From NCBI GenBank assembly GCA_035307565.1, contig DATGHZ010000031.1, forward strand, positions 29,061-93,060: a DNA stretch of 64,000 nucleotides. Reading direction: 5' to 3'. Position 1 is the stretch's first letter; the number at the start of each line of letters is the position of its first letter. Shown here piece by piece: positions 1 through 64,000 of this stretch. The translations under genes and the position numbers were made by a program. Source of the stretch: a bacterium (GTDB lineage Bacteria; Sysuimicrobiota; Sysuimicrobiia; Sysuimicrobiales; Segetimicrobiaceae). Under the pieces are notes generated by a model, which was not told where the DNA came from, made no database searches, and saw nothing but the letters and a program-made list of their open reading frames with translations.

Positions 1-333
1 CATCCGCCCCAGCAACTGACCGCGGCGGACGACGACGCCGTTGACCTTCAGGCGTTTCTCGCCGGTCGCCCGATCGACGGCCACCTCGAGCACATCGCCC
101 CGCGGCTCGCGGACCTCGGCGCGCACGTACGCGCGGTCCTGACCGAACCGCACCAACTCCACGTCGGCCGAAGCCCGTGGGCTGCGCCCAAGGGACACGG
201 TGTACACGGCTTCGAGCAGATTGCTCTTGCCCTGGGCGTTCGCGCCGACGAGCGCGGTCATGCCCCGGTCGAACGCAAGATCCAGGTGCGCATAGTTCCG
301 GAAATCGCGGAGCCGCAGTTCAGCGAGCCACAA
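1..333 (-). CDS. recF: DNA replication/repair protein RecF, N-terminal part (3' end lies beyond window start)
   Basis: Minus-strand translation from TTG at 333: LWLAELRLRDFRNYAHLDLAFDRGMTALVGANAQGKSNLLEAVYTVSLGRSP..., Walker A GANAQGKSN. First in-frame start after an upstream TGA. Position after dnaN and yaaA is typical. Confidence 0.8.
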   Translation of the reverse strand, partial: MWLAELRLRDFRNYAHLDLAFDRGMTALVGANAQGKSNLLEAVYTVSLGRSPRASADVELVRFGQDRAYVRAEVREPRGDVLEVAVDRATGEKRLKVNGVVVRRGQLLGRM

Positions 334-577
334 TGACGTATTCCCTTCCGGCCGTGCTGACGCGGTCGCCCGGTGCGAGCTGACGCCCGCGCCGGCGTTC
401 CACGGTGCCGTTCACCCTCACGTCGCCGCTTTGGACCATGTGCTTCGCCCGGCCGCCGGTATCGGCGGCCCCGGCCCACTTCAGGAAGTCGCCCAGGGTG
501 ATCGCGGTGGTCTCGATTGCCACCTCACGCGGCGCCGTCCTACGAGTAGACGCGGACAGGCGCGAGGACATAGACAT
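320..577 (-). CDS. S4-domain RNA-binding protein (YaaA/RlbA-like)
   Basis: Track ORF, 85 aa; ...DFLKWAGAADTGGRAKHMVQSGDVRVNGTVERRRGRQLAPGDRV is an S4 fold motif. Sits between dnaN and recF as yaaA does in Bacillus. Confidence 0.7.
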   Translation of the reverse strand: MSMSSRLSASTRRTAPREVAIETTAITLGDFLKWAGAADTGGRAKHMVQSGDVRVNGTVERRRGRQLAPGDRVSTAGREYVIVAR

Positions 578-1652
578 ATTCCGCGCTGTCCGTCGGGTGA
601 AGCGCTCCGGGGCTGAGCGGTCCCGTCAGATCGAAGTGCACGTCCGGCGCATCGATGTTGGAGAGAGCGTCCATGAGGAACTTGGCGTTGAAGGCAACGG
701 GGATCGGATCGCCCTCGACGCGGACTTCGATATCTTCCTGCGCCTTGCCGACGTCGGGGGTGTTTGAGGTAATCGTGAGCGTTCCCTCCGCGGCGTTCAG
801 CCGGACGACATTGGCCGAATCTCTCGCGGTGATACTGGCCCGCCGAACACCCCGCAGCAGCCGCTCCGTTCCTACCGTAATCCGCTGCTTGTACTCCTTG
901 GGGATCACCTGTTCGTAATTTGGGAATTGGCCGGCGATGAGCCGGGAGACGAACCGCATTCCCGGCAGCGTGAAAATCAATTGATTATCATGTGCCGCGA
1001 CGGACACCTCGTCTTCCACAGATCCGAGCACGCGGACCAACTCGGCCATTGTCTTACTCGGCACGATCGCGGTAATCTTGCCGCGCGCCCCGCCGCTGAG
1101 TTTCGCGCGCCGGACCGCGAGGCGGCCGCCGTCGGTCGCCGCCAGGTGGCCCTGTTCCCCGTCGACGACCAGATACACGCCTGTCAGAAACGGGCGAGTT
1201 TCATCGGTGGACACGGCGAAACTCGTCTGGCGAATCATTGTTCGCAGCAGGCCGGCATCCAACTTGACGACGACATTGCCGTCTCCGGACGGCATCAAGG
1301 GAAAATCCGTCGCCGGCAGGCCGAGGATTTCGAATCGGACGTTTTCCGAGGTAATCGCGGCCTTCGACTCCCCTTCCACCACGATAAAGTCGACAGGCGA
1401 CGGAGGCAGGTTGGTCACGATGTCGGTCAGGATTCGCGCGGGCAGCGTGACGGCACCGCCCTCCTGGACGGTGCCGGCGACATGGGCTTCAATACCGAGT
1501 TCAAGATCGGTCGCGGCCAATTTGGCGCCGTTCTTGGTGGTTTCCACCAGAACGTTGCCGAGAATCGGCATGCTGGCCCGAGGTGAAATTGCGCGGCCAA
1601 CCGTCTGTACCGCCCTCAAGAGATGCTCTTGAGAGCACCGTAGGTGCATCAT
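540..1652 (-). CDS. dnaN: DNA polymerase III beta sliding clamp
   Basis: Track ORF, 370 aa, full-length DnaN-like (MMHLRCSQEHLLRAVQTVGRAISPRASMPILGNVLVE...); directly downstream of dnaA. Confidence 0.95.
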   Translation of the reverse strand: MMHLRCSQEHLLRAVQTVGRAISPRASMPILGNVLVETTKNGAKLAATDLELGIEAHVAGTVQEGGAVTLPARILTDIVTNLPPSPVDFIVVEGESKAAITSENVRFEILGLPATDFPLMPSGDGNVVVKLDAGLLRTMIRQTSFAVSTDETRPFLTGVYLVVDGEQGHLAATDGGRLAVRRAKLSGGARGKITAIVPSKTMAELVRVLGSVEDEVSVAAHDNQLIFTLPGMRFVSRLIAGQFPNYEQVIPKEYKQRITVGTERLLRGVRRASITARDSANVVRLNAAEGTLTITSNTPDVGKAQEDIEVRVEGDPIPVAFNAKFLMDALSNIDAPDVHFDLTGPLSPGALHPTDSAEYVYVLAPVRVYS

Positions 1653-1861
1653 GCCCTCCTACGTAAAAACTCTTCTATAAAGATTCGTCGTAATAGTAGT
1701 AGAACCTGTGGATTATGTGAATATCGGTAGGGATGCGCGTAACGGCGCACTTTTCGGCCTGTGGATAACCATGCCGGGCCTGTATCAGGCACTCGGGCTG
1801 TTATCCCGATTGTACACTGCGAGCGGGAGGGGTGGCGTTGAAGCCCTTATCCGTGCACATG
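1653..1861. other. oriC: oriC segment between dnaA and dnaN: AT-rich unwinding element plus DnaA boxes
   Basis: AT-rich tract taaaaactcttctataaagattcgtcgtaatagtagtagaa (about 1661..1702) in a ~70% GC genome. DnaA-box matches: tgtggatta at 1707..1715, perfect tgtggataa (revcomp TTATCCACA) at 1760..1768, weaker ttatcccga at 1801 and ttatccgtg at 1847. Confidence 0.75.
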
Positions 1862-3271
1862 CTATCCCCGCGCTCCCGGGCGTTCGGTCCGGAAACTATC
1901 CACAAGACTTTGAATGCCGGCGTTGAGATGGGCGTCCTCGCCAAGCGCCTGTTTCACTCGATCGCACGCATGCATGACGGTCGTGTGATCACGGCCACCG
2001 AATTCTTCGCCGATTCGGGGCAGCGAGGCATCGGTCAGTTCGCGACACAGGTACATGGCCACCTGACGGGGGAAGGCCACGCCCTTGGTGCGACGCTTGG
2101 CCTTCATCTCTTCGATGCGGAGCCCGAAGAACTCCGATACGGCGCGCTGGATCGCCGGAATCGTCACCGGACGGATCCGTGCCTGCGGAAGCAGCTCTTT
2201 GAGGACGTCGGCCGCGAGGTCGACGGAAATCGGCGTGCGCGCCATTTCGGCGTGGGCCCGGAGGCGGCTCAGCGCCCCTTCCAGTTCCCGGATGTTCGAC
2301 GAGATGCGCTGCGCGATGTACTGTGCCACCTCGTCGGGTACGGCGATGTGGTCCTTTTCCGCTTTCTTGCGGAGGATGGCCACGCGGGTTTCGTAATCCG
2401 GCGGCTGGATGTCGGCGATGAGGCCCCACTCGAACCGTGAGCGCAGCCGGTCCTCGAGGGTCGGGATCTCACGCGGCGCCCGGTCGCTGCTGATGATGAG
2501 CTGCCGGCTGGACTCGTGGAGCGTGTTGAAGGTGTGGAAAAATTCCTCTTGCGTCCGCTCCTTGCCGGCCAGAAATTGGATGTCGTCGATGGCCAGGACG
2601 TCCACATTTCGGTAGCGGTGGCGGAACTCGACCATGCGGTCATCCCGGATCGCGTTGATCAGGTCGTTGGTAAAGCGCTCCGAGGACACGTACATCACCC
2701 GCGCCGCCGGCGAGTGACTGAGCACATTGTGGCCGATGGCCTGCAACAGGTGGGTTTTGCCGAGCCCCACGCCGCCGTAGATGAACAGCGGGTTGTAGGC
2801 GCGGGCCGGGGCCTCCGCAACGGCTTTCGCCGCCGCGTGCGCGAACCGGTTGCCGGCCCCGACGACGAAGGTATCGAACGTGTATTTGCCGGTCAGCGCG
2901 TGGCGTCCGTCGGCCGGGACGCCGTGGACGGCCGCGCCGGGTATCGCCGCCTCGGCGCGCCGCGCCACATCCACGCCGGCGACCACCCCGGCGCCGTGGC
3001 CGTTGCCGTCGCCGTCGGAGACAACAAACCGAATGTCGACGCCGCGGGTCAATACTTCGCGCAGCGTTTCCGCGATCAGCCCGCGGTAGCGGCCTTCCAG
3101 CCACTCTTTGGCGAACATGCTGGGCACGGAAAACACGAAGACGTCCCGGTCCAACGTCAGCGGCCGCATCGCCTTGAGAAAGGCTTCGAAGCTCGGCTTG
3201 CTGAGCTGGCTTTCGATGCGGGCAAGGGCCTCCTGCCAGACCTGACCCGCGGTGATGCTCTGTACGTCCAT
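1862..3271 (-). CDS. dnaA: Chromosomal replication initiator protein DnaA
   Basis: Track ORF, 469 aa: N-terminal domain, AAA+ Walker A GGVGLGKTHLLQAIG, C-terminal DNA-binding domain (...RTKGVAFPRQVAMYLCRELTD...). Confidence 0.97.
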   Translation of the reverse strand: MDVQSITAGQVWQEALARIESQLSKPSFEAFLKAMRPLTLDRDVFVFSVPSMFAKEWLEGRYRGLIAETLREVLTRGVDIRFVVSDGDGNGHGAGVVAGVDVARRAEAAIPGAAVHGVPADGRHALTGKYTFDTFVVGAGNRFAHAAAKAVAEAPARAYNPLFIYGGVGLGKTHLLQAIGHNVLSHSPAARVMYVSSERFTNDLINAIRDDRMVEFRHRYRNVDVLAIDDIQFLAGKERTQEEFFHTFNTLHESSRQLIISSDRAPREIPTLEDRLRSRFEWGLIADIQPPDYETRVAILRKKAEKDHIAVPDEVAQYIAQRISSNIRELEGALSRLRAHAEMARTPISVDLAADVLKELLPQARIRPVTIPAIQRAVSEFFGLRIEEMKAKRRTKGVAFPRQVAMYLCRELTDASLPRIGEEFGGRDHTTVMHACDRVKQALGEDAHLNAGIQSLVDSFRTERPGARG

Positions 3272-3311
3272 CCGACGGCTCCTCCCTCAGGCCCCCGTGC
3301 CGTGGTGTGCG

Positions 3312-4136
3312 CTACGCTTTGAAAACGGTGCCGAGGAACGCGATACCCTCTTCCGTGAGCGTCCGCTTCCCGGGATCGGCCGTCCCGACGGTGAGCAGAC
3401 GCATGCGCTGCAGCGAGGACAGCTCACGGAAGGCCGTGCTCTGGCTCAGGTTGAGCTCCTTGGCGATGGTGGAGGGCCCGGCCGCTCCAATCTCCGCGAT
3501 CAGCAGAAGAATCTTCTTCTGGCGGTCGGACAGCCGCGCGGCCGCCGCCGCGGCGAAAGGCGGTTCGGCGGCGCGCGTTTCGGGCGCCGCCGTGGAAGGC
3601 GCGGGAGCCTGCGCGGGCGGAGGCCCGACGCGGAGCGTCACGACCGTTCCGGTTCTCAGGTTGTTCTCGATCGTGATCGCGCCCCCGAGAAATCTCAACT
3701 GTTCCTGCGCGACCGGCAGGCCGGAGCCGACGCCCTTGATGAACCGCCGCATCTCACGCGTGGCCGTGGTGAATCCCGGCTCGAAGGCGCGCTGCTTGAC
3801 CTCGTCGGGAATGCCCGGCCCCTGGTCCGAGATCCGGATGGTGTTGCCGTCGTCCATGACCGTGACCACGGCGTCCTTGAAGTACGCGTGGATCAAGTTT
3901 TCCACGATCTCCTTGATGACGACGAAGGGAATGCGGCCGCCTCGTTCGCGCGCGTACCCGTGCGTGCGTGCCGACAACTCGCCGATGAGCTGATTGAAGT
4001 CCTCAGAAGAGAGCGAGACGACCTGCGGCGGTGCGAGCGGCGAATCGTAAATCGCGACGCGAACCTCGGGCGCCTGTGCCTCGGCCGGCGTCCCTTCCCC
4101 CTGTTGAGACACGAGTCGCAGGAAGACGTCCTGCAT
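3312..4136 (-). CDS. Uncharacterised GHKL-type (histidine-kinase-like) ATPase fused to a C-terminal winged HTH; sits between the oriC DnaA-box cluster and dnaA
   Basis: Track ORF, 274 aa. N box KEIVENLIHAYF, G1 DQGPGIP, G2 GVGSGLPVAQ, G3 RTGTVVTLR; no DHp/HisKA domain. Ala/Pro linker, then HTH LSDRQKKILLLIAEIGAAGPSTIAKELNLSQSTAFRELSSLQRMRLL. Stop is 40 nt upstream of the dnaA start. Confidence 0.7.
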   Translation of the reverse strand: MQDVFLRLVSQQGEGTPAEAQAPEVRVAIYDSPLAPPQVVSLSSEDFNQLIGELSARTHGYARERGGRIPFVVIKEIVENLIHAYFKDAVVTVMDDGNTIRISDQGPGIPDEVKQRAFEPGFTTATREMRRFIKGVGSGLPVAQEQLRFLGGAITIENNLRTGTVVTLRVGPPPAQAPAPSTAAPETRAAEPPFAAAAAARLSDRQKKILLLIAEIGAAGPSTIAKELNLSQSTAFRELSSLQRMRLLTVGTADPGKRTLTEEGIAFLGTVFKA

Positions 4137-4360
4137 TTACTCGGTTCCCCCGCGTGCGCACGGGTAGATTGGCGGCATGCCAGTGCTCTCCTTTTACTCC
4201 GGCTGTAGGTCGCACGCTTTCCGTACGTGCCGCTGACATGCCGCGATGCAGTTGACTCTGTGGAGAGCGGACCGGTGTGTTTTCGGCGGTTGGGCGCGAT
4301 GCTTGTCGCGGACGCGGTGTACAGCGTGTGTACTATGCGGACAACGGGCGGTGGAGCGCG

Positions 4361-4514
4361 TTGTCCACAGGTGTGGAAAAGATTGTGGATAATGGAAACC
4401 GACTCCTGCCGTCTTGCCGAAAAGTTACGACAACCCATCACGGAATCGTTACGACGCGCATCCCAGGCGATGCCCGGCCGGCGCAACTGTGGATAAGTAC
4501 CCCAACTATCCACA
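4361..4514. promoter_or_regulatory. oriC: DnaA-box cluster (upstream oriC module and dnaA-operon promoter region)
   Basis: ttgtccaca 4361..4369; tgtggaaaa 4372..4380; perfect tgtggataa 4384..4392; perfect tgtggataa 4488..4496; ctatccaca 4506..4514. The perfect boxes are reverse complements of TTATCCACA; the others have 1 mismatch. Confidence 0.8.
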
Positions 4515-4674
4515 GGTTATCAGCAGTTGCGCGAAAGCCTGACTTTCAAGCGCCGGCGGGCGGGTTTAGGGGGTGACAGAATCATTGAGCAATTACACCG
4601 CGGGGCGAGTTCGTGGACGGCCCAGGGCCAGTGTGTTATAGTCATTTGGTCCATAGGAGTGGAGGAGTCGCAGC

Positions 4675-4812
4675 GTGAAGCGGACGTTTCAGCCGAACCG
4701 CCGGCGCCGCGCCCGGACGCATGGGTTCCGGGCGAGGATGCGGACGCCCGGAGGTCGCAATGTGCTCCGCCGGCGCCGCCAGCGCGGCCGGCGCCGTCTC
4801 TCGCCCGCCTAG
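4675..4812 (+). CDS. rpmH: 50S ribosomal protein L34
   Basis: GTG start with RBS ggaggag 8 nt upstream; [45 protein letters not shown]; 45 aa, too short for the ORF track. Confidence 0.93.
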
Positions 4813-4832
4813 GCCGGCGGTCGCGGGCCGCG

Positions 4833-5189
4833 ATGTGCGCTCTTTCCGCGCGTCGCGCCCGGCTTGTGACGAGGGCGGATTTTTCGCGAGTGTACCGTGA
4901 AGGCCGCCGCTACCCTGGGGACATCCTGGTTCTCTACGTCAGACCCACGGAGGGCGGACGCCGCGTCGGGGTGACGGCCGGCCGTCGGCTCGGCGGCGCG
5001 GTTGTGCGGAATCGCGCCAAACGGCGGTTACGCGAGGCCTTTTGGCGTATCGAGCCCCGGCTGCAAGGCCACGGCGACGTCGTACTGGTGGCGCGCACCG
5101 CCGCGGCGGCGGCACCGTTCGAGGACATCATGTGCGAGATGGAAGCGCTCTGCGCGGCAGGGCGGCTGTTGTGCGCGGACGCGACATAG
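4833..5189 (+). CDS. rnpA: Ribonuclease P protein component
   Basis: Internal ATG in track ORF 4527..5189: [70 protein letters not shown]... (RnpA RNR motif); follows rpmH. Confidence 0.88.
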
Positions 5190-5194
5190 GACGC

Positions 5195-5455
5195 ATGGCC
5201 GGGGTCGGGGCGATCCGCTGGTACCAGCGTTGGATCTCGCCGCATCTCGCGCCGTCATGCCGGTTCTTCCCCTCATGCTCTGAATATGCCACCGGGGCGG
5301 TCGAGGGCCACGGCCTCCTGAGGGGCGGGTGGCTCGCCGTGCGCCGCCTTCTGCGCTGCCATCCGTTCCATCCAGGCGGCTACGACCCCGTGCCGCCGCA
5401 CCCGGAGGAGACACCGGAGCGCCGTACCGATCCAGGGAGGCCGAGCGTTGTTTAA
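5195..5455 (+). CDS. yidD: Membrane protein insertion efficiency factor YidD
   Basis: Internal ATG in track ORF 5042..5455: [67 protein letters not shown] (YidD/DUF37 signature). Confidence 0.88.
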
Positions 5456-6251
5456 GTTGCTTGGCCCGATCATCAACGTCCTGGCCGCGGTGCTCGCCGC
5501 GCTCCATGGATTCACGCATGACTACACGCTGTCGATCGTGCTGCTCACGCTGATCGTGAAGGCCGTCATTCATCCGCTCACTCGCGTCCAACTGCGCTCG
5601 ATGAAGGCGATGCAGGTCCTCACGCCTCACATGGAGGTGCTGCGCCGCAAGCATAAAGAGGACCCTAAGACGCTGAACCAAGAGATGATGGCTCTCTACC
5701 GCGCCCACAACGTCAACCCCATGATGGGCTGCCTGCCGATGCTCGTGCAGATGCCGGTGCTGTGGGGCCTGTTCAGCCTGCTCTCGCGCCGCGACTTGTT
5801 CGGGACGGCGACCGTCATCGGCATGCCGTGGCTCGGCATGGCGGAACGGCCGATGGGGCGTGTGCTCCAGGCGCTGCCGCAGCACCATCCGGTCTACCTG
5901 CTCGCGCTCATCTTTCCGCTGCTCGTCGGCCTGACGACCTGGTATCAGCAGAAGATGAGCGTCACCGATCCGACGCAGGCGCGGATGTTCGTCTTCATGC
6001 CGATCATGTTCGGCTACTTCGCGCTCAACTACGCCGTCGGACTCTCCATCTACTGGATCGTCTCGACGGCGGCCTACATCGGCGAGTACTTTCTCGTTGT
6101 GGGCCGGCCGCATCCGATGGTGACGGCGCCGCCGAAATCGCAGACGGTCGCGCAGGCGCGCTCGGCGGCGACGCCGGTTCAGGCGGCCGGCAAAACCAAC
6201 GCCCGCCGCCGCCGCGCGCAGCGAGACCAGAAGGGGGCGAAACAGGCGTGA
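5448..6251 (+). CDS. yidC: Membrane protein insertase YidC/Oxa1 family (short Gram-positive form)
   Basis: Track ORF, 267 aa, TTG start, multi-TM; ...[25 protein letters not shown]...; follows rnpA-yidD. Confidence 0.9.
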
Positions 6252-7081
6252 ACTCAGCGGAGGGCGCGGGACGCACGGTCGAAGAGGCCATCCGCAACGC
6301 GCTGCGCACGCTCGGCGCACGGCGCGAGGACGTGGACCTCATGGTGCTCGATGAGGGCAGCCGGGGCGTGCTCGGGCTGGGCGCCCGGGAGGCGCGCGTC
6401 CGGCTGACACTCCTGTCGGCCATCGAATCCGGCGAAGTCGAGGAGACCGCGCCGGCCCGGCCCGAAACCGGCGACGGCGCCGACGCCGTCGCCGTGGCCC
6501 GGCGGGTGACAGCCTCCCTCGTCGACGCGATGGGCATGGGCGCCTCCGTGGCGGCGCGAGAAGAGGATGGCGGCGTGCGCGTCACCGTGAGCGGCCCGCA
6601 GCTCGCGCCGCTCATCGGCCGCCACGGCCAGACGCTCGAGGCGCTCGATCTCCTGGTCAACCTGATGACGGCGCGGCAGCTCGGCCGCCGCGTCCCGGTC
6701 GCGGTGGATGCCGAGCGGTATCGTGAGCGGCGCCGCGAGGCCCTGGAGGCGCTCACCCTCCGCGTCGCCGGCCGAGTCCGGCGCAGTGGCCGTCCCGCGC
6801 CGCTCGACCCGATGCCCGCCTCAGAGCGGCGCTTTGTCCATACGCTGCTCGCCGACGATTCTCAACTCACGACGTACAGCGAAGGCGACGGTCCCGAACG
6901 GCACATTGTGATCGCGCCGAGAAGCGGCGTCGCGGAGGATGCCGCCGGCCGCGACCCCGCCCGCCGCCCGCAGCGCCGCACACCGGCACGCGCTACCGCG
7001 CGTGTCGCGCCGCCGGTCGAGTCTCCCGCCGCCGCCGGCGCGGACCTGGACGAGGACGCCGCGGAGGACACCGGCCGCTAA
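6248..7081 (+). CDS. jag: Jag/KhpB RNA-binding protein (Jag_N, KH, R3H) with an acidic/Ala-rich C-terminal tail
   Basis: GTG at 6248 overlaps the yidC stop (GTGA). [53 protein letters not shown]..., R3H-like ...FVHTLLADDSQLTTYSEGDGPERHIVIA... Same frame as track ORF 5762..7081. Confidence 0.85.
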   Translation: MNSAEGAGRTVEEAIRNALRTLGARREDVDLMVLDEGSRGVLGLGAREARVRLTLLSAIESGEVEETAPARPETGDGADAVAVARRVTASLVDAMGMGASVAAREEDGGVRVTVSGPQLAPLIGRHGQTLEALDLLVNLMTARQLGRRVPVAVDAERYRERRREALEALTLRVAGRVRRSGRPAPLDPMPASERRFVHTLLADDSQLTTYSEGDGPERHIVIAPRSGVAEDAAGRDPARRPQRRTPARATARVAPPVESPAAAGADLDEDAAEDTGR

Positions 7082-7088
7082 TTCAACC

Positions 7089-7787
7089 ATGGCGCCGTCC
7101 GCGCCGGCGATTCCCGCGGCGGCCGCCGGACTCGGTCTTTCGCTCTCGCAAACCCAGCACGATCTCCTCGATCGGTACCTCGCGCTGGTCGAAGAATGGC
7201 GCCCGCGCCTGCGCCTGACCGGCGTGGCCCGCGATGAGACCGCCGCGGTGCTCGTCGCGGGTGCCCTTTGTGTGCTGCGGTTCCTACCGGAGTCGGGCCA
7301 TCTGGTGGATCTTGGGAGCGGTGCCGGGGTGCCCGGTATCCCGGTCGCCGTGGTTCGTCCCGGGTTGCGTGTTCTGCTGGCCGAGGCGACGCAGAAGAAA
7401 GCCGCGTTCCTCGGTATCGCCGTACGGTCGCTCGGGCTCTCCAGCGTCGCGGTCGCGGCGGCACGCGCCGAGGATCTCGGCCGCGATCTCGCGCACCGCG
7501 CCAGGTATGACGCGGTGACGGCGCGGGCGCTCGCGCCGGTGCGCGTGCTCGTAGAGTACGCGTTGCCCCTGTTGCGCGTGGGTGGTGTGGCGGTGCTGCC
7601 GAAGGGCCGCGGCGCGGAGGGCGAAGTCCGCGCCGCGGCCCGGGCGTTAGACCTGCTCGGCGGCGCGGCCGTCGTGCAGGCCCCGCCCGCCGGATTTTGC
7701 TCCCCGATTGTGGTCGTCCGGAAGATCGCGTCGACGCCCGACGATTACCCGCGCCGTGCCGGGGCACCGGCGCGGCGGCCCTTGTGA
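7089..7787 (+). CDS. rsmG: 16S rRNA (guanine527-N7)-methyltransferase RsmG (GidB)
   Basis: Internal ATG in track ORF 6939..7787: MAPSAPAIPAAAAGLGLSLSQTQHDLLDRYLALVEEWRPRLRLTG...LVDLGSGAGVPGIPVAV (SAM-binding motif). Confidence 0.9.
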   Translation: MAPSAPAIPAAAAGLGLSLSQTQHDLLDRYLALVEEWRPRLRLTGVARDETAAVLVAGALCVLRFLPESGHLVDLGSGAGVPGIPVAVVRPGLRVLLAEATQKKAAFLGIAVRSLGLSSVAVAAARAEDLGRDLAHRARYDAVTARALAPVRVLVEYALPLLRVGGVAVLPKGRGAEGEVRAAARALDLLGGAAVVQAPPAGFCSPIVVVRKIASTPDDYPRRAGAPARRPL

Positions 7788-7839
7788 ATATCTAACAGTA
7801 TCACCATATATACATCTATTTCCAAACGCGCGGCGGCCG

Positions 7840-8826
7840 GTGCCGAAGCCAAACGGATGTCGCGAGGCCGCGACCGGAGGATTTCGCCGCCGGTCTCGGG
7901 AACACGTCCTCGATCGCAGCACCGTCAAATGGCCAGAGATCGCACTTTGCGACGCAGCATACAGGAGCCAGCGTACGGCGCACGCGTTTGCGATCGTGAA
8001 TCAGAAGGGCGGCGTCGGCAAGTCCACCACCGCCGTCAACCTCGGTGCCTCCCTCGCATCCCTCGGGCATCGCGTCCTCATCGTCGACATGGATCCGCAG
8101 GGCAACGCCACGAGCGGCGTCGGGGTGAACAAAGCGGCGCTCGACTCGGGTACGTACGACGCGGTGGTGCTGGACACGCTCATGGCCGGCGTGATCGTGG
8201 CCACCCCAACCGAGCGGCTCGATATTGTCCCCGCGGACGCGCGCCTCGCGGCCGCGGAGGTGGAACTCGTGCCGCGGATCGGTCGTGAGCTGAAGCTCAA
8301 AGCCGCGCTCGCGCCGGTACTGGACCGCTACGACGTCGTTCTGATCGACTGCCCGCCTTCGCTCGGCCTGCTGACCGTGAACGCGCTCGCGGCGGCGGCG
8401 GCCTGTTTGATTCCGGTGCAGTGCGAGTACTACGCGCTCGAGGGTCTGACTCAGCTGCGTGAGACGATCGGGCTCGTGCGGCGCCACCTTAATCCCGGCC
8501 TGCGCGTGGCGGGCGTGCTGCTCACGATGGTGGACCCACGCACGAAGCTTTCGGATCAGGTGGGCGCGGAGGTCCGCCGCCACTTTGGCGATCTGGTATT
8601 CCACACGGAGGTTCCCAGGAGTGTGCGCCTCGCGGAGGCGCCCAGTTTCGGGCAGCCCGTCATCGCGTATGCGCCCGGCTCCCGCGGCGCGGGTGCCTAC
8701 GCGGCACTGGCGCTCGAGGTCGCCGAGCGCCTCGCTCTCGATCGGCGGGACGCTCACGCCGGCGCTGCGCCGTCGCCTGTGCCGGCGATCCACGCATCCG
8801 GTTCGCGGAGGGACGATCATGATTAA
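7840..8826 (+). CDS. parA: Chromosome partitioning ATPase ParA/Soj (start uncertain)
   Basis: Frame of track ORF 7708..8826; deviant Walker A NQKGGVGKSTTAVNLGASLA. No start codon lies between GTG 7840 and the conserved AFAIVNQKGG, so the product has about 50 extra N-terminal residues and a C-terminal tail. The ATG at 7708 would overlap rsmG by 80 nt. Confidence 0.8.
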   Translation: MPKPNGCREAATGGFRRRSREHVLDRSTVKWPEIALCDAAYRSQRTAHAFAIVNQKGGVGKSTTAVNLGASLASLGHRVLIVDMDPQGNATSGVGVNKAALDSGTYDAVVLDTLMAGVIVATPTERLDIVPADARLAAAEVELVPRIGRELKLKAALAPVLDRYDVVLIDCPPSLGLLTVNALAAAAACLIPVQCEYYALEGLTQLRETIGLVRRHLNPGLRVAGVLLTMVDPRTKLSDQVGAEVRRHFGDLVFHTEVPRSVRLAEAPSFGQPVIAYAPGSRGAGAYAALALEVAERLALDRRDAHAGAAPSPVPAIHASGSRRDDHD

Positions 8827-9667
8827 GCGAGGACTCGGACGCGGCCTGGACGCCCTGATCCCCGGTGCGCCCGCCGAAGCCATTGGATCCGCCACCGAAA
8901 TCGACGTCTTCCGCATCGGGCCCAACCCGTTCCAGCCGCGCCGCGAGATAGCCGGGCCCGAGTTCGACGAGTTGGTCGCGTCCGTGCGCCAGCACGGAGT
9001 CCTCCAGCCGGTGATCGTCCGGCCTAAGGATGCCGGGTATGAGCTCGTGGCGGGCGAGCGGCGGTGGCGGGCCGCCCGAGACGCCGGCCTCGTGACGATC
9101 CCGGCGGTCGTCAGGGACGTTGGGGACCGGGAGATGCTGGAGCTGGCGTTGGTCGAGAACCTGCGCCGGGAGAACCTGAATCCGGTCGAGCGCGCGGCCG
9201 CGTACCGGCGGCTCTCCGATGAATTTCAGATGACGCAGGACCAGGTCGCCGAAACGGTCGGCTCGAGCCGGTCCGCCGTCGCGAATACGCTCAGGCTGCT
9301 GGACCTGCCTGCAGAGGTGCAAAGCGCGCTCGCGCAGGGCCGCATCAGCGAGGGGCACGGCCGCGCGCTGCTCATGGCGCCCGACACCCCGACGCTGCTT
9401 GAGATCTGGAAGGCCGTTGAAGAGAAGGCGCTCTCGGTTCGGGACACGGAGGCGATCGTCCACGGACGGCTCCGGCGTGTTTCACGTGAAACATCGGTGC
9501 GGCGGGGCCGGCGGCGTGATCCTCAACTCGCCGACCTCGAGGTTCAACTCAGGGAGCGCTACAGCACAAGCGCGGCGATCCGCGGTAACGGGACGCGCGG
9601 CGCCGTCGAACTGCGTTATTACTCCTCGCAAGACTTGGAGCGATTGATCGACCTGCTTCTCCGCTAG
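8819..9667 (+). CDS. parB: Chromosome partitioning protein ParB/Spo0J
   Basis: Internal ATG in track ORF 8459..9667: MIKRGLGRGLDALIPGAP...; ParB box GERRWRAA; HTH; overlaps the parA stop. Confidence 0.92.
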   Translation: MIKRGLGRGLDALIPGAPAEAIGSATEIDVFRIGPNPFQPRREIAGPEFDELVASVRQHGVLQPVIVRPKDAGYELVAGERRWRAARDAGLVTIPAVVRDVGDREMLELALVENLRRENLNPVERAAAYRRLSDEFQMTQDQVAETVGSSRSAVANTLRLLDLPAEVQSALAQGRISEGHGRALLMAPDTPTLLEIWKAVEEKALSVRDTEAIVHGRLRRVSRETSVRRGRRRDPQLADLEVQLRERYSTSAAIRGNGTRGAVELRYYSSQDLERLIDLLLR

Positions 9668-11196
9668 ACGCTCGTGACGTACTCGGACTGCTCGGCCGGC
9701 TGACCGGAGCGGTTCGAGAGCAGCCGGCGGAGCGCGACCGACAGCCTTCGCACGCCTTCGGCCAGAATATCTTCCGGCTTATCGGCAAACGATAGCCGCA
9801 GTCCCGATGGCGGCGGTGTGTGCGGTAGGAACAGATCGCCGAGGCCGCACGCGACCCCCTCTTTGAGCGCCTCGGTGAAGGCTTCGCGGGCCGGGATCTC
9901 GGGAGGCAGGGTTAGCCAGAGGTTAAATCCGGCCGTCGGCCGCGTCCAACTGACGCCGACCGGCATAGAGGCTTCGAGCATGCGCAGTACCGTGTCCCGG
10001 CGGCGCCGGTAGGTGTCTCGCGCCAGGCGCAAGTCTCTCGCGTACTGCTTCGACGACAGATACCGCCAGAGCGTCCGCTGGATTAACGGTGAAGTGAACC
10101 GGTCCATCACGAGCTTGGCCTCGATGAGCCTGGCGACGATCGGTCCGTGCGCGACAATACAGCCGACGCGAAGACCCGGGATCACCGTCTTCGAGAAACT
10201 CCGGACAAAGACGACATGGCCGCCGGAATCATAGGCCTTGACCGCCGCCGGCGCCTCACCGTCGTAGGAAAACTCACTGCACGTGTCGTCTTCCAGGATA
10301 AGAAGATTGTGCTGCCGGGCAAGCGCGGCGAGCCGCCTCCGCCTGTCATCGCTCATGACGACGCCGGTCGGATTGTGGGCGGTCGGAATGGTATAGATCA
10401 GCCTCGGCCGGTATCGTTCCACGAGAGCTGCCGCCGCGTCGACCCGCATGCCGTCGGCATCGACCGGTATGCCGATCAGTTTCGCCCCGCGGCCTTCAAA
10501 GATGTCGAGCGCGGTCAGGAAAGTCGGGCTCTCCACGAGGACGTGATCTCCGGGCGCCGCGAACGTTCGCGCGATCAGGTCGATCGCCTGTTGAGACCCT
10601 GAGGTGACGAGCACCTCATCCGCCCGGGCGGTGATGCCCGCAGAGGCGCCAAGGCCGGCGATCCAGGCCCGCAGACTCGGATCCCCCTGCGGGGACCCGT
10701 ACTGCAGGAACTTCGGGTCCTCGACAGCGAGAGCACGGTGCCAAAGCCGGCCGAGTGCTCTGACGGGAAACAGCGTGGGGTCGGGGATGCCGCCCGCGAG
10801 CGAGATCACGGCCGATCGGACGGCCGGCCTCAGAAGCGTCTCCATGGCTGTAAGGCGTGGGGCCCGAAGATGCACGGGAAGAGAAGACTGCCATTCGGTA
10901 TCGTTCGTGGCAACGATTGTTTCACGTGAAACAAGGGACTGCGACGGTGCGGCCTGCGGACTGCCGGCGAATGTTCCCCGGCCGACGGCGGCTTGAACGA
11001 GTCCGTCCGCGGCCAAGACCTGGTAGGCCTGCACGACCGTGATGAGGCTGACGTCGAGCTGTCTCGCCAACTCGCGAACCGAGGGCAAACGGTCACCCTG
11101 GGCGATCCGCCCGCTCCGGATCAACGAGGCGATACCGGCGTGCAGTTGCCGGTAGAGAGGGGTATCCGAATTTCGCGTAAGCTGAATCACGTCCAC
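9664..11196 (-). CDS. pdxR: MocR/GntR-family regulator with aminotransferase-like (PLP) domain, PdxR-like
   Basis: Track ORF, 510 aa; N-terminal GntR HTH (MDVIQLTRNSDTPLYRQLHAGIASLIRSGRIAQGDRLPSVRELARQLDVS) plus fold-type I aminotransferase domain. Divergent from the pdxS-pdxT locus, like PdxR. Confidence 0.85.
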   Translation of the reverse strand: MDVIQLTRNSDTPLYRQLHAGIASLIRSGRIAQGDRLPSVRELARQLDVSLITVVQAYQVLAADGLVQAAVGRGTFAGSPQAAPSQSLVSRETIVATNDTEWQSSLPVHLRAPRLTAMETLLRPAVRSAVISLAGGIPDPTLFPVRALGRLWHRALAVEDPKFLQYGSPQGDPSLRAWIAGLGASAGITARADEVLVTSGSQQAIDLIARTFAAPGDHVLVESPTFLTALDIFEGRGAKLIGIPVDADGMRVDAAAALVERYRPRLIYTIPTAHNPTGVVMSDDRRRRLAALARQHNLLILEDDTCSEFSYDGEAPAAVKAYDSGGHVVFVRSFSKTVIPGLRVGCIVAHGPIVARLIEAKLVMDRFTSPLIQRTLWRYLSSKQYARDLRLARDTYRRRRDTVLRMLEASMPVGVSWTRPTAGFNLWLTLPPEIPAREAFTEALKEGVACGLGDLFLPHTPPPSGLRLSFADKPEDILAEGVRRLSVALRRLLSNRSGQPAEQSEYVTSV

Positions 11197-11307
11197 CAGT
11201 TACCACTCCCGCAGAAACACGAGTCACGACTCCCGAAGAAACCCAGCGTTCTCACGACGGGCGCCCCTTCTGCGTCCGCTAAACTCGACCAAATTGGTGC
11301 TGCACGA

Positions 11308-11328
11308 TTGTCAATAATAATATTGACC
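11308..11328. promoter_or_regulatory. Inverted repeat TGTCAATA-N4-TATTGACC in the AT-rich divergent promoter region (candidate PdxR operator)
   Basis: ttgtcaataataatattgacc at 11308..11328, 7/8 palindromic arms. Lies in a markedly AT-rich 270 nt spacer between the divergent MocR regulator and the HD/pdxST genes. Confidence 0.45.
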
Positions 11329-11468
11329 AAATCGTATCTCTAGATTATAAGGGATAGTACCATGTTCAGCAGGTTAGTCAACGTGTGTTACTATATACAC
11401 ATAGGGTCGGTACGAGCGGGTGCTATGCTGGTGCCTGTGAAAGGTCGCGCCGGGAGGGTGGGGACGAC

Positions 11469-12059
11469 GTGACGCGCGAGGAGGCGTGGGCGTTACTGGT
11501 CGCCGAGACGCCGTCGGTCAACCTCCAGAAGCACATGCTCGCCGTCGAGGCCGTGATGCGGGCGTATGCTCACCGCTTCGGCGAAGACGAAGACACATGG
11601 GGCCTTGTGGGGCTGCTCCACGACCTGGATTACGAGAGGCACCCCTCGCAGGAGGCCGGCCACCCGTTTGTGTGCGTGGAACTTCTTCGCCGGCGCGGCG
11701 TGCCGGAGGCGCTGTGCCGCGCCATCCTCTCACATGCCGACTACAGCGGCGTCCCGAGGGAGAGCCGCATGGAGAAGGCGCTCTTCGCGGCCGACGAGCT
11801 GTCCGGATTCGTCATCGCGGTCGCGCTCGTCCGGCCGTCGCGGGCCATCGCCGAAGTCGACGTCCCCGCGGTTTTGAAGAAGATGAAGGACAAAGCGTTT
11901 GCCCGCGCCGTGCGGCGTGAGGACATCGTGCGCGGCGCCGAGGAGCTGGGGTTGCCGCTTGACGAGCATATCGGGGTCGTCATTCAAGCGTTGAAGGGCA
12001 TCGCGCCGGAGTTGGGGTTGAACGGCGCCCGGGCGAGCGCATCGGCCGGGAACACTTAG
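11469..12059 (+). CDS. HD-domain phosphohydrolase (HDIG-like)
   Basis: GTG internal to track ORF 11385..12059; HD motif ...[50 protein letters not shown]...; directly upstream of pdxS, same strand. Confidence 0.75.
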
Positions 12060-12084
12060 CGCGCCACGCCGAGGGAGGCAAACG

Positions 12085-12969
12085 ATGGCAGAGGTCGGAA
12101 CGGTCAAGCTGAAGCGGGGTCTGGCCCAGATGCTGAAGGGCGGCGTCATCATGGACGTGACGACCGCGGATCAGGCGAAGATCGCCGAGGACGCCGGTGC
12201 CTGCGCCGTGATGGCGCTCGAGCGCGTTCCCGCCGACATCCGCAAGGAAGGCGGCGTCGCGCGGATGGCGGACCCGCTCAAGATCAAGGAGATCATGGAA
12301 ATCGTGACCATCCCGGTCATGGCGAAGGCGCGGATCGGGCACTTCGTGGAGGCCCAGGTCCTCGAAGCGCTCGGCGTCGACTACATCGACGAAAGCGAAG
12401 TTCTGACGCCGGCCGACGAGCGGTACCACATCAACAAGCACCTGTTCAAAGTGCCGTTCGTATGCGGCTGCCGCGATCTCGGCGAAGCGCTGCGCCGGAT
12501 CGGCGAGGGCGCCGCGATGATCCGGACGAAGGGTGAAGCCGGCACGGGGAACATCGTGGAGGCCGTGCGCCACATGCGCGCGGTGATGGACGGGATTCGG
12601 ATTCTACAGGCGACGCCGGAAGAGGAGCTCATGACCGCCGCCAAGGAGCTCGGTGCGCCATACGAGCTGGTCGTCGAGGTCCGGACCCTCGGCCGTCTCC
12701 CGGTCGTGAATTTCTCGGCGGGCGGCATTGCCACGCCGGCCGACGCGGCGCTCATGATGCAGCTCGGCTGCGACGGGAACTTCGTCGGCTCCGGCATCTT
12801 CAAGTCGGACGACCCGGCCAAGCGGGCCAAGGCCATCGTCGAGGCGACGACCCACTTCAAGGACCCCGACGTGGTGGCGCGGGTCTCCGAGGGTATCGGC
12901 GAACCGATGAAGGGCCTCGACGTCCGCAAGCTGCCCGAGGGCGAACTCCTGCAGACGCGGGGCTGGTAG
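12085..12969 (+). CDS. pdxS: Pyridoxal 5'-phosphate synthase subunit PdxS
   Basis: Track ORF, 294 aa; [53 protein letters not shown]... is highly conserved PdxS. Confidence 0.97.
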
Positions 12970-12974
12970 TTCTC

Positions 12975-13589
12975 GTGACGGCGCGCGGAGCCACGCACAA
13001 CGGCGCGGCGCCGAGGATCGGCGTCCTCGCCCTTCAGGGCGACGTGATCGAGCACGTCACGATGCTCCGGGGGCTCGGCGTCGAGGCGATCGAGGTCCGC
13101 ACGCCCGAGGATCTCGCGAAGGTCGATGCGCTGATCATTCCCGGCGGCGAATCGACGACGATCGGGAAGCTCGCGGTGGAGTACGGTCTCGACCGCGCGA
13201 TCCCGGCGCGGGTGCGGGAAGGTATGCCGGTCTACGGCACCTGCGCGGGGATGATCGCCCTGTCGAGGGAGGCGCGCGGCGGCGAGCCGCCGCTGCTGCG
13301 GTTGATGAACATCAGGGTCCGGCGCAACGCGTACGGGCGGCAGGTGGACTCGTTCGAAACGGACCTGCAGATCCCGGCGCTCGGCGGACCGCCGCTCCAC
13401 GCCGTCTTCATCCGGGCGCCGGTGATCGAGAGCGTGGGGCCGGACGTCGAGGTGCTCGCGTCGCTCGACGGCAAACCGGTGTTGGCCCGCCAGGGCAACG
13501 TGCTCGTCTCGGCGTTCCATCCCGAACTGACCACCGACTCCCGCGTGCACCGCTATTTCGTCGAGATGTTGAAAAAGAAGAAGAACTAA
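12975..13589 (+). CDS. pdxT: Pyridoxal 5'-phosphate synthase glutaminase subunit PdxT
   Basis: Track ORF, 204 aa; class I glutamine amidotransferase (...IGVLALQGDV...PVYGTCAGMI...FHPE); directly follows pdxS. Confidence 0.93.
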   Translation: MTARGATHNGAAPRIGVLALQGDVIEHVTMLRGLGVEAIEVRTPEDLAKVDALIIPGGESTTIGKLAVEYGLDRAIPARVREGMPVYGTCAGMIALSREARGGEPPLLRLMNIRVRRNAYGRQVDSFETDLQIPALGGPPLHAVFIRAPVIESVGPDVEVLASLDGKPVLARQGNVLVSAFHPELTTDSRVHRYFVEMLKKKKN

Positions 13590-13605
13590 CGCGTCGTCGA
13601 GCGAC

Positions 13606-14907
13606 ATGGTCCGGCCTTTCACCTTTTCCGCCGCCGGCGACGCGCTCATCACGCAGCGCATCGCGTCCCGCGATCCCGGATTTTTGCGCCTGGCCGATGT
13701 GATTCGCGCCGCCGACGCACGCTTCGTCAACCTCGAGGGAACGCTCCACAACTTCGAAGGCCATCCGCAGGCCACAAGCGGCGGGACCTACGTCTGCGGG
13801 TCTCCCGCGATCATCGACGACCTCAAGGCGCTGGGCTTCAATCTCTACTCCGTGGCCAACAACCACATGACCGACTGGGGCGAGGGCGGGATTTTTGGGA
13901 CGCTCGCGACCCTCGAGCGGGCCGGCGTGGTCTACGCCGGACTGGGCCGGCATCTCGCGGAAGCCCGCACGCCGCGCTATCTCGAAACATCCGCCGGACG
14001 CGTCGCGCTGCTGGCGCTCACGAGCACGTTTCCGCCGGGCGCGTACGCCGGCGAGCAGCGGCCCGACTGTCAGGGGCGCCCCGGGATCAATCCGCTACGC
14101 TTCGACACGACGATCGTCGTCGATCGTGCGACGCTCGATGCGGTCGCGGCCGCCGACCGGCGGGTTCACTTCAGCGCGCCGCGGCAGCACTCGATTCAAC
14201 TGGGCTTTCAGCGGCCTGATCCGGACGGCATCACGTCGATCTTCGGGCAGCGCTTCACGGCGGGCGACACCCCGGGGATCCACACCGCGCCGCACGCGGC
14301 CGACCTGGCCGGCAACCTGGCGTGGATTCGCGACGCGCGCCGGCAGGCGGAGTGGGTCGTCGTCAGCGTGCACGCCCACGAGCAGCAGAACGGCGATTAC
14401 GAACGGCCGGCGGAATTTATCCCCGCGTTCTGCCGCGCCGCGGTGGACGCCGGCGCCGACCTCGTAGCCGGCCACGGCCCACACATCCTCCGCGGCATGG
14501 AGGTCTACCGCGGCAGGCCGATCTTCTACAGCCTGGGCAACTTCATCTTTCAGAACGAGACGCTGTGGCGCCAGCCGCAGGACTTCTACGAGCGCCTCGG
14601 GCTGCCGCCCACCGCCACGCCCGCCGACTTGTTCGATGCCCGCTCGGCGAAGGGCGGCTTCGCCGCGGACCCGGCGTACTGGGAGAGTGTCGTGCCGGTC
14701 GTCCGGTTCAGTGACGGGCAAAGCCCGCGCCTCGACGAGATCCGGCTGCATCCCGTCACGCTCGGCCACGGCCTCCCGCGCTGGCAGCGCGGCAGTCCCG
14801 TGCTCGCGTCCGCCGAGTCGGGGCGTGCCATCATCGAACGGGTCGCGCGCCTCTCGCCGTCGTGCCGGATCCGCTGGGACAAGGATGGGTTTGGGATCGT
14901 GAACTGA
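13606..14907 (+). CDS. CapA/PGA_cap family metallophosphoesterase-like protein
   Basis: Track ORF, 433 aa; ...FVNLEGTLHNFEGHPQATSGGTYVCGSPAIIDDLKALGFNLYSVANNHMTDWGEGG... matches the CapA family. Confidence 0.75.
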   Translation: MVRPFTFSAAGDALITQRIASRDPGFLRLADVIRAADARFVNLEGTLHNFEGHPQATSGGTYVCGSPAIIDDLKALGFNLYSVANNHMTDWGEGGIFGTLATLERAGVVYAGLGRHLAEARTPRYLETSAGRVALLALTSTFPPGAYAGEQRPDCQGRPGINPLRFDTTIVVDRATLDAVAAADRRVHFSAPRQHSIQLGFQRPDPDGITSIFGQRFTAGDTPGIHTAPHAADLAGNLAWIRDARRQAEWVVVSVHAHEQQNGDYERPAEFIPAFCRAAVDAGADLVAGHGPHILRGMEVYRGRPIFYSLGNFIFQNETLWRQPQDFYERLGLPPTATPADLFDARSAKGGFAADPAYWESVVPVVRFSDGQSPRLDEIRLHPVTLGHGLPRWQRGSPVLASAESGRAIIERVARLSPSCRIRWDKDGFGIVN

Positions 14908-14954
14908 CCGGCGGCCGCCGGCGCATCGAAACGTCCGACTCTAACGGGCCGGAC

Positions 14955-15878
14955 TTAGCGGAACCAGCCCCGCGCCGCGCCGACCAACAGCAAGACTCCC
15001 AGCAGGACGCGATACCAGGCGAACACCCAGCTCGTGTGGTTTCGCAGGTAGCGGACCAGCGCCCACAGCGCCGCGTACGCGGCCGCCGACCCCGAGACCA
15101 GGCCGAGCAGCAGCAGTTCCCAGCCGTGCGCGTGCAGGCCGGCCTTGCGCAGCTGCCAGAGTTCGAAGAGGCCCGCCAGCACGATCGCCGGTACGCCGAG
15201 CAGGAAGGAGAACCACGCGGCGGTCGCCCGCTCCATGCCGAGCCCGAGCGCGGCCGTCAGTGTCGAGCCGGAACGCGAGACGCCCGGGATCAGGGCGAAA
15301 GCCTGTGCGATCCCGACCCAGATGCCGTCGGAAAAGCGCAGGTCGTTCCATGTGCGGCGGCCGCCCCGGCTGCCCCGCTGGCCCGTCCACTCGGCGAGCG
15401 CGAGCAGCAGGCCCATCACGATGCACGCCCACCCGATGACCGCGATCCCGCGCAGCGGTGAGTCGCACTGGTTGAGCCGCTTCTGCAAAATTAGGCCCGC
15501 GATCCCGATCGGAATGGTGCCGATCAGGATGCTCGCCGCCATGCGCAGCGAGTGGTCGCGCCAATTGTTTCGCGAGAGCGCCGCCGCCGCTTCCCCGGTG
15601 ACGCGCGTGAGGTCGGGCCACAAAAACGTAAGCACCGCCACGAGGCTCGCGAGCTGCATCGCCGCGGAGAACGCGGAGCCGGGGTCGGGCCAGTGGAGCA
15701 GGGCGGGTACGATGCGAAGATGCGCCGTGCTGCTGATCGGAAGCAGCTCGGTGATACCTTGGACGATGCCGAGGACGAAGACCTTCCACGCGCCGAGGTT
15801 GACGAAGTTGATGCTCACTTGGGCCGCCTGTGCGCAGGCGGCGCTGGCGAGCGGTGCCGTGGAGGTCGCCGGTGACAT
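14955..15878 (-). CDS. uppP: Undecaprenyl-diphosphatase UppP/BacA
   Basis: Track ORF; ...WKVFVLGIVQGITELLPISSTAHLRIVPALL... (UppP signature), multi-TM. The true start may be the internal GTG (VSINF...) about 60 nt downstream. Confidence 0.88.
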   Translation of the reverse strand: MSPATSTAPLASAACAQAAQVSINFVNLGAWKVFVLGIVQGITELLPISSTAHLRIVPALLHWPDPGSAFSAAMQLASLVAVLTFLWPDLTRVTGEAAAALSRNNWRDHSLRMAASILIGTIPIGIAGLILQKRLNQCDSPLRGIAVIGWACIVMGLLLALAEWTGQRGSRGGRRTWNDLRFSDGIWVGIAQAFALIPGVSRSGSTLTAALGLGMERATAAWFSFLLGVPAIVLAGLFELWQLRKAGLHAHGWELLLLGLVSGSAAAYAALWALVRYLRNHTSWVFAWYRVLLGVLLLVGAARGWFR

Positions 15879-16004
15879 TGCGCCGAGCAGGACACTTCGT
15901 GCCTGACCGCGGCGTGCCCTTTGCGGGACACACGTGGGATGTCACCGAACTCGTCGCACCGGGCGCCGATACGGCGCGCGCAGATCGCTCCTGGGAGGAC
16001 ACGA

Positions 16005-16856
16005 ATGGCGGAGTTCGTCGCATCGCGTCGAATCGGCGAGGCCGTCGTAACCGTCATCTCGGACGGCACACTGCGGTGGGCGCCGAAGTTCCAGATCTCG
16101 GAGGGCGAACGTCGCCGCGCGATGCCGGATGCCGATGAAAGCGGCACACTCACGCTTGGACTCAACCTGGCGCACGTCCGCCTCGGCGACGCGTCGATCG
16201 TCATCGATCCGGGCCTGGACGAGCCGTCGTCGGCGTGGGCCGGGGAGTTTGCCGCCAAGTGGCCGGGCCTGACGCGCACGCCGGGCCTCGGGGCCGCGCT
16301 GCGGCGGATCGGGGCGGCGCCCGGCGACGTGACGCACGTGCTGATCACCCACGCCCACGAAGACCACCTGGCCGGGGTCGCCGCGGGACAGGGGCCGAAC
16401 CTCACGCTCCGGTTTCCCAACGCCCGGCACGTCATCGGCCGGCGCGATTGGGAAGAACATCCCGCGCGCGGCAACCCCGACAGCGCGCTCGTCCGCCGCC
16501 TCGGGCTGGCGGCACAGCGAGGTCTGCTCGAGACGGTGGATGAGGCGCGGGAGGTCGCGCCGGGGGTGACCGTGATCCCCGCGCCCGGCGAAACGGCCGG
16601 GCACTGCATCGTCCGCGTCGTGTCGGGCGGCCGGCGGTTTTACTATCTCGGCGACCTCTTCCACCTGTCGTGCGAAGTGGAGCACGTGGAGTGGGCGCCG
16701 CCGAACCGCGATGTCGCCGCGCTCGCGTTCTCCCGGCGGGCATTACTCGCCGAAGCGGCCGCGCACGACAGCCTGCTCGTGTTCTCGCACGACCGGTTCC
16801 CGGCCTGGGGCCGGATTACGGGGTCGGGCGACGGCTATGGCTGGCGGCGGGATTGA
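16005..16856 (+). CDS. MBL-fold metallo-hydrolase
   Basis: ATG with RBS gggagga internal to track ORF 15921..16856; HxHxDH motif VLITHAHEDHLAGV. Confidence 0.8.
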   Translation: MAEFVASRRIGEAVVTVISDGTLRWAPKFQISEGERRRAMPDADESGTLTLGLNLAHVRLGDASIVIDPGLDEPSSAWAGEFAAKWPGLTRTPGLGAALRRIGAAPGDVTHVLITHAHEDHLAGVAAGQGPNLTLRFPNARHVIGRRDWEEHPARGNPDSALVRRLGLAAQRGLLETVDEAREVAPGVTVIPAPGETAGHCIVRVVSGGRRFYYLGDLFHLSCEVEHVEWAPPNRDVAALAFSRRALLAEAAAHDSLLVFSHDRFPAWGRITGSGDGYGWRRD

Positions 16857-16877
16857 ACGAGCGTCTCCGCGTCCCGG

Positions 16878-18152
16878 TCAGCGCAGGTCCCTGAGGCGGA
16901 AGTAGGCCCCGACGAACGGAAGGAACCACGCGGTTCCGGAATACGTGGGGAACGCCCGGGCCTTCAGGCGCCGCCACGGGTTGGCCTCTGGATGCCCGTT
17001 CATCACCTCCGCCATCCGGGCGCCCATGAGCGAGGCCATTTGCACGCCGTGGCCGGAGTACCCCATCGAATAATACAGCCCGCCCAGTTGCCCGGCGTGC
17101 GGCATCCGGTCCCAGCTGATGCCCACGTGGCCGCCCCAGGCGTAGTCGATGCGCGTCCCGGCGAGCTGCGGGAAGATCTTCAGCATGTCGCGGTGGAGAA
17201 TGCCCGCGCTCTTGCGGTCGGACGCGGGATTGGAGAGCGCGAACCGCGCCCGGCCGCCGAACAGAAGCCGGTGATCGGGCGTCAGCCGGTAGTAGTGGCT
17301 GACGTGCTTCGTGTCCACGACCATCCGGCCGTGGGGGATGAGGTTGCGCGCACGCTCTTCTCCCAGCGGCCCGGTCACGATGATGAAACTACCCACCGTC
17401 ACCATCCGCCTCCGGAGCCCCCGAAACACACCGTCCGTGTAGGCGTCTGTGGCGAGCAGCACCTGCCGAGCGGACAATGGGCCTCGCGACGTAGAGACGC
17501 GGTAGCCGCCGTCTGGCTGCCGTCTGACGGCGGTGACCCGGGCCCTCTCGTGGAGGCCCGCGCCCGCGCGCTCCGCGACCTCAGCCAGCCCGCGCACATA
17601 CCCTCCGGCGTGCAGTCCGGCGCTGAGCGGGTCGAGCAGGGCACCGTAGTAATAGTCCGACCCGATCTCACCGCGAAGTTCCGCCGGGCCGATCAGCACG
17701 GTCTTGTGGCCGAACGCGTCGGCCAGGAGGCGCTGCGCCGCCTTCTGGTGCTCGTGATGCGCCGGCCGGGACGCCACCCCCAGCCGTCCCGCGCGCCGGA
17801 AGTCGCAGTCGATGCCTTCGTCGCGCACGAGGCGTTCGACGAAATCGACCGCGTCGAGATAGGCACGGTGGTATTCGCGCGCCGCGTCGAGTCCGTAACG
17901 CGCGACCGCGGCGCCGGCCCCGACCGCCACACCGGTGGTGCACATGCCGCCGTTTCGGCCTGAAGCGCCCGATCCGAACCGGTCCTGCTCGAGGACCGCG
18001 ACGGCGGCGCCCTTGCGCGCCAGCCGGATCGCGGCGTTCAGCCCGGTAATCCCGCCGCCGACGACGGCCACGTCGACGCGGTCCGGCACCGGCCGCCCGG
18101 ACCGGTCGGGAAACTCAGGCGCCGTGTCGAGCCAGTAGGGCGTCTCCTTCAC
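16878..18152 (-). CDS. FAD-dependent oxidoreductase (DAO/glycine-oxidase-like)
   Basis: GTG internal to track ORF 16878..18545 gives VKETPYW...VDVAVVGGGITGLNAAIRLARKGAAVAVLEQDRFGSGASGRNGGM (Rossmann GxGxxG). The first 131 aa of the track ORF are a GC-rich extension. Confidence 0.8.
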   Translation of the reverse strand: MKETPYWLDTAPEFPDRSGRPVPDRVDVAVVGGGITGLNAAIRLARKGAAVAVLEQDRFGSGASGRNGGMCTTGVAVGAGAAVARYGLDAAREYHRAYLDAVDFVERLVRDEGIDCDFRRAGRLGVASRPAHHEHQKAAQRLLADAFGHKTVLIGPAELRGEIGSDYYYGALLDPLSAGLHAGGYVRGLAEVAERAGAGLHERARVTAVRRQPDGGYRVSTSRGPLSARQVLLATDAYTDGVFRGLRRRMVTVGSFIIVTGPLGEERARNLIPHGRMVVDTKHVSHYYRLTPDHRLLFGGRARFALSNPASDRKSAGILHRDMLKIFPQLAGTRIDYAWGGHVGISWDRMPHAGQLGGLYYSMGYSGHGVQMASLMGARMAEVMNGHPEANPWRRLKARAFPTYSGTAWFLPFVGAYFRLRDLR

Positions 18153-18159
18153 CGGACGG

Positions 18160-18861
18160 TCAGAGGTCGAGGAGCGCGGGAAGCCGCGCGAGATCCGGAA
18201 GCTCCTCGTACGGCAGGTAGGCACTGCTGCCGCGCCGGCCGCTGCGGTTGATCCAGACGCGGCGCATACCGAGTCCGTGCGTGGGAATGATGTCGTATTC
18301 AAAGCCCTGCGCGACGTGGATGACCTGATCGGGTGTCCGGCCGGTGACCCGCAGCGCATAGTCAAACGCCGCCCGCGATGGTTTGTAGGCCCGAGCCTGC
18401 TCCGCGGTGATGACGTAATCGAAGTGTACGCCGATCCGTTCGACGTTGCCGCGAATGAGATCGTCATCCGTATTGGAGATGATCGCGATCCGGTACCTTT
18501 CCTTGAGGCGGGCAAGCGCGGGCGGCACGTCCGGAAACGGTCCAAACGCCGGGACCGCGGCGACGAGCGCGTCTCCGTCCTCGCGGCGGTAGGGGAGACC
18601 GTGCAGGCGCATCGCGTGCTCCAGGCTCGCGCGGAGGACGTCCTTGTACGGCCGGTACGCTTCCAGCACCGCCTGAAAGCGCATCACGCGAAAGTCGCGC
18701 AGGAATTCCACCTCGTCGACACCGTCCATGCGGAGCCGTTCGTTGAGACTCGCACGCACGACGCGATCCAGATCGAAGGCGACGAGCGTGCCGTAGCAAT
18801 CGAACGTCACGAGGTTGGTCACGTCGCACCGGCGCTCCGCGCGTCGCGGATCGCCCGCCAC
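18160..18861 (-). CDS. HAD-superfamily hydrolase (haloacid dehalogenase type II-like)
   Basis: Track ORF; motif I LVTFDCYGTLV; start may be the internal GTG at 18822 (VTNLVTFD...). Confidence 0.75.
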   Translation of the reverse strand: MAGDPRRAERRCDVTNLVTFDCYGTLVAFDLDRVVRASLNERLRMDGVDEVEFLRDFRVMRFQAVLEAYRPYKDVLRASLEHAMRLHGLPYRREDGDALVAAVPAFGPFPDVPPALARLKERYRIAIISNTDDDLIRGNVERIGVHFDYVITAEQARAYKPSRAAFDYALRVTGRTPDQVIHVAQGFEYDIIPTHGLGMRRVWINRSGRRGSSAYLPYEELPDLARLPALLDL

Positions 18862-21095
18862 ACACGGTCCGGGGTCAGCGGCATGTCGAGGCGCCCGACC
18901 CCGAGCGGACGCAGCGCGTCGTGCACCGCGTTGACGAGCGCGGGCGGGGCGCCGATCGTGCCGGACTCGCCGATCCCCTTCGCGCCGAGGGGATTGAGGG
19001 GCGACGGTGTTTCCTGCATCGCCGAGACGACCGGCGGGAGGTCGGCCGCGGTCGGCGCCGCGTAGTCCAGGAGCGAGGCCGTGAGCGGCTGGCCGTCGTC
19101 GCCGTAGACGACCTGCTCGAGCAGCGCCTGCGCGAACCCCTGCGCCAGGCTGCCGTGGACCTGGCCTTCGACGAGCAGCGGATTCACGACCCGGCCGCAG
19201 TCGCTCACCGCCACGTACGCGAGAACGTGGATCCCGCCGGTCTCCGGGTCCACTTCGACGACGGCGACGTGCGCGCCCGAGGGCGTCATCACCCCTTCGG
19301 ATTCGAACCGCGCGCTCGCCGCCAGCGGTTCCCCGGCCTGCGCGGCGATCTCCCGCAAGGTCAGCGACCGGTTCGGCACGCCGCGCACCCCGGCCCGCCC
19401 GCGCTCGAGGACGATGTCGCGCGGCGCGGCTTCCAAGAGGCGCGCCGCCGCGGCGACGATGCGCTCCCGCACCTCCGCGCCCGCCCGCGTCATCGCGGAG
19501 CCGCCGAGCGAAAGCGACCGGCTCGCAAATGTGCCGACACCCTCCGCGATCGCGTCCGTGTCGCCGTGGCGCACCGTGATGTCGTCCGGCGTCAGCCCGA
19601 GCGCGTCGGCGAGGATCTGGCTGAGCGCGGTGGCCAGGCCCTGGCCGTGCGGCGACGATCCCGTCACGGCGGTGACGTGGCCGGACGGCTCGACCCGCAC
19701 GCTCGCGGTTTCCCAGGTCTCGCCGCCGCCCGCGGTTTCAATCCACGTGCTGAGGCCGATGCCGAGCGGCGCGCCGCCGCCCCGCCGGCGGCGCGCCTGC
19801 TCGCGGCGCCACCGATCGTACTCCGACAAGCGCAAGGCCCGGTCCAGCAGCGCCGGATAATCTCCGGAATCGTAGACGAGCCCGGTCGCGCCCTCGTATG
19901 GGAACGTCTGAATGAAATTGCGCCGGCGGGTCTCCGCGGGGTCGAGGCCGAGGCGGGCCGCGACGAGATCCATCAGCCGCTCAATATAGTAAGCTCCTTC
20001 CGGACGGCCGGCGCCCCGGTACGGTCCGCTCGGCGCCTTTGTCGTCGCGACGCCGCGGAGCCGCAGCCGTACGTTGCGGATCCGGTAGGCGCCGCAGCCG
20101 ACGAGCGTCGTGAGCGTCGGGATGATGGCGGTCACGGAATAGCAGTAGGCGCCCAGGTCCGCGAGGATGTCACCGTCGATTGCCGTGACGGTCCCGTCGG
20201 CGGAAGCCGCCGCACGCAGTCGCGCGCGCTGTCCCCGGCCGTGAATCGTCGTCTTCAGGTTCTCGACGCGGTCTTCGGCCCAGGCGACTGGACGCCGCAG
20301 GCCGCGGGCGAGATAAGCGGCCAGGGCCTCTTCCGGGTAATCGATCCCCTTGACGCCGAACCCGCCGCCGACGTCGGGCACGATCACGCGGACTTGTTCC
20401 GGCCCGACGCCGAGCACCTCGGCCAGCGTCTCCCGGGCGCCGTGCGGCGCCTGGGTGGACAGCGTGACCTCGAACCGGCCCGAGCCCGCGTCATACCGGG
20501 CGACCACGCCGCGGCACTCGAGCGGCATCCCGGCGAGCCGCGGCTGCTCGAAGGTCGCCTCCACCACCACAGCCGCGTCGCGAAACGCCGCCTCCGGCCG
20601 GCCCGCGCGAACGTCCTGGGTAAAGACGACGTTGCCGCCGAGCCGCGCGTGTAAGACCGGCGCGCCCGGCGCAAGCGCGGCATCGACGTCCACGACGGCC
20701 GGCAGCGGTTCGTAGTCGACCTGAACCGCCTCGGCCGCGTCCTCGGCCGCGTACCGCGACTCCGCGACAACGACCGCCACGGGCTGTCCCACGTACCGGA
20801 CGACGGCGGCGGCGAGCAGTGGATGCGTCGCGGCGGCGATGCCCGGAAACATCGGGGGCGCGGGAATCCGCGGGACCGGCGACGGCAGGTCCCGCGCGGT
20901 CAGCACCGCGGCGACGCCACGCATGGCGCGCGCGGCCGCGGCATCGATCCGGAGAATACGGGCGTGCGCGTGCGGGGACCGGACGACCGCGGCGTGGACC
21001 ATCCCGGGGAGGCGGATGTCGTCCAGAAATCGCGAGCCGCCGGTGAGCAGGCGGCGGTCCTCCCGCCGCCGGAGCGGCGCGCCCACGTAGGCCAT
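18819..21095 (-). CDS. Molybdopterin-binding subunit of the xanthine dehydrogenase / CO dehydrogenase (CoxL) / aldehyde oxidase family; no medium or small subunit genes adjacent
   Basis: ATG internal to track ORF 18819..21242: MAYVGAPLRRREDRRLLTGGSRFLDDIRLPGMVHAAVVRSPHAHARI..., about 760 aa typical large subunit. Neighbours are HAD and GNAT genes rather than FAD or 2Fe-2S subunits. Confidence 0.85.
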   Translation of the reverse strand: MAYVGAPLRRREDRRLLTGGSRFLDDIRLPGMVHAAVVRSPHAHARILRIDAAAARAMRGVAAVLTARDLPSPVPRIPAPPMFPGIAAATHPLLAAAVVRYVGQPVAVVVAESRYAAEDAAEAVQVDYEPLPAVVDVDAALAPGAPVLHARLGGNVVFTQDVRAGRPEAAFRDAAVVVEATFEQPRLAGMPLECRGVVARYDAGSGRFEVTLSTQAPHGARETLAEVLGVGPEQVRVIVPDVGGGFGVKGIDYPEEALAAYLARGLRRPVAWAEDRVENLKTTIHGRGQRARLRAAASADGTVTAIDGDILADLGAYCYSVTAIIPTLTTLVGCGAYRIRNVRLRLRGVATTKAPSGPYRGAGRPEGAYYIERLMDLVAARLGLDPAETRRRNFIQTFPYEGATGLVYDSGDYPALLDRALRLSEYDRWRREQARRRRGGGAPLGIGLSTWIETAGGGETWETASVRVEPSGHVTAVTGSSPHGQGLATALSQILADALGLTPDDITVRHGDTDAIAEGVGTFASRSLSLGGSAMTRAGAEVRERIVAAAARLLEAAPRDIVLERGRAGVRGVPNRSLTLREIAAQAGEPLAASARFESEGVMTPSGAHVAVVEVDPETGGIHVLAYVAVSDCGRVVNPLLVEGQVHGSLAQGFAQALLEQVVYGDDGQPLTASLLDYAAPTAADLPPVVSAMQETPSPLNPLGAKGIGESGTIGAPPALVNAVHDALRPLGVGRLDMPLTPDRVWRAIRDARSAGAT

Positions 21096-21135
21096 GCGGG
21101 GGGGGTCGTTCGCCGGGTCGTCGAAGCCTCCGCGT

Positions 21136-21669
21136 CTACTTCGCGATGGCATAGCAGTAGCAATCCCGCGGCGCGCCGTCGATGTTTGGGTGAATAATCC
21201 ACCGTCTGAGGACGCCCTCACGGCGCATCCCGATCTTTTCAAGCACTCTCGCCGAGGCCGTGTTCTCCACGTCGCACACGGCCCACACCCGGTACACGTG
21301 CGGTCGGCTCAGCGCCCATTCGACCACCGCACGCGCGGCCTCGGTCACGTAGCCCCTCCTCCAGAAGGTTCGCGCGAGGACGTATCCGATCTCCGCTCTT
21401 TCGCCTTGAGGCCGGAGGTCGATCATGCCGATCGGCAGCGTCTCGCCTTTCTGAACAATGGCCCAGGCGAATCCCTCGTGCCCGTCCCACAGCGCGCCGC
21501 AGCCGCGCAGAAAGTCGAGAGTCCGCGCGATGTTCTGATGCGGCCGCCAGGTGAGATAGCGTGTCACGTCGGGGTCGTGTGCATAGCGTTCGAAGATCGC
21601 GGCAGCGTCCTCCAGAACCGGACGGCGGAGGATTAACCTTGCTGTTTCGATTCTTTCGGGCGGTATCAT
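21136..21669 (-). CDS. GNAT-family N-acetyltransferase
   Basis: ATG internal to track ORF 21136..22110: MIPPERIETARLILRRPVLEDAAAIFERYAHDPDVTRYLTW...GYVTEAARAVVEWAL... (RimJ/RimL-like fold), 177 aa. Confidence 0.8.
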   Translation of the reverse strand: MIPPERIETARLILRRPVLEDAAAIFERYAHDPDVTRYLTWRPHQNIARTLDFLRGCGALWDGHEGFAWAIVQKGETLPIGMIDLRPQGERAEIGYVLARTFWRRGYVTEAARAVVEWALSRPHVYRVWAVCDVENTASARVLEKIGMRREGVLRRWIIHPNIDGAPRDCYCYAIAK

Positions 21670-21683
21670 GCCGGCGCGCTCCG

Positions 21684-22391
21684 TCAGCGTGCGGTGCCCA
21701 TCGATGCCGCGGCCAGGAGCGCGCGGATCTCGGACGCGGCCCGTTCGACGGCGCTCCCCAGCGCGTCCCGATCTCCCCGCGGCACCGAAAACGGCTCGCC
21801 GAAATAGACCGTGATCGGCCGCGGCCGCGGAATCACACGGCCGAGCGGCAGCGCATCCGCCGTGCCGGCGATGGCGACCGGTACCATCGGCGCGCCGGCT
21901 TTGGCCGCGAGCATCGCCGCACCGCGATGGAACGGGCGGACTTCGCCGGTCTGCGGAATCCCGCCCTCGGGAAACACGATCAGCCAGGCGCCGTCCTTGA
22001 GGGCCTCGACGGCCCGGCGCAGCGCCGTGGTATCCACCGCCTGCCGCCGAAGCGGGATGGCCAGCGGCCCGTAGGACCGCATCACGATCGAGACGCCCGG
22101 CATCCGCCACAACTCTTCCATGGCGAGCACAGCCGGCTTCCGCCGCAGGACGAGCGGAAGAATGATGGGGTCGAGCCAGCTGACGTGGTTGGCGACGAGG
22201 ACCGCGGGCCCGAGCGTGTCCAGCCGTTCCATGCCGACGGTCCGAAGCCGGAACAGTGCGCGCGCCACACCGCGCACAGCCCCCCGCAGCAGCCGATACA
22301 CCGGTCCGCCCAAACCGAGATCAGCATACGCGCCGCGGTCCCGGGCCGCAAGACCACGGAGGGCGCGGTACGCCCGCAGCGAACAAAACAC
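21684..22391 (-). CDS. plsC: 1-acyl-sn-glycerol-3-phosphate acyltransferase (PlsC/LPLAT family)
   Basis: Track ORF; HX4D motif VANHVSWLDP and FPEGG motif. Confidence 0.8.
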   Translation of the reverse strand: MFCSLRAYRALRGLAARDRGAYADLGLGGPVYRLLRGAVRGVARALFRLRTVGMERLDTLGPAVLVANHVSWLDPIILPLVLRRKPAVLAMEELWRMPGVSIVMRSYGPLAIPLRRQAVDTTALRRAVEALKDGAWLIVFPEGGIPQTGEVRPFHRGAAMLAAKAGAPMVPVAIAGTADALPLGRVIPRPRPITVYFGEPFSVPRGDRDALGSAVERAASEIRALLAAASMGTAR

Positions 22392-22454
22392 TCCCCCGCG
22401 GGATCCCGGCGCACACGGCCGCGTGCGGACCCGAGGGGCAGGAGGTGGCGTTCA

Positions 22455-23462
22455 ATGACTCCCGAGCTCGACTTGGCGCCGGGCCGTCCTCCGTTCAACA
22501 TCACCCGCGCCGCCCACGTCGAGTTTCGCGTGACCGACCTCGGACGCGCCCGTGAGTTCTACGTAGACCTCCTCGGATTCGTCGAGTCCGCGCGCGATCG
22601 CGACCGGCTCTACCTGCGGGGCTACGAGGAACGCGACCACCACAGCCTGGTGCTGCGGCGCGCCGCGTCGCCGGGCGCCGCGCATCTTGCGTACCGGGTC
22701 GCCGCCGACGAGGACCTGGTCCGCCTCGAGCATCTGGCCGGCCGGCACGATCTGCCCGTCCGCTGGGTGGAGGAAGCGCATGTGGGCCGCACGCTACGCT
22801 TTCAGGATCCGTTCGGGCTGCCCGTCGAGTTCGTGTATCACATCGAGCAGGTCGAGCGGCTGCTGCAGCGCTTCGATCTGTACCGCGGCGTGTTCGCGAT
22901 GCGCTTGGACCATTTCAACTGCCAGATGCCCGATGTCGCGGCGGCGGCGCACTGGTACCTGCGCGAACTGGGATTCGGCTGCTCGGAGTACGCGACCGCC
23001 GAGGATCCGTCGCAGCTGACGGCGATCTGGCTGCGCCGGAAGCCCAACGTCCACGATCTGGCCCTGATGACCGGCGTCGGCCCGCGCCTGCACCACGCGG
23101 CGTATTGGGTGCCGGACCAGCAGAGCGTTCTTCGCGCGTGCGACATTCTGGCCGCCGCCGGCTTCCCGCGGCAGATCGAGCGGGGCCCGGGCCGCCACGG
23201 ACTCGGCAACGGCTTTTTCCTGTACCTCCGCGACCCGGACGGCAACCGGATCGAACTCTATACCGGCGACTACATGATCGCGGACCCGGACTGGAAGCCG
23301 ATCCACTGGGCGTTCGACGATCCGCGGCGCGCCACATTCTGGGGAATACCCGCACCCGCCTCGTGGTTTGACGAAGCGTCGCCGGTGGAGTCCGTCGTCG
23401 ACGGCTCGTTTGTCGAGACGCGGGCGCCGCTGCTTCGCGACAGACCGGTCCTGGCCACTTAG
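22455..23462 (+). CDS. Type I extradiol ring-cleavage dioxygenase (VOC superfamily, two-domain; catechol/3,4-dihydroxyphenylacetate 2,3-dioxygenase-like)
   Basis: ATG with RBS ggaggtgg internal to track ORF 21561..23462: MTPELDLAPGRPPFNITRAAHVEFRVTDLGRAREFYVDLLGF...; a second VOC module ...LHHAAYWVPD...; 335 aa. Confidence 0.8.
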   Translation: MTPELDLAPGRPPFNITRAAHVEFRVTDLGRAREFYVDLLGFVESARDRDRLYLRGYEERDHHSLVLRRAASPGAAHLAYRVAADEDLVRLEHLAGRHDLPVRWVEEAHVGRTLRFQDPFGLPVEFVYHIEQVERLLQRFDLYRGVFAMRLDHFNCQMPDVAAAAHWYLRELGFGCSEYATAEDPSQLTAIWLRRKPNVHDLALMTGVGPRLHHAAYWVPDQQSVLRACDILAAAGFPRQIERGPGRHGLGNGFFLYLRDPDGNRIELYTGDYMIADPDWKPIHWAFDDPRRATFWGIPAPASWFDEASPVESVVDGSFVETRAPLLRDRPVLAT

Positions 23463-23473
23463 CACGTAAAGGG

Positions 23474-24277
23474 GTGACGGTCGTGCCGGCGTGGGATCTC
23501 AGTGTGGCGGGCAAGGCGGCCGTCGTCACCGGCGCCGGCAGCGGAATCGGCCGCGCGACGGCTCTCGCCCTAGCCGCCGGCGGCGCCTCCGTCTGCATCG
23601 CGGACCTCCGGCCCGACGCGGCACGCGCGGTCGCCTCGGAAGTCGAGCGCGCCGGCGGGCGCGCGGTGGCCCTCGCCGCGGACGTGAGCCGCTCCGACGA
23701 CGTGCGCCGGTTCATCGGGGAGGCGGTGCGCGCGCTGGGCCGGCTCGACATCCTCGTCAACAACGCCGGTCTGCAGTACATCGCGCCGATTCACGAATAC
23801 CCGGAGGACAAGTGGCAGCTGCTGATCGGCGTCATGCTGACCGGCACGTTTCTCTGCACGAAGTACGCGCTGCCGCACATGATCGCCAACCGGTGGGGGC
23901 GGATCGTCAACCTGGCCTCGATCCACGGGCTCGTGGCCTCGCCTTTCAAGAGCGCGTACACCGCGGCCAAGCACGGCATTGTGGGCTTCACGCGGGTGCT
24001 GGCGCTCGAAGTCGCCGAGTACGGCATCACCGCGAACGCCGTTTGTCCCGGATACGTCCGCACCCCGCTCGTGGAAGGCCAGATCGCCGATCAGGCGAAG
24101 GTGCACGGGATTCCGGTCCAGGACGTGGTGGAGAAGGTCATGCTGGAGCCGGCCGCGATCAAGCGGCTTCTCGAGCCCGACGAGATCGCCGGCGCCATCC
24201 GCTATCTGTGCAGCGACCTCGCCGGCGGGATCACGGGCACCACGCTGGCCGTCGATCAGGGGTGGACCGCGCGCTAG
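23474..24277 (+). CDS. Short-chain dehydrogenase, 3-hydroxybutyrate dehydrogenase-like
   Basis: Track ORF; TGAGSGIG, NNAG, catalytic YxxxK (SAYTAAKHG). Strong similarity to BdhA-type SDRs. An alternative GTG at 23504 gives the typical short N-terminus. Confidence 0.85.
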   Translation: MTVVPAWDLSVAGKAAVVTGAGSGIGRATALALAAGGASVCIADLRPDAARAVASEVERAGGRAVALAADVSRSDDVRRFIGEAVRALGRLDILVNNAGLQYIAPIHEYPEDKWQLLIGVMLTGTFLCTKYALPHMIANRWGRIVNLASIHGLVASPFKSAYTAAKHGIVGFTRVLALEVAEYGITANAVCPGYVRTPLVEGQIADQAKVHGIPVQDVVEKVMLEPAAIKRLLEPDEIAGAIRYLCSDLAGGITGTTLAVDQGWTAR

Positions 24278-24340
24278 CCGCGCGGCGGCCGCGATGGACA
24301 TCCGCCGGTCGGCGTTCTGGGGTCCCGCCCCCCCACGGCC

Positions 24341-25381
24341 GTGACCAAAATCGCGTTCCGCGATGTGACCAAAACGTACCCCGGCGCCCACCGCCCGGTG
24401 GTGGACGGGGTGACGTTCGATGTGCCCGAGGGCGTGATCTGTATGCTGCTCGGGACGTCCGGGGCCGGCAAGACCACGCTGCTGCGGATGGTCAACCGGC
24501 TGGTCGATCCGAGCTCCGGGTCGATCACCGTCGACGGCCGCGACGTGCTCTATGAAGACCAGGTCGCGCTGCGCCGCCGCATCGGCTACGTCATCCAGCA
24601 GATCGGCCTGTTCCCGCACATGACGGCGGCGGAGAACGTTCGCGTCACCGGCGAAGTCGCGGGCCGGTCTCGAGCCGAGATGACGCGCCGCGCGGACGAG
24701 TTGCTGACGCTGGTCGGCCTGGATCCGGCCGAATACCGTTCGCGGTACCCGCGCCAGCTGTCGGGGGGCGAGCAGCAGCGCGTCGGGCTCGCGCGCGCCC
24801 TCGCCACCGACCCGGGCATCCTGTTGATGGACGAGCCGTTCGGCGCCCTGGACGCCATCACGCGAAGCCGGATGCAGGCCGAGTTGCTCAGGATCCAGCG
24901 GGGCGTGCGCAAGACGATCCTCTTCGTGAGCCACGACGTGGACGAAGCCTTCCGGCTTGGTTCGCTCATCGCCGTGTTGTCGGAAGGCCGCCTGCTCCAG
25001 GCCGGGACGCCGGCCGACCTCCTGCTGCGCCCGGCGAACGACTTCGTGCGGCGCCTCGTCGGCGCGGACGCCGTCCTGCGTCAGCTGGAGTACGTGCCGG
25101 TCTCGGCCGCCATGACGGCCGGCGGAAGCGGCCCGGCGCCGCGCGACGGCGACGACGATGCGCGCTTGCAGCCGCCTGGCGCGGCCGGGGGACCGCGGCG
25201 GTTCCTGGCCAACGCTCCGCTGATGGAGGCGCTGCTCGCGCTGCTCGAGACGGGCGCGTCGGCCCTCCCGGTTGTCGCCGAGGGCACCGGGGAACCGGTC
25301 GGCTACATCACGCTCGCCGGCATCGGCCGCGAAATCGCCCACGCGCGCGGGGCGCCACACCCGGCGCCGCTTCGGCGCTGA
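24341..25381 (+). CDS. Osmoprotectant (glycine betaine/choline, OpuC/ProV-type) ABC transporter ATP-binding protein with C-terminal CBS-like domain
   Basis: Track ORF; Walker A GTSGAGKTT, signature LSGGEQQRV, Walker B ILLMDEP; C-terminal extension. Confidence 0.85.
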   Translation: MTKIAFRDVTKTYPGAHRPVVDGVTFDVPEGVICMLLGTSGAGKTTLLRMVNRLVDPSSGSITVDGRDVLYEDQVALRRRIGYVIQQIGLFPHMTAAENVRVTGEVAGRSRAEMTRRADELLTLVGLDPAEYRSRYPRQLSGGEQQRVGLARALATDPGILLMDEPFGALDAITRSRMQAELLRIQRGVRKTILFVSHDVDEAFRLGSLIAVLSEGRLLQAGTPADLLLRPANDFVRRLVGADAVLRQLEYVPVSAAMTAGGSGPAPRDGDDDARLQPPGAAGGPRRFLANAPLMEALLALLETGASALPVVAEGTGEPVGYITLAGIGREIAHARGAPHPAPLRR

Positions 25382-25389
25382 GGACGCCC

Positions 25390-26046
25390 GTGCGGTTTCT
25401 GCTGAATCCTTCGAACTATACGCTGAGCGATCCGTCGAGCGTCCCGAACCTCCTGGTGCAGCACCTGGCGATTGTGGGGACCGCCATGGGCATCGCGGTG
25501 CTCGTGGCGCTTCCGCTCGGCGCGTTTGTCGCGCGACGGCGCCGTCTGTACCTGCCGGTGGTCGGGGTCGCCGGCTTCTTGTACACGATCCCGGGCCTTG
25601 CGCTGCTGGCCGTGCTGGTGCCGATCACGGGTCTCGGTACCACGACCATTGTGGTGCCGCTCGTTCTCTACGCGCAGTTGGTGCTGATCCGTAACACCGC
25701 GGCCGCGATTCAGGCCATCGATCCCCTCGTGCTCGATGTCGGCCGCGCCGTGGGCATGACGAAGGGGCAACTGCTGCGGCGGGTCGTGGCGCCGCTCGCG
25801 CTGCCGCTCGTGATCGCCGGCATCCGCGTCGCGACGGTGACGACGATCGGCATCGCGTCGCTGGCGTCGCTCGTCGGCGCCGGCGGCCTCGGCGACCTCA
25901 TCTTCAGCAGCATCGAAAACGCGAACTACGACGAGGTGTTCGCCGGCGGCCTCGTGGTCGCGGCGCTCGCCGTCGTCGCCGACCTGCTGCTCCTGGCCGT
26001 CGAGACCGCGGCCGGGCGGTGGCGCGCCGCCGCGGTGAGCCGCTGA
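25390..26046 (+). CDS. ABC transporter permease (OpuCB-like)
   Basis: Track ORF, 218 aa, multi-TM, BPD_transp_1-like. Confidence 0.8.
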   Translation: MRFLLNPSNYTLSDPSSVPNLLVQHLAIVGTAMGIAVLVALPLGAFVARRRRLYLPVVGVAGFLYTIPGLALLAVLVPITGLGTTTIVVPLVLYAQLVLIRNTAAAIQAIDPLVLDVGRAVGMTKGQLLRRVVAPLALPLVIAGIRVATVTTIGIASLASLVGAGGLGDLIFSSIENANYDEVFAGGLVVAALAVVADLLLLAVETAAGRWRAAAVSR

Positions 26047-26696
26047 TGCCCGCGCTGCTGCGCTTTGTCCTGAGCCCCGGCGCCGACTACGCGGGGCATA
26101 CCGCCCAGTACCTCACGCTGTGCGCGGCCTCGTTCGCCGCGGCGGTCGTGCTCGGGGTGGCCGCGGGCGGGGCCGCCGCCCGGCGGCCGGTGCTGGCGTT
26201 TCTGGCGATCAACGTGAGCGGGATGGCGCGCGCGGTGCCGGTCATCGCGTTTCTGGCGTTCGCGATTCCCTACCTGGGCCTGGGCTTTGCCCCCGCGTTC
26301 GTGGCGCTCACCGTTCTAGGAATCCCGCCCGTGTTGTTGAATACCTGGGCTGGTCTCCGGGGCGTCGATCCCTCCGTCGTCGACGCGGCCCGTGGCATGG
26401 GCATGACGGGCCGGCAGATCGCCCTCCGCATCCAGGCGCCGCTTGTACTCCCCGTCGTCGCGTCGGGCGCGCGGACGTCCGCGGTCCAGATCATCGCGAC
26501 GGCCACCCTCGCCGCCATCATCGGCGCCGGCGGCTACGGAGACTACATCCTGTCCGGGCTCTACCAGGTCGATATGACCCAGATCCTGGCCGGCACGGTG
26601 CCCGTGTCGGGACTGGCGCTGCTCGCGGAACTCGGCCTGGGCGCGGTCGAGCGGGCGCTGACCTCGCCCGGAATGCGCGCGATCGGAACGGCGTAG
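26046..26696 (+). CDS. ABC transporter permease (OpuCD-like)
   Basis: Start MPALLRF... overlaps the previous stop (ATGA); multi-TM permease. Confidence 0.8.
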   Translation: MPALLRFVLSPGADYAGHTAQYLTLCAASFAAAVVLGVAAGGAAARRPVLAFLAINVSGMARAVPVIAFLAFAIPYLGLGFAPAFVALTVLGIPPVLLNTWAGLRGVDPSVVDAARGMGMTGRQIALRIQAPLVLPVVASGARTSAVQIIATATLAAIIGAGGYGDYILSGLYQVDMTQILAGTVPVSGLALLAELGLGAVERALTSPGMRAIGTA

Positions 26697-26746
26697 GGAG
26701 TGTTTGCAGCACGACGGTGGTTCGTGAAGGAGTCGGAAGGAGGAGG

Positions 26747-27667
26747 ATGACGGTGGGAAAGCGGCGAGGCGTGTTTCAAGGACAGCTGCTGGCGGTGCTC
26801 GTGGTCGGCGCGCTCGTGAGCGCGATCGTGCCGGGCTCGAGCCCCGGTGGTGCGGCCGCGGCCGCCCGGGGTCACCTGACCGTGGGCGGCAAGCTCGATA
26901 CGGAAGCGCAGTTGCTCACCAAGCTGTATGCGCTCGTGCTCCGTAACGCCGGGTTCGACGTCACCGAGAAGGCCAAGCTCGGCACCAACGATATCGTCCA
27001 CAACGCCATCACGAGCGGCCAGATCGACCTGTACCCCGAGTTCACGGCCACCGGGCTGGCGCGGCTGAAGCTCAAGACCACCCACAACGACCAGCGTGAC
27101 TATGCGCTCGTCCGGGCCGGCTACGAGAAGCAATTTCACATCACGTGGCTCGCCATGTCCCCGCTCAACGACACCTACGGCATCTGCACGACGCAGGCCG
27201 GGGCGGGCAAACTAGGGACGAAGGTCAGCGCCCTCGCGGAGGCGGCGCCCCGGCTCACCGTGGCGTCCCCGCCGGACGGCACGAGCGACCCCAACGTGCT
27301 GCCCGGCATGAAGGCCGCGTACGGCTTCGCCTTCGGAAAGGTCACGGTCCTCGACGAGGCCCTGACGTTCCCGGCGGTTCAGCAGGGCAAGGCCGACGTC
27401 AACGTGTGTTACACCACGAGCGCGCTGATCGCCAAGAACCACTTCGTCTTGCTGGACGACGACCATCACCTGTTCCCGATCTATCATCCGGCGCCGATCG
27501 TCCGCGACGGGACCCTCGCCAAGTGGCCCGATCTTGCCGCCGCGCTCAACCGGCTCGCGCCCAAACTGACGAGCGAAGTGAGCCGGCAGCTGCAGCTGCG
27601 GGTCGTGAGCGGCGCCACCGTCACGACCGCGGCGACGACCTGGCTCAAGAGCGCGGGGCTGCTGTAG
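26747..27667 (+). CDS. Glycine betaine/choline-type ABC substrate-binding protein (OpuAC/OpuCC fold), secreted
   Basis: ATG with RBS ggaggagga internal to track ORF 26120..27667: MTVGKRRGVFQGQLLAVLVVGALVSA... signal peptide; completes the 4-gene transporter. Confidence 0.82.
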   Translation: MTVGKRRGVFQGQLLAVLVVGALVSAIVPGSSPGGAAAAARGHLTVGGKLDTEAQLLTKLYALVLRNAGFDVTEKAKLGTNDIVHNAITSGQIDLYPEFTATGLARLKLKTTHNDQRDYALVRAGYEKQFHITWLAMSPLNDTYGICTTQAGAGKLGTKVSALAEAAPRLTVASPPDGTSDPNVLPGMKAAYGFAFGKVTVLDEALTFPAVQQGKADVNVCYTTSALIAKNHFVLLDDDHHLFPIYHPAPIVRDGTLAKWPDLAAALNRLAPKLTSEVSRQLQLRVVSGATVTTAATTWLKSAGLL

Positions 27668-27683
27668 GGCCGCCCGGGCGAGA

Positions 27684-28451
27684 GTGCGCCTCGCCGACAA
27701 GATCTGCCTCATCACGGGCGCCGGCTCGGGAATCGGCCGCGCCAGCGCGCTGGCGTTCGCACGCGAGGGCGGGACCGTCGTCGTGGCCGATGTGGATGGA
27801 CAGACCGGAGAGCGGGTAGCCGCCGACATCGCCGGTGCCGGCGGCCGGGCCGTCGCGGTGCGCACCGACGTCACGGATCCCGCGGCGTGCGGGCGCGCGG
27901 TGGCCGCGGCGCTCGACCGCTGGGGCCGCCTGGACGTGCTGTTCAACAACGCCGGCATCGGCGCCGTCGGCACGGTGGACGACGAGCCGCTCGATCAAGT
28001 GGACCGCGTCTGGGCCGTGAACGTCCGCGGGGTCTTTCTCATGTGCCGGGCGGCGCTGCCCCCGATGATGGCCCGGCGCAGCGGCTCCATCATCAACATG
28101 GCATCGGCGATCGCGGCGGCGGGGCTGGCCCGGCGCGCCTCGTACTCCGCGTCCAAAGGCGCGGTGCTGGCGCTCACGCGATCGATGCAGGTCGACTACG
28201 CGCCCTACAACATCCGTGTCAACGCGCTCCTGCCGGGGACGATCCACACGCCGCTCGTGGAGCGATATCTCCGCGACCACTATCCGGACTACGAGCAGGG
28301 ACTTGCCGGCATCCGCGCGCGGCAGCTCACGGGCGAGCTCGGACGGCCCGAGGACGTCGCCGCCGCGGCGTTGTTCCTGGCGAGCGACGAATCGCGGTTT
28401 GTGATGGGGTCCGGCCTCGTCGTCGACGGCGGCCTCACCGCCGGACGCTGA
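27684..28451 (+). CDS. Short-chain dehydrogenase/reductase (SDR)
   Basis: Track ORF; ITGAGSGIGRA, NNAG, YSASKGA. Confidence 0.85.
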   Translation: MRLADKICLITGAGSGIGRASALAFAREGGTVVVADVDGQTGERVAADIAGAGGRAVAVRTDVTDPAACGRAVAAALDRWGRLDVLFNNAGIGAVGTVDDEPLDQVDRVWAVNVRGVFLMCRAALPPMMARRSGSIINMASAIAAAGLARRASYSASKGAVLALTRSMQVDYAPYNIRVNALLPGTIHTPLVERYLRDHYPDYEQGLAGIRARQLTGELGRPEDVAAAALFLASDESRFVMGSGLVVDGGLTAGR

Positions 28452-28617
28452 GCGCCGCTGCCGGCGCCGGGTCACGCGCCGGCATGAATCGGCCGCGGCG
28501 GGCGCGAAGCGCATCCCGGGCGCGTAAGCACGCCGCACCGCGGCGTGGCGGCCGTTGAACGGCGCGCCGGCCGGAGGGACGGTGCGCTCATTTTTCCCGC
28601 GGGGGGGTGTCCCGGTC

Positions 28618-29427
28618 ATGCGCAAGTACAGGCTGCAGGACATGTCGTGGATGGAGGCGCAGGAGGCGTTCCGCCGCTCCGACACCGTCATCATGCCCGT
28701 GGGGACGCTGCACGGGCACGGGCCGAGCCCGATCGGCATCGATGCCATCTCGGTCGACGCGATCGCGGAGCGGGTGGGCCGGCAGACCGGGATGATGATC
28801 CTGCCGACACTCACCTACGGCGAAGACGACAAGATGCGGGACTATCCCGGCTCGCTCGCGATCAGCCAGAGCACGATGGAGGCGTTCTGCACGGACATCT
28901 GCCGCAGCCTCCGCCACAACGGTACGCGCAAGGTCATCATGCTGAACGGCCACGGCGGCAACCGCGAGCCGCTGACCCGTACCGGCCGCAACGTCCGCGA
29001 TCTGGGGATGCTCGTCGCAATCGTCGAGTGGTGGAACATCACGAAGCGCCTGCAGCCCGAGCTCTGCACGGACGGCACCCACATCGTCGAGCTCGCGGTC
29101 GCGCTCGCGGCGGGCGGAACGGAGATCGCCGACCTCCGGGGCGGGGGCTACAAGGGCGAGTGGGGGACACAGCCCCCGCTGCGAAAGCTGTTCGGCGAGG
29201 CCATCAAGCCCCTCGGGTTCAACAACTTCGAGTTCGGCGGCGCGCCGGTCATCATTCCGGTGGACGCGTGGGACATCGACGTCGCGAGCCCGCCGGAGGT
29301 CGACAAGCGCGACCTCGAGGCGCTGCGGCGGCGGGGCGAGCAGATCATCGATCGCGCCGCCGAGTACGTGATCGCGTTCGCCGCGGAGTTGCAGAAGGTC
29401 GACCCGGCGAGGGCGCTGGCGCAGTAA
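28618..29427 (+). CDS. Creatininase-family amidohydrolase (creatinine amidohydrolase / MftE-like)
   Basis: ATG internal to track ORF 28555..29427; family motifs ...IMPVGTLHGHGP..., ...ISQSTMEAF..., ...MLNGHGGN... Confidence 0.75.
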   Translation: MRKYRLQDMSWMEAQEAFRRSDTVIMPVGTLHGHGPSPIGIDAISVDAIAERVGRQTGMMILPTLTYGEDDKMRDYPGSLAISQSTMEAFCTDICRSLRHNGTRKVIMLNGHGGNREPLTRTGRNVRDLGMLVAIVEWWNITKRLQPELCTDGTHIVELAVALAAGGTEIADLRGGGYKGEWGTQPPLRKLFGEAIKPLGFNNFEFGGAPVIIPVDAWDIDVASPPEVDKRDLEALRRRGEQIIDRAAEYVIAFAAELQKVDPARALAQ

Positions 29428-29553
29428 TCTCGCCTAATTGCCCAAACCGAACAGACTTTCGCCAGGATCGCGGGGCGCGAATACGAAGTCACCAGGTTAC
29501 ATTCGCCGGGCGCGGCCGCGGGTCGCGGCTCAACGCGATGAGGGGGTGTGAGG

Positions 29554-30156
29554 ATGGGCTATAGCGTGGAGGGGCGTTTGCTTGAAGCGTGCTCATGTGC
29601 CGGGCCGTGTCCGTGCTGGGTCGGCGACGATCCGGACGGCGGCACCTGCGATACGGTGGTGTGCTACCACTACGACAAGGGCGAGATCAACGGCGTCAGC
29701 GTGGCGGGTCTCACACTGGCGCTCGTGGCCCACATCCCCGGCAACATCTTGAAGGGCAACTGGAAAGTCGCGGCCCACGTGGACAGCAAGGCGACGCCGC
29801 AGCAGAAAGACGCGATTCTCGCGGCCCATACGGGCAAGCTCGGCGGACCGCTGGGAGACCTCGCGCCGTTGATCGGCGAGGTTGTCGGGGTGTACGACGT
29901 GCCGATCGACTTCAACATCGTCGAGGGCAAGGGGACGCTCCGGATCGGCGATATCGTCTCCGCCGAGATGCAGCCATACACCGACGCGCAGGGCCGGCCG
30001 ACCAAACTCGTCGACTCCATCTTCAGCACCATCCCGGGATCGCCGGCCTACGTCGGCAAGGCGATGAACTTCCGGGTGAATCTACCGAAGCATGACATGA
30101 CATGGGAGTTCAACGGACGCAACGCGGTGCTCGGGCCCTTCAAGTTTGAGGTGTAA
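29554..30156 (+). CDS. DUF1326-family protein (Cys-rich N-terminus)
   Basis: ATG after RBS agggggtg; MGYSVEGRLLEACSCAGPCPCWVGDD... carries the conserved DUF1326 CxC..CPC motif. Confidence 0.7.
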   Translation: MGYSVEGRLLEACSCAGPCPCWVGDDPDGGTCDTVVCYHYDKGEINGVSVAGLTLALVAHIPGNILKGNWKVAAHVDSKATPQQKDAILAAHTGKLGGPLGDLAPLIGEVVGVYDVPIDFNIVEGKGTLRIGDIVSAEMQPYTDAQGRPTKLVDSIFSTIPGSPAYVGKAMNFRVNLPKHDMTWEFNGRNAVLGPFKFEV

Positions 30157-30207
30157 CGGCGCGCCTCGCACGAGGCGGGAGACGTCCGGGCTAGGGCACC
30201 CGCGGCC

Positions 30208-30999
30208 ATGATCGGCGTGGTCCGCACGGCCGACGACCAGCGGTGGTACCGTCTGGCCGTGGGGACGCTGGTGCTGCTGGCGTGGGCCGTGCTCGCCGCC
30301 TGGGGCGCATCGCCGTTCGCCGGACTACTCGACCACCGGGGGATCGGAGGGGGATCGCTCTCCGTCTCCCGGGTGGTCGTGTTCGTGGCCGGGTGGACCC
30401 TCATGGTGATCGCCATGATGCTGCCCGGCAGCCTGCCGCTGATCAACCTCTTCTCCCGGATGGCCGCCGCGCGCTCCGGTGGGCCGTCGCTGGTGGCGCG
30501 GCTCGTCCTCGGCTATCTCGGTGTGTGGGCCGCCTTCGGCGCGGCCGCGTTCCGGGCCGACGCGTACGTGCACGCCGCGGTCGCGCGCACCCCGGCGGTG
30601 GCCCAGGCATCGGAGTGGATCGGCGTCGCGGTTCTGCTGGTAGCCGGTGTCTACCAAGTGACGCCCCTCAAGGACATGTGCCTCACCAAGTGCCGGTCGC
30701 CCTACTTATTTCTCGCCGAACACTGGCGAGGCCACACGCCCGCCCGGGACGCGCTGGCGTTGGGCGCGCGGCACGGGCTCTTTTGCGTCGGCTGCTGCTG
30801 GACGCTCATGCTGCTCATGTTCGCCGTGGGCGGCGTGAACTTGGGCTGGATGCTGGCGCTCGGCGCGCTGATGGCGGCCGAACGGTCGTTCCGCTGGGGC
30901 CGCCACCTCACGGTGCCCGTGGGCGCGGCGTGTCTGCTCGCCGCGATCGGTCTCGTCTACCGCGTGCCGTTGATCGCCGGGGTGTTTCGCGGCTCGTAG
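30208..30999 (+). CDS. DUF2182-family integral membrane protein (predicted metal-binding)
   Basis: Track ORF, 263 aa, about 6 TM; conserved ...LKDMCLTKCRSP... and ...FCVGCCW... motifs. Typically partners DUF1326. Confidence 0.7.
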   Translation: MIGVVRTADDQRWYRLAVGTLVLLAWAVLAAWGASPFAGLLDHRGIGGGSLSVSRVVVFVAGWTLMVIAMMLPGSLPLINLFSRMAAARSGGPSLVARLVLGYLGVWAAFGAAAFRADAYVHAAVARTPAVAQASEWIGVAVLLVAGVYQVTPLKDMCLTKCRSPYLFLAEHWRGHTPARDALALGARHGLFCVGCCWTLMLLMFAVGGVNLGWMLALGALMAAERSFRWGRHLTVPVGAACLLAAIGLVYRVPLIAGVFRGS

Positions 31000-31029
31000 G
31001 AATTTTGGGCCCGGCGGGGCGGCCGGCGA

Positions 31030-31578
31030 TCAGCCGGCCTGGTCGAGCTTTTTGCCGATCCGCTTCACGCTGCCGTTTCTCCCGAACACCAGCAGCTGCG
31101 TGCCCCGCATGGCGCCGAAGATCACGTTCATCCATCCCTTGTCGAGATGCGGGATCATCGCCTCGTCGACGATGACCATGTCGGCGTCCCGGCAGCCGGC
31201 GGTCAGCGCCGCGTGCTGTCCTTCGAACACGATCACGTTGTGGCCGACGTAGCCGAGGCCCATGACATAGCCGAGGAAGGGAATCGCCTTCGACATACTG
31301 GCCATCGTCGGCTCGAACCGCGTGAAGGCGATCACGGCGATGTTGGACGGGCTGTGCGGAGGCGCGATTCTCTGGATCGCCTGGACGGAATTCGGGTCCA
31401 TCGAGCCGGGCCGCGGGCAGGGTTGGATGAACGTGGCGCGGCCTGGCGTGACCACGACGATGTAGCGCTGGCCGGCCGGCGCGGCGGTCAGCGTGGCGAT
31501 GTCCGGCCCTTCCGACGCGAGGCGCCAGGCTTTCTTGAGCCGCTCCTCGATGTCGGCAGGGCTGTCGACCTGCGGCAT
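31030..31578 (-). CDS. Hypothetical protein (182 aa), co-oriented immediately downstream of the large secreted protein
   Basis: Track ORF; no recognisable motif. 133 nt downstream of 31713..34076 on the same strand. Confidence 0.5.
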   Translation of the reverse strand: MPQVDSPADIEERLKKAWRLASEGPDIATLTAAPAGQRYIVVVTPGRATFIQPCPRPGSMDPNSVQAIQRIAPPHSPSNIAVIAFTRFEPTMASMSKAIPFLGYVMGLGYVGHNVIVFEGQHAALTAGCRDADMVIVDEAMIPHLDKGWMNVIFGAMRGTQLLVFGRNGSVKRIGKKLDQAG

Positions 31579-31712
31579 GGCCCCCGTACCGTCAGGTTGT
31601 ATGCGCCTCGCCTCCTCATGCGCAAAATGCCCAATGCGGAGTCTTCCCGGACATTCGGCGGGCGTCGCGGCCTAATCGGTTTCAAGATGGCGCGTGGGAA
31701 CGCGCGAAGACG

Positions 31713-34076
31713 TTACTTGTGGTACGCGATGATTTTCACATCCGGGGTCATGTAATTAGCGCCGAGGAAGACGGCCAGCAGCACCGTATAGTCCCCGCGG
31801 CGGAGTCCCTCCGCGGGGTCGAAGGAATAGACGCCGTCCCGGGGCCCCGGCGCCGTTCCGGCCCTGACGACGCTGCCGTCCCGCGCCACGACGATGTAGC
31901 GGCAGACCGGATTCACATCGTCGTACGCGCCTGACGTGTTGCTGCCGAGCGCCTCCGTGACGATCTTGTAGTACCGGTCGTACTTAAACAATCGTTCCAC
32001 GTCAGGCCGGAACTCGATCCGGCCGCCGCGGATCAGCACCGTCCGGATGAACGCGCGCCGCGGATAGACTTGTTTGTCGAACGAACCGACCCCCAGCGGA
32101 TAACTGAGGTCGCGGAAGACGCCCAGGACGGCGCCCGTGCGCGACCACGACTGGAGCCGGTAGGGGCCGTTCGTGACCAGAAAATGGTGGCGGTCCCGGT
32201 AGAAGGCCCCGAGGGCCCGCCACCGTTTCCGTGCCTCGCCGGCCGTCACCCAGCCACGGAGGGCTTCGGGGACGTAGCCGCTCGCCGCGAACTGGTCGAC
32301 GAGGCGCGCCAGTTCGGCCGCCTGCGCGGGCGCACGGACGAGATCGAGGACGGGTACGCCGAGGCGCCCGGCCGCGCCGGATGAAAGCGCACCGATGCCC
32401 CGGCGGGCGGCTTCGTCCATCAGCGCGAGCACGTGCCAGGGCACCGTGCTCCACGGCATCGCCACGAGCGGCGTGTATGGACCGGCCGTTCCGTAGGCGA
32501 GGTACACTTGCACGATCGGCACGTCGTAGCGCAGCTGCAGGTCGGCGCCGAGGTTCAGCACGGCCTTGTCGACGCGGACGACTTTGATGCCGCGGAGAAA
32601 TCTTCGGACGAGCGCGCTGTCCCGTCCGACGGCCGGGTCGTATGCTCTCGCCTTCTGGTCCGCGGTCTCCCCCCATCGATACGCGAAGGCGAACGGATAG
32701 AGGACATCCGCGGTCGTCATCGTCGTGCCGTCGTGAAAGGCCGACGCGAGGACCCGGTATTCGACCATGTCGGCGGCCCGCCGGCCCGCGCCTACCCGAT
32801 CAAAGGCACCCGTGCCCGGATGCGGCAGCAGCGCGTCGGCGGGAATGTCGATCTCATGCCGCGACCCGCCGGGAGCGGGGACGCCCCCAAACACCCGCTG
32901 GAACTTCACGCTCCAGGTCTGCCAGGTCCCGATGCGATTGGCGATCCACCCGCCCCCGTAGGGCGCGGGCAGCATCGCCGGATCTCCCACGGCCGCCCAG
33001 AGCAGCTGTCCGAATGAATCCGTGAAGCCGGCCACCGGGTTCCACGGCGCGGCCGCGGAACCGGCCACGCCCAACCGCAGCACGCCGTTCCACGGAAAGT
33101 CTTTCAGCTTGGCCGTGCGGACGAAGATCCCGGAGTCGAACCCGTCGTAGGCATCGAAGCCGATGTTCTCCACGCCCGGCGAATACGCGCTGCTGTAGTA
33201 TTCGCGCCGCGTCGTGTACCCGACGACGGCGCGTTCGCAGCCGCTTTGGAGCAGGGACACGAGCCGGCGCTGCAGCCCGACGGTGTCGGCCTCGCTCTGC
33301 CCGGACCCGCCGTCCGTCAGCCGGCCGTAGATGCGCTCGACCTCCGAGCGGGTCCCTCGATCGGTCACGCCGGCCGACATCAGCAAATACGCGTCGAACC
33401 ACCCTTCCTCGAGCCACGGCGGGCCGATCCACCCCACAAACCCCGTCGTGTGCGGGCCCAACAGATCGCGCACCGGGACTGTCTCGACGCGGACGTCCCA
33501 CGCCGCCGCGCCGCCCGTTGGGTCGGCCGCCCTTCCGAGCAGCGCGGCCGCCGTGGTTCCACTCACCGCGACCGGCAGCCCCTCGAGGCCCGCGCCGGCC
33601 GGCACGGAGAATTGGCGCCGCGCCGCGGCCGCCAGATCGGCGTGCGCCAGATAGTCGGCATGGTACGGTGTCACCGGGTATGGGGCAAAGACGAACGCGC
33701 CGGGGCGCGCCTTCCGCGCCATTTGCGATTCGATCGCGGCCGCCACACGCCGGGTTGCGGCGCAGCGCGCGTCGCGATCCTTGAGCCGCTTCGGATTGGC
33801 GGTCAGGACGACGTAGGCGTCGAGCGATTCGACGGGTGTGACGTTGGCGGGCACGGGACCGTCGGCGTAGGGATCGCCGCCGACGAAGGCCTGGATCGAC
33901 GCGTGGGCAAGCGGGCCCGCCGCCGCGGCCGGCGTCATCGTTTCGATCCTGATTTCGTGCGGGTAATACGACGGGTCAAACGGCGACTCGTGCCCCGCCT
34001 GTGCCGGCACGGCGACGGCCAACACGAGCAGCGCCGCGCGGGCCCACCACGTGGGATGGTTATGCGCGCGGCGCAC
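31713..34076 (-). CDS. Large secreted protein, distantly SBP_bac_5 (peptide/nickel-type substrate-binding) -like; no linked permease
   Basis: Track ORF, 787 aa; signal peptide MRRAHNHPTWWARAALLVLAVAVPAQA; ...NGPYRLQSW... resembles the family-5 SBP GPY motif. Confidence 0.55.
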   Translation of the reverse strand: MRRAHNHPTWWARAALLVLAVAVPAQAGHESPFDPSYYPHEIRIETMTPAAAAGPLAHASIQAFVGGDPYADGPVPANVTPVESLDAYVVLTANPKRLKDRDARCAATRRVAAAIESQMARKARPGAFVFAPYPVTPYHADYLAHADLAAAARRQFSVPAGAGLEGLPVAVSGTTAAALLGRAADPTGGAAAWDVRVETVPVRDLLGPHTTGFVGWIGPPWLEEGWFDAYLLMSAGVTDRGTRSEVERIYGRLTDGGSGQSEADTVGLQRRLVSLLQSGCERAVVGYTTRREYYSSAYSPGVENIGFDAYDGFDSGIFVRTAKLKDFPWNGVLRLGVAGSAAAPWNPVAGFTDSFGQLLWAAVGDPAMLPAPYGGGWIANRIGTWQTWSVKFQRVFGGVPAPGGSRHEIDIPADALLPHPGTGAFDRVGAGRRAADMVEYRVLASAFHDGTTMTTADVLYPFAFAYRWGETADQKARAYDPAVGRDSALVRRFLRGIKVVRVDKAVLNLGADLQLRYDVPIVQVYLAYGTAGPYTPLVAMPWSTVPWHVLALMDEAARRGIGALSSGAAGRLGVPVLDLVRAPAQAAELARLVDQFAASGYVPEALRGWVTAGEARKRWRALGAFYRDRHHFLVTNGPYRLQSWSRTGAVLGVFRDLSYPLGVGSFDKQVYPRRAFIRTVLIRGGRIEFRPDVERLFKYDRYYKIVTEALGSNTSGAYDDVNPVCRYIVVARDGSVVRAGTAPGPRDGVYSFDPAEGLRRGDYTVLLAVFLGANYMTPDVKIIAYHK

Positions 34077-34147
34077 GGTTCATCGGGTGAAGAAAACAGC
34101 GGGAGCCGCGAGGATGCCGCGGCCCCCGCCAGGGAAGCGTTCGATCG

Positions 34148-35521
34148 CTAGCCCGTAACCTTCGGCCAGGTCTTGTTGATCCAGTCCGACGTCCGCGTGT
34201 CGTCGCCCTTGGGCGCGGGCCAACCAGGCGGCGCGGTGATGCCGCGGATCGGGATCGTGATGACGCGGCTCGTGTCCATCGTCTGGAACGGATAGTTCGG
34301 GTAGTTCTTGGTGAACCCGGTCATCGCGTCCTTGTAGCCCTGGTGATTATCGGGACGGATGTACACGTACCCGCCGGGTCCGCTGTAGCCGAGGCCCTCG
34401 AGCTGGCCGATGATTGCCTCATCCTCCGGCCAGCCGCCGGTCAACTTGTTGGCCTTCTCAATCGCCGTCCTGAGCACGTTCATGGCGGTGTACGCGCCCT
34501 CGGCCTGGAAGTTCGGGTATTCCTTCCAGCGCGCGTAGTAGGCCCTGACGAACGTGTTGTTGAGCGGCCAGCGGTTTCCGGCAGGGAACGTGAAGTAGTA
34601 GTTCGCGTGGCAGCCGCCGATCACGCCCTCGGGGTGATCCTTGCCGATCGCCTGCGGGGCGACGCCGAGCGCGAGCGTGGTGGCGTACTTCATCTTCTTG
34701 TACAGGCCGTATCCCAGCGCCTGCTTGTAGAACGCGATGTAGTCGCCGCCCCAGACCGACGTGAACAGGATGTCCGGTTTCGCCGAGATGGCCTTGGTGA
34801 TGTGCGCGGCGAAGTCCGTGGTCCCCAGTTTGGGCCATCCCTCCATCACGACCTGGGACCCGGGCAGCAGCTTTTCGCTCACGATCCGCACATGCTGGAA
34901 GGCGTTCCGGCCGTACGCGTAGTCGGGGTGGATGTGCGCGATCCGGCGGACCTCGGGATACGTCTGCACCATCGCGAGCGCCGCGGTCACGCCGTCGGCC
35001 GACTGGATGTTGGTGATCCGGAAGATGTACTTCGGTTCGGGCACGGCCTTGTCGAACAGAAAGTCCGTGCAACCGTCGACGAAAATCGTGAGCACCTTGA
35101 GTTCTTCGGCGACGGGACCGAGCGCCGGCGTGTTGCCGCTGGACGTGATCCCCGTGAAGAAATCGATCTTCTCCGAGACCTTCAGCCGCCGGAGTTCTTT
35201 GACGTTCGCGTCCGTGCCGGCGTTTTCGTCGGCCTTGATGATGTCGATCTTGCGCTTGCCGAGGAGGCCGCCCTTTGCGTTGATCTCATCCGCGGCGAGG
35301 ACGGTGCCCTTGTACATCGGTTCGCCGAGGACCGCGGCGGGGCCCGAGAAGAACGTCATCTGGCCGACCTTGTAGGGCGTGTCGGGAATCTTGCCGGCCG
35401 GGGTCTGCGCTTCCGCGGCTCCCGGCGCTGTCAGTCCGGCTGCGCCGCCCAGTGCCGCCGCCCCGATGGCCGCGGCGCCGACCGTGATCCCCATTTGTTC
35501 GAAGAATTCTCGACGACTCAC
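34148..35521 (-). CDS. Branched-chain amino acid ABC transporter substrate-binding protein (LivJ/LivK family), Tat signal
   Basis: GTG with RBS aaggaag internal to track ORF 34148..35581: VSRREFFEQMGITVGAAAIGAAALG... twin-arginine signal; periplasmic-binding type I fold. Confidence 0.85.
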   Translation of the reverse strand: MSRREFFEQMGITVGAAAIGAAALGGAAGLTAPGAAEAQTPAGKIPDTPYKVGQMTFFSGPAAVLGEPMYKGTVLAADEINAKGGLLGKRKIDIIKADENAGTDANVKELRRLKVSEKIDFFTGITSSGNTPALGPVAEELKVLTIFVDGCTDFLFDKAVPEPKYIFRITNIQSADGVTAALAMVQTYPEVRRIAHIHPDYAYGRNAFQHVRIVSEKLLPGSQVVMEGWPKLGTTDFAAHITKAISAKPDILFTSVWGGDYIAFYKQALGYGLYKKMKYATTLALGVAPQAIGKDHPEGVIGGCHANYYFTFPAGNRWPLNNTFVRAYYARWKEYPNFQAEGAYTAMNVLRTAIEKANKLTGGWPEDEAIIGQLEGLGYSGPGGYVYIRPDNHQGYKDAMTGFTKNYPNYPFQTMDTSRVITIPIRGITAPPGWPAPKGDDTRTSDWINKTWPKVTG

Positions 35522-35644
35522 TTCCTTCTTATTAATGTCCGCCAAGCTTCCCCACCCCCTAATGTGCCGCGCCGATCCCATGTGGAAATCCGAACATTAA
35601 TCAGCCGCAACCGTCTATGTTAGCCGCGTTCACAAGGGGTTCCT

Positions 35645-36379
35645 TTATGCCGGCGCGGTTCCGGGGCGCGCGCGACTCACGGCCGGCGTGCCGGCCGGGC
35701 CGGCGGTCTCCGCCCGATTGATCAACCACGCGAGCGCCAGGACGGCCAGCGTTATCCCGATCAGCACGGCGAGGCTCGCCACGTGCGAGATGGTGGCTAA
35801 GAGCGCGAGCGTACCGCTGGTCAAGCCTTGGAAGGCGAGCCCGAGGACCGGGAGGATCGGCGCGCCACACCCCGCGACCCCGCAGGGAGACGTAAACAGC
35901 CCCAGCGTGCTGAGCACCGCGCCGGCGGCCCCGCCGCGTCCGCCCTGCGCGGCCGTCCAGCCTCGGCCCTCGAACACACGCCGGCGGCGGGCGTAGAACC
36001 AGAGCGCGAAATAGGCGCCGAACACGGCGCCCATATAGAGCCACCGGACGACGTCGGGCGGACTCGCCGAGAAGCCCCACTCGGGCTCATCGTACGGACT
36101 GCTGGCGATGAACCAAAAGAGCGCGACGTTGGTCAGGAACTCGATCTTGCGTGCGAACGGCACGGCCGGGGACATCGCCCACGCCGGGGCGTGCTTCAGC
36201 CACGGGTTGAAGGAGAAATGGTCGAACGGCTTGCGGAAGACGGTCAACACCACGACGGGCAGGAAGAGGTCCAGCGCGACGACGGCCAGCGCGACGCCGG
36301 CGAAGAGAAGCGGGCGCGCCCCGATGGCACGTCCGATCGTCACCAGGGTCCCCGAGAGGCCGCGCACGACGCCCAGCAT
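35645..36379 (-). CDS. Unknown integral membrane protein embedded in the liv operon
   Basis: Track ORF, 244 aa, 5-6 hydrophobic segments; CGVAGC (CxxxxC) motif; no family assigned. Lies between livF and the SBP gene. Confidence 0.55.
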   Translation of the reverse strand: MLGVVRGLSGTLVTIGRAIGARPLLFAGVALAVVALDLFLPVVVLTVFRKPFDHFSFNPWLKHAPAWAMSPAVPFARKIEFLTNVALFWFIASSPYDEPEWGFSASPPDVVRWLYMGAVFGAYFALWFYARRRRVFEGRGWTAAQGGRGGAAGAVLSTLGLFTSPCGVAGCGAPILPVLGLAFQGLTSGTLALLATISHVASLAVLIGITLAVLALAWLINRAETAGPAGTPAVSRARPGTAPA

Positions 36380-36391
36380 GGCTCCCCCCTG

Positions 36392-37126
36392 TCAGCCGCG
36401 GATCATCTGCATGACGGACTCGTTCGCGAACACGTCCGCGGGAGCGCCCTGAAAGACGATCTCCCCGCGGTCGATGACGTAGAGGCGGTCCGCGACTTTG
36501 GCCGCGCTCGCGACGTTGGATTCGGCGATCAGCATAGAAATGCCCATGTCCTTGATCTTGCGGACCGCGTCGGCGAATCTGTTTACCACGACGGGCGCCA
36601 GGCCCTCGAAGGCCTCGTCGAGCAGCAGCACCGAGGGCAGCAGCGACATCGAGCGCGCGATCGCGACCATCTTCTTCTCACCGCCGCTGAGGTGCAGCCC
36701 CTTGCGGGGCAGGAGGCGGCGCAGTTCGGGGAAGAGCTCGTCGATCGCGTCGCTGTGCCGCGTGGCGGCGCCGTTTGCGGCGCGCGCGGCCGCGGTCCCC
36801 GCGAGCCAGGTTCCGAGGCGGAGATGCTCCGCCACGGTGAGGTCCGGAAAGATCCCGCAGTCGTCCGGCGCGTACCCGATGCCCAGGCGGGCGCGCACGT
36901 GCGGCGGGGTAGCCGTGATCTCACGCCCGTGATACCTGACCTCGCCCGAGCGGACCGGGAGCAGCCCCATGAGGCTCTCCATCGTCGTCGTCTTGCCGGC
37001 GCCGTTCCGTCCCACGAGACACACGGTTTCGCCGCTGTGCACCGCCAGCGACAGGTTGCGCAGCACGTGCGCCGGCCCGCGGTAGGTGTTGACGTTGTGG
37101 AGCGCGAGGACCGTGCCCTCCGTCAT
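36392..37126 (-). CDS. livF: Branched-chain amino acid ABC transporter ATP-binding protein LivF
   Basis: ATG internal to track ORF 36392..37456: MTEGTVLALHNVNTYRGPAHVLRNLSLAVHSGETVCLVGRNGAGKTT...; overlaps livG (ATGA). Confidence 0.88.
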   Translation of the reverse strand: MTEGTVLALHNVNTYRGPAHVLRNLSLAVHSGETVCLVGRNGAGKTTTMESLMGLLPVRSGEVRYHGREITATPPHVRARLGIGYAPDDCGIFPDLTVAEHLRLGTWLAGTAAARAANGAATRHSDAIDELFPELRRLLPRKGLHLSGGEKKMVAIARSMSLLPSVLLLDEAFEGLAPVVVNRFADAVRKIKDMGISMLIAESNVASAAKVADRLYVIDRGEIVFQGAPADVFANESVMQMIRG

Positions 37127-37875
37127 ACGGCCGTCCTGCCCAGCATCGTCGCGACCCGTTCGTCCCGCACGATCTCGCCGGGCGCGCCGGCAGCAAAGAC
37201 GCGTCCCTCGTGCATCATGACGATGCTGTCCGAGTATTTGAAGACGATGTCCATGTCGTGCTCCACGATGACCGCGCTGAGCCCGCGCGACCGGACGACG
37301 GACGCGATCCGGTCCATGATCCGGCCCTTCTCGCGCGTGCCGACGCCGCTGGTGGGCTCGTCGAGGAGGATGAGCCTCGGTCGCAGCGCGTATGCCAGCG
37401 CCACGTCGAGCAGCTTGCGCTCCCCCTGGGCAAGTCCGCCGGCCGCCACGTTCCATTTGTCCGCGAGGCCGAAGTCGGCGAGCACGCCCCGGGCCTCCTC
37501 CTCGGCCTCCCGGTCGCTATCGGCGAGGCGCAGCGCCCGGTGCGTCTTGTTCTCGCGTGTAAACACCGCGAGACGCACGTTGTCCAGCACCGTCATGAGG
37601 TCGAACAGGTTCACGAGCTGGAAACTGCGCGCGATGCCGGCCTTGATCCGGCCGAAGACCGGCAGCGTGGTCACGTCGCGCCCGGCGAAGACAATCGTGC
37701 CCTCGTCCGGCGTGAGCAGACCCGTGATGAGATTCACGAGCGTGGTCTTGCCGGCGCCGTTCGAGCCGACGATCGCCACGAGGCGTTCCGGCTCCACAAA
37801 AAAGTCCACACCGTCGACGGCCCGGTTGTCGCCGAACGATTTGCGGAGTCCCTGTGCGGCGAGGAGTGGGGGCAC
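37123..37875 (-). CDS. livG: Branched-chain amino acid ABC transporter ATP-binding protein LivG
   Basis: Track ORF, 250 aa; Walker A GSNGAGKTT. Confidence 0.9.
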   Translation of the reverse strand: MPPLLAAQGLRKSFGDNRAVDGVDFFVEPERLVAIVGSNGAGKTTLVNLITGLLTPDEGTIVFAGRDVTTLPVFGRIKAGIARSFQLVNLFDLMTVLDNVRLAVFTRENKTHRALRLADSDREAEEEARGVLADFGLADKWNVAAGGLAQGERKLLDVALAYALRPRLILLDEPTSGVGTREKGRIMDRIASVVRSRGLSAVIVEHDMDIVFKYSDSIVMMHEGRVFAAGAPGEIVRDERVATMLGRTAV

Positions 37876-37876
37876 G

Positions 37877-38875
37877 TCAGGCCTCGTCAGGCAGCCGCGG
37901 CGCGGCGCTCCCCGTGCCGCCGTACGCCAGGACGCGGCGGCCGACCCGGGCCAGCGTGCCGATGATGCCCTCCGGCATCGCCAGGACCAGGATCACCAGA
38001 ACCACGCCGATGAGCAGCTGCCAGTATTCCGTCCGGCCGACGGCGTACGCCTTCAGGTAATTGAAGACGACGGCGCCCACGATCGGCCCGGAGAAGCTCC
38101 GAAATCCGCCGAGGACGGCCATGAAGACGATTTCGCCCGAGAACGGCCAGTAGAGCGCCTCGGGCGTCGCGAGGCCGTTGAGTGGGCCCCACAGTGTGCC
38201 GGCCACACCGGTGAACATGCCGGACAGGACGAACGCGATCCAGCGGTACCGGCGCACCCGGATGCCGACGAACTCGGCGCGGACCTCATTGTCCCGGATG
38301 GCCTGGAGCGCCTGGCCGAACGGCGAGTGCACGATGAGCCACATCAGCCCGGCGCAGACCGCAAAGATCACGAGTGTGTAGTAATAGTACTGATGTGAGA
38401 GGAAGGTCACCTTGTCATCGGCCGCGCCGAGCACGCCGCCGAGCAGCGTCGGCGTCGGCACCCGCAGGCCGTCGCTCCCGCCGGTGACCCAGTACAGCTT
38501 GAAGGCGAGGCTCCAGAGCACCTGTGAGAGGGCGAGCGCCAGAATGGAAAAGAAGATCCGGGTATAGCGCACGCACACAATGCCAAACAGGGAGGCGATG
38601 ACCGCGCCCGACAGCGCCCCGGCCGCGAGAAATGCTTCCATGGACGTGACGCCGAGGTACTTGACCATGAAGCCGGCCGCGTACGCGCCGGCGCCGAAGA
38701 ACGCCGCATGCCCAAAGGACAAGAGACCCGTGTACCCGAGGAGCAGATTGAGGGCGAGCGCGGCGATGGCAAAGGCGAGCCCATAGGCCAAGAGAATCGT
38801 CTGGTACGCCGGCGCGATGTACGGAAAGACGAGCAGCAGCAGGGCGAGCGGCGCAAGGTACGCGGCGGCGCGCAT
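37877..38875 (-). CDS. livM: Branched-chain amino acid ABC transporter permease LivM
   Basis: ATG internal to the 660-aa track ORF: MRAAAYLAPLALLLLVFPYIAPAYQTILLAYGLAFAIAALALNLLLGYTGLLSFGHAAFFG...; the upstream 328 aa are an out-of-context read-through over livH. Confidence 0.85.
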   Translation of the reverse strand: MRAAAYLAPLALLLLVFPYIAPAYQTILLAYGLAFAIAALALNLLLGYTGLLSFGHAAFFGAGAYAAGFMVKYLGVTSMEAFLAAGALSGAVIASLFGIVCVRYTRIFFSILALALSQVLWSLAFKLYWVTGGSDGLRVPTPTLLGGVLGAADDKVTFLSHQYYYYTLVIFAVCAGLMWLIVHSPFGQALQAIRDNEVRAEFVGIRVRRYRWIAFVLSGMFTGVAGTLWGPLNGLATPEALYWPFSGEIVFMAVLGGFRSFSGPIVGAVVFNYLKAYAVGRTEYWQLLIGVVLVILVLAMPEGIIGTLARVGRRVLAYGGTGSAAPRLPDEA

Positions 38876-38916
38876 GGGGGCCCGGGCCGGCCGCGCGACG
38901 GTCGCGGCGGTATCGC

Positions 38917-39798
38917 TCACGACGACGACCGGCTGAAGAGGCCCGCGGGCCGAGTGACGAGCACCGCGGCCGCCATGAGATACAGGACGGCCAATTCGAG
39001 TTCCGGGAAGAACGTGATGGCGAGCGTGCGTACCACCGCCACGATGAACGCGCCGGCCAATGCGCCTTCGAGGCTTCCGAGGCCGCCGATCACCACGACC
39101 ACGAACGAAAGGACGAGCGCGTCCACCCCCATGCCGAGGACCGCGCCCTGGATCGGCACGATGACCGCGCCGGCGATCCCGGCCATGAGGCACCCGACCG
39201 CGAAGGCCAGCACATAGAGCGCCCGCACGTTGATGCCGAGCGATACCGCCATCTTGCGATTCTGCGACGTCGCGCGCAGCATGACGCCGAACTTGGTGCG
39301 ATAGACGAACGCCCAGAGCAGCACCGCGCTGACGAGGCCGACCACGATCACGAGCAGATTGTAGTTCGGGTAGTCTGACCCGAGCACGGTGGAGCTTCCG
39401 AACGCCGACCACAGGGTGCTGGCGGACAGCGGCGTGGGCCCAAACACGAACTTCGTCAGGTCCTCGAGGATGAGCAAGAGGCCGAACGTCATGAGCAGCT
39501 GGTACTCTTCGGCGCGATTGTACAGCGGCCGCAGCAGCATCGGCTCGATGACGGCTCCGACGAGCGCGACGATGATGCCGGCGACCGGCAGCAGGAGGAG
39601 CAGCAGCGGCGGCGCCACACCCGCGGCCGCGCCGGCGGCGGCCCAGGCCATCACGAATGCGCCGAGCATGTACAGGTTGCCGTGGGCCAGGTTGACGACG
39701 CGCATCACGCCGTAGACGAGGCTTAAACCCCCCGCAATAAGAAAAAGCACGGCGGTGTAGACCGCCGTGTTGAGGGCTTGGACGACCAGGGTCGCCAT
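38917..39798 (-). CDS. livH: Branched-chain amino acid ABC transporter permease LivH
   Basis: Track ORF, 293 aa; MATLVVQALNTAVYTAVLFLIAGGLSLVYGVMRVVNLAHGN... Confidence 0.9.
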   Translation of the reverse strand: MATLVVQALNTAVYTAVLFLIAGGLSLVYGVMRVVNLAHGNLYMLGAFVMAWAAAGAAAGVAPPLLLLLLPVAGIIVALVGAVIEPMLLRPLYNRAEEYQLLMTFGLLLILEDLTKFVFGPTPLSASTLWSAFGSSTVLGSDYPNYNLLVIVVGLVSAVLLWAFVYRTKFGVMLRATSQNRKMAVSLGINVRALYVLAFAVGCLMAGIAGAVIVPIQGAVLGMGVDALVLSFVVVVIGGLGSLEGALAGAFIVAVVRTLAITFFPELELAVLYLMAAAVLVTRPAGLFSRSSS

Positions 39799-40530
39799 GA
39801 GGCTCTGTGATTCCGCAAGGTGCCGGGTCTTCCTGCCGCACGGGATCCGCGGGCGGCACAGCCGAGACGCGCCGGCGCCGCTGCCCGGCTATGCGGCATG
39901 GCCGGATGGAGGCTGCGCGAGTCCCTTACCCGCGGGCGCTTACGCGATCAAGCGGTTTTGGCCTCGTCCTCGCTGGTGAATCGCGTCCATCCTTCCGCGC
40001 GCTTGTCGTAACGGCGGGCGTCGTGGGCGCCGGCGCGCCGCAGCGTGCGGGCGATCTCGTTCCCACGCCTATCCGGCGTCCGCGCGGCCACCAATGTCTC
40101 GCCGCTCTCGATCCGATCTTCGTACCAGTTTCGGGGCTCGTCGGCGGCCCTTCACCGGTTCTTCACCTGAGGGTGGTACGGTGCGATAGCTACACTGAAC
40201 GGGCTATCAAGAGCTGCCGGGCGCCCGGTTGTAACGATCTACCCCCTTCCCGGCAACACAGACCCAATAGGACAAGGCCGGCGGTGGGCTCTCGCCATCG
40301 ACGGCCGGCTGGCCACCGGGCGCCCGGTCAGCAATCTTTGACCGCTTCCCGCGATTCTGCAAGGTTTTTGCATCCGACCTTCATTATTTATTCATCAGTT
40401 TTTCAACGCCGGTTCCTATTCTTTTAGGTACAACAGAGCGCGGGCAGCTTCGCAAGGGGACCCGACCAGCGCTGGAGCCGGGCATCCCCGCCCCGCCGGG
40501 AAGCGCGCGCGACTCGGATGGGAGGGGTGA

Positions 40531-41541
40531 ATGCGGAAGTCGGTCGCACTCGTACTCGGGGTGCTGGTACCGCTCCTGAGCCTCGCCGGCGTGGGAAATG
40601 CGCAGTCCACCGTGCAGGTTCAAGGGACGATCCAGGCCGTCGATTGCCAGGCGCAGACGCTCGTCGTGGCGACCCGGAACGGCGTCAATACGATCGCGGT
40701 AGCCCCATACACCGCGGTGCTGGTCGATTCCCAGGCTGTGTCTCTCTGCGACCTGCAGAGCTATGTAGGCAGCCCCGCGACGGTTTGGCTCGTCGCGAAC
40801 GGCAATGAATTCGTCGCCACCCGCATCGATACCACGGTGCAGGGCACCGTGGCGCCCGTGACGGTGGCGTCGCCCGTGCAGGCGAGCGTCTCGCCGCTTC
40901 CCATCGTCGGGGTGGTGCTCGGCACGATCGCCCTCGCCGGTCTTATCTACCTTCTAGTACGCGACCACGACAGATACTACCGGTACCCGTATTACGGCGA
41001 TTACTACACGTACTACTACAACCCGGTCTACCGGCCATACTACGGGTCGTATCCGGCGATATGCCCGATCGTGTTTGCTCCGGCGCCGATCACCGGCTTT
41101 GTGCTAGGCGTCTCGGTGTTCGACGGCTATGACTACTTGATCGTGCGTGACCACGACGGCCGTTTCGCGCGGTACCCGTACTTTGGGCCTTATCGTGAGC
41201 ACTACTACCGGCCGGAGTACCGCGCGTATGCGGGACCATATCGCGACGCACCGGTGCGCTACGGTGAATGGCGTCGTGACGGCGGAGCACCCGGTCAGCG
41301 GCCATACTACAACAACAATTACAATCGGGGGCCGCAACAGTACCAGCAGCCGCAGCGGCCGAGCTACAACAACAACTACAACTACAATCGCGGACCGGCG
41401 CAGTACCAGCAGCCACAGCGGCCGAGCTACAACTACAATCAGGGGAACGGATACAATCGCGGAGGCAGCTACAGCGGCGGCCGGGGTCAGGACACCCGGC
41501 GCACGTGCAATTCGCGCGGCGATTCCTGCTCCAACCGCTGA
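40531..41541 (+). CDS. Tyr/Asn/Gln/Arg-rich low-complexity secreted or membrane protein with internal duplication and tandem repeats
   Basis: Track ORF, 336 aa. Signal peptide MRKSVALVLGVLVPLLSLAGVGNA. Two copies of a (hydrophobic helix + LxVRDHD..YPYY) module. C-terminus repeats YNNNYNRGPQQYQQPQRPS. Confidence 0.7.
   Translation: MRKSVALVLGVLVPLLSLAGVGNAQSTVQVQGTIQAVDCQAQTLVVATRNGVNTIAVAPYTAVLVDSQAVSLCDLQSYVGSPATVWLVANGNEFVATRIDTTVQGTVAPVTVASPVQASVSPLPIVGVVLGTIALAGLIYLLVRDHDRYYRYPYYGDYYTYYYNPVYRPYYGSYPAICPIVFAPAPITGFVLGVSVFDGYDYLIVRDHDGRFARYPYFGPYREHYYRPEYRAYAGPYRDAPVRYGEWRRDGGAPGQRPYYNNNYNRGPQQYQQPQRPSYNNNYNYNRGPAQYQQPQRPSYNYNQGNGYNRGGSYSGGRGQDTRRTCNSRGDSCSNR
41306..41443 (+). repeat. Imperfect tandem repeat (about 57-63 nt x 2.3) inside the Tyr-rich gene
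   Basis: tacaacaacaattacaatcgggggccgcaacagtaccagcagccgcagcggccgagc, then tacaacaacaactacaactacaatcgcggaccggcgcagtaccagcagccacagcggccgagc, then a partial third copy. Confidence 0.7.
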
Positions 41542-41629
41542 CGCATCGGTAAGCGAGTAAGACGCACCACGACGATGGCCGCGGCCCCCCGGGCCGCGGC
41601 CATCGTCTCGTCATCCGCGGGAACGCGAC

Positions 41630-42844
41630 TCAGCCGGCAGGCGGTGCGGCCTCGGGGCTCTGCACCCGCGGGCGGCGGATGCCGAGGGCCACCAGCCGCG
41701 GGATCAATGTACGCACGCCCGGGGTCCGCATCAACAGCCGGAACGCGGGCGGGATCACGGGCCGGTCTCCCGAGACCGAGAGGTTGCGGCGAACCAACTG
41801 CCGCTGCACAAAGTCCTGCATCGCCTGCGTCACCCGCACCGCCGGCTCGCGACGGCGCTGCACCGCGGCGAGATCGTTGATCGCCACGCGGCCGTCGCGC
41901 AGCGGCCGCCACAGCACATTTGCCGCTTCCACCGCATCCTGAATCGCCACGTTGATGCCGACGCCCGCGACCGGGGACATCGCGTGGGCCGCGTCGCCGA
42001 TGGCGAGGAAGCCGGGTGCGTACCAGCGGGTCAACCGATCGGCCCGGACGCTGAGGAGCTTGATTTGGTCCCAGCTGCGCAGAGCGTCGACCCGATCCGC
42101 GAACCGCGGCACAAGCGACGCCAAGGACTGCCGAAACGACCCGAGGCCGCGCGCACGCACCGCGTCGGCTTTCCCCTTGCCGATCGTGTAGCCGACCTGC
42201 CAATAGGCGCCCCTGTCGAGCATGGCGATGAAATGCCCAGGGCCGATCAGAGCCTGCGCGCCCGCGGGCTCCTCCGGCCGCCGCGCCAGCCGAAACCAGA
42301 AGACGTCCATCGGGGGAGACGCACTAACCCGCGGCAAGGCCAGGGCGTCGCGGGTGCGTGAGTTGCGGCCGTCCGCGCCCACGGTGAGCATGGCGGCGAT
42401 TTCGTGCTCGCCGCCGCCCACGCGGCAGCGCACGCCGTGGACGCCGCCCCCGGCGCGGACGAGGTCGGTGACTTCCGCGTTCATCACCAGGTGGAACGTC
42501 GGGTACCGCTTGGCCTCCGTCGTGATGAAGTCCAGAAAGTCCCACTGCGGCACGAACGCGATGAACGGGTAGCGGGTCGGCACGCCTTCGAAGCTCAGGC
42601 GGATCGTCTCGCCGACGCTGGTGCGGAGGCTGAAGTCGGCGGACCGGCTGTGCGGTAGCGCCAGGAAGCGCTCCGCGAGCCCTACGTCGTGAAGGATCTC
42701 GAGGGTGGACGGATGGATCGTGTCGCCCCGGAAGTCACGGAGAAAGTCGCCGTGCTTCTCCAAGACCAGCACGTCCACACTCGCGCGCGCGAGGAGATAG
42801 CCGAGAACCGCCCCCGCGGGGCCGCACCCGGCGATGCAGCAGCG
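41630..42844 (-). CDS. FAD-dependent monooxygenase (UbiH/COQ6-like); Rossmann motif lies upstream of the first canonical start
   Basis: Track ORF 41630..42778 (GTG) begins at VDVLVLEKHGDF. Eight in-frame codons further upstream read CCIAGCGPAGAVLGYLLARAS, the essential GxGxxG FAD motif, reaching back to the TGA stop of the preceding M20 gene with no ATG/GTG/TTG. Confidence 0.6.
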   Translation of the reverse strand, partial: RCCIAGCGPAGAVLGYLLARASVDVLVLEKHGDFLRDFRGDTIHPSTLEILHDVGLAERFLALPHSRSADFSLRTSVGETIRLSFEGVPTRYPFIAFVPQWDFLDFITTEAKRYPTFHLVMNAEVTDLVRAGGGVHGVRCRVGGGEHEIAAMLTVGADGRNSRTRDALALPRVSASPPMDVFWFRLARRPEEPAGAQALIGPGHFIAMLDRGAYWQVGYTIGKGKADAVRARGLGSFRQSLASLVPRFADRVDALRSWDQIKLLSVRADRLTRWYAPGFLAIGDAAHAMSPVAGVGINVAIQDAVEAANVLWRPLRDGRVAINDLAAVQRRREPAVRVTQAMQDFVQRQLVRRNLSVSGDRPVIPPAFRLLMRTPGVRTLIPRLVALGIRRPRVQSPEAAPPAG

Positions 42845-42862
42845 GGCCTCTGTAGGGTTTCG

Positions 42863-44281
42863 TCAGGCCCTGAGAGCCGCGGGGTCGGCGCCGCCGAGCG
42901 CGTCGAAGAACCGCACGTAGGCGCGCGTGCCACGATCGAACGTCTGCAGCCGGAGAAATTCGTTGGGCGCGTGCACGAGATTGTCCGGCTCTCCGAAGGC
43001 GAAGAACACAAGCCACGTCCCAAGCGTGCGCTTGACAAGATCGGCGACGGGCAGCGTGCCGCCGACGCGCACCCGCACCGGCTCTCTCCCGTACGCGGCG
43101 CGGAGCGCCGCCGCGGCGGCCGCGAGCGCCGGATGCTGCCCCGGCATGAGGTAGGGTCGCGACTTGCCTTTGGATCGAGTGACCGTGAGCGTGACGCCCG
43201 CCGGCGCGTGCCGGCGCAGGTGCCGCTCGACCGCGTCGGCGATGCGGTCTGGATCTTGATCCGGCACCAGCCGGCACGTGATCTTCGCGTGCGCCTCATT
43301 GGGCAGCACGGTCTTGGTGCCGTCTCCCTGGAAGCCTCCCCACACCCCGTTGACCTCGAGGGTGGGCCGGATCCACGTCCGCTCGAGCGGCGTGTACTCT
43401 CGTTCACCCACGAGTTCGGCAACGCCGACGCTGCGCCGGAATGCCGCCTCGTCGAACGGCACGCGGGCGAGCTCCTGCCGTTCCGCCGGGGTCGGCGTCC
43501 GGACCGCGTCGTAGAATCCGTCGATCGTCACCCGTCCTTCCGCATCGTGCATGCCCGCCACCAGCGCGGCGAGCGCGTGGATCGGATTGGCGACCGCGCC
43601 GCCGTAGGTGCCCGAATGCAGGTCCGTGGCGGCGCCGCGAAGGTCGATCTGCAGCCCCGTCAAGCCGCGGTTGCCGAGCGCAAGCGACGGCGTGTCGGCG
43701 TCCCACTGTCCGCCGTCCGCGCTGACCGTCACATCGGCCTTCAAGAGGTCGCGGTTCTTGTCCAGGAACGGCGCGAGATTCGGGCTGCCGGTTTCTTCTT
43801 CGCCTTCGAAGAGAAACTTCAGATTGAGCGGCGGACCGCCGGCGATGCTGCGGAGCGCTTCGAGCGCGACAAGCGGGATGAACAGGCTGCCTTTATCGTC
43901 GCTGGCGCCGCGCGCCACGAGCCGGCCGTCGCGCACCGCCGGCTCAAACGGCGGCGTCTGCCACAGCGCCATCGGGTCGACCGGCTGCACGTCGTAGTGG
44001 CCGTAGAGTAGAATCGTCGGGGCGCCCGGCCGCCCCCCCTGCCGGGGACCTTCGGCCGGCCACGCCCCGTAGACCACTGGGTTGCCGTCGGTGGGCATGA
44101 TGCGGACCTCGGGCGCTCCGGTGGTGCGCAGCCGCTCCGCGAGCCACTCCGCGGCGCGCGCCACGTCCGGGCGGTGCGCCGGAAGCGCGCTGACGCTCGG
44201 AATCCGCAGGAAATCCTGGAGTTCGGCGAGGTGTCGCTCCCGATGTTTCGCGAGATACGCATCGGCCGCCGCATAGTTCAT
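42863..44281 (-). CDS. M20-family metallopeptidase (dipeptidase/ArgE-like)
   Basis: ATG internal to track ORF 42863..44539: MNYAAADAYLAKHRERHLAELQDFLRIPSVSA...LLYGHYDVQP...GASDDKGSL...; 473 aa. Confidence 0.85.
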   Translation of the reverse strand: MNYAAADAYLAKHRERHLAELQDFLRIPSVSALPAHRPDVARAAEWLAERLRTTGAPEVRIMPTDGNPVVYGAWPAEGPRQGGRPGAPTILLYGHYDVQPVDPMALWQTPPFEPAVRDGRLVARGASDDKGSLFIPLVALEALRSIAGGPPLNLKFLFEGEEETGSPNLAPFLDKNRDLLKADVTVSADGGQWDADTPSLALGNRGLTGLQIDLRGAATDLHSGTYGGAVANPIHALAALVAGMHDAEGRVTIDGFYDAVRTPTPAERQELARVPFDEAAFRRSVGVAELVGEREYTPLERTWIRPTLEVNGVWGGFQGDGTKTVLPNEAHAKITCRLVPDQDPDRIADAVERHLRRHAPAGVTLTVTRSKGKSRPYLMPGQHPALAAAAAALRAAYGREPVRVRVGGTLPVADLVKRTLGTWLVFFAFGEPDNLVHAPNEFLRLQTFDRGTRAYVRFFDALGGADPAALRA

Positions 44282-44286
44282 GCCGC

Positions 44287-46416
44287 TCACCTCGGTATCC
44301 CGGGTGCGGTGCCGTCCGTCGACGGCGCCGGTGAGCCGGCCGCCGGAGGCACACGCGTTCCGGCCGCGCCGAGATATGTCTTGAACCAGCCGAGCATGTG
44401 GCGCATTTCTTCCGTGCGGTGGCGCGGTTGACCGGATGACGACATGCTGTGGCTTTCTCCCGGGAATCGCACAAACAGCGTCGGCGTGCCCTGGCGCTTC
44501 AGGGCGACGAACAACTGCTCCGCCTGCTCGATCGAACACCGCAGGTCATTTTCGCCGTGCATGATCAGAAGCGGCGTCCGCATGCCGCGGACGTAGGTAA
44601 TGGGCGACCTCTCGAGATAGAACTCTGGCGATTCCCACGGCGCGCCCGGCCACTCCCACCGCGCCTGGCGGTGTGCGATGTCCCCCGTTCCCCAGTGACT
44701 GTAGCGATTGCAGGTGCTGCGCAGCGTGACCGCGGCGCGGAACCGCTGCGTGTGGCCGACGATCCAGTTGGTCATGTAGCCGCCGTAACTGCCACCGCAC
44801 ACGCCGAGCCGGCCGGGGTCGATCCACGCGTGGATCGCGAGCGCGCGGTCGAGGGCGCCCATCAGGTCCGCGTAGTCGCCGCCGCCCCAATCATGGCGGG
44901 TCGCGGCCAGCAAGGCCTGGCCGCCGCCGTGACTGCCCCGCGGGTTCGTGTACACGACGCCGTAGCCCGCCGCGCACAGCAGCTGAAACTGATTCGAGAA
45001 CGCGTAGCCGTACGCGCCGTGCGGGCCGCCGTGGATCTCGAGCACCCCGGGCACACGCGCACCACCCGGCCCGGCACCCGGCGGCTTCATGACCCAGCCG
45101 TCGACGGCGAAGCGTCCGTCGGGCGTGGTGTACTCAAACGGCTCCGGACGAGCGAGCGCGAGCGCCTCGGCCAGTGTGCTGTTCCACGCCGACAGCCGCC
45201 GCAACGTGACCGGCTCCCCGCCCTCGCGGAGTTCGGCCACCGCGACCTCACCCGGCGTGAGCGGATCGCTCTCCACGCACACCACGCGCCGCGCCGCCGC
45301 GTCCAACGAACAGCCGATCAAATCGTGGTCGCCGCGTGTTTCCAGGCGAACGGCGCCCTCCGCAAGCGCCGCGGAGGCGACCTGACAGCGGCCCCGGTCC
45401 GTAGTGAGGAAGTAGATCCGGCCGCCGTCCGGCGCCCAGGCGACGCCGGATGATCCGGACTGTGGCCGGGCGTCGGTCCCGATGTGGTGGCCGACGCTGC
45501 CGTCGTAGCCGCGCGTGAGACAGACCGGTTCACCGCCCTCGACCGGCGCGACCCACACGCGCGGCAGCGTAGCTTCTCCGGCATGCTCGTTGTCGTGGCC
45601 CACGTAGGCGATCCGGGCGCCGTCGGGCGACCAGGCCGGCGTCTCCACGCGGCCGATCGTGCGCGTCAGCCGGCGCGCCGCGCCGGTTCCATCCGCGCGG
45701 ATGACCCACAGGTCCGCGGCATCGTCGAGATCCGCATCCGGCGAGGCGTTCGCGCAGTACGCAAGCCGGGCGCCGTCGGGCGACCACGCCGGCGCGGTAT
45801 GATCGTAGTCGCCGTCGGTCACCCGCCGGACATCGCCGCCGGCCGCCGGCACGACGAGGATCTGCTTCCACCGGCCGTCCCAGAAGCCTTCGCCGTCCTG
45901 CTTGTAGTACAGGCGCGAGATCACGCGTACGTCGCTTTGCTCCCGCGCCTCGAGCCGGCCGGCCGCCGGCGCGGTCACGTCGAGTTTGCCGGTGAACGCG
46001 ATCCATTTGCCGTCGGGCGACCAGGCGAGGTCCGCCGGCGCATGCGATCCCGCCGTGAGCAGGCGTGCCTCGCCGCCGTCCGCGGGGATGACCCACACCT
46101 GTTTCGTTCCGCCGCGATCCGAGACAAACGCGATGCGCCGTCCGTCCGGCGACCAGCGCGGACCGGTGTCGCGGGCGCGCGCGGTGGTGAGGGGCTGCGG
46201 CCCGCCGTCGGCGGTCAGACCGGGGGCCGGCGGCACCGGCACGATCCACAGGTGCGTCTGATAGCCGTTGGCCTGTTCGTCGACGATCGTGACCGCACAG
46301 ACGATGCGCGTGCCGTCCGGCGAGATAACGGGCGAACCGGCGATCTTCCAGCGCAACAGGTCCTCGACGGCCATCGGTCGGCGGACCCCGACTGCGGGAC
46401 GGACGGATGACGCCAC
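44287..46416 (-). CDS. S9-family serine peptidase (acylaminoacyl-peptidase / prolyl oligopeptidase-like) with N-terminal PD40 beta-propeller
   Basis: Track ORF, 709 aa; repeated WSPDG propeller motifs; C-terminal alpha/beta hydrolase (...GGSYGGYMTNW...). The true start is probably MAVEDLL at 46377. Confidence 0.85.
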   Translation of the reverse strand: MASSVRPAVGVRRPMAVEDLLRWKIAGSPVISPDGTRIVCAVTIVDEQANGYQTHLWIVPVPPAPGLTADGGPQPLTTARARDTGPRWSPDGRRIAFVSDRGGTKQVWVIPADGGEARLLTAGSHAPADLAWSPDGKWIAFTGKLDVTAPAAGRLEAREQSDVRVISRLYYKQDGEGFWDGRWKQILVVPAAGGDVRRVTDGDYDHTAPAWSPDGARLAYCANASPDADLDDAADLWVIRADGTGAARRLTRTIGRVETPAWSPDGARIAYVGHDNEHAGEATLPRVWVAPVEGGEPVCLTRGYDGSVGHHIGTDARPQSGSSGVAWAPDGGRIYFLTTDRGRCQVASAALAEGAVRLETRGDHDLIGCSLDAAARRVVCVESDPLTPGEVAVAELREGGEPVTLRRLSAWNSTLAEALALARPEPFEYTTPDGRFAVDGWVMKPPGAGPGGARVPGVLEIHGGPHGAYGYAFSNQFQLLCAAGYGVVYTNPRGSHGGGQALLAATRHDWGGGDYADLMGALDRALAIHAWIDPGRLGVCGGSYGGYMTNWIVGHTQRFRAAVTLRSTCNRYSHWGTGDIAHRQARWEWPGAPWESPEFYLERSPITYVRGMRTPLLIMHGENDLRCSIEQAEQLFVALKRQGTPTLFVRFPGESHSMSSSGQPRHRTEEMRHMLGWFKTYLGAAGTRVPPAAGSPAPSTDGTAPGIPR

Positions 46417-46427
46417 GGTACCCTCCT

Positions 46428-46459
46428 CTCCCGGGCCGGCACAGAGCCGGCCCGGGGAG
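46428..46459. other. Perfect 13-bp stem-loop between the YceI-like gene and the S9 peptidase gene
   Basis: ctcccgggccggc-acaga-gccggcccgg(g)gag; no adjacent U-tract on either strand. Confidence 0.4.
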
Positions 46460-46509
46460 ATGAGGATACGTTCAACGGGATCGGTCCGGGCGCCCTGCCC
46501 GGCTATCCG

Positions 46510-47193
46510 CTACTCGGTGGCCGGCCGCGCGGTGAACTGAAAATCCAGCGTAGCTTTGTTCTCCGTTTTGAGCATCATGATGCTCGGCGGATCAAATCCG
46601 AAGTCCGTCATCAGCACCGTGGTTTCCACGTTCCCGGTGAGTGTGTCGCCGCTGAGCCGCAGCGTGCCGCTGAACACGACCGGCTTCGTGACGTCGTGCA
46701 CCCTGAGGGCTCCGCCGATCTTGACCGGGACGGTTTGGCCGGCGGCATAAGTCTTCGGCAGTCCTTCGATTGAGGACGGCGTGAACACGGCCATCGGGTA
46801 CCGATTCGATTCCAGCCACCGCTGCCGGATTGCGTTGTCCCGCCGCCGGCTGTCCGAGGTGAACTGGTTCACGTTGACCGTGATCGGTCCCACGCGGCTG
46901 AGATCCGGATGCACGCGGTTGACATACACGTCGCCCTGAATACCGTGCGTCACGCCGACCGCCACCTTGAATTCGTTGTTCTCAAAGAACGTCTCGCCGA
47001 CGTGATACGCTGCTTCGGATGCCTGCGGGTCGATCGCAAACCGCTGCGTGCCCGCGGGGGCGTTCGCAGGAGCGGCGGCGGCGGTCGCCGTCCGCGCCAC
47101 CGCGTCGCCGCCGGGCACGACCTGCCAGACCGTCGCCGATGCCGCGGCGATCGCCAGCAGACCGGCGGTCATGAGGGCCAGGCGTTTCTTCAT
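46510..47193 (-). CDS. YceI-like periplasmic protein
   Basis: ATG with RBS aaggagg internal to track ORF 46510..47268: MKKRLALMTAGLLAIAAASA... signal peptide, then YceI-like domain. Confidence 0.75.
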   Translation of the reverse strand: MKKRLALMTAGLLAIAAASATVWQVVPGGDAVARTATAAAAPANAPAGTQRFAIDPQASEAAYHVGETFFENNEFKVAVGVTHGIQGDVYVNRVHPDLSRVGPITVNVNQFTSDSRRRDNAIRQRWLESNRYPMAVFTPSSIEGLPKTYAAGQTVPVKIGGALRVHDVTKPVVFSGTLRLSGDTLTGNVETTVLMTDFGFDPPSIMMLKTENKATLDFQFTARPATE

Positions 47194-47385
47194 TCCAGAA
47201 CCTCCTTGGTCGGGCGTGCCTCCCGCCGCGCCGCCGGGCCCGGGGCGGGCGGGGCACAGCGGCGGCACGGCGGGGTGTCACCCATTGTGCAAACGCCGCG
47301 GACGCGCCCGCCGGTTCCGGCGCGGCGGCCATATGAAAGACTATTCACCGAATCGATAGACTACGATCACAATTTGTTTGGCGTA

Positions 47386-48267
47386 CTAGTGTTTCACCGC
47401 CCCGAGCGTGAGACCGGAGACGATATGCCGCTGGACAATGAGGGTCAGGACGATGACCGGGATTGTGATCATCGTGGCGGCCGCCGCCAGCGGCCCCCAA
47501 CTGATTTCTTCGTAGTTGATCATGTTGAAGACGGCGATCGGCAGCGTGCGCGTGTGCCGCCCCGCGAGGATCACCGAGAACAAGAAGTTGTTCCACGAGA
47601 AGATAAAGCTGAGAATGGCCGCCGCCACGATCCCCGGCCGTACGAGCGGCAGCGCGACCCGCCAGAACGCGCCGTAGTGCGAGCACCCGTCGATCAACGC
47701 GGCCTCCGTCAGGTCGGGCGGAACGTCTTCGAAAAAGCCGGCCATGACCCAGATGATCAGAGGGAGCCCGACGACGAGATGGGTCAGGATGAGGGCCTCG
47801 TAGGTGTCGACGAGATGGGCGCGCCGGAACAACACGTACCATGGGATCAGATAGCTGATGCCGGGGATGATGCGCGCCACCAGGACGGTGAGGGCGAGTC
47901 CGTGTTGGCGCCAACGGGCAATGCTGAACGCCGCGGGGAGGCCGGCTGCCAGACCGAGGAGCGTACTGCCGGCCGCGACGACAAAGCTGTTCCAGACGTA
48001 CTGGGGAAAGGGGTTCTTCCGGAACACTTCGGCGTAGTTGGTGAGCGTCACCGCGAAATGGAAGAAGTGTGGCGGGTACCCCGCGGCCTCCACCTGTGTC
48101 TTCAGGGACAGCGTGATCATCCAATAAAAGACAAACACCGTCGGCAGCATGACGATGCCGACGACAGCGTAGTACCCGGCCGTCCGGAGGGCGCCGAGGG
48201 CGCGGGGTCTCCGGCGCCGCGCGAACGCCTCCCGCCCCACCGCTCCGGCCGCCGCCGCAGTTACCAC
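47386..48267 (-). CDS. Carbohydrate ABC transporter permease (MalG/CUT1-like)
   Basis: GTG overlaps the upstream permease stop (GTGGTAA); EAA-like loop ...EAALIDGCSHYGAFWRVALPLV... Confidence 0.85.
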   Translation of the reverse strand: MVTAAAAGAVGREAFARRRRPRALGALRTAGYYAVVGIVMLPTVFVFYWMITLSLKTQVEAAGYPPHFFHFAVTLTNYAEVFRKNPFPQYVWNSFVVAAGSTLLGLAAGLPAAFSIARWRQHGLALTVLVARIIPGISYLIPWYVLFRRAHLVDTYEALILTHLVVGLPLIIWVMAGFFEDVPPDLTEAALIDGCSHYGAFWRVALPLVRPGIVAAAILSFIFSWNNFLFSVILAGRHTRTLPIAVFNMINYEEISWGPLAAAATMITIPVIVLTLIVQRHIVSGLTLGAVKH

Positions 48268-49199
48268 GCCGTGCGGCGCACTTTGATCAAGATCAGCGAT
48301 ACGCCCATGACGATGGCAAACAGCGCGACCGCCATCGACGACGCGTACCCGATGTTGAAGTATGCGAAGGCCTGGTTGAACAAGAGGAGGTTGATGGTCT
48401 CGGACGCGTTCGACGGCCCGCCCTGCGTCATGACGAATATGATGTCGAACGTCTTTATGGCGTCGATCGCGCGGAACAGCACGGCCACGATCAGGACCGG
48501 TCGCAGGAGCGGCAGCGTGATGTGCCAGAGCGTGCGCACTCCCGTGGCCCCGTCGATGAGGGCGGCCTCGTAGGGCTCGCGCGGCAGCGCGGCGAGGCCG
48601 GCGAGGGCGATCAGCATCACGAGCGGGGTCCACTCCCACACGTCGACGAGCGCGAGCGCGTAGAGCGCGGTCCGGCTACTGTACGTCCATGTGAGCGGGC
48701 CGAAGCCGGCGTGGGTAACGAGGTAGTTCATCACCCCGAGTGTCGGATGGAACATCATGACGAAAATCAAGGCAATCGCCGTCGGCGTCGCCACCATCGG
48801 GAGGATTGAGAGCGTCCGCACGAGGCCGCGGCCCCAAAATTCGCGGTTGAAGAGCAGGGCCATCGCCAGTCCGAGCGCTGTTTCGGCGGCCACGACGAGC
48901 GCCGCGAAGTAGAGCGTCCGGAAGAAGGCCTCGTGGAACCGGACGTCGCCGGTCAGGAGCCGCTGATAATTGGCCAGGCCGACGAACTTCGGCGGACTGA
49001 GCGTGGACGCGAACCAGCCGTGCAGGCTCATCCAGCCCGTATACACCACGGGATACACGATGATCAGCGCCACGATCGCGACGGCCGGCGCGGGAAAGAT
49101 CAGCGGCGCGTGCCGGTGCGCCAGCCGCGCGCAGCGCCCCCGAAAGCCGCGTGTCCCGGCCGGCGCGGCCGCCGCGATGACGGCGGGGTTCCTAGCCGC
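48261..49199 (-). CDS. Carbohydrate ABC transporter permease (MalF/CUT1-like); start codon not identifiable
   Basis: Track ORF 48261..49880; conserved core ...YEAALIDGATGVRTLWHITLPLLRPV... No ATG/GTG/TTG lies in frame between the SBP stop (49202) and the first TM segment (LIFPAPAVAIVALIIVYPV). Confidence 0.7.
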   Translation of the reverse strand, partial: AARNPAVIAAAAPAGTRGFRGRCARLAHRHAPLIFPAPAVAIVALIIVYPVVYTGWMSLHGWFASTLSPPKFVGLANYQRLLTGDVRFHEAFFRTLYFAALVVAAETALGLAMALLFNREFWGRGLVRTLSILPMVATPTAIALIFVMMFHPTLGVMNYLVTHAGFGPLTWTYSSRTALYALALVDVWEWTPLVMLIALAGLAALPREPYEAALIDGATGVRTLWHITLPLLRPVLIVAVLFRAIDAIKTFDIIFVMTQGGPSNASETINLLLFNQAFAYFNIGYASSMAVALFAIVMGVSLILIKVRRTAW

Positions 49200-49201
49200 G
49201 C

Positions 49202-50557
49202 CTATCGCTCCGTTTCGTTGAGCATCTCCTGAAACTGCTTGTGCGCTTCGGCGATGACGTCCGCCGACCGGGCGCCTTCGATGGCCTTCTGGATGGCCAC
49301 GCCAATGATGTCTCGGTATTGGGTCACGTCGACGATTTCGGGAAGCCCCGGGCGGCTGATCTTTAGGCTCTCCTGATAGGCCTGGTACCACGCGAGCGGC
49401 ATCTTGGGCTTCGCCTTGATATCCGGCAGCCCCCAGGTCGATGCACGGGCGACGCCCACCCCGCCCAGCAGTTCCCGGACGCAGCTGCGCTTGCTGGTCG
49501 CCCATTGATTGAACAGGTAGGCCGCCTCTTTGTGCCGGCTCTGTCCGCTGACGGCCATCGCGTTGGTGAAGGTCGGCGCGAACCGCCCCGCGGGCCCGGC
49601 CGGCAGCGGCGCGTAGCCCACCCTGCCGACAATTTTGGACTTGGCCGGATCCTCGAATTGATTCGCGAAGTTGACGCCGTCGACGTAGAGGCCGACCTGC
49701 CCTTGAATGAACGCGGCGCTGCATTCGTACCAGTTGAAGTTCACGACCCCGGGAGGGGCGTACTTCCGCAGCATCCCGGCGTACCAGTCCATCGTTTTGA
49801 TCCACTCGGGCGAATTCATGGCCGACTTCCGGTCCGGGGTCAGGTACGTGCCGCCCATGGCGAAAAGGACGAACGCCCACGGAGTGGCGTTCGCGTTCTT
49901 GAGTCCGCGCATCACAAACCCGTACATGTTGGGCGGGTTGTGCAGCGCCTTTGCCCGGGCCTCCAGCTCATCGAGGGTCTTGGGCGGGCCCCAGCCCCTC
50001 TGATCGAAGAGGTCCTTACGGTAGAACAGGACAAACGGATCCGGGAACGTCGGTAGCGCGCTGAGGGTCTTGTCGGGCTGGGTGACGGCCTCGACCGCGC
50101 CCTTGGTGACGTCGTTCCACGCGTAGTCCTCGGCGGTCAGGCTTTTGTCGGTAAGGTAGCCGTTGACCGGCTGGAACCAGCCTGCCTTCCAGAACCGCCG
50201 CTTCTCGACGTGCATGCTCGCGTGCCACGCGTCGATGTCGCCCGAACCGGCGGTCATCTGCACGACGAGCTTTTCGCGGCCCTGAACCTCCGGAATGACT
50301 TCGGCCTGCAGACGCATACCCGTGAGCGATTCGAACTCCGGGAAATACTTTTGGATTTCGTCGACCCATGGGTGCTTGTAGAACAAGAGCGAGAGCGTCG
50401 TGCCCTTGTACTTCTGCCAGTTGACGCTCTCGGCGAGGGCCGGCTCCGTCGTGAGCGGGGCCATCGCAGCGCCGGCAGCGGCTCCGGCGCCGAGCCGCAG
50501 CGCTTCCCGCCGGGTGATGACCGGATCCTCGGAGCCTCGGTGCCGCTTCGGTGCCAT
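49202..50557 (-). CDS. Sugar ABC transporter substrate-binding protein (family 1), Tat signal
   Basis: ATG internal to track ORF 49202..50647: MAPKRHRGSEDPVITRREALRLGAGAAAGAAMAPL... Confidence 0.85.
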   Translation of the reverse strand: MAPKRHRGSEDPVITRREALRLGAGAAAGAAMAPLTTEPALAESVNWQKYKGTTLSLLFYKHPWVDEIQKYFPEFESLTGMRLQAEVIPEVQGREKLVVQMTAGSGDIDAWHASMHVEKRRFWKAGWFQPVNGYLTDKSLTAEDYAWNDVTKGAVEAVTQPDKTLSALPTFPDPFVLFYRKDLFDQRGWGPPKTLDELEARAKALHNPPNMYGFVMRGLKNANATPWAFVLFAMGGTYLTPDRKSAMNSPEWIKTMDWYAGMLRKYAPPGVVNFNWYECSAAFIQGQVGLYVDGVNFANQFEDPAKSKIVGRVGYAPLPAGPAGRFAPTFTNAMAVSGQSRHKEAAYLFNQWATSKRSCVRELLGGVGVARASTWGLPDIKAKPKMPLAWYQAYQESLKISRPGLPEIVDVTQYRDIIGVAIQKAIEGARSADVIAEAHKQFQEMLNETER

Positions 50558-50656
50558 GCGTTCCACCCCCGTGGTCGCGCGGATGACGGCTGGCGCGGGT
50601 CCTGCTTCCATCCAGCGCGCGGAACACCCTCCGGCGCGTGCCCTCACAGTTGTGTC

Positions 50657-51448
50657 TCAGACGTCCACGCCGAGGCGCCGGGCCAGTTCATCAACGTCCG
50701 CGCGCGTTGGGAACGACGATCGCGTGCCGGCTTTCGTGACCGACAATGCCGCCGCGACATTGGCGCGGCGCGCCGCGCGGAGCAGAGGCTCTCCGCGTCC
50801 GAGAAAGTAGGCGAGCGTTCCGATGAAGGCGTCACCGGCGCCCGCCGAGTCGGCCGCCGTTACCGGGACGCCGGCGACGTGCGCCGTCCCATCCCGATCC
50901 ACTAGCAATGTGCCGCGGGCGCCCAACGTTACCACGGCCGCGGGCGCCGGATTAAGGATGGTCACCGCTCGCCCGCCCGATTTCGCGGTGCGGAGCGCTT
51001 CGGCCGTGGCATCGAGCGGGACCTCAAGTTGGCAGACAACGACGTCGGCCGTCTCGATCGCACTCCGCGCGGCGCGAATGTCGGCGGGTGTGAGACCGAA
51101 GTTCGCGCCGGGGCTGTAGACGATCGCGTTGCGGCCTTCCGCGTCGACCAGGATGGACGCGACGCCCGACGACCGTTCCTCGTCCCAGGAGACGCACGAC
51201 GTGTCGATTCCGTGCTGCCCGTAGTTCGTAAACACCCGTTCGCCGAAGATGTCGCGTCCGAGCTTCGCCACCATCGTGACGCGGCCCCCGAGCGTGCGGG
51301 CCATCATCGCCTGGTTGGAGCCCTTCCCCCCGCAGTCGGTTTGAAAAGAGTCCGCATACACCGTCTCGCCCAGCACCGGGAGGCGGCGTACGTTGGCGAT
51401 CAGGTCGATGTTCGCCGCCCCGACCACACAGATGCGCGGCTCCGGCAT
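50657..51448 (-). CDS. rbsK: Ribokinase/PfkB-family sugar kinase
   Basis: Track ORF, 263 aa; ...DCGGKGSNQAMMARTLGG... and C-terminal GAGDAF motif. Confidence 0.8.
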   Translation of the reverse strand: MPEPRICVVGAANIDLIANVRRLPVLGETVYADSFQTDCGGKGSNQAMMARTLGGRVTMVAKLGRDIFGERVFTNYGQHGIDTSCVSWDEERSSGVASILVDAEGRNAIVYSPGANFGLTPADIRAARSAIETADVVVCQLEVPLDATAEALRTAKSGGRAVTILNPAPAAVVTLGARGTLLVDRDGTAHVAGVPVTAADSAGAGDAFIGTLAYFLGRGEPLLRAARRANVAAALSVTKAGTRSSFPTRADVDELARRLGVDV

Positions 51449-51449
51449 C

Positions 51450-51836
51450 TCAATAACTGGACACTTCGACGAGGTTACCGTCGGGGGCGCGGCAGTAAAC
51501 GGACGTCAACATACCGGCCGCGCCTCCTTTGGGCACCGGCCCCAGGATGACTTGAACGCCGCACGAGCGCAGATGCGCGGCGACCGCCTCCATCGGCGTA
51601 GAGGTAATGAGGCAGAAATCGGCGGATCCGGGTGCGGGCACGGCCGCTTTTGGCTCGAATTCCCGGCCCGCGTGGTGCAGGTTGATCTTGGTCTGGCCGA
51701 AGTGCAGGGCGGTCCGGCCGCCGGCGCCGAACCGCACCGCGCGCATCCCGAGCGCGCGCTCGTAGAAGTCGCACGTTTTCGCGATGTCGCGCGCGGTCAG
51801 GACGATATGATCGATCCGGTCGATCCGGATGCTCAT
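51450..51836 (-). CDS. VOC/glyoxalase-family protein
   Basis: ATG internal to track ORF 51450..52007: MSIRIDRIDHIVLTARDIAKTCDFYERALGMRAV...; 128 aa. Confidence 0.75.
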   Translation of the reverse strand: MSIRIDRIDHIVLTARDIAKTCDFYERALGMRAVRFGAGGRTALHFGQTKINLHHAGREFEPKAAVPAPGSADFCLITSTPMEAVAAHLRSCGVQVILGPVPKGGAAGMLTSVYCRAPDGNLVEVSSY

Positions 51837-51855
51837 GAGGCCCCCCGTTGGAGCC

Positions 51856-52821
51856 CTATTGGTGGAGCGCGAATCGATCGGTGGCGCGGACCAATTCCCG
51901 TGCAATGCCGGGGTGATCGCCGGCGTGCCCGGCATCGTCCACGACCACCAGCTCGGCGCGCGGCCAGGCCTCTTTGAGATCCCAGGTCCACGCGATGGGC
52001 GCCCCAAGGTCGAGGCGTCCCTGCACCAGGATTCCGGGGATGCCGGCGAGCGCGGCCGCGCCGCGCAGGAGGACGCCGTCCTCCAGCCAGGCGTTGTGCC
52101 GGACGTAGTGCGTCACGAGCCTTGCGAAGGCCATCGCGTACGCCGGATCGCTGAACCGCGGGGACAGCCGCGGCTCGGGCGGCCAGGCGAGGGAAGCGGA
52201 TTCCCACGTACACCATTCCGCCGCGGCCCGCCGCCGCACCGCGGGATCGTGATCGTGCAGCAGCCGGTGATACGCTTCGACGATGTCCCCGTCGCGGTCC
52301 GGCGGCGGCAGCGCCGCGCGCAGCCGTGCCCACTGGGCCGGGAAGAGCACCGCGGCGCCGCCCCGAAACCACCAATCGAATTCCTTGCGCCGGCCCGTCG
52401 TGACACCGAACAAGATGATTGCGCTGACGTGGTCCGGATGGCGCTCCGCGTACGCGAGCGCCAGCGTGCTGCCCCACGAGCCCCCGAGCACCAGCCAGCG
52501 GTCGATCTCGAGGCGCCGCCGGAGCCGCTCGATGTCCGCGATCAAGGCCGGCGTCGTGTTGGTCGTGAGGTCCGTACGGATATCGCCCGCATGCGGGGTG
52601 CTCCGTCCGCAGCCTCGTTGGTCAAACAGGACGGCGCGATAGGCGCGCGGATTGAAGAGCCGGCGATGCCAGGGTGTGCATCCGGACCCGGGGCCCCCGT
52701 GCAGGACGACGGCCGCTCTGCCGCGCGGCGCTCCGCAGACTTCCCAATGCACCTTGTTGCCGTCACCGGGCTCCAGCATGCCGCGGTCGTATGGTTCGAT
52801 TTCGGGATAGAGATCGGTCAT
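51856..52821 (-). CDS. pip: Prolyl aminopeptidase (proline iminopeptidase, alpha/beta hydrolase)
   Basis: ATG internal to track ORF 51856..52971: MTDLYPEIEPYDRGMLEPGDGNKVHWEVCGAPRGRAAVVLHGGPGSG...GGSWGSTLALAYA... Confidence 0.85.
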   Translation of the reverse strand: MTDLYPEIEPYDRGMLEPGDGNKVHWEVCGAPRGRAAVVLHGGPGSGCTPWHRRLFNPRAYRAVLFDQRGCGRSTPHAGDIRTDLTTNTTPALIADIERLRRRLEIDRWLVLGGSWGSTLALAYAERHPDHVSAIILFGVTTGRRKEFDWWFRGGAAVLFPAQWARLRAALPPPDRDGDIVEAYHRLLHDHDPAVRRRAAAEWCTWESASLAWPPEPRLSPRFSDPAYAMAFARLVTHYVRHNAWLEDGVLLRGAAALAGIPGILVQGRLDLGAPIAWTWDLKEAWPRAELVVVDDAGHAGDHPGIARELVRATDRFALHQ

Positions 52822-52861
52822 GGCCGGTCCTGAGGCCGGGCGCCGATGGGCCGCATGCCGC

Positions 52862-53197
52862 TCAGAACACCCGCCCGCCGGGCGGGACGGTGCGCTCGGC
52901 CGACAGCAGCACGACGCGGCCGCGTTCGTCCGGCACGCCGAGGACCAGCACCTCTGAAGCGAATCCGGCAATGCGCCGGACGCCGAGGTTGACCGCGGCG
53001 ATGACCAAGCGGCCGACGAGATCCTCGGGCCGGTACAGGCCGGTAAGTTGCGCGCTCGAACCGCGGAGACCCAGCGGTCCGAAGTCGACGGTGAGCTTGT
53101 AGGCCGGCTTCTGCGCGCCGGCGAGGGGCTCGGCCGCCGTCACGCGGCCGACCCTGAGGTCCAGCGTCTGAAACGCCTCAAGCGGGTCCATCGACAC
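52862..53197 (-). CDS. tRNA-binding domain protein (CsaA/EMAP-like)
   Basis: Track ORF, 111 aa; ...LDLRVGRVTAAEPLAGAQKPAYKLTVDFGPLG... Confidence 0.75.
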   Translation of the reverse strand: MSMDPLEAFQTLDLRVGRVTAAEPLAGAQKPAYKLTVDFGPLGLRGSSAQLTGLYRPEDLVGRLVIAAVNLGVRRIAGFASEVLVLGVPDERGRVVLLSAERTVPPGGRVF

Positions 53198-53301
53198 CGG
53201 CGTCTCCTCCTGTGGTCGGCGTCGGATGCAAACGCGTAAGGGTGCGGCCGCGGCCGCACCCTCACGATAGTACTGAAGAAACGAGCGGCGGTCTCTATGG
53301 C

Positions 53302-53598
53302 CTACCGCTCACGCTGCCCCGCCGATCGAGATGGAAACGGCGGACCGTAATAGTAAGTGTACGGCGTGGAATAGGGGCTGTTGTAGTACGTATACGGCTG
53401 GGCGGGGCAATTGTTATAGACGATCCCGCCGATCGAGTATGTCTGGCAGGCCGACCCGTAATAGGGCGAGTACGGGTACATGTAGTATCCCTGCGCCTGG
53501 GCGGGCAAGCCGCTCAACGCGACGAGCGCGTCGGCGGCCAGCGTTAGCACCGCCACGCGTGCGACGATGTGTCGGTAGTGACGAAGACGAGCCACCAT
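53302..53598 (-). CDS. Small tyrosine-rich secreted protein (98 aa)
   Basis: ATG with RBS aggaggtgaa internal to track ORF 53302..53667: MVARLRHYRHIVARVAVLTLAADALVALSGLPAQA signal peptide, then GYYMYPYSPYYGSACQTYSIGGIVYNNCPAQPYTYYNSPYSTPYTYYYGPPF. Confidence 0.65.
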   Translation of the reverse strand: MVARLRHYRHIVARVAVLTLAADALVALSGLPAQAQGYYMYPYSPYYGSACQTYSIGGIVYNNCPAQPYTYYNSPYSTPYTYYYGPPFPSRSAGQRER

Positions 53599-53758
53599 GG
53601 AGTTCACCTCCTTACGGCCTCCTATGTACGTTTTTATCACGGGACCACCCGATGGAAAACCCCTCAATTATGCGATTGTTGTGAAGCGGCCGCCGGCCTT
53701 GACGCGGGGCTCGTTGTAATTCGAAAATAATGGAAACATTCCGGGAGGGCCCGGTACG

Positions 53759-54130
53759 GTGATGCCGTCGAAAACGCGCGCCGATGTAGAGGACGTTGCC
53801 CGCTACGCCGACATGTTCGCCGCAATCGGTACGGAGGCGCGGCTCCGCATCGTGCGTCTGCTGCTGGCGGCGCACCCGCACGGGCTTGTGGCCGGCGAGG
53901 TGCAGGCGGAGCTGGACATGCCCGCGTCGACCCTGTCGCATCATCTCGAAAAGCTGCGCCATGAAGGCCTCGTGACGGTGCAGCGGGAGGGCACGTTCCT
54001 CCGGTACGCTGCGAACGCGGACGCGCTTCGCGACCTGCTCGGCTTCCTCTATGCCGAGTGCTGCACCCGCAGCCGCGCGGTCAGTCCGAAAGCCGTCGCG
54101 TGGACCGGCCGCCGCACGCCGAGCCGCTGA
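53759..54130 (+). CDS. ArsR/SmtB-family metalloregulator
   Basis: Track ORF, 123 aa; HTH ...LSHHLEKLRHEGLV... Confidence 0.85.
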   Translation: MMPSKTRADVEDVARYADMFAAIGTEARLRIVRLLLAAHPHGLVAGEVQAELDMPASTLSHHLEKLRHEGLVTVQREGTFLRYAANADALRDLLGFLYAECCTRSRAVSPKAVAWTGRRTPSR

Positions 54131-54213
54131 GCCGGCTGGGGCGGCCCGCGCGTCTCCGGCGGAGCCATGCGATGAAGGCTGTGTGATTTCGCCCGTGGAG
54201 AACCGGTGAATTT

Positions 54214-54425
54214 CCGCTGAATTTCCCGCGCATCTCATTGATCCCGATGGCGATGGGACTCGGCGACGGCAGCGAAGCGAACATGCCGTTGGCCCGCGCC
54301 GTCATCGGGGGCTCGTGGTCTCGACCGCGCTGACGCTGCTGCTGATCCCGGTGTTGTACGTGCTGGCGGAACAGTGGTTCCCGCGGCGGAAGACGCCGGA
54401 CTCAACCGAGGGCGCCGCGGCATAG
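54214..54425 (+). pseudogene. C-terminal remnant of an RND (CzcA/CusA-type heavy-metal efflux) transporter, frameshifted
   Basis: Frame 1 reads ...RISLIPMAMGLGDGSEANMPLARAVIGG, then hits a stop. A -1 shift near 54310 continues LVVSTALTLLLIPVLYVLAEQWFPRRKTPDSTEGAAA*. Together these match the conserved C-terminus of HME-RND pumps. Nothing upstream of about 54190 belongs to the gene. Confidence 0.65.
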
Positions 54426-54430
54426 TTCGC

Positions 54431-55420
54431 TCAACGCCCCGCATACCGGGAGACGATGCGCGGGGCCAGTTCTACGGGCCGCGGCGCTCTCCCCTCGCGG
54501 GGGCCTTCGGCCTGGGACCGTCTTGCCAGTGCGAGCCCTGCCAGCACCAGCGCCGCGCCGGTGACCTTAAGAAGGCCGAAGGCTTCCCCGAAGACGATCC
54601 ACGACGTGATGCCCCCGGCGACGGGAACCAGGTACATGAACACGGAGGCCCGCGCGACGCCGAGGCGGCCGATCGTCCAATTCCATAACGACCACGCGAC
54701 GTAGACCGGCACGATGACCGTCCACGCGAACGCGGCCCACCCTTCCACCGTAACGTGATACCGCCACGGCGCCGCGAGCGATGGGAGCAGCGCGAGTACC
54801 ACGGGCACGGTGCCCACCGTCAGTGTATAGGCCATCATCGCAGGGAGCGAGTAGCGGGCGAGGAGCGGCTTGCTCGCCACGGTGTAGCCGGCGAAGAACG
54901 CGGCGCCCGCGAGACTCAACAGGTCGCCCACGCCGGCCGAGCCGGCACTCCGCCGGAGTGCCGGCAGCACAAAGACCGCCACACCGATAAGGGCGACGAG
55001 CATGCCGGCGTATTGGCCGCCCGTGATCGTCTCGAGCCGCAGGATCCGCAGGAGCGCCGCCGCAAACAGCGGCGCGAGGCCGATCAACAGGGCGTTCGAG
55101 AACGGCGTTGTGTAACTCAGGCCGAAGGTGCTGAGCGGGATATACAGCGTGTATCCCGCCACGCCGGCGAGCGCCAGCGCGGGCAGATCGCCTCGGCGGG
55201 CGCCGAGCGGCTCGCCGGTCCGCCGGCTGTGGTGCAGCAGCACGCCCCAACTCAGCGCGAGCATGCCGAGATAGCGCAGAGCCATAAACACCGTCGCGCC
55301 GAACTGCTCCAGCGCGACCTTCTGGAAGGCGAAACTCATTCCCCAAATCGAGACCACGAGCAGCGCGACGAGCTCGGCCTTGATGTGCGCATCCGTCTTG
55401 TGTGGCGTTGGTAGGTCCAT
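54431..55420 (-). CDS. DMT-superfamily (EamA) transporter
   Basis: Track ORF, 329 aa; 10 TM; two EamA-like halves. Confidence 0.8.
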   Translation of the reverse strand: MDLPTPHKTDAHIKAELVALLVVSIWGMSFAFQKVALEQFGATVFMALRYLGMLALSWGVLLHHSRRTGEPLGARRGDLPALALAGVAGYTLYIPLSTFGLSYTTPFSNALLIGLAPLFAAALLRILRLETITGGQYAGMLVALIGVAVFVLPALRRSAGSAGVGDLLSLAGAAFFAGYTVASKPLLARYSLPAMMAYTLTVGTVPVVLALLPSLAAPWRYHVTVEGWAAFAWTVIVPVYVAWSLWNWTIGRLGVARASVFMYLVPVAGGITSWIVFGEAFGLLKVTGAALVLAGLALARRSQAEGPREGRAPRPVELAPRIVSRYAGR

Positions 55421-55643
55421 CGGCTGGCCTCTCGGTGTTGGGGTGGGTGCCGCCGGGCTTGACGGGGACGCCGGGCCGCGATACAGGAAGCGTAGCCGGA
55501 ACCCGGTGCGAGGACTATCCGATTCGTGCAGACAAACTTAGCCGCGGGGCAGGAACGGCGCCCGGACGTTTGAGAACACTTCAACGAGCCGAGCCGGATT
55601 CATGAGCGGGCTCGCGCATCTCGGACAACAGAGGACCCTCCGC

Positions 55644-55931
55644 ATGTGCAGGAACATCAAGATCCTGTTCAATTACGCGCCGCCGGCCACAGCCGAGGAG
55701 GTGCGCGGCGCGTCGCTCCAATTCGTGCGGAAGATCAGCGGGTTCGCGAAGCCGTCGAAGGCGAACGAAGCCGCCTTCTTCGCGGCGGTGGATGACATTG
55801 CGGGCATCTCCGCCCGTTTGCTGCGCTCGCTTGAAACCAGCGCGCGGCCGAAGCGTCGCGAAGAGGAGGCTGCCAAGGCGAAGGCGCGGGCCGCCGTGCG
55901 ATTCGGGACCGCTCCGGCGCCCAGGCACTGA
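55644..55931 (+). CDS. DUF2277-family protein
   Basis: Internal ATG: MCRNIKILFNYAPPATAEEVRGASLQFVRKISGFAKPSKANEAAF... (conserved MCRNIK N-terminus). Confidence 0.65.
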   Translation: MCRNIKILFNYAPPATAEEVRGASLQFVRKISGFAKPSKANEAAFFAAVDDIAGISARLLRSLETSARPKRREEEAAKAKARAAVRFGTAPAPRH

Positions 55932-55977
55932 GCTCGAGTCCCGCGTCGTCTGGGTCCGCAAGCGGCGCGCCGTTCCG

Positions 55978-56826
55978 ATGATCGTGGACCTCCTCGACGG
56001 CACCTATGAACTCTTCCGGCACTTTTACGGACTCCGCCGCTTCAACGACGGCGCCGACGAGCCACTCGGCGCGGTGGCCGCCGTCCTGCATACCGTGCTG
56101 CAGATGATCGAGAGCGGAACCACCCACCTCGGCGTCGCCACTGATCACGTCATCGAGTCGTTCCGCAACACAGTGTGGCCGGGCTATAAGACAGCAGACG
56201 GCGTTGAGCCCGTGTTGCTCGCGCAGTTTCATCCGCTCGAAGAGGCGCTCACGGCCATGGGCGTGGCCGTCTGGCCAATGACCGACCTCGAGGCCGATGA
56301 CGGACTCGCCTCCGCGGCGCGCATCGCCGCCGAAGACACGCAGGTCAAGCAAATCCGCATCTGCACGCCCGACAAAGATCTCGCGCAGTGCGTCCGCGCC
56401 CGCCGGATCGTCCAGGTGGACCGCCGGGCGCGAAAGACGCTCGATGAGGATGGCGTACGGGCGAAGTTCGGCGTGGATCCCGTGGTGATTCCTGATTTTC
56501 TCGCGCTCGTTGGCGACGCGGCCGACGGATATCCCGGTATTCCCGGCATCGGCCCGGTGAAGGCGGCGCGCCTCGTCAATCGCTACGGCATCATCGAAGA
56601 CTTTCCGCCCGCGATCCTCCAAGGTGAGGCTCGCGAGCGGGCGCTGCTCTTCAAGGATCTCGCGACGCTTCGGACCGGCGCGCCGCTCTTCGGCGGCGCC
56701 GACGCGTTGCGGTGGCACGGCCCCACCGCGACCTTTGAGTCGTGGGCGGAGCGTCTCGGCGATGTGCGCGTCCTCAAGCGTGCGCGCAAGGCGGCGGCCG
56801 GTGCTGCGCGCGCACCTCTGGGATAG
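55978..56826 (+). CDS. 5'-3' exonuclease (FEN/Pol I N-terminal domain homolog)
   Basis: ATG internal to track ORF 55792..56826: MIVDLLDGTYELFRHFYG...LEADDGLAS...GIPGIGPVKAARL (H3TH motif). Confidence 0.85.
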   Translation: MIVDLLDGTYELFRHFYGLRRFNDGADEPLGAVAAVLHTVLQMIESGTTHLGVATDHVIESFRNTVWPGYKTADGVEPVLLAQFHPLEEALTAMGVAVWPMTDLEADDGLASAARIAAEDTQVKQIRICTPDKDLAQCVRARRIVQVDRRARKTLDEDGVRAKFGVDPVVIPDFLALVGDAADGYPGIPGIGPVKAARLVNRYGIIEDFPPAILQGEARERALLFKDLATLRTGAPLFGGADALRWHGPTATFESWAERLGDVRVLKRARKAAAGAARAPLG

Positions 56827-56906
56827 AGCTGATCGCCGAACCGTCGCCCGTCCGCGATCGGCCGCGGTCTCGCGCGGTCGCGCTCGCCCTAGGCGGCCTG
56901 GTCGCC

Positions 56907-58007
56907 ATGGCGGCCGCGATGGGCATCGGGCGCTTCGTGTACACTCCGATCCTGCCCCGCATGACCGAAGATCTCGGGATGACGAAGAGCGCCGCGGGCC
57001 TCATCGCGTCGGCAAATTTCGCGGGGTATCTGGCCGGCGCCGTGGCCGCCGCCACACCGGTCCTGCGGGGCTCCCGGCGGCGATGGCTGCTGATGGGGCT
57101 GGCGGTCAGCGCGGCGACCACCGGTGCCATGGCGTTCGTCTCGTCGATTCCCGCGTTCGTCGTGCTGCGCTTTGCAGGCGGCGTCGGAAGCGCCTTCGTG
57201 CTCGTCTTCGCGTCCGCGCTCGTTCTCGACCGGCTCAAAGCCGCCGGGCGCGGCGACCTGGCCGCCGTCCACTTTGCCGGTGTCGGGACCGGCATCGCGT
57301 TTTCGGCGATTCTTGTCTCCGCTCTCGCCGCGCGGGGCGCCGGCTGGCGCATGCTTTGGCTCGCAAGCGGGGCCGTGTCCGCGCTCGCCCTCGCCGCCGC
57401 GGCCGGCCTCATCCCCGACCGGACGGACAAGGCGCCCGCCGCCCAGGCACCCGCGGCGCGGGCAGGCCGGCGGTTGACCGCGTTTGCCGCGGCGTACGGT
57501 CTTTTCGGCTTTGGCTACGTCATCACGGCGACGTTTCTCGTGGCCATCGTCCGTGGTTCGCCTGAGGTGCGTTCGCTGGAACCGTTGGTGTGGGCCGTGG
57601 TCGGTCTCGCCGCGATCCCATCGGTCGCCCTCTGGACCGCGATCGGCGAGCGGACCGGCATCGGCCGCGCATTCGCTCTCGCCAGCGTCACTCAGGCGGC
57701 CGGTGTCGCCGCAAGCGTGCTGTGGATCGCGCCCGCCGGGGTGTTCTTCGCGGCGCTGCTGCTCGGCGGGACGATCATGGGACTCACCGCGCTCGGCCTC
57801 ATCGCCGGCCAGCGGCTCTCGGCAGGTGATCCGCGGGCGACGCTGGCCGTGATGACGGCGTGCTTCGGCGTCGGCCAAATGGTCGGCCCCGCGTTCGCCG
57901 GTGTGCTTCACGATGCGACCGGAAGCTTTCTGCTGCCGTCGATGGCGGCCGCCGCGGCGCTGCTCTTGGGAGCGATCTTCGCCATCTCGGCCGGGCCTGG
58001 GGGCTGA
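56907..58007 (+). CDS. MFS transporter (YbfB-like)
   Basis: ATG internal to track ORF 56742..58007; 12 hydrophobic segments. Earlier in-frame codons overlap the exonuclease gene. Confidence 0.75.
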   Translation: MAAAMGIGRFVYTPILPRMTEDLGMTKSAAGLIASANFAGYLAGAVAAATPVLRGSRRRWLLMGLAVSAATTGAMAFVSSIPAFVVLRFAGGVGSAFVLVFASALVLDRLKAAGRGDLAAVHFAGVGTGIAFSAILVSALAARGAGWRMLWLASGAVSALALAAAAGLIPDRTDKAPAAQAPAARAGRRLTAFAAAYGLFGFGYVITATFLVAIVRGSPEVRSLEPLVWAVVGLAAIPSVALWTAIGERTGIGRAFALASVTQAAGVAASVLWIAPAGVFFAALLLGGTIMGLTALGLIAGQRLSAGDPRATLAVMTACFGVGQMVGPAFAGVLHDATGSFLLPSMAAAAALLLGAIFAISAGPGG

Positions 58008-58151
58008 CCGGCACCTCCTGCTCGCAGAGTGTCGAAATTCCCCCCTCGGTTCGTTGTGATAGCTGGATCGACCATTCGCGCATCTTGCCGGCCGGCAAGG
58101 TGATGGAGGCCGCAGGTCGACGAGCCACGGGACGGGAAGATCGCCGCCGCT

Positions 58152-59087
58152 GTGAGACGTGGCCGGAACGAAATTGTGTTTCTGCAAGCGCGGTGGCCGA
58201 GCGCCAACTCGTATCTCGTCACGAGTGATCCGCCCGTCCTGATTGATACCGGTTATTGCACCGAGGTGCCCCGGCTCGAAGCCGCCCTCGCCGCCTGCGG
58301 GGTCGCGCTTCAGGACATTGGTCTCATCGTCAACACCCATTCCCACAGCGACCATATCGGCGGGAACAGCGCCGTACAGGCCCGGTCGGGCGCGCCGATC
58401 GCCATGCACCCATATGAGGGCCGCCCGATCAATCAAGGGGACTGGTGGAGCGCGGGCCTTCGTTATCTGAACCAGGAGGCGTCGCCGTTTCGCGTGGCGC
58501 GGTACCTTGAGGAGGGACAGGAACTGCGGTTCGGCGGCGTTTGCCTTGAAGTGATCCACGTCCCAGGGCACTCGTCGGGAAGCATCGCGTTTTACGAACG
58601 CTCGCGGGAGACGCTGATCGTTGGCGACGTGTTCCACGCCGACGACGTCGGCTGGATCAACGCGCCGATCGAGGGCGCGATCGCCGTCCACAACGCCAGG
58701 CAGTCGATCGAACGGCTTGCGCGTCTGCCGATCCAACGCGCTTACAGCGGGCACGGCCCAGCGATCGGGGATGCGGCCGCGAGCGCACAGGCGGCGCTCC
58801 GGCGGATCGAATCGTTCATCGCAGAGCCCCGGCGGATGGCCCTTCATGGAATGAAGCGGGTGTTTGTTTTTGCGCTGATGATCGGCGGCGGAATCGCGGA
58901 ACGCGAGGTCGTTCAACATCTCCGGCAGACGCTGTGGTTTCCTGAGTTCTGTGTCCGCTACTTCGATGGCGAATCACAGGAGGCCGTTGCCGGCCGCCTG
59001 CTCGACGAGTTGTTGTCTGCCGGTGCCATCGCGCTGCGGGACGGGCGCCTCATGAGTACGGCGATGGGTTCGACGCAGCCTGTGTGA
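58152..59087 (+). CDS. MBL-fold metallo-hydrolase
   Basis: Track ORF; HSHSDH motif (VNTHSHSDHIGGN). Confidence 0.8.
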   Translation: MRRGRNEIVFLQARWPSANSYLVTSDPPVLIDTGYCTEVPRLEAALAACGVALQDIGLIVNTHSHSDHIGGNSAVQARSGAPIAMHPYEGRPINQGDWWSAGLRYLNQEASPFRVARYLEEGQELRFGGVCLEVIHVPGHSSGSIAFYERSRETLIVGDVFHADDVGWINAPIEGAIAVHNARQSIERLARLPIQRAYSGHGPAIGDAAASAQAALRRIESFIAEPRRMALHGMKRVFVFALMIGGGIAEREVVQHLRQTLWFPEFCVRYFDGESQEAVAGRLLDELLSAGAIALRDGRLMSTAMGSTQPV

Positions 59088-59095
59088 ACACCGCA

Positions 59096-59563
59096 ATGAA
59101 ACGCAATGCTCGCTGCGCGCGACTGCGCTATCGGTGGCTCTTGGGGGCAGTTCTTATACTGGTCGTCTCTTTCGGGCGCGCGTCGGCCGCGCCTGCGACG
59201 CCGGCCCCCGACGGTATTGCCGGGAGTTGGCGAGGAACGTGGAAGAGCACCCAGTCGCCGGCCAAAGGAAGTTTCTCGGCTGCTCTCTCGCTCAAACCGG
59301 CATGGTGGGGAGACGTGGAGATCGTCGGAACCCTGAGGTTTGGCGGAATGCCGTGCGCCGGCCTACTGCGCGTGTCGGGAAGTTACTATCGTGATCACGA
59401 GTATCTTCTCACGGCGAAGGGTGCCGACGGGACGGTCCGCGCGACATCTGCCGTCACCATCATGAATGGTCCGCCACGGTCTCTGTCCGGTCATTATGAA
59501 GTGGTGCCCAGCGGGACGGCGTGCGGCTCGGATTCGGGAAGAGTCGACGCGACTGCCCGGTGA
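59096..59563 (+). CDS. Secreted hypothetical protein
   Basis: ATG internal to track ORF 59084..59563: MKRNARCARLRYRWLLGAVLILVVSFGRASAAPA signal peptide; no family assigned. Confidence 0.55.
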   Translation: MKRNARCARLRYRWLLGAVLILVVSFGRASAAPATPAPDGIAGSWRGTWKSTQSPAKGSFSAALSLKPAWWGDVEIVGTLRFGGMPCAGLLRVSGSYYRDHEYLLTAKGADGTVRATSAVTIMNGPPRSLSGHYEVVPSGTACGSDSGRVDATAR

Positions 59564-60070
59564 GATGATCGCCGCGGGGTGCTGGTATTGGCGCTGACAT
59601 AAGTCTAGGCACAGATCTCCGATGGGAACGGGGCGCAGAAGCACACCCATTGATGACGCAGCCAGTCGATTCGGAAACGCGGCAGCTGCTGGAAACGTGG
59701 TGGGTTCGGCTACGGTAGCAAGCCTTGGTTCGTCTTAATGTTTCCCACGCCACCGATTGCGACGAGGAGTAGCGCGGGGGACCGCAAGCCTGATCAAAAT
59801 CTCGCGAATCGTCATGGGCGGTCCCTTCAGAGGGTCAGCTTGACCAGCCGAGTCTCACCATATTGTCCGAGGTCGGGGCCTGGCGCTCTCGTGGCGGTGC
59901 GTGGGACCGATCACACGAACCTGGCGCAGATCATGCGGCGCGGCACCGCTGCGCAGTTTGCCGTACGATCGGCCTGGCTCTGGCCCGCACGTACTCGTCG
60001 AAAGAAACGTCGGGATAGTCGCCACGCGCGGCATCCTCGACATCGCTTACGAACGAACCTCGATGGGCGA

Positions 60071-60637
60071 CTACCGCGTAATGCGCGTAATCTTGGCTCC
60101 CTGTAGCGAGACGTCGAACATCAGGCCCTTCTGGCCCACCACGAAAGCCACAACGGGCTGGTTGATCTGCATCGTGCTGAGATCGGCGCCGACCCCCACG
60201 TTCACCAGCGTGACGGCGCCGTTGACGCCGACCTGCCAGCCCGACGCCTGCTCGAAGCTCCTGAGCGCCGCCCTGTCCCGGAACACAAGAAGAAGGTCCT
60301 TCGACTGGATGCCGAACGACGCGCCCCAAGATCCGCCCGCGATGCTATAGTAGCCGTGCGGCTGACCGCCCTCCCTCAGGGCTCCCTCGCCGTACTGTCC
60401 CCCGATGACGAATGCGACCTTGACGACACCCGGGAACACGAGCACGCCTTTCGACGACGCAAGGAACTTGGCGCCGCCCTTGACGGTCTCGTCGAAACGC
60501 GCGATCGCGGCATCGACACCGGCGTTGATTTCGGCGGCCGTCTTGGCCTGTGAGACGCTCGGCGCAGCCAAGCTGCCGAGCCACAACACGCAGATTGCGA
60601 CGACCGCTACGGTCCTGCGGGCACGCATGTGCATCAT
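60071..60637 (-). CDS. Secreted Ysc84/SYLF (DUF500) lipid-binding domain protein
   Basis: Track ORF, 188 aa; signal peptide; ...SWGASFGIQSKDLLLVF... is typical of the SYLF domain. Confidence 0.65.
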   Translation of the reverse strand: MMHMRARRTVAVVAICVLWLGSLAAPSVSQAKTAAEINAGVDAAIARFDETVKGGAKFLASSKGVLVFPGVVKVAFVIGGQYGEGALREGGQPHGYYSIAGGSWGASFGIQSKDLLLVFRDRAALRSFEQASGWQVGVNGAVTLVNVGVGADLSTMQINQPVVAFVVGQKGLMFDVSLQGAKITRITR

Positions 60638-60895
60638 TTCGAGGTCACCTCAGGGTCAATCGGATGGTGAAGGGGATAATTCGACCTAATTGAGAGTGTC
60701 ATGGGAACCCTAATTGTCCGTGCCGTTCGATTTACGCTCGATTTTCCCCTGCTGCTTGGTATGAAGACAAGGGTTCCTTCGCGATAATGACCGACGGAAT
60801 CAATCTCGTGGAGGGGCAAAAATCCAGGCTAACGGCGCCGCAAACGTCGGTTGCTTATCTGGAAATTGCTAGGGCGAAATTGAATCCTCCAACGT

Positions 60896-63800
60896 CTATT
60901 GGCGCCGTTTCTCTAAGTTGGCGAAGCGGCTGTATTCTTTGTGAAAGTACAGTTCTACGGTGCCAATGGGTCCGTTGCGATGCTTGGCGATGATGAGCTC
61001 GCAGATATTTTCTTTGTTCTCTTTCTGAGCTCTTTCCTGATCGTAGTAGTCTTCACGGTAAAGAAAGACAACAAGGTCGGATACTTGCTCAATCTCGCCC
61101 GAATTATGCGCGGCTAAACCGTGGGCGATGAAGTTGTGAGTTGCCGGCATCACAAGATCGTACACGAGAGAAATGCCCCTCGGTGCGATGCTCACGACTC
61201 GATCCCACAGTATGTCGCTGGTTGCCATCTCTTTAACATCTGGTGCACCAAGACGCTCGGCGAGTGCAAGAGCGGTAGAACGATCGAGTGTCTTGCCGGT
61301 TTGCAGCCGGAAGCCAAGTTGCCGCCAACTAACGCCGGCTTCTTTCTTGAGCGCCCAGAGCCTCGCTGTCACCGCGTAGGGTAGTCTATCGACCCAGGGC
61401 TTGATGCGAGGATGATACGCGAGTTCGGCTCGACATCTCGCTATCAACTCGTCTTTCCTGCCTTCAATTCCGACCTGTTCACAAAAGGCGTAGAGATGTC
61501 GGACATCTTCAATGGTGACCCGGTAAAGGGGTACAGTCGCCACCTTACTCTTGTAACCGGCGCTTATCTGCGACACGATGTCAAACCGCAACAGTAGATC
61601 TCGTACGTCTTCTGCGAGTCCGAGAGAGCTGGTGTCGTAATGCAGGGACCAAAGTGTGCCGCCCGTTCGCGTGTATCGCCGGCGTGTGAGGCAGCCGTCA
61701 GTGGAGTACAGTGCCCTGAGGAGATTGCGAAGACCGTTGCGGTCGGCTTCACAGAAGACCCGTTGGGGAACGCGCTTGGTATTGTATCTTTGTCCTTCAA
61801 TACCAATCTCTCGCAGCCAATTTCGCAGGCCGTTTCCGCCACGTCTTCCGGAAAGTTGACCGTTTCCGTTCGGTTTGGGATACAGTGAAACCAACTTCAC
61901 GTATGGAACACCACGAATCCGGCCCCGTCGTCCAATTACGTTGAACTCGCGTTGGGCTATAGAAATGCAGTCCTCAAATGTGTGGGCGTCCTTGCTAATG
62001 AACGTTAAGGTCCTTCTGCACTGATAACTTCCGTCGCCAATCATGTAACCAATCAAGCGTAGACGCTCGGGCGTGAGACTCGGCGGCTTCGGCGAGAACA
62101 CCGGCAAAGACCGCGCCGCCGCCACTAGCGATCCCTCGTTGAGCTGGCCAAGAGGCTTCCAGCCCTCAGGTGTGAGGATAGGATGATTTGCGGTCGCGGA
62201 CAGCCGGCGCCCGGTGCTCGTTCGGATCTCGAACACTTCATTCTCGCCCTTTTCGAACACGGCGGCCGGCCGCACCGGGACGAGCCGTCCCCTTTTGTCC
62301 AAAGACAGCAGTCTGGGCCATTCGCTGAGTGCTGCCAACTCCGCTATGGTGTGACGCCGTCCACTGTCCGCATCCCACACCACCGTGTCGCCGGTAACGC
62401 ATTCTCTCAGGTGACTGAGCATCGGCCGCTTTTGCCCTAAGGCTTCCACCGCGCGGCTCAACTGCGAGACCGCGATGATCGGAACGTCGAGCTCCTTGGC
62501 CAGCGACTTGATCCCGCGGGCGATCTCGCTGAGTTCCTGCGTCCGGTTCTCGGAGCGCTTGTACGACTGAATCATCTGAATGTAGTCGACCACGATCAGG
62601 CCGAGGCCGTGCTCGGCTTTCAACTTGCGCGCCTTGGCGCGCATCTCGATGATTGACAGTGTGGCGGAGTCGTCGATAAAGATGGGGGCCTCGCTGAGAC
62701 CGCCCATGGCGCGCGCCAGTTTCCGCCAGTCTTCGTCGGCGAGGAAGCCGGTCCGGAGTTTGCTGTTGTCGACCTGCGCCTCCGAACAGAGAATGCGCTG
62801 GACGAGCTGCTCCTTGCTGGTTTCGAGGCTGAAGATCGCCACCGGGATCTTGTTGGCCAGCGCCGCGTGCTGCGCGATATTGAGGGACAGCGTCGTGTTG
62901 TGGACGCACACGTCGTTCGCGACGAAGTTGTGCGTCACCGGAATCGTGAGGTCGTACACGTGTTTGAGCCCGAGCGGCTCGATCGAGACGATCTCGTCCC
63001 AGCAGACGTCGTGGTCCACATCGGGGGCCGCCGGAAGTTCCGCGGCAAGCGTCGCCGTCCCGGCCGGCGGGCGCCGGCGTGCGAGCGCGCGGGTTCCGGC
63101 CGAAGCCGCGTGCCGGGTCGGATACGCGCTCGACACCTTGGCGCGCCCGGGTGCCCCGGCAACGACCGGTTCCGCCGCCGTTTCCGTGGTGAACGTCACG
63201 ATCTCCGATGCGAACGTCCGGAGCGACGCGGGGTCCGTGATCTCAACCTGCCAGCCGCCGCTCCAAGCGTAGCCGCGCGGATCTCTCGACCGGCCGAGCG
63301 ACGCCACAATGCCGAACCGCAGGAGCAGGTGCTGGACCTGGTGGGCCGGGCGTTCCCGCGCCACCGCGTACCCGGCGTAGACGAGGACGCCCGCGGCGTC
63401 GGTGCTGGCAGCTCCCGTGGCGGCGAAAAGCCGAGTGAGCAGCAACGCAAGCTGCGAACGGCGCAACGTGAACGCCGCCACGGGGATCTCATCACGCACA
63501 GACTCCGCGCCGACGACTGACTTCGCGAGCCGGTTGAGCTCGCAGTCGGACATCGCTGCGGCGCCGAACACGGGCAGCCGGCGCGGGACGGCGACGCGGT
63601 CTCCGGCGCGCAGCGCGGCCAGCGGAAGCCACCCCTCGCGCGTGAGAAACGGGTGGCACCCGGTGGTCTCGACACTCCGGCCGAGCCGCGTCGTCACGCG
63701 GAACACCGGCTTGTGTCCGTCATCGACAAACGCGGACGGCGCGGTGAACCCAAGGCGCCGGCCGGCGTCGAGCGTCATAAGGCGCGCCCGCCGCCGGCGG

Positions 63801-64000
63801 TAGACCTCCTCGATCGTCGCGACGCTCCCGTCGTCGAGCAGGATCTCGCTGTCCGCGCTCACGCACTTGCCGACCGACGGCCGGGCCGCCACAACCACCA
63901 TGTCGGCGGCCTGGAGTCCCGAAGTCAGCATGTCGAAGTCGGAGAAGCCGGTGGCCACGCCGGTGATTGTCCCCTTTTCCTGGTAGCGGCGGTCGATCTT
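60896..64000 (-). CDS. dnaB: Replicative DNA helicase DnaB interrupted by two inteins (5' end beyond window end)
   Basis: Track ORF 60896..63958 is in frame to the window edge (...KIDRRYQEKGTITGVATGFSDFDMLTSGLQAADMVVVAARPSVGK). Spliced exteins read GK|TTLSLNIAQHAALANK...LIVVDYIQMIQ...RPMLSHLRE|SGEIEQVSDLVVFLYREDYYDQ..., classical DnaB Walker A, H4 and C-terminus. Confidence 0.93.
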   Translation of the reverse strand, partial: KIDRRYQEKGTITGVATGFSDFDMLTSGLQAADMVVVAARPSVGKCVSADSEILLDDGSVATIEEVYRRRRARLMTLDAGRRLGFTAPSAFVDDGHKPVFRVTTRLGRSVETTGCHPFLTREGWLPLAALRAGDRVAVPRRLPVFGAAAMSDCELNRLAKSVVGAESVRDEIPVAAFTLRRSQLALLLTRLFAATGAASTDAAGVLVYAGYAVARERPAHQVQHLLLRFGIVASLGRSRDPRGYAWSGGWQVEITDPASLRTFASEIVTFTTETAAEPVVAGAPGRAKVSSAYPTRHAASAGTRALARRRPPAGTATLAAELPAAPDVDHDVCWDEIVSIEPLGLKHVYDLTIPVTHNFVANDVCVHNTTLSLNIAQHAALANKIPVAIFSLETSKEQLVQRILCSEAQVDNSKLRTGFLADEDWRKLARAMGGLSEAPIFIDDSATLSIIEMRAKARKLKAEHGLGLIVVDYIQMIQSYKRSENRTQELSEIARGIKSLAKELDVPIIAVSQLSRAVEALGQKRPMLSHLRECVTGDTVVWDADSGRRHTIAELAALSEWPRLLSLDKRGRLVPVRPAAVFEKGENEVFEIRTSTGRRLSATANHPILTPEGWKPLGQLNEGSLVAAARSLPVFSPKPPSLTPERLRLIGYMIGDGSYQCRRTLTFISKDAHTFEDCISIAQREFNVIGRRGRIRGVPYVKLVSLYPKPNGNGQLSGRRGGNGLRNWLREIGIEGQRYNTKRVPQRVFCEADRNGLRNLLRALYSTDGCLTRRRYTRTGGTLWSLHYDTSSLGLAEDVRDLLLRFDIVSQISAGYKSKVATVPLYRVTIEDVRHLYAFCEQVGIEGRKDELIARCRAELAYHPRIKPWVDRLPYAVTARLWALKKEAGVSWRQLGFRLQTGKTLDRSTALALAERLGAPDVKEMATSDILWDRVVSIAPRGISLVYDLVMPATHNFIAHGLAAHNSGEIEQVSDLVVFLYREDYYDQERAQKENKENICELIIAKHRNGPIGTVELYFHKEYSRFANLEKRRQ
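61103..62401 (-). mobile_element. Intein 2 (433 aa) at the second DnaB site (dnaB-b), with a LAGLIDADG homing-endonuclease domain
   Basis: Begins CVTGDTVVWDAD after ...LSHLRE and ends ...NFIAHGLAAHN before SGEIEQ (S = +1). Two LAGLIDADG motifs: LIGYMIGDGSY and LRALYSTDGCL. Noticeably lower GC than the host. Confidence 0.88.
62897..63865 (-). mobile_element. Intein 1 (323 aa) in the DnaB P-loop (GK^T; dnaB-a site)
   Basis: Begins CVSADSEILLDDG right after ARPSVGK and ends ...FVANDVCVHN before TTLSL (T = +1 nucleophile). Contains degenerate dodecapeptide-like LLLTRLFAATGAAS. GC is host-like. Confidence 0.85.

Follow-up and report, generated by a model that had tools for sequence, protein, structure and literature searches.

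Invading inteins are documented to convert extein codons beside their insertion site, and classical homing co-conversion has been described for phage T4 introns and for the MCM and PolB inteins of haloarchaea (PMC10643990). The 3' end of dnaB in the stretch of DNA analyzed here (64,000 nt, hereafter the window) resembles these systems in several ways. A compositional anomaly is contiguous with a mobile element and reaches into host coding sequence, the two flanks of the element are affected asymmetrically, and in this clade the rare flanking codon AGA at position -2 is enriched among carriers, an association confounded by phylogeny. Unlike the classical systems, the locus yielded no donor, and its flank shows neither phylogenetic incongruence nor a gradient. 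As most other carriers lack the effect and non-carriers partly show it, the classical co-conversion signature is incomplete here.

DnaB inteins with LAGLIDADG endonucleases (Synechocystis type, 1MI8) form a second described group, with which the second intein of this gene (intein 2) shares a Cys1, a TxxH block B, a terminal His-Asn and a Ser at +1. It also shares matches to Pfam Intein_splicing and LAGLIDADG_3 and to the 1MI8 splicing domain, as well as a position within the conserved DnaB motif ...LSHLRE/SGEIEQ.... It differs from them in that the best match in a set of 5.8 billion proteins reaches only 72% identity, and in its host, an uncultured soil lineage carrying the labels Armatimonadetes, Bacillota or 'bacterium'. 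Its insertion point is probably two residues upstream of the Synechocystis DnaB site (RESG/SIEQ), and the other intein in the P-loop (intein 1) parallels the two-intein DnaB of mycobacteria and cyanobacteria.

The locus can also be set against the model of acquired atypical DNA and its amelioration (Lawrence and Ochman). As in that model, the GC3 and codon usage of intein 2 differ sharply from those of the host, and intein 1, with its degenerate endonuclease, is host-like (0.87) whereas the intact-looking intein 2 is not (0.61). Unlike in the model, the low GC3 of the intein 2 family persists in hosts whose synonymous sites are near mutual saturation. This suggests that the element, and its endonuclease domain in particular, is at equilibrium in GC3 and is not passing through a pre-amelioration state.

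In the window, dnaB is encoded on the minus strand and is truncated by the end of the stretch at position 64000. Translation identified the last 45 codons of its N-extein (63866-64000, minus strand), ending in the Walker A motif ...ARPSVGK, with a GC3 of 0.889; the complete N-extein (217 codons), taken from the identical contig L170, has a GC3 of 0.866. Intein 1 follows (62897-63865, minus strand; 323 aa, Pfam Intein_splicing match), spanning CVSADSE to VCVHN before a T and inserted after the GK of the P-loop. Its endonuclease domain is degenerate and its composition host-like (GC3 0.873), and its counterpart in relatives is a 498-aa full-length form with both LAGLIDADG motifs. The middle extein (62402-62896, minus strand; 165 codons) has host-typical codon usage, with a GC3 of 0.867 against 0.834 expected and a z of +0.22 against the position-specific expectation of the clade (35 alleles). 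Beyond it lie intein 2 (61103-62401, minus strand; 433 aa, full length), the C-extein (60899-61102, minus strand; 68 codons or 204 nt, SGEIEQ...EKRRQ), a TAG stop codon (60896-60898, minus strand) and a spacer (60638-60895). Reading frame, intein 2 and extein junctions are all intact in translation. The 3' limit of the low-GC tract is set by a gene for a Ysc84-like secreted protein (60071-60637, minus strand; Pfam Ysc84), which is host-like in GC3 (0.846) and was found 3' of dnaB in none of the relatives compared. Because the downstream genes differ in every relative, the end of dnaB is a synteny breakpoint. The coordinates given by the first-pass annotation were essentially right, with the exception of the spacer, which is 258 nt long and not 256.

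Intein 2 is a full-length, apparently intact LAGLIDADG homing intein, judging from the presence in its translation of all splicing residues and both LAGLIDADG motifs. Its Cys1 lies in CVTGDT (62384-62401), directly after ...LSHLRE, its block B is TANHP (62180-62194), and its C-terminus reads ...GLAAHN (in the block 61103-61165) before the Ser+1 of SGEIEQ. The motifs LIGYMIGDGSY (62024-62056) and LRALYSTDGCL (61688-61720) retain the conserved acidic residues in an intact frame, as in LAGLIDADG endonucleases of the two-motif, monomeric type. Profile searches matched two stretches each of Pfam Intein_splicing (PF14890, E 6.4e-34) and LAGLIDADG_3 (E 1.2e-24), and both the N- and C-terminal parts matched the DnaB mini-intein of PDB entry 1MI8 (E 6e-19). 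A length of 429-433 aa is kept across five diverged relatives. Alleles without intein 2 (L002, L011, L015, L172, L175 and L176) read ...LSHLRESGEIEQ... uninterrupted, and the predicted cleavage target of the endonuclease on the empty allele is ...CTGAGAGAA/TCGGGCGAG... (also written ...CACCTGAGAGAA/TCGGGCGAGATT...).

The first-pass annotation had reported a tract of low GC from 60638 to 62401, and sliding-window analysis confirmed it. GC there is 0.549, under the window mean (z = -5.5 against all windows of equal length), and it is the lowest of the 64 kb, the next lowest value elsewhere being 0.611. The window mean itself is about 0.68 (0.678-0.683), a little under the roughly 70% estimated by eye for the genome. 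The range of 45-55% GC claimed for the whole of 62400-60640 held only in part. Windows of 200 nt gave 0.45-0.60 from 60600 to 62100, and the first 300 nt at the 5' end of intein 2 (62100-62400) stand at 0.64-0.65. By maximum likelihood, GC3 changes at about 62446, from 0.88 upstream to 0.61 downstream, and the support interval (62374-62461) contains the 5' junction of intein 2 (62401/62402). The tract is made up of three adjacent parts, intein 2, the C-extein and the spacer, and is not one imported block.

For intein 2, GC3 is 0.610 (z = -13), with 0.73 in the N-terminal splicing part, 0.57-0.58 in the endonuclease domain and 0.55 in the C-terminal part. Full-length relatives at the same site have GC3 values of 0.58-0.68 in every case, in high-GC hosts, so the low GC3 is a trait of the family and not a sign of recent arrival. 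In every full-length member, the endonuclease domain falls short of the N-terminal splicing part in GC3. For this reason a marginal second change point near 62065 (permutation P 0.04) was rejected as an internal crossover. The idea of an 'amelioration clock', under which full-length inteins would be AT-richer than mini-inteins, was likewise set aside: the difference is significant and comes mostly from the AT-richer endonuclease domain, the splicing domains of the two forms being alike in GC3.

The spacer has a GC of 0.504. On the other side of dnaB, the upstream spacer of this genome has 0.518, and in the closest relatives the first 250 nt past the gene have 0.47-0.58. Its composition is thus that of ordinary AT-rich intergenic DNA for this genome and gives no evidence of the foreign DNA that it had been taken for. 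An RNA or regulatory element within it was rejected, as there was no Rfam match at E <=1, no promoter, only one weak terminator-like site on the wrong strand, and no meaningful repeats. No homolog of the spacer was found at any related locus.

The C-extein is the only real anomaly in the tract, a native protein segment with AT-shifted synonymous sites. Its atypical codon usage, predicted by the first-pass annotation, was borne out: GC3 is 0.588 against the 0.792 (about 0.79-0.80) expected from its amino acids (z = -4.25, P about 6e-5). When the null was first taken from our own ORF calls, 2.3% of windows were as low, and these proved to be out-of-frame 5' extensions of ORFs. Once an in-frame signature was required, none of the 11,738 in-frame 68-codon windows in other ORFs of the window was as low (minimum 0.662). 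The C-extein also has the lowest GC3 of the 35 clade alleles (z = -4.4 against position-specific codon choice), and it uses codons that are rare in the genome (TTA 1%, AGA 2%, GTA 4%, GCT 4%, CTT 6%). In GC3 it is close to the adjoining parts of intein 2 (endonuclease 0.57, C-terminal 0.55) and not to the host (0.87). Its two halves differ in raw GC3 (0.50 and 0.68), and a gradient suggested by these values was rejected: once the position-specific expectation of the clade is subtracted, the residuals are level (-0.21, -0.22, -0.18) and do not weaken with distance from intein 2.

We then compared the C-extein with those of its relatives. A foreign phylogeny of this segment had been anticipated and was contradicted by the protein, whose nearest relatives (96-99% identity) are the very ones that stand nearest in the middle extein. 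It departs from the subclade consensus at one residue, K24R, which is common to L091; identity falls to 85% in L115 and to at most 72% in organisms outside the clade. The closest relatives without intein 2 also have a lowered C-extein GC3 of 0.68-0.81 (for example L176 0.68, L093 0.71, L175 0.72 and L092 0.75), and thus roughly half of the apparent fall is a feature of this region of dnaB within the subclade. Values across the subclade are overdispersed, from 0.59 to 0.93. The three lowest (the window, L010 and L006) all belong to carriers of the intein 2 family, and several other full-length carriers are unshifted (L007 0.88, L107 0.84, L017 0.88). Across 35 distinct clade alleles, the state of intein 2 (none, mini or full) had no effect on flank GC3. 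The upstream flank of intein 2 showed no shift beyond what is typical of the clade, and alleles without intein 2 show no steady fall in GC3 toward the end of dnaB. The Arg codon AGA at -2, one codon before the insertion, was found in 9/12 carriers against 6/25 others (Fisher's exact test P 0.0046, confounded by phylogeny), and certain AT-ending codons beside the insertion site, namely AGA, GAA and CAA, are retained throughout the clade.

Relatives were sought with the C-extein in species-representative genomes and JGI metagenomes, and also in the set of 5.8 billion proteins. Genome, metagenome, viral, phage and plasmid collections yielded nothing close to a donor allele. A phage or plasmid donor was rejected, the scan of viral contigs having returned no relative and the best tblastn identity to phage or plasmid records being at most 42%. 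No allele shares the AT-ending codons of the C-extein beyond position-specific chance. The best nucleotide identity of any allele to this segment is 0.86 and the best third-position identities are 0.61-0.73, so that divergence at synonymous sites is too great for a donor to be singled out. Fine-scale analysis of donor and breakpoints is precluded because the nearest relative, L176, has only 89-90% DNA identity in the exteins.

We tentatively regard the copying of a donor allele together with intein 2, which would give the two a shared history, as the most likely cause of the C-extein shift. Intein 2, or a fresh full-length copy of it, would have entered the lineage through repair of an endonuclease-triggered double-strand break, and repair synthesis would have run on across all 204 nt of the C-extein with the donor allele as template. 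That donor would have been an intein-bearing allele of a closely related organism, not of a distant low-GC one; it must lie inside the subclade, given the 96-99% identity of the C-extein protein to the middle-extein relatives. Conversion of the flank during homing, as the first-pass annotation had suggested, draws support from the GC3 step at the 5' junction of intein 2 and from the match in composition between C-extein and intein. Also in its favor are the rare codons of the C-extein, the three lowest C-extein values being those of carriers, the phylogenetically confounded excess of AGA among carriers, and the intact motifs and conserved length of intein 2. It is weakened by the native protein, the ordinary spacer, the failure to find a donor or a shared haplotype, the flat profile and the lowered values of non-carriers. 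We infer import with the intein, and not local drift, as the source of the shift. Also possible, if less probable, is that the shift arose in place without import, the window being the extreme of a continuum. The last ~200 nt of dnaB lie at the edge of a synteny block and are cut off in the window by a 1.3-kb insertion; the force that keeps GC3 high (GC-biased gene conversion or synonymous selection) would act weakly on so short an island, and AT-biased mutation would pull the C-extein to the equilibrium of the endonuclease gene (about 0.55-0.6). The overdispersed subclade values, lowered even without intein 2, argue for an origin in place, as do the native protein, AT-ending codons that are private to each lineage, the uniformity of the shift, the convergence of the C-extein and the least constrained domain of the intein on the same GC3, and the synteny breakpoint at the end of the gene. 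Against it, there is no established mechanism for a relaxed island of 204 nt in an essential, well-expressed gene, the full-length carriers L007, L107 and L017 are unshifted, GC3 among non-carriers does not fall steadily toward the gene end, and the window still lies ~0.1 under the next lowest allele without an intein. A more doubtful proposal gives the intein and the cut-off extein tail a lower GC3 equilibrium of their own (about 0.55-0.6). Homing elements would then cast a measurable 'composition shadow' on neighboring host codons, and no foreign donor would be needed. DNA in or beside an insertion that is present in some alleles and absent in others, at a synteny edge, may recombine too rarely for the GC-biased gene conversion that may keep host genes at about 0.87, or repeated rounds of repair synthesis in homing may introduce mutations with an AT bias.

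Chance or amino-acid composition alone is an unlikely explanation. On this view, a high content of Lys, Glu, Asn, Tyr, Phe and Ile would make the C-extein merely look AT-rich. In line with it, GC2 of the C-extein is only 0.26, the amino-acid-aware GC3 expectation is 0.79 and not 0.87, and the clade conserves the codons AGA, GAA and CAA beside the insertion site. Nevertheless, composition accounts for about a third of the raw drop, the deficit persists after conditioning on amino acids (z = -4.25) or on clade codon choice (z = -4.4), and no in-frame window in the 64 kb is as low. Very improbable is the replacement of the whole 3' end (intein 2, C-extein and spacer) from a distant lower-GC organism, which the first-pass annotation had offered as its second explanation and which the subclade type of the C-extein protein (96-99% identity) largely refutes. 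The low-GC run is indeed contiguous from 60638 to ~62100, the spacer lacks a homolog in relatives, and lower-GC members of the wider clade exist (such as L115, extein GC3 0.64). Yet the C-extein is one residue (K24R) from the subclade consensus, with L115 at 85% and organisms outside the clade at 72% or less; the spacer has the GC of the upstream dnaB spacer and of the relatives' downstream DNA; and nothing closely related to intein 2 plus the C-extein turned up among phages, plasmids or viral contigs (at most 42% identity). The least probable of all is a chimeric metagenomic contig into which the assembler joined reads from another population. The source is a metagenome assembly (ENA ERZ27279682, contig k141_2231313), and dnaB is conserved enough for k-mers to be common to different species. 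However, an independent assembly of SRR5579864 by Logan matches it at 100% identity along 9,082 nt that include both ends of the tract, which is thus not peculiar to one assembler. A chimera would also have needed two joins, one of them in the non-conserved spacer, and the reading frame, intein and extein junctions are intact.

Two further observations speak against the copying of the C-extein with intein 2. This needs a donor from the subclade, yet every sampled member has an extein GC3 of at least 0.80 outside the C-extein segment. In addition, a tract covering the whole C-extein would have its 3' join past the stop codon, in DNA that is not homologous between relatives.

Overall this is a modest and ordinary finding about a known kind of element, and it carries some cautions. 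Low GC in an intein is a trait of its family and does not prove that it arrived recently, spacers in this genome are normally AT-rich, and a short conserved coding anomaly should be judged against the position-specific codon choice of relatives before it is called foreign. The spread of GC3 from 0.59 to 0.93 in the last 68 codons of dnaB within one subclade bears on how high GC is kept up in bacteria. If the C-extein did come with the intein, a homing intein would have overwritten part of an essential replication gene with the protein unchanged, and co-conversion tracts would be readable from codon usage alone in high-GC genomes.

Between 60896 and 64000 the minus strand of the window codes for a DnaB replicative helicase, which is cut by the window edge so that its C-terminal 1,034 residues are covered; Pfam matches were found to DnaB_C, two intein splicing regions and one LAGLIDADG domain. 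On this strand, the last 45 codons of the N-extein (63866-64000) are followed by intein 1 (62897-63865, 323 aa), inserted after the GK of the P-loop, a middle extein of 165 codons (62402-62896), intein 2 (61103-62401, 433 aa), lying between ...LSHLRE and SGEIEQ..., a C-extein of 68 codons (60899-61102) and a TAG stop codon (60896-60898). A 258-nt spacer (60638-60895) and a Ysc84-like gene with a signal peptide (60071-60637) come next. Intein 1 is a shortened form that has lost its first LAGLIDADG motif, the full-length form being 498 aa in relatives such as L011, L014 and L019. Besides Cys1 and a TANHP block B, intein 2 carries two LAGLIDADG motifs, and it ends in His-Asn with Ser as the next residue; its splicing domain is like that of the DnaB mini-intein of solved structure 1MI8 (E = 6e-19). 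Relatives lacking an intein at this site read through it uninterrupted as ...LSHLRESGEIEQ....

The first-pass annotation had described 60638-62401 as a low-GC tract, and this was confirmed: its GC was 0.549 compared to 0.678 for the window (z = -5.5), the lowest of any stretch of that length, with the next lowest at 0.611. The signal was stronger at third codon positions (GC3) than in overall GC. GC3 was 0.866 in the complete N-extein (from L170, a contig identical to the window), 0.873 in intein 1, which unlike intein 2 is fully host-like, and 0.867 in the middle extein, but 0.610 in intein 2 and 0.588 in the C-extein. A maximum likelihood change point was placed at approximately 62446, with a support interval (62374-62461) that includes the 5' junction of intein 2. 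GC3 expectations were conditioned on amino acids, with codon usage taken from 35 other ORFs of the window. These showed deficits for intein 2 (0.836 expected, z = -13) and for the C-extein (0.792 expected, z = -4.25, P about 6e-5), in agreement with the foreign composition originally proposed for the flanking extein. As an empirical null we used 68-codon windows with an in-frame signature, leaving out out-of-frame ORF extensions; none of 11,738 reached 0.588 (minimum 0.662). The tract sequence was the same in ENA contig k141_2231313 and in an independent Logan assembly of SRR5579864, making an assembler-specific chimera unlikely.

The spacer, which had been counted as part of the foreign footprint, proved ordinary in composition. 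In this genome dnaB is preceded by a 228-nt spacer with a GC of 0.518, the closest relatives have 0.47-0.58 in the 250 nt that follow the gene, and other short islands of GC 0.46-0.55 precede genes in other parts of the window. Those of GC 0.46-0.54, at 1479-1877, 11120-11518, 47323-47541 and 53537-53797, probably represent promoters or intergenic DNA rich in AT; the first two lie at the 5' ends of minus-strand ORFs 540-1652 and 9664-11196, whose GC3 is rather low (0.75-0.77). No Rfam family, notable promoter or terminator, or repeats were found in the dnaB-Ysc84 spacer, and 0 related loci held a homolog. The spacer lengthens the low-GC run and is not evidence for foreign DNA. Comparison of window 58000-60900 with loci L001, L002, L005, L172 and L176 showed that synteny breaks at the end of dnaB: the genes upstream (rpsF, ssb, rpsR, DUF2232 and rplI) are conserved, and the downstream gene differs in each relative, being Ysc84 in the window and RibD_C, glyoxalase or PNPOx elsewhere, with an IS110 transposase nearby in L001. 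A Lactamase_B gene further downstream is common only to the window and L005 (82% aa).

Around 50 loci of one uncultured soil clade were collected from genomes, metagenomes and contig look-ups. The intein 2 site hosts two intein families in this clade: A, the window's type, beginning CVTGDT.VWDAD, and B, beginning CVTGDTLVLLADGRR. They are approximately 30% identical and look unrelated, yet occupy precisely the same DnaB site (L013, L017, L098 and L096-L100 versus the window). Both are known in full-length and mini forms, so the site has seen repeated invasion and decay. GC3 was 0.58-0.68 in all full-length copies at the site (8/8), against 0.77-0.92 for host exteins, and 0.67-0.82 in mini-inteins. 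In each full-length copy of family A, GC3 was 0.56-0.63 in the endonuclease domain and higher, at 0.69-0.79, in the N-terminal splicing part. As synonymous sites are near saturation between the hosts, low GC3 must have been maintained over time; it characterizes the intein family and is no mark of recent arrival. Metagenome contig Ga0066903_100014943 (L091) has an intein 1 of 324 aa. Its intein 2 shows 86% identity to that of the window in the N-terminal part and has a deletion of the endonuclease domain directly behind the first LAGLIDADG motif, as if a mini-intein had been caught arising from a window-type intein. The more distant L009 has a full-length family-A intein in dnaB, and a radical SAM gene lying 5 kb further downstream (6513-7522) also matches intein and LAGLIDADG domains.

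The C-extein codon-usage anomaly is real, and it is probably linked to the intein. Its composition is intein-like rather than host-like, and the GC3 step coincides with the intein 2 junction. Among 35 distinct clade alleles the window C-extein was lowest against position-specific expectation (z = -4.4; middle extein z = +0.2), and family-A inteins are present in each of the bottom three (window, L010, L006). At codon -2 from the insertion site, Arg was encoded by the rare AGA in 9/12 family-A carriers versus 6/25 other alleles (Fisher P 0.0046). Out of 266 codon-by-state tests this gave the strongest association, although phylogeny confounds it; it may represent a short trace of co-conversion, endonuclease-target conservation or just phylogeny. 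In the window the AGA site lies within 62402-62407, and AGA accounts for 2% of the genome's Arg codons. Haloarchaeal MCM inteins have been described as carrying adjoining extein codons along on invasion (PMC10643990), and co-conversion from an intein-bearing allele of a close relative is a tentative but quite possible explanation here. A distant low-GC donor is excluded, because the C-extein encodes a native protein, with 96-99% identity to precisely the relatives nearest in the middle extein and a single departure from the subclade consensus, K24R, common to L091. The first-pass proposal of homing-associated co-conversion or a replaced dnaB 3' end is partly supported: the codon anomaly stands, whilst the spacer, the phylogenetic conflict between C-extein and rest of the gene, and the distant low-GC donor do not.

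Drift towards AT without import, in a short stretch that is partly relaxed throughout the subclade, is nearly as likely. Several observations speak against hitch-hiking of the C-extein with the intein. L176, the nearest relative recovered, matches the window at 89-90% in extein DNA; it has no intein 2, yet its C-extein GC3 is 0.68, and other alleles without it have 0.71 (L093), 0.72 (L175) and 0.75 (L092). A GC3 dip at the intein 2 site is clade-wide, being present in alleles with none, mini or full intein 2, because AT-ending codons are conserved there, and the flank GC3 profile was equal between these groups. No clade allele resembled the window C-extein DNA, nor did any share its AT-ending codons above position-specific chance; the collections searched hold no relative above about 89% DNA identity. 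Every sampled subclade member had a GC3 of at least 0.80 outside the C-extein segment, though any donor must be among the subclade. The deficit is flat along the segment (-0.21, -0.22, -0.18), without a gradient, so the end of an imported tract would lie beyond the stop codon, where relatives have no homology. Chance, chimera and distant replacement together take the remaining probability.

DnaB proteins with two inteins are already known, as are homing endonucleases and co-conversion. The feature set apart here, a minor one, is the broad GC3 spread in the last 68 dnaB codons of the clade: 0.59-0.93 across one subclade, far above sampling error and inclusive of alleles without intein 2 (L176, L175, L093, L092), with 0.80-0.95 in the middle extein of the same subclade.

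Follow-up and report, generated by a model that had tools for sequence, protein, structure and literature searches.

The dnaB gene in the window, by which we mean the whole 64,000-nucleotide stretch analyzed, contains a 433-residue intein (intein 2) whose presence is confirmed far beyond chance. Very probably it is a canonical class-1 intein, within which a LAGLIDADG homing endonuclease with two motifs is nested, and it interrupts the chromosomal DnaB at RE/SG (the slash marks the insertion point), with splicing and homing as proposed below. Selfish elements of this kind are well known. No bacterial protein hosts inteins more often than DnaB, and endonuclease-bearing inteins of motif H4 and double-intein DnaBs have already been described, so the basic finding extends a known group and brings no new concept. 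What makes it valuable is the picture that it gives of a population: in one uncultured soil clade, one codon boundary is found empty, occupied by a full-size intein whose endonuclease looks intact, occupied by many independently decayed minis, and occupied by another lineage, and the window copy retains a tract of foreign composition that reaches into the flanking extein. This is the homing cycle of the textbooks, and it could serve for measuring intein invasion, intein decay, and co-conversion in natural populations.

The dnaB open reading frame (DnaB_C domain, Pfam E value, 3.7e-91; stop codon, 60896-60898, minus strand) runs past the window end (>64000), leaving the N-terminal portion outside. 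Its frame is unbroken across 1034 codons, the splice junctions are perfect, and relatives carry the gene in the chromosomal order rpsF-ssb-rpsR-DUF2232-rplI-dnaB. A preliminary description of this DNA had placed a 433-residue insert between LSHLRE and SGEIEQ, leaving the strand unstated. Minus-strand translation bears this out, reading ...KRPMLSHLRE / C...HN / SGEIEQVSDL..., with 433 codons that contain no stop, begin CVTGDTVVWD, and end HGLAAHN. A plus-strand reading of 61103-62401 was rejected because its translation is full of stops, so intein 2 lies on the minus strand. All features are listed in Table 1.

Table 1. Features of the intein-bearing dnaB gene, in window coordinates
Feature	Position	Strand	Basis or composition
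dnaB (replicative DNA helicase), C-terminal 1034 codons plus stop	60896..64000	-	One open reading frame; Pfam DnaB_C; NCBIfam DnaB models
N-extein (partial), ends in Walker A ...ARPSVGK	63866..64000	-	GC3 0.889
Intein 1, 323 aa, P-loop site (GK/C...HN/TT; dnaB-b)	62897..63865	-	Pfam Intein_splicing, E 7.9e-19; GC3 0.873
Middle extein, 165 aa (TTLSLNIA...MLSHLRE), DnaB RecA-like core up to motif H4	62402..62896	-	GC3 0.867
Intein 2, 433 aa, class-1 with LAGLIDADG homing endonuclease, at RE/SG in motif H4	61103..62401	-	Translation, Pfam, NCBIfam, PDB sequence matches, AF2, Foldseek
Intein 2, N-terminal splicing region, residues 1-105	62087..62401	-	1mi8 alignment; TIGR01445; Foldseek
Intein 2, endonuclease region, residues 106-385: two-motif LAGLIDADG core, then helical segment (about 314-385)	61247..62086	-	Pfam LAGLIDADG_3, AF2, Foldseek
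LAGLIDADG motif 1, LIGYMIGDG, residues 116-124, catalytic-position Asp123	62030..62056	-	Translation and conservation
LAGLIDADG motif 2, LRALYSTDG, residues 228-236, catalytic-position Asp235	61694..61720	-	Translation and conservation
Intein 2, C-terminal splicing region, residues 386-433	61103..61246	-	Aligned with 1mi8 residues 109-155
C-extein, 68 aa, first residue +1 Ser (61100-61102)	60899..61102	-	GC3 0.588
Compositionally foreign tract (last ~15 middle-extein codons, intein 2, C-extein); candidate homing/co-conversion tract	60896..62446	-	GC 0.556; GC3 about 0.61

The Cys1, terminal HN, +1 Ser, and full size previously described for intein 2 are all present in the translation. The Cys1 codon lies at 62399-62401, block B (TxxH) is T70-A-N-H73 (62183-62194), block F is VYDLVMPATHNFIA, and block G terminates in His432-Asn433 (61103-61108), followed by Ser at +1. 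The N-terminal region matched TIGR01445 (intein_Nterm; E value, 1.7e-11), aligned over residues 1-105 with residues 4-102 of the Ssp DnaB mini-intein 1mi8, and superposed on the Ssp and Npu DnaB and Mtu RecA inteins with a Foldseek rmsd of 1.1-1.5 Å. Every splicing block aligns with solved DnaB and RecA inteins; the earlier description had made its assignment depend on such motifs appearing on alignment. The insertion is in frame and absent from orthologues, and it combines Cys1 and TxxH, His-Asn followed by Ser, and a HINT fold, as class-1 inteins do. Judged by its sequence and model, intein 2 appears to be a genuine class-1 intein, with self-splicing predicted.

Profile searches of intein 2 matched Pfam Intein_splicing (E value, 6.9e-15; 55.6 bits against a cut-off of 35.8), Pfam LAGLIDADG_3 (1.9e-15; 57.3 bits against 22.5), and NCBIfam PRK07773 (intein-containing DnaB), which spans residues 1-433 (2.2e-68). 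The best PDB sequence match was the Ssp DnaB mini-intein (6e-19), with both splicing halves covered; RecA inteins also matched. The AF2 model (pLDDT, 90.2; pTM, 0.90) has the LAGLIDADG fold that had been expected. Its top Foldseek match was the TliVMA intein (E value, 3.6e-25; TM score, 0.69), then PI-PfuI and PI-SceI, all endonuclease-carrying inteins. The free-standing LAGLIDADG enzymes I-OnuI, I-AniI, and I-Tsp061I were also matched (Foldseek probability of 1.00 for these three and for PI-PfuI), and the HINT region superposed on DnaB and RecA inteins at 1.0-1.5 Å.

Both LAGLIDADG motifs reported earlier were found, LIGYMIGDGSY at residues 116-126 and LRALYSTDGCL at residues 228-238. Asp123 and Asp235 are 112 residues apart, close to the spacing of about 100 residues between the acidic-ended motifs of a two-motif monomeric LAGLIDADG enzyme, and the predicted secondary structure of the region is alpha-beta. 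Among 20 homologues, I121, G122, and D123 of motif 1 and T234 and D235 of motif 2 are conserved in at least 90%, and G124 and G236 are invariant. The dN/dS ratio was about 0.06 for the endonuclease region against one relative (L004) and about 0.06-0.14 where computable, indicating purifying selection; these NG86 values are rough because synonymous sites are saturated for most pairs. The endonuclease looks intact, and cleavage by it is predicted.

In the proposed mechanism, Cys1 of a presumably splicing-competent HINT domain would form a thioester, trans-esterification would follow onto the +1 Ser, Asn433 would cyclise with help from His432, and an O-to-N shift would restore LSHLRE-SGEIEQ. An active helicase would need intein 1 to be spliced out of the P-loop as well. 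The endonuclease, with Asp123 and Asp235 ending its two LAGLIDADG helices, would cut intein-less dnaB across the RE/SG codons, and double-strand-break repair would copy the intein in, carrying flanking extein sequence along. If the enzyme is active, its target is a highly conserved helicase sequence.

The insertion point lies in the DNA-binding motif H4, with Glu at -1 and SG after the intein; empty alleles read RESGEIEQ, so the point is unambiguously E/S. The name dnaB-b, given to this site in the preliminary description, is wrong. In the published scheme (PMC4760082; PMC6195587), b is the P-loop site, occupied here by intein 1, and it was rejected for intein 2, whose position in ...LSHLRE/SGEIEQ is 165 residues downstream of the P-loop. 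Site a is RESG/S, two residues downstream of the intein 2 point and with Gly at -1; its inteins read RESG/C...HN/S in the examples P0027, P0030, and P0041 and in Nocardia farcinica. Gly at -1 is likewise found in Msm DnaBi2, for which G-1 mutants are named (PMC6195587), and in Ssp DnaB, according to the title of PDB entry 6FRG (G-1F mutant). Site a (Ssp, Mtu, and Msm DnaBi2) was also rejected because intein 2 has Glu rather than Gly at -1. Of the comparators proposed earlier, the Synechocystis DnaB intein is indeed a homologue but sits at neighboring site a, RESG/S; the Rhodothermus DnaB intein is one that we take to be at site a too. PMC4760082 places site c within motif H4 at a distance of two residues from site a. 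RE/SG is exactly two residues from RESG/S and is the only neighboring position with a +1 nucleophile; intein 2 is most likely at published site c, a name that we base on that statement of a two-residue distance. A literature search on "DnaB-c" returned nothing useful. The corrected label matters for the choice of comparators.

Relatives with an intein-free site, whose existence had been proposed as a check, were found. The relatives P0049-P0053, which are 87-97% identical in their exteins, have empty alleles that read LSHLRESGEIEQ; the closest of these alleles, P0049, is on a 1500-bp contig of JGI sample 3300047160. The empty junction of another relative (L007) is CCGATGCTGAGCCACCTTCGCGAA/TCGGGCGAAATTGAGCAGGTC. 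Relatives also carry at least 13 mini derivatives of intein 2, with differing endonuclease deletion boundaries, and a second intein lineage at the same site. Among exteins that are 87-97% identical, the empty, full, and mini states are intermingled, all four combinations of presence and absence of inteins 1 and 2 occur, and seven relatives with both junctions readable share the architecture of the window. The intein copies are deeply diverged, the nearest to intein 2 being only 72% identical, and dS exceeds 1 even for the nearest relative. No donor of intein 2 was found; C-extein DNA of relatives is no closer than 86%, and phage and plasmid collections searched for a vector or donor gave nothing above 36% identity. 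A scan of genome contigs yielded only two loci (63-67% identity), neither from the genome of the window. A metagenome scan with a junction-spanning extein peptide (IIAKHRNG, a generic one) returned, among the matches listed, DnaBs 50-66% identical, of which only one (L011) was close. The empty sites in close relatives, the differing minis, the second lineage, and the foreign tract point to intein 2 being mobile.

GC3 falls from 0.867-0.889 upstream in dnaB to 0.610 in intein 2 and 0.588 in the C-extein, with a change point after codon 518 (window position 62446), about 15 codons before intein 2. No other 1.5 kb of the window is as low in GC as this tract (mean elsewhere, 0.683; SD, 0.026; minimum, 0.606), and the gene downstream of dnaB (60071-60637) has a GC3 of 0.847. 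Intein 2 lies below the host extein in GC3 in every relative examined, and the window C-extein has the lowest GC3 of 12 related C-exteins (range in relatives, 0.69-0.90). C-extein GC3 is, however, somewhat depressed in several relatives, empty alleles included (0.73-0.85), so part of the drop belongs to the gene segment itself. In synonymous-codon identity to two relatives (L003 and L005), the C-extein (0.52-0.58) falls only a little below the middle extein (0.63-0.67); taken by itself, this comparison does not establish a different origin. Since close relatives lack intein 2 and its DNA has a foreign composition, it is probably a recent arrival. These data suggest recent import with co-conversion of the flanks, and we incline slightly toward a recent homing event as its source.

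The insert might instead be a real intein that is now fixed and vertically inherited, with a dead endonuclease and a low-GC tract produced by ordinary recombination or gene conversion of the dnaB 3' half with a lower-GC relative, or by local codon usage. We consider this rather unlikely. It would fit the lack of an identified donor among inteins, C-exteins, phages, and plasmids, the deep divergence of the copies, the lowish C-extein GC3 of some relatives, and the many relatives already without the endonuclease. Yet purifying selection has preserved the two catalytic Asp residues along with the rest of the endonuclease region, the allele types alternate among exteins 87-97% identical, and no more than about 15 codons separate the GC3 break from the intein junction. 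What a long-term resident looks like can be seen from intein 1 of this gene, which has ameliorated fully to a host-like composition (GC3, 0.873). An assembly or pseudogene artifact, in which a metagenome assembly joined the dnaB alleles of two strains or the insert is non-functional, is very improbable: the tract is sharply unlike both flanks, and the relatives are metagenome-assembled genomes, where strain chimeras arise, but two chimeric junctions would be required, into and out of the tract, and the intact frame and perfect junctions, the recurrence of the architecture in seven relatives, and the low intein 2 GC3 in every relative all argue against it.

That intein 2 is more than a selfish element and has been retained as a post-translational switch, regulating DnaB by splicing conditionally on redox state, metals, or DNA, seems improbable, if less so than an artifact. 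Conditional splicing has been proposed for mycobacterial DnaB inteins, and splicing of M. smegmatis DnaBi1 responds to oxidation and zinc (PMC6195587; PMC7360933). In the window, as in M. smegmatis, the intein occupies the DNA-binding H4 loop of an essential helicase whose P-loop holds a second intein, and mini derivatives persist after losing the endonuclease. Against regulation, very close relatives have empty alleles, so the host has no need of intein 2; the H4-site intein of M. smegmatis (DnaBi2) is the one unresponsive to stressors (PMC6195587); and no sequence feature points specifically to a sensor.

Within the preferred reading of a mobile, homing intein, we tentatively raise the possibility that the window captures a recent endonuclease-driven invasion of dnaB whose co-conversion tract can still be seen (some 15 codons upstream plus the whole 68-codon C-extein), by a lineage that is end-to-end homologous with the site-a inteins and inserted two codons upstream. 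If so, a shift of the target by two codons gave rise to the a-site and c-site inteins, which are now in competition for a single overlapping homing site, and the clade, with its empty, mini, and second-lineage alleles, would be a natural system for the whole intein homing cycle and for neighboring-site competition in bacteria.

Like intein 2, the site-a DnaB inteins of Mycobacteriales (M. tuberculosis, M. smegmatis DnaBi2, and N. farcinica) are class-1 inteins of motif H4 with Cys1, a +1 Ser, and a nested LAGLIDADG endonuclease, and the homology runs over the full length, as the PRK07773 match shows; that of N. farcinica is 31% identical (E value, 5e-53), with both LAGLIDADG motifs aligned. 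Intein 2 differs in lying two residues upstream (RE/SG with Glu at -1, against RESG/S with Gly at -1), in its identity of only about 30%, and in its host, an uncultured soil lineage rather than Actinobacteria. The Synechocystis sp. PCC 6803 (1MI8; M86 variants, 6FRG/6FRH) and Npu (4O1R) DnaB inteins are the best PDB sequence matches (E values, 6e-19 to 2e-14), and their HINT domains superpose on the intein 2 model at 1.2-1.5 Å, but the former is a site-a intein with Gly at -1, and the solved Ssp/Npu versions are engineered or natural minis without an endonuclease. TliVMA (7QSS), PI-PfuI (1DQ3), PI-TkoII (2CW7), and PI-SceI (1VDE), the top structural matches (Foldseek E values, 3.6e-25 to 1e-12; TM scores, 0.5-0.7), likewise consist of a HINT domain that is interrupted, at the corresponding point, by a LAGLIDADG domain; they differ in host protein and insertion site and are 12-18% identical.

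The first intein implied by the preliminary description (323 residues, 62897-63865) is real. It reads GK/CVSADSEILL...VCVHN/TT, within the Walker A P-loop, and has one LAGLIDADG_3 stretch (Pfam E value, 2e-8), in which motif 2 is LFAATG (LYSTDG in intein 2) and the first LAGLIDADG half is missing; it is of class-1 type with a degenerate endonuclease remnant. To call two inteins in one helicase gene notable was an overstatement because such pairs are on record for M. smegmatis as well as for other Actinobacteria and for Cyanobacteria; PMC4760082 describes b-plus-a pairs in the latter two groups. The window dnaB and that of M. smegmatis (DnaBi1 in the P-loop, DnaBi2 in H4) share the pairing of P-loop and H4 inteins, with the endonuclease in the H4 intein and a P-loop intein without a functional one. 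Unlike the b-plus-a genes, that of the window pairs the P-loop with RE/SG rather than site a, and its P-loop intein is class-1-like (Cys1, TxxH, and +1 Thr) with a degenerate LAGLIDADG region, whereas Msm DnaBi1 is a class-3 mini-intein (Ala1 and a WCT triplet).

Intein 2, the insertion under study in dnaB, translates as 433 stop-free codons (CVTGDTVVWD to HGLAAHN); the opposite (plus) strand is broken up by many stops. The host ORF is one long minus-strand frame running from 60896 past 64000, so the DnaB N terminus lies outside the window. Around intein 2 it reads ...QKRPMLSHLRE/CVTGD...AAHN/SGEIEQVSDLVVFLYRED... (slashes mark insertion boundaries), an exact match to the coordinates, flanks, and two motifs quoted in the preliminary description. 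Pfam found DnaB_C in three pieces in the ORF (E 3.7e-91), together with Intein_splicing and LAGLIDADG_3, which scored 55.6 bits (cut-off, 35.8) and 57.3 bits (cut-off, 22.5), respectively, on the insert alone. PRK07773, the NCBIfam model of intein-containing DnaB, spans the insert end to end (profile 398 to 826; E 2.2e-68). Class-1 hallmarks were complete: Cys1, T70-A-N-H73 (block B), VYDLVMPATHNFIA (block F), His432-Asn433, and a +1 Ser. Intein 2 is thus a class-1 intein carrying a LAGLIDADG endonuclease, full-size as previously proposed, and the gene does hold another intein (intein 1).

By sequence, the closest solved structures were the Synechocystis DnaB mini-intein (1MI8; E 6e-19), whose match covers both splicing halves, and the inteins of Npu DnaB and Mtu RecA. 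The two LAGLIDADG motifs reported earlier were located at residues 116-124 and 228-236, closing predicted helices 111-123 and 221-235. A LAGLIDADG fold is predicted by a confident AlphaFold2 model (20-sequence alignment; pLDDT 90.2, pTM 0.90), for which the top Foldseek match was TliVMA (7QSS; E 3.6e-25, TM 0.69). The other leading matches were all full-size endonuclease inteins (PI-PfuI, PhoVMA, PI-TkoII, and PI-SceI), followed by mini-inteins (rmsd 1.0-1.5 Å) and then the free-standing LAGLIDADG enzymes I-Tsp061I, I-OnuI, and I-AniI. Asp123 and Asp235 were at least 90% conserved among homologues, and full-size copies of the lineage keep both catalytic residues. Sequence comparison with relative locus L004 (endonuclease region dN 0.20, dS saturated, rough dN/dS ~0.06; N-terminal splicing region, rough dN/dS ~0.14) indicates protein-level constraint on the endonuclease region.

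Positions of features in the window and of related sequences (P, relative proteins; L, relative DNA loci)
Feature	Position	Strand	GC3	Remark
N-extein (partial)			0.889	
Intein 1, 323 aa	62897-63865	-	0.873	GK/CVSADSEILL...VCVHN/TT, P-loop site b
Middle extein			0.867	
Intein 2, 433 aa	61103-62401	-	0.610	
C-extein			0.588	
Arg codon at -2 of intein 2	62405-62407			
1.5-kb stretch lowest in GC across the 64 kb	60896-62446	-		GC 0.556
Intergenic DNA downstream of dnaB, 258 bp	60638-60895			50% GC
Downstream gene (Ysc84-like)	60071-60637		0.847	Host-like
Helical segment of intein 2, residues ~335-393	about 61223-61399			
Mini or partial relatives of intein 2	P0013-P0029; L003 6001-7914; L005 1582-3573; L006 3001-4935			
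Nocardia farcinica dnaB (NZ_LN868939.1)	L091 301-2958			Site-a intein

The published DnaB scheme (PMC4760082; PMC6195587) has three sites, of which b is the ATP-binding P-loop. The previous assignment of intein 2 to dnaB-b therefore does not hold: b is occupied by intein 1, and intein 2 sits at RE/SG. Empty alleles read RESGEIEQ and the window RE/C...HN/SG, so the insertion can only be between Glu and Ser; site a (RESG/S) lies two residues farther downstream. This position is most probably site c, judging from residue spacing, since RE/SG is the sole neighbouring position with a +1 nucleophile. Site a holds the M. smegmatis DnaBi2 and M. tuberculosis inteins, with the DnaBi2 G-1V mutant implying Gly at -1 (PMC6195587); these Mycobacteriales inteins thus occupy the position adjacent to that of intein 2. 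Gly is likewise the -1 residue of the Ssp DnaB intein (G-1F entry 6FRG), so that the Synechocystis intein, formerly suggested as comparator, represents site a. Relatives P0027, P0030, and P0041 and Nocardia farcinica DnaB likewise read RESG/C...HN/S. Site-a inteins were 42-48% identical to the window lineage in the splicing domain (the Nocardia intein, 31% end to end; E 5e-53), and the lineage is about equally similar to them and to the other site-c lineage, a pattern compatible with a two-codon target shift. The Nocardia dnaB is an unannotated, chromosomal-type gene (RESG/CLPAST...SVHN/SLEQD); the plasmid collection lists its record (2.66 Mb, just 2 annotated features) as "plasmid 2", and this record looks like a mislabelled chromosome piece.

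The nearest relatives of intein 2 (62-72% identical) are each embedded in a DnaB protein, and the metagenomes or MAGs of origin bear the label Armatimonadetes or "Bacillati bacterium ANGP1". The order rpsF-ssb-rpsR-DUF2232-rplI then dnaB in L003 and L006 identifies the host gene as the chromosomal replicative helicase. Two genome loci (L001 and L002) match the window in having an intein 1 and an intein 2, each at the corresponding site. A search with the spliced extein recovered the empty alleles that had been anticipated, with uninterrupted LSHLRESGEIEQ, in P0049 (97% identical), P0050, P0051, P0052, and P0053; the first four retain intein 1 and P0053 has neither intein. P0007, P0010, and mini-intein carriers have intein 2 with an empty P-loop, and therefore all four presence/absence combinations exist. 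Within the intein 2 lineage (splicing-domain identity 61-74%), mini or partial forms occur in at least 13 relatives, with differing deletion boundaries (for example 114-253, 115-333, 145-360, 98-337, 128-365, and 112-372); the endonuclease has been lost repeatedly and independently. The exact RE/SG boundary also hosts a second, distant lineage (CVTGDTLV.LA...; splicing-domain identity 37-46%) in P0069, P0032, P0034, P0037, P0046, and P0048, and the P0069 extein is 91% identical to that of the window. Such sporadic empty, full, and decayed alleles are the expected outcome of a mobile intein.

A single maximum-likelihood change point fell after codon 518 (62446), ~15 codons upstream of intein 2, with GC3 0.880 before and 0.607 after, staying low to the end of dnaB. 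Elsewhere in the window GC averaged 0.683 (sd 0.026; minimum, 0.606). The intergenic DNA downstream (50% GC, against 68% for the window) may be part of the candidate imported tract or just AT-rich. Arg at -2 was encoded by AGA/AGG in 6/7 occupied alleles, including the window, and by CGN in 4/4 empty ones (window plus L001-L008, L089, and L090; one-sided Fisher p ~0.015, hand-calculated and uncorrected for phylogeny); in this small sample the codon may be a flanking marker travelling with the intein. Intein 2 GC3 was below that of the host extein in all relatives examined (0.57-0.82 versus 0.79-0.92), and the window C-extein was the lowest among twelve, those of the relatives lying nearer to host values (0.69-0.90 when occupied and 0.73-0.85 in four empty alleles less close than P0049).

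Taken together, the GC3 break, the relatives' C-exteins, and the Arg codon lead us to lean slightly towards a fairly recent arrival of intein 2 from a lower-GC donor, with co-conversion of flanking extein, intein 1 being an old resident. However, the C-extein deficit is in part common to relatives, and no donor was found among the closest inteins, relatives' C-extein DNA, or phage and plasmid collections; a chimeric assembly is a remote alternative source of the foreign-composition tract. At the DNA level, the endonuclease would cut intein-less alleles across the RE/SG codons, and repair would copy intein 2 with its flanks. Because six base pairs separate site a from site c, an intein at either would destroy the other's target, and a- and c-site inteins would therefore compete for one locus. 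At the protein level, by analogy with the family, Cys1 and Glu-1 would form a thioester, attacked by the +1 Ser; Asn433 would cyclise with help from His432, and an O-to-N shift would restore the DNA-binding motif H4. Intein 1 splicing would also be needed, restoring Walker A (GK/T).

No bacterial protein hosts inteins more often than DnaB, and both endonuclease-bearing inteins in motif H4 and double-intein DnaBs are already described (PMC4760082; PMC6195587); what this locus adds is a snapshot of the homing cycle at population level and a probable co-conversion tract.

Intein 1 is class-1-like (Cys1, TGCH as block B, +1 Thr), whereas the mycobacterial P-loop mini-inteins are class 3. The two inteins are homologous by alignment, over the N-splicing region (40% identity; E 9e-16) and the second endonuclease half plus C-splicing region (29%; E 2e-15). 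Intein 1 lacks the first LAGLIDADG half and has LFAATG versus LYSTDG in intein 2, Thr replacing catalytic Asp235. It looks like an old, ameliorated, immobile resident, its age suggested by host-like GC3.

The helical segment that separates the LAGLIDADG core of intein 2 from block F (KPWVDRLPY...VSWRQLGFRLQTGKTLDR...LAERLG) looks like a putative helix-turn-helix DNA-binding add-on. Its conservation extends across site-a and site-c DnaB inteins. Several minis keep roughly 50-60 residues of helix just before block F.
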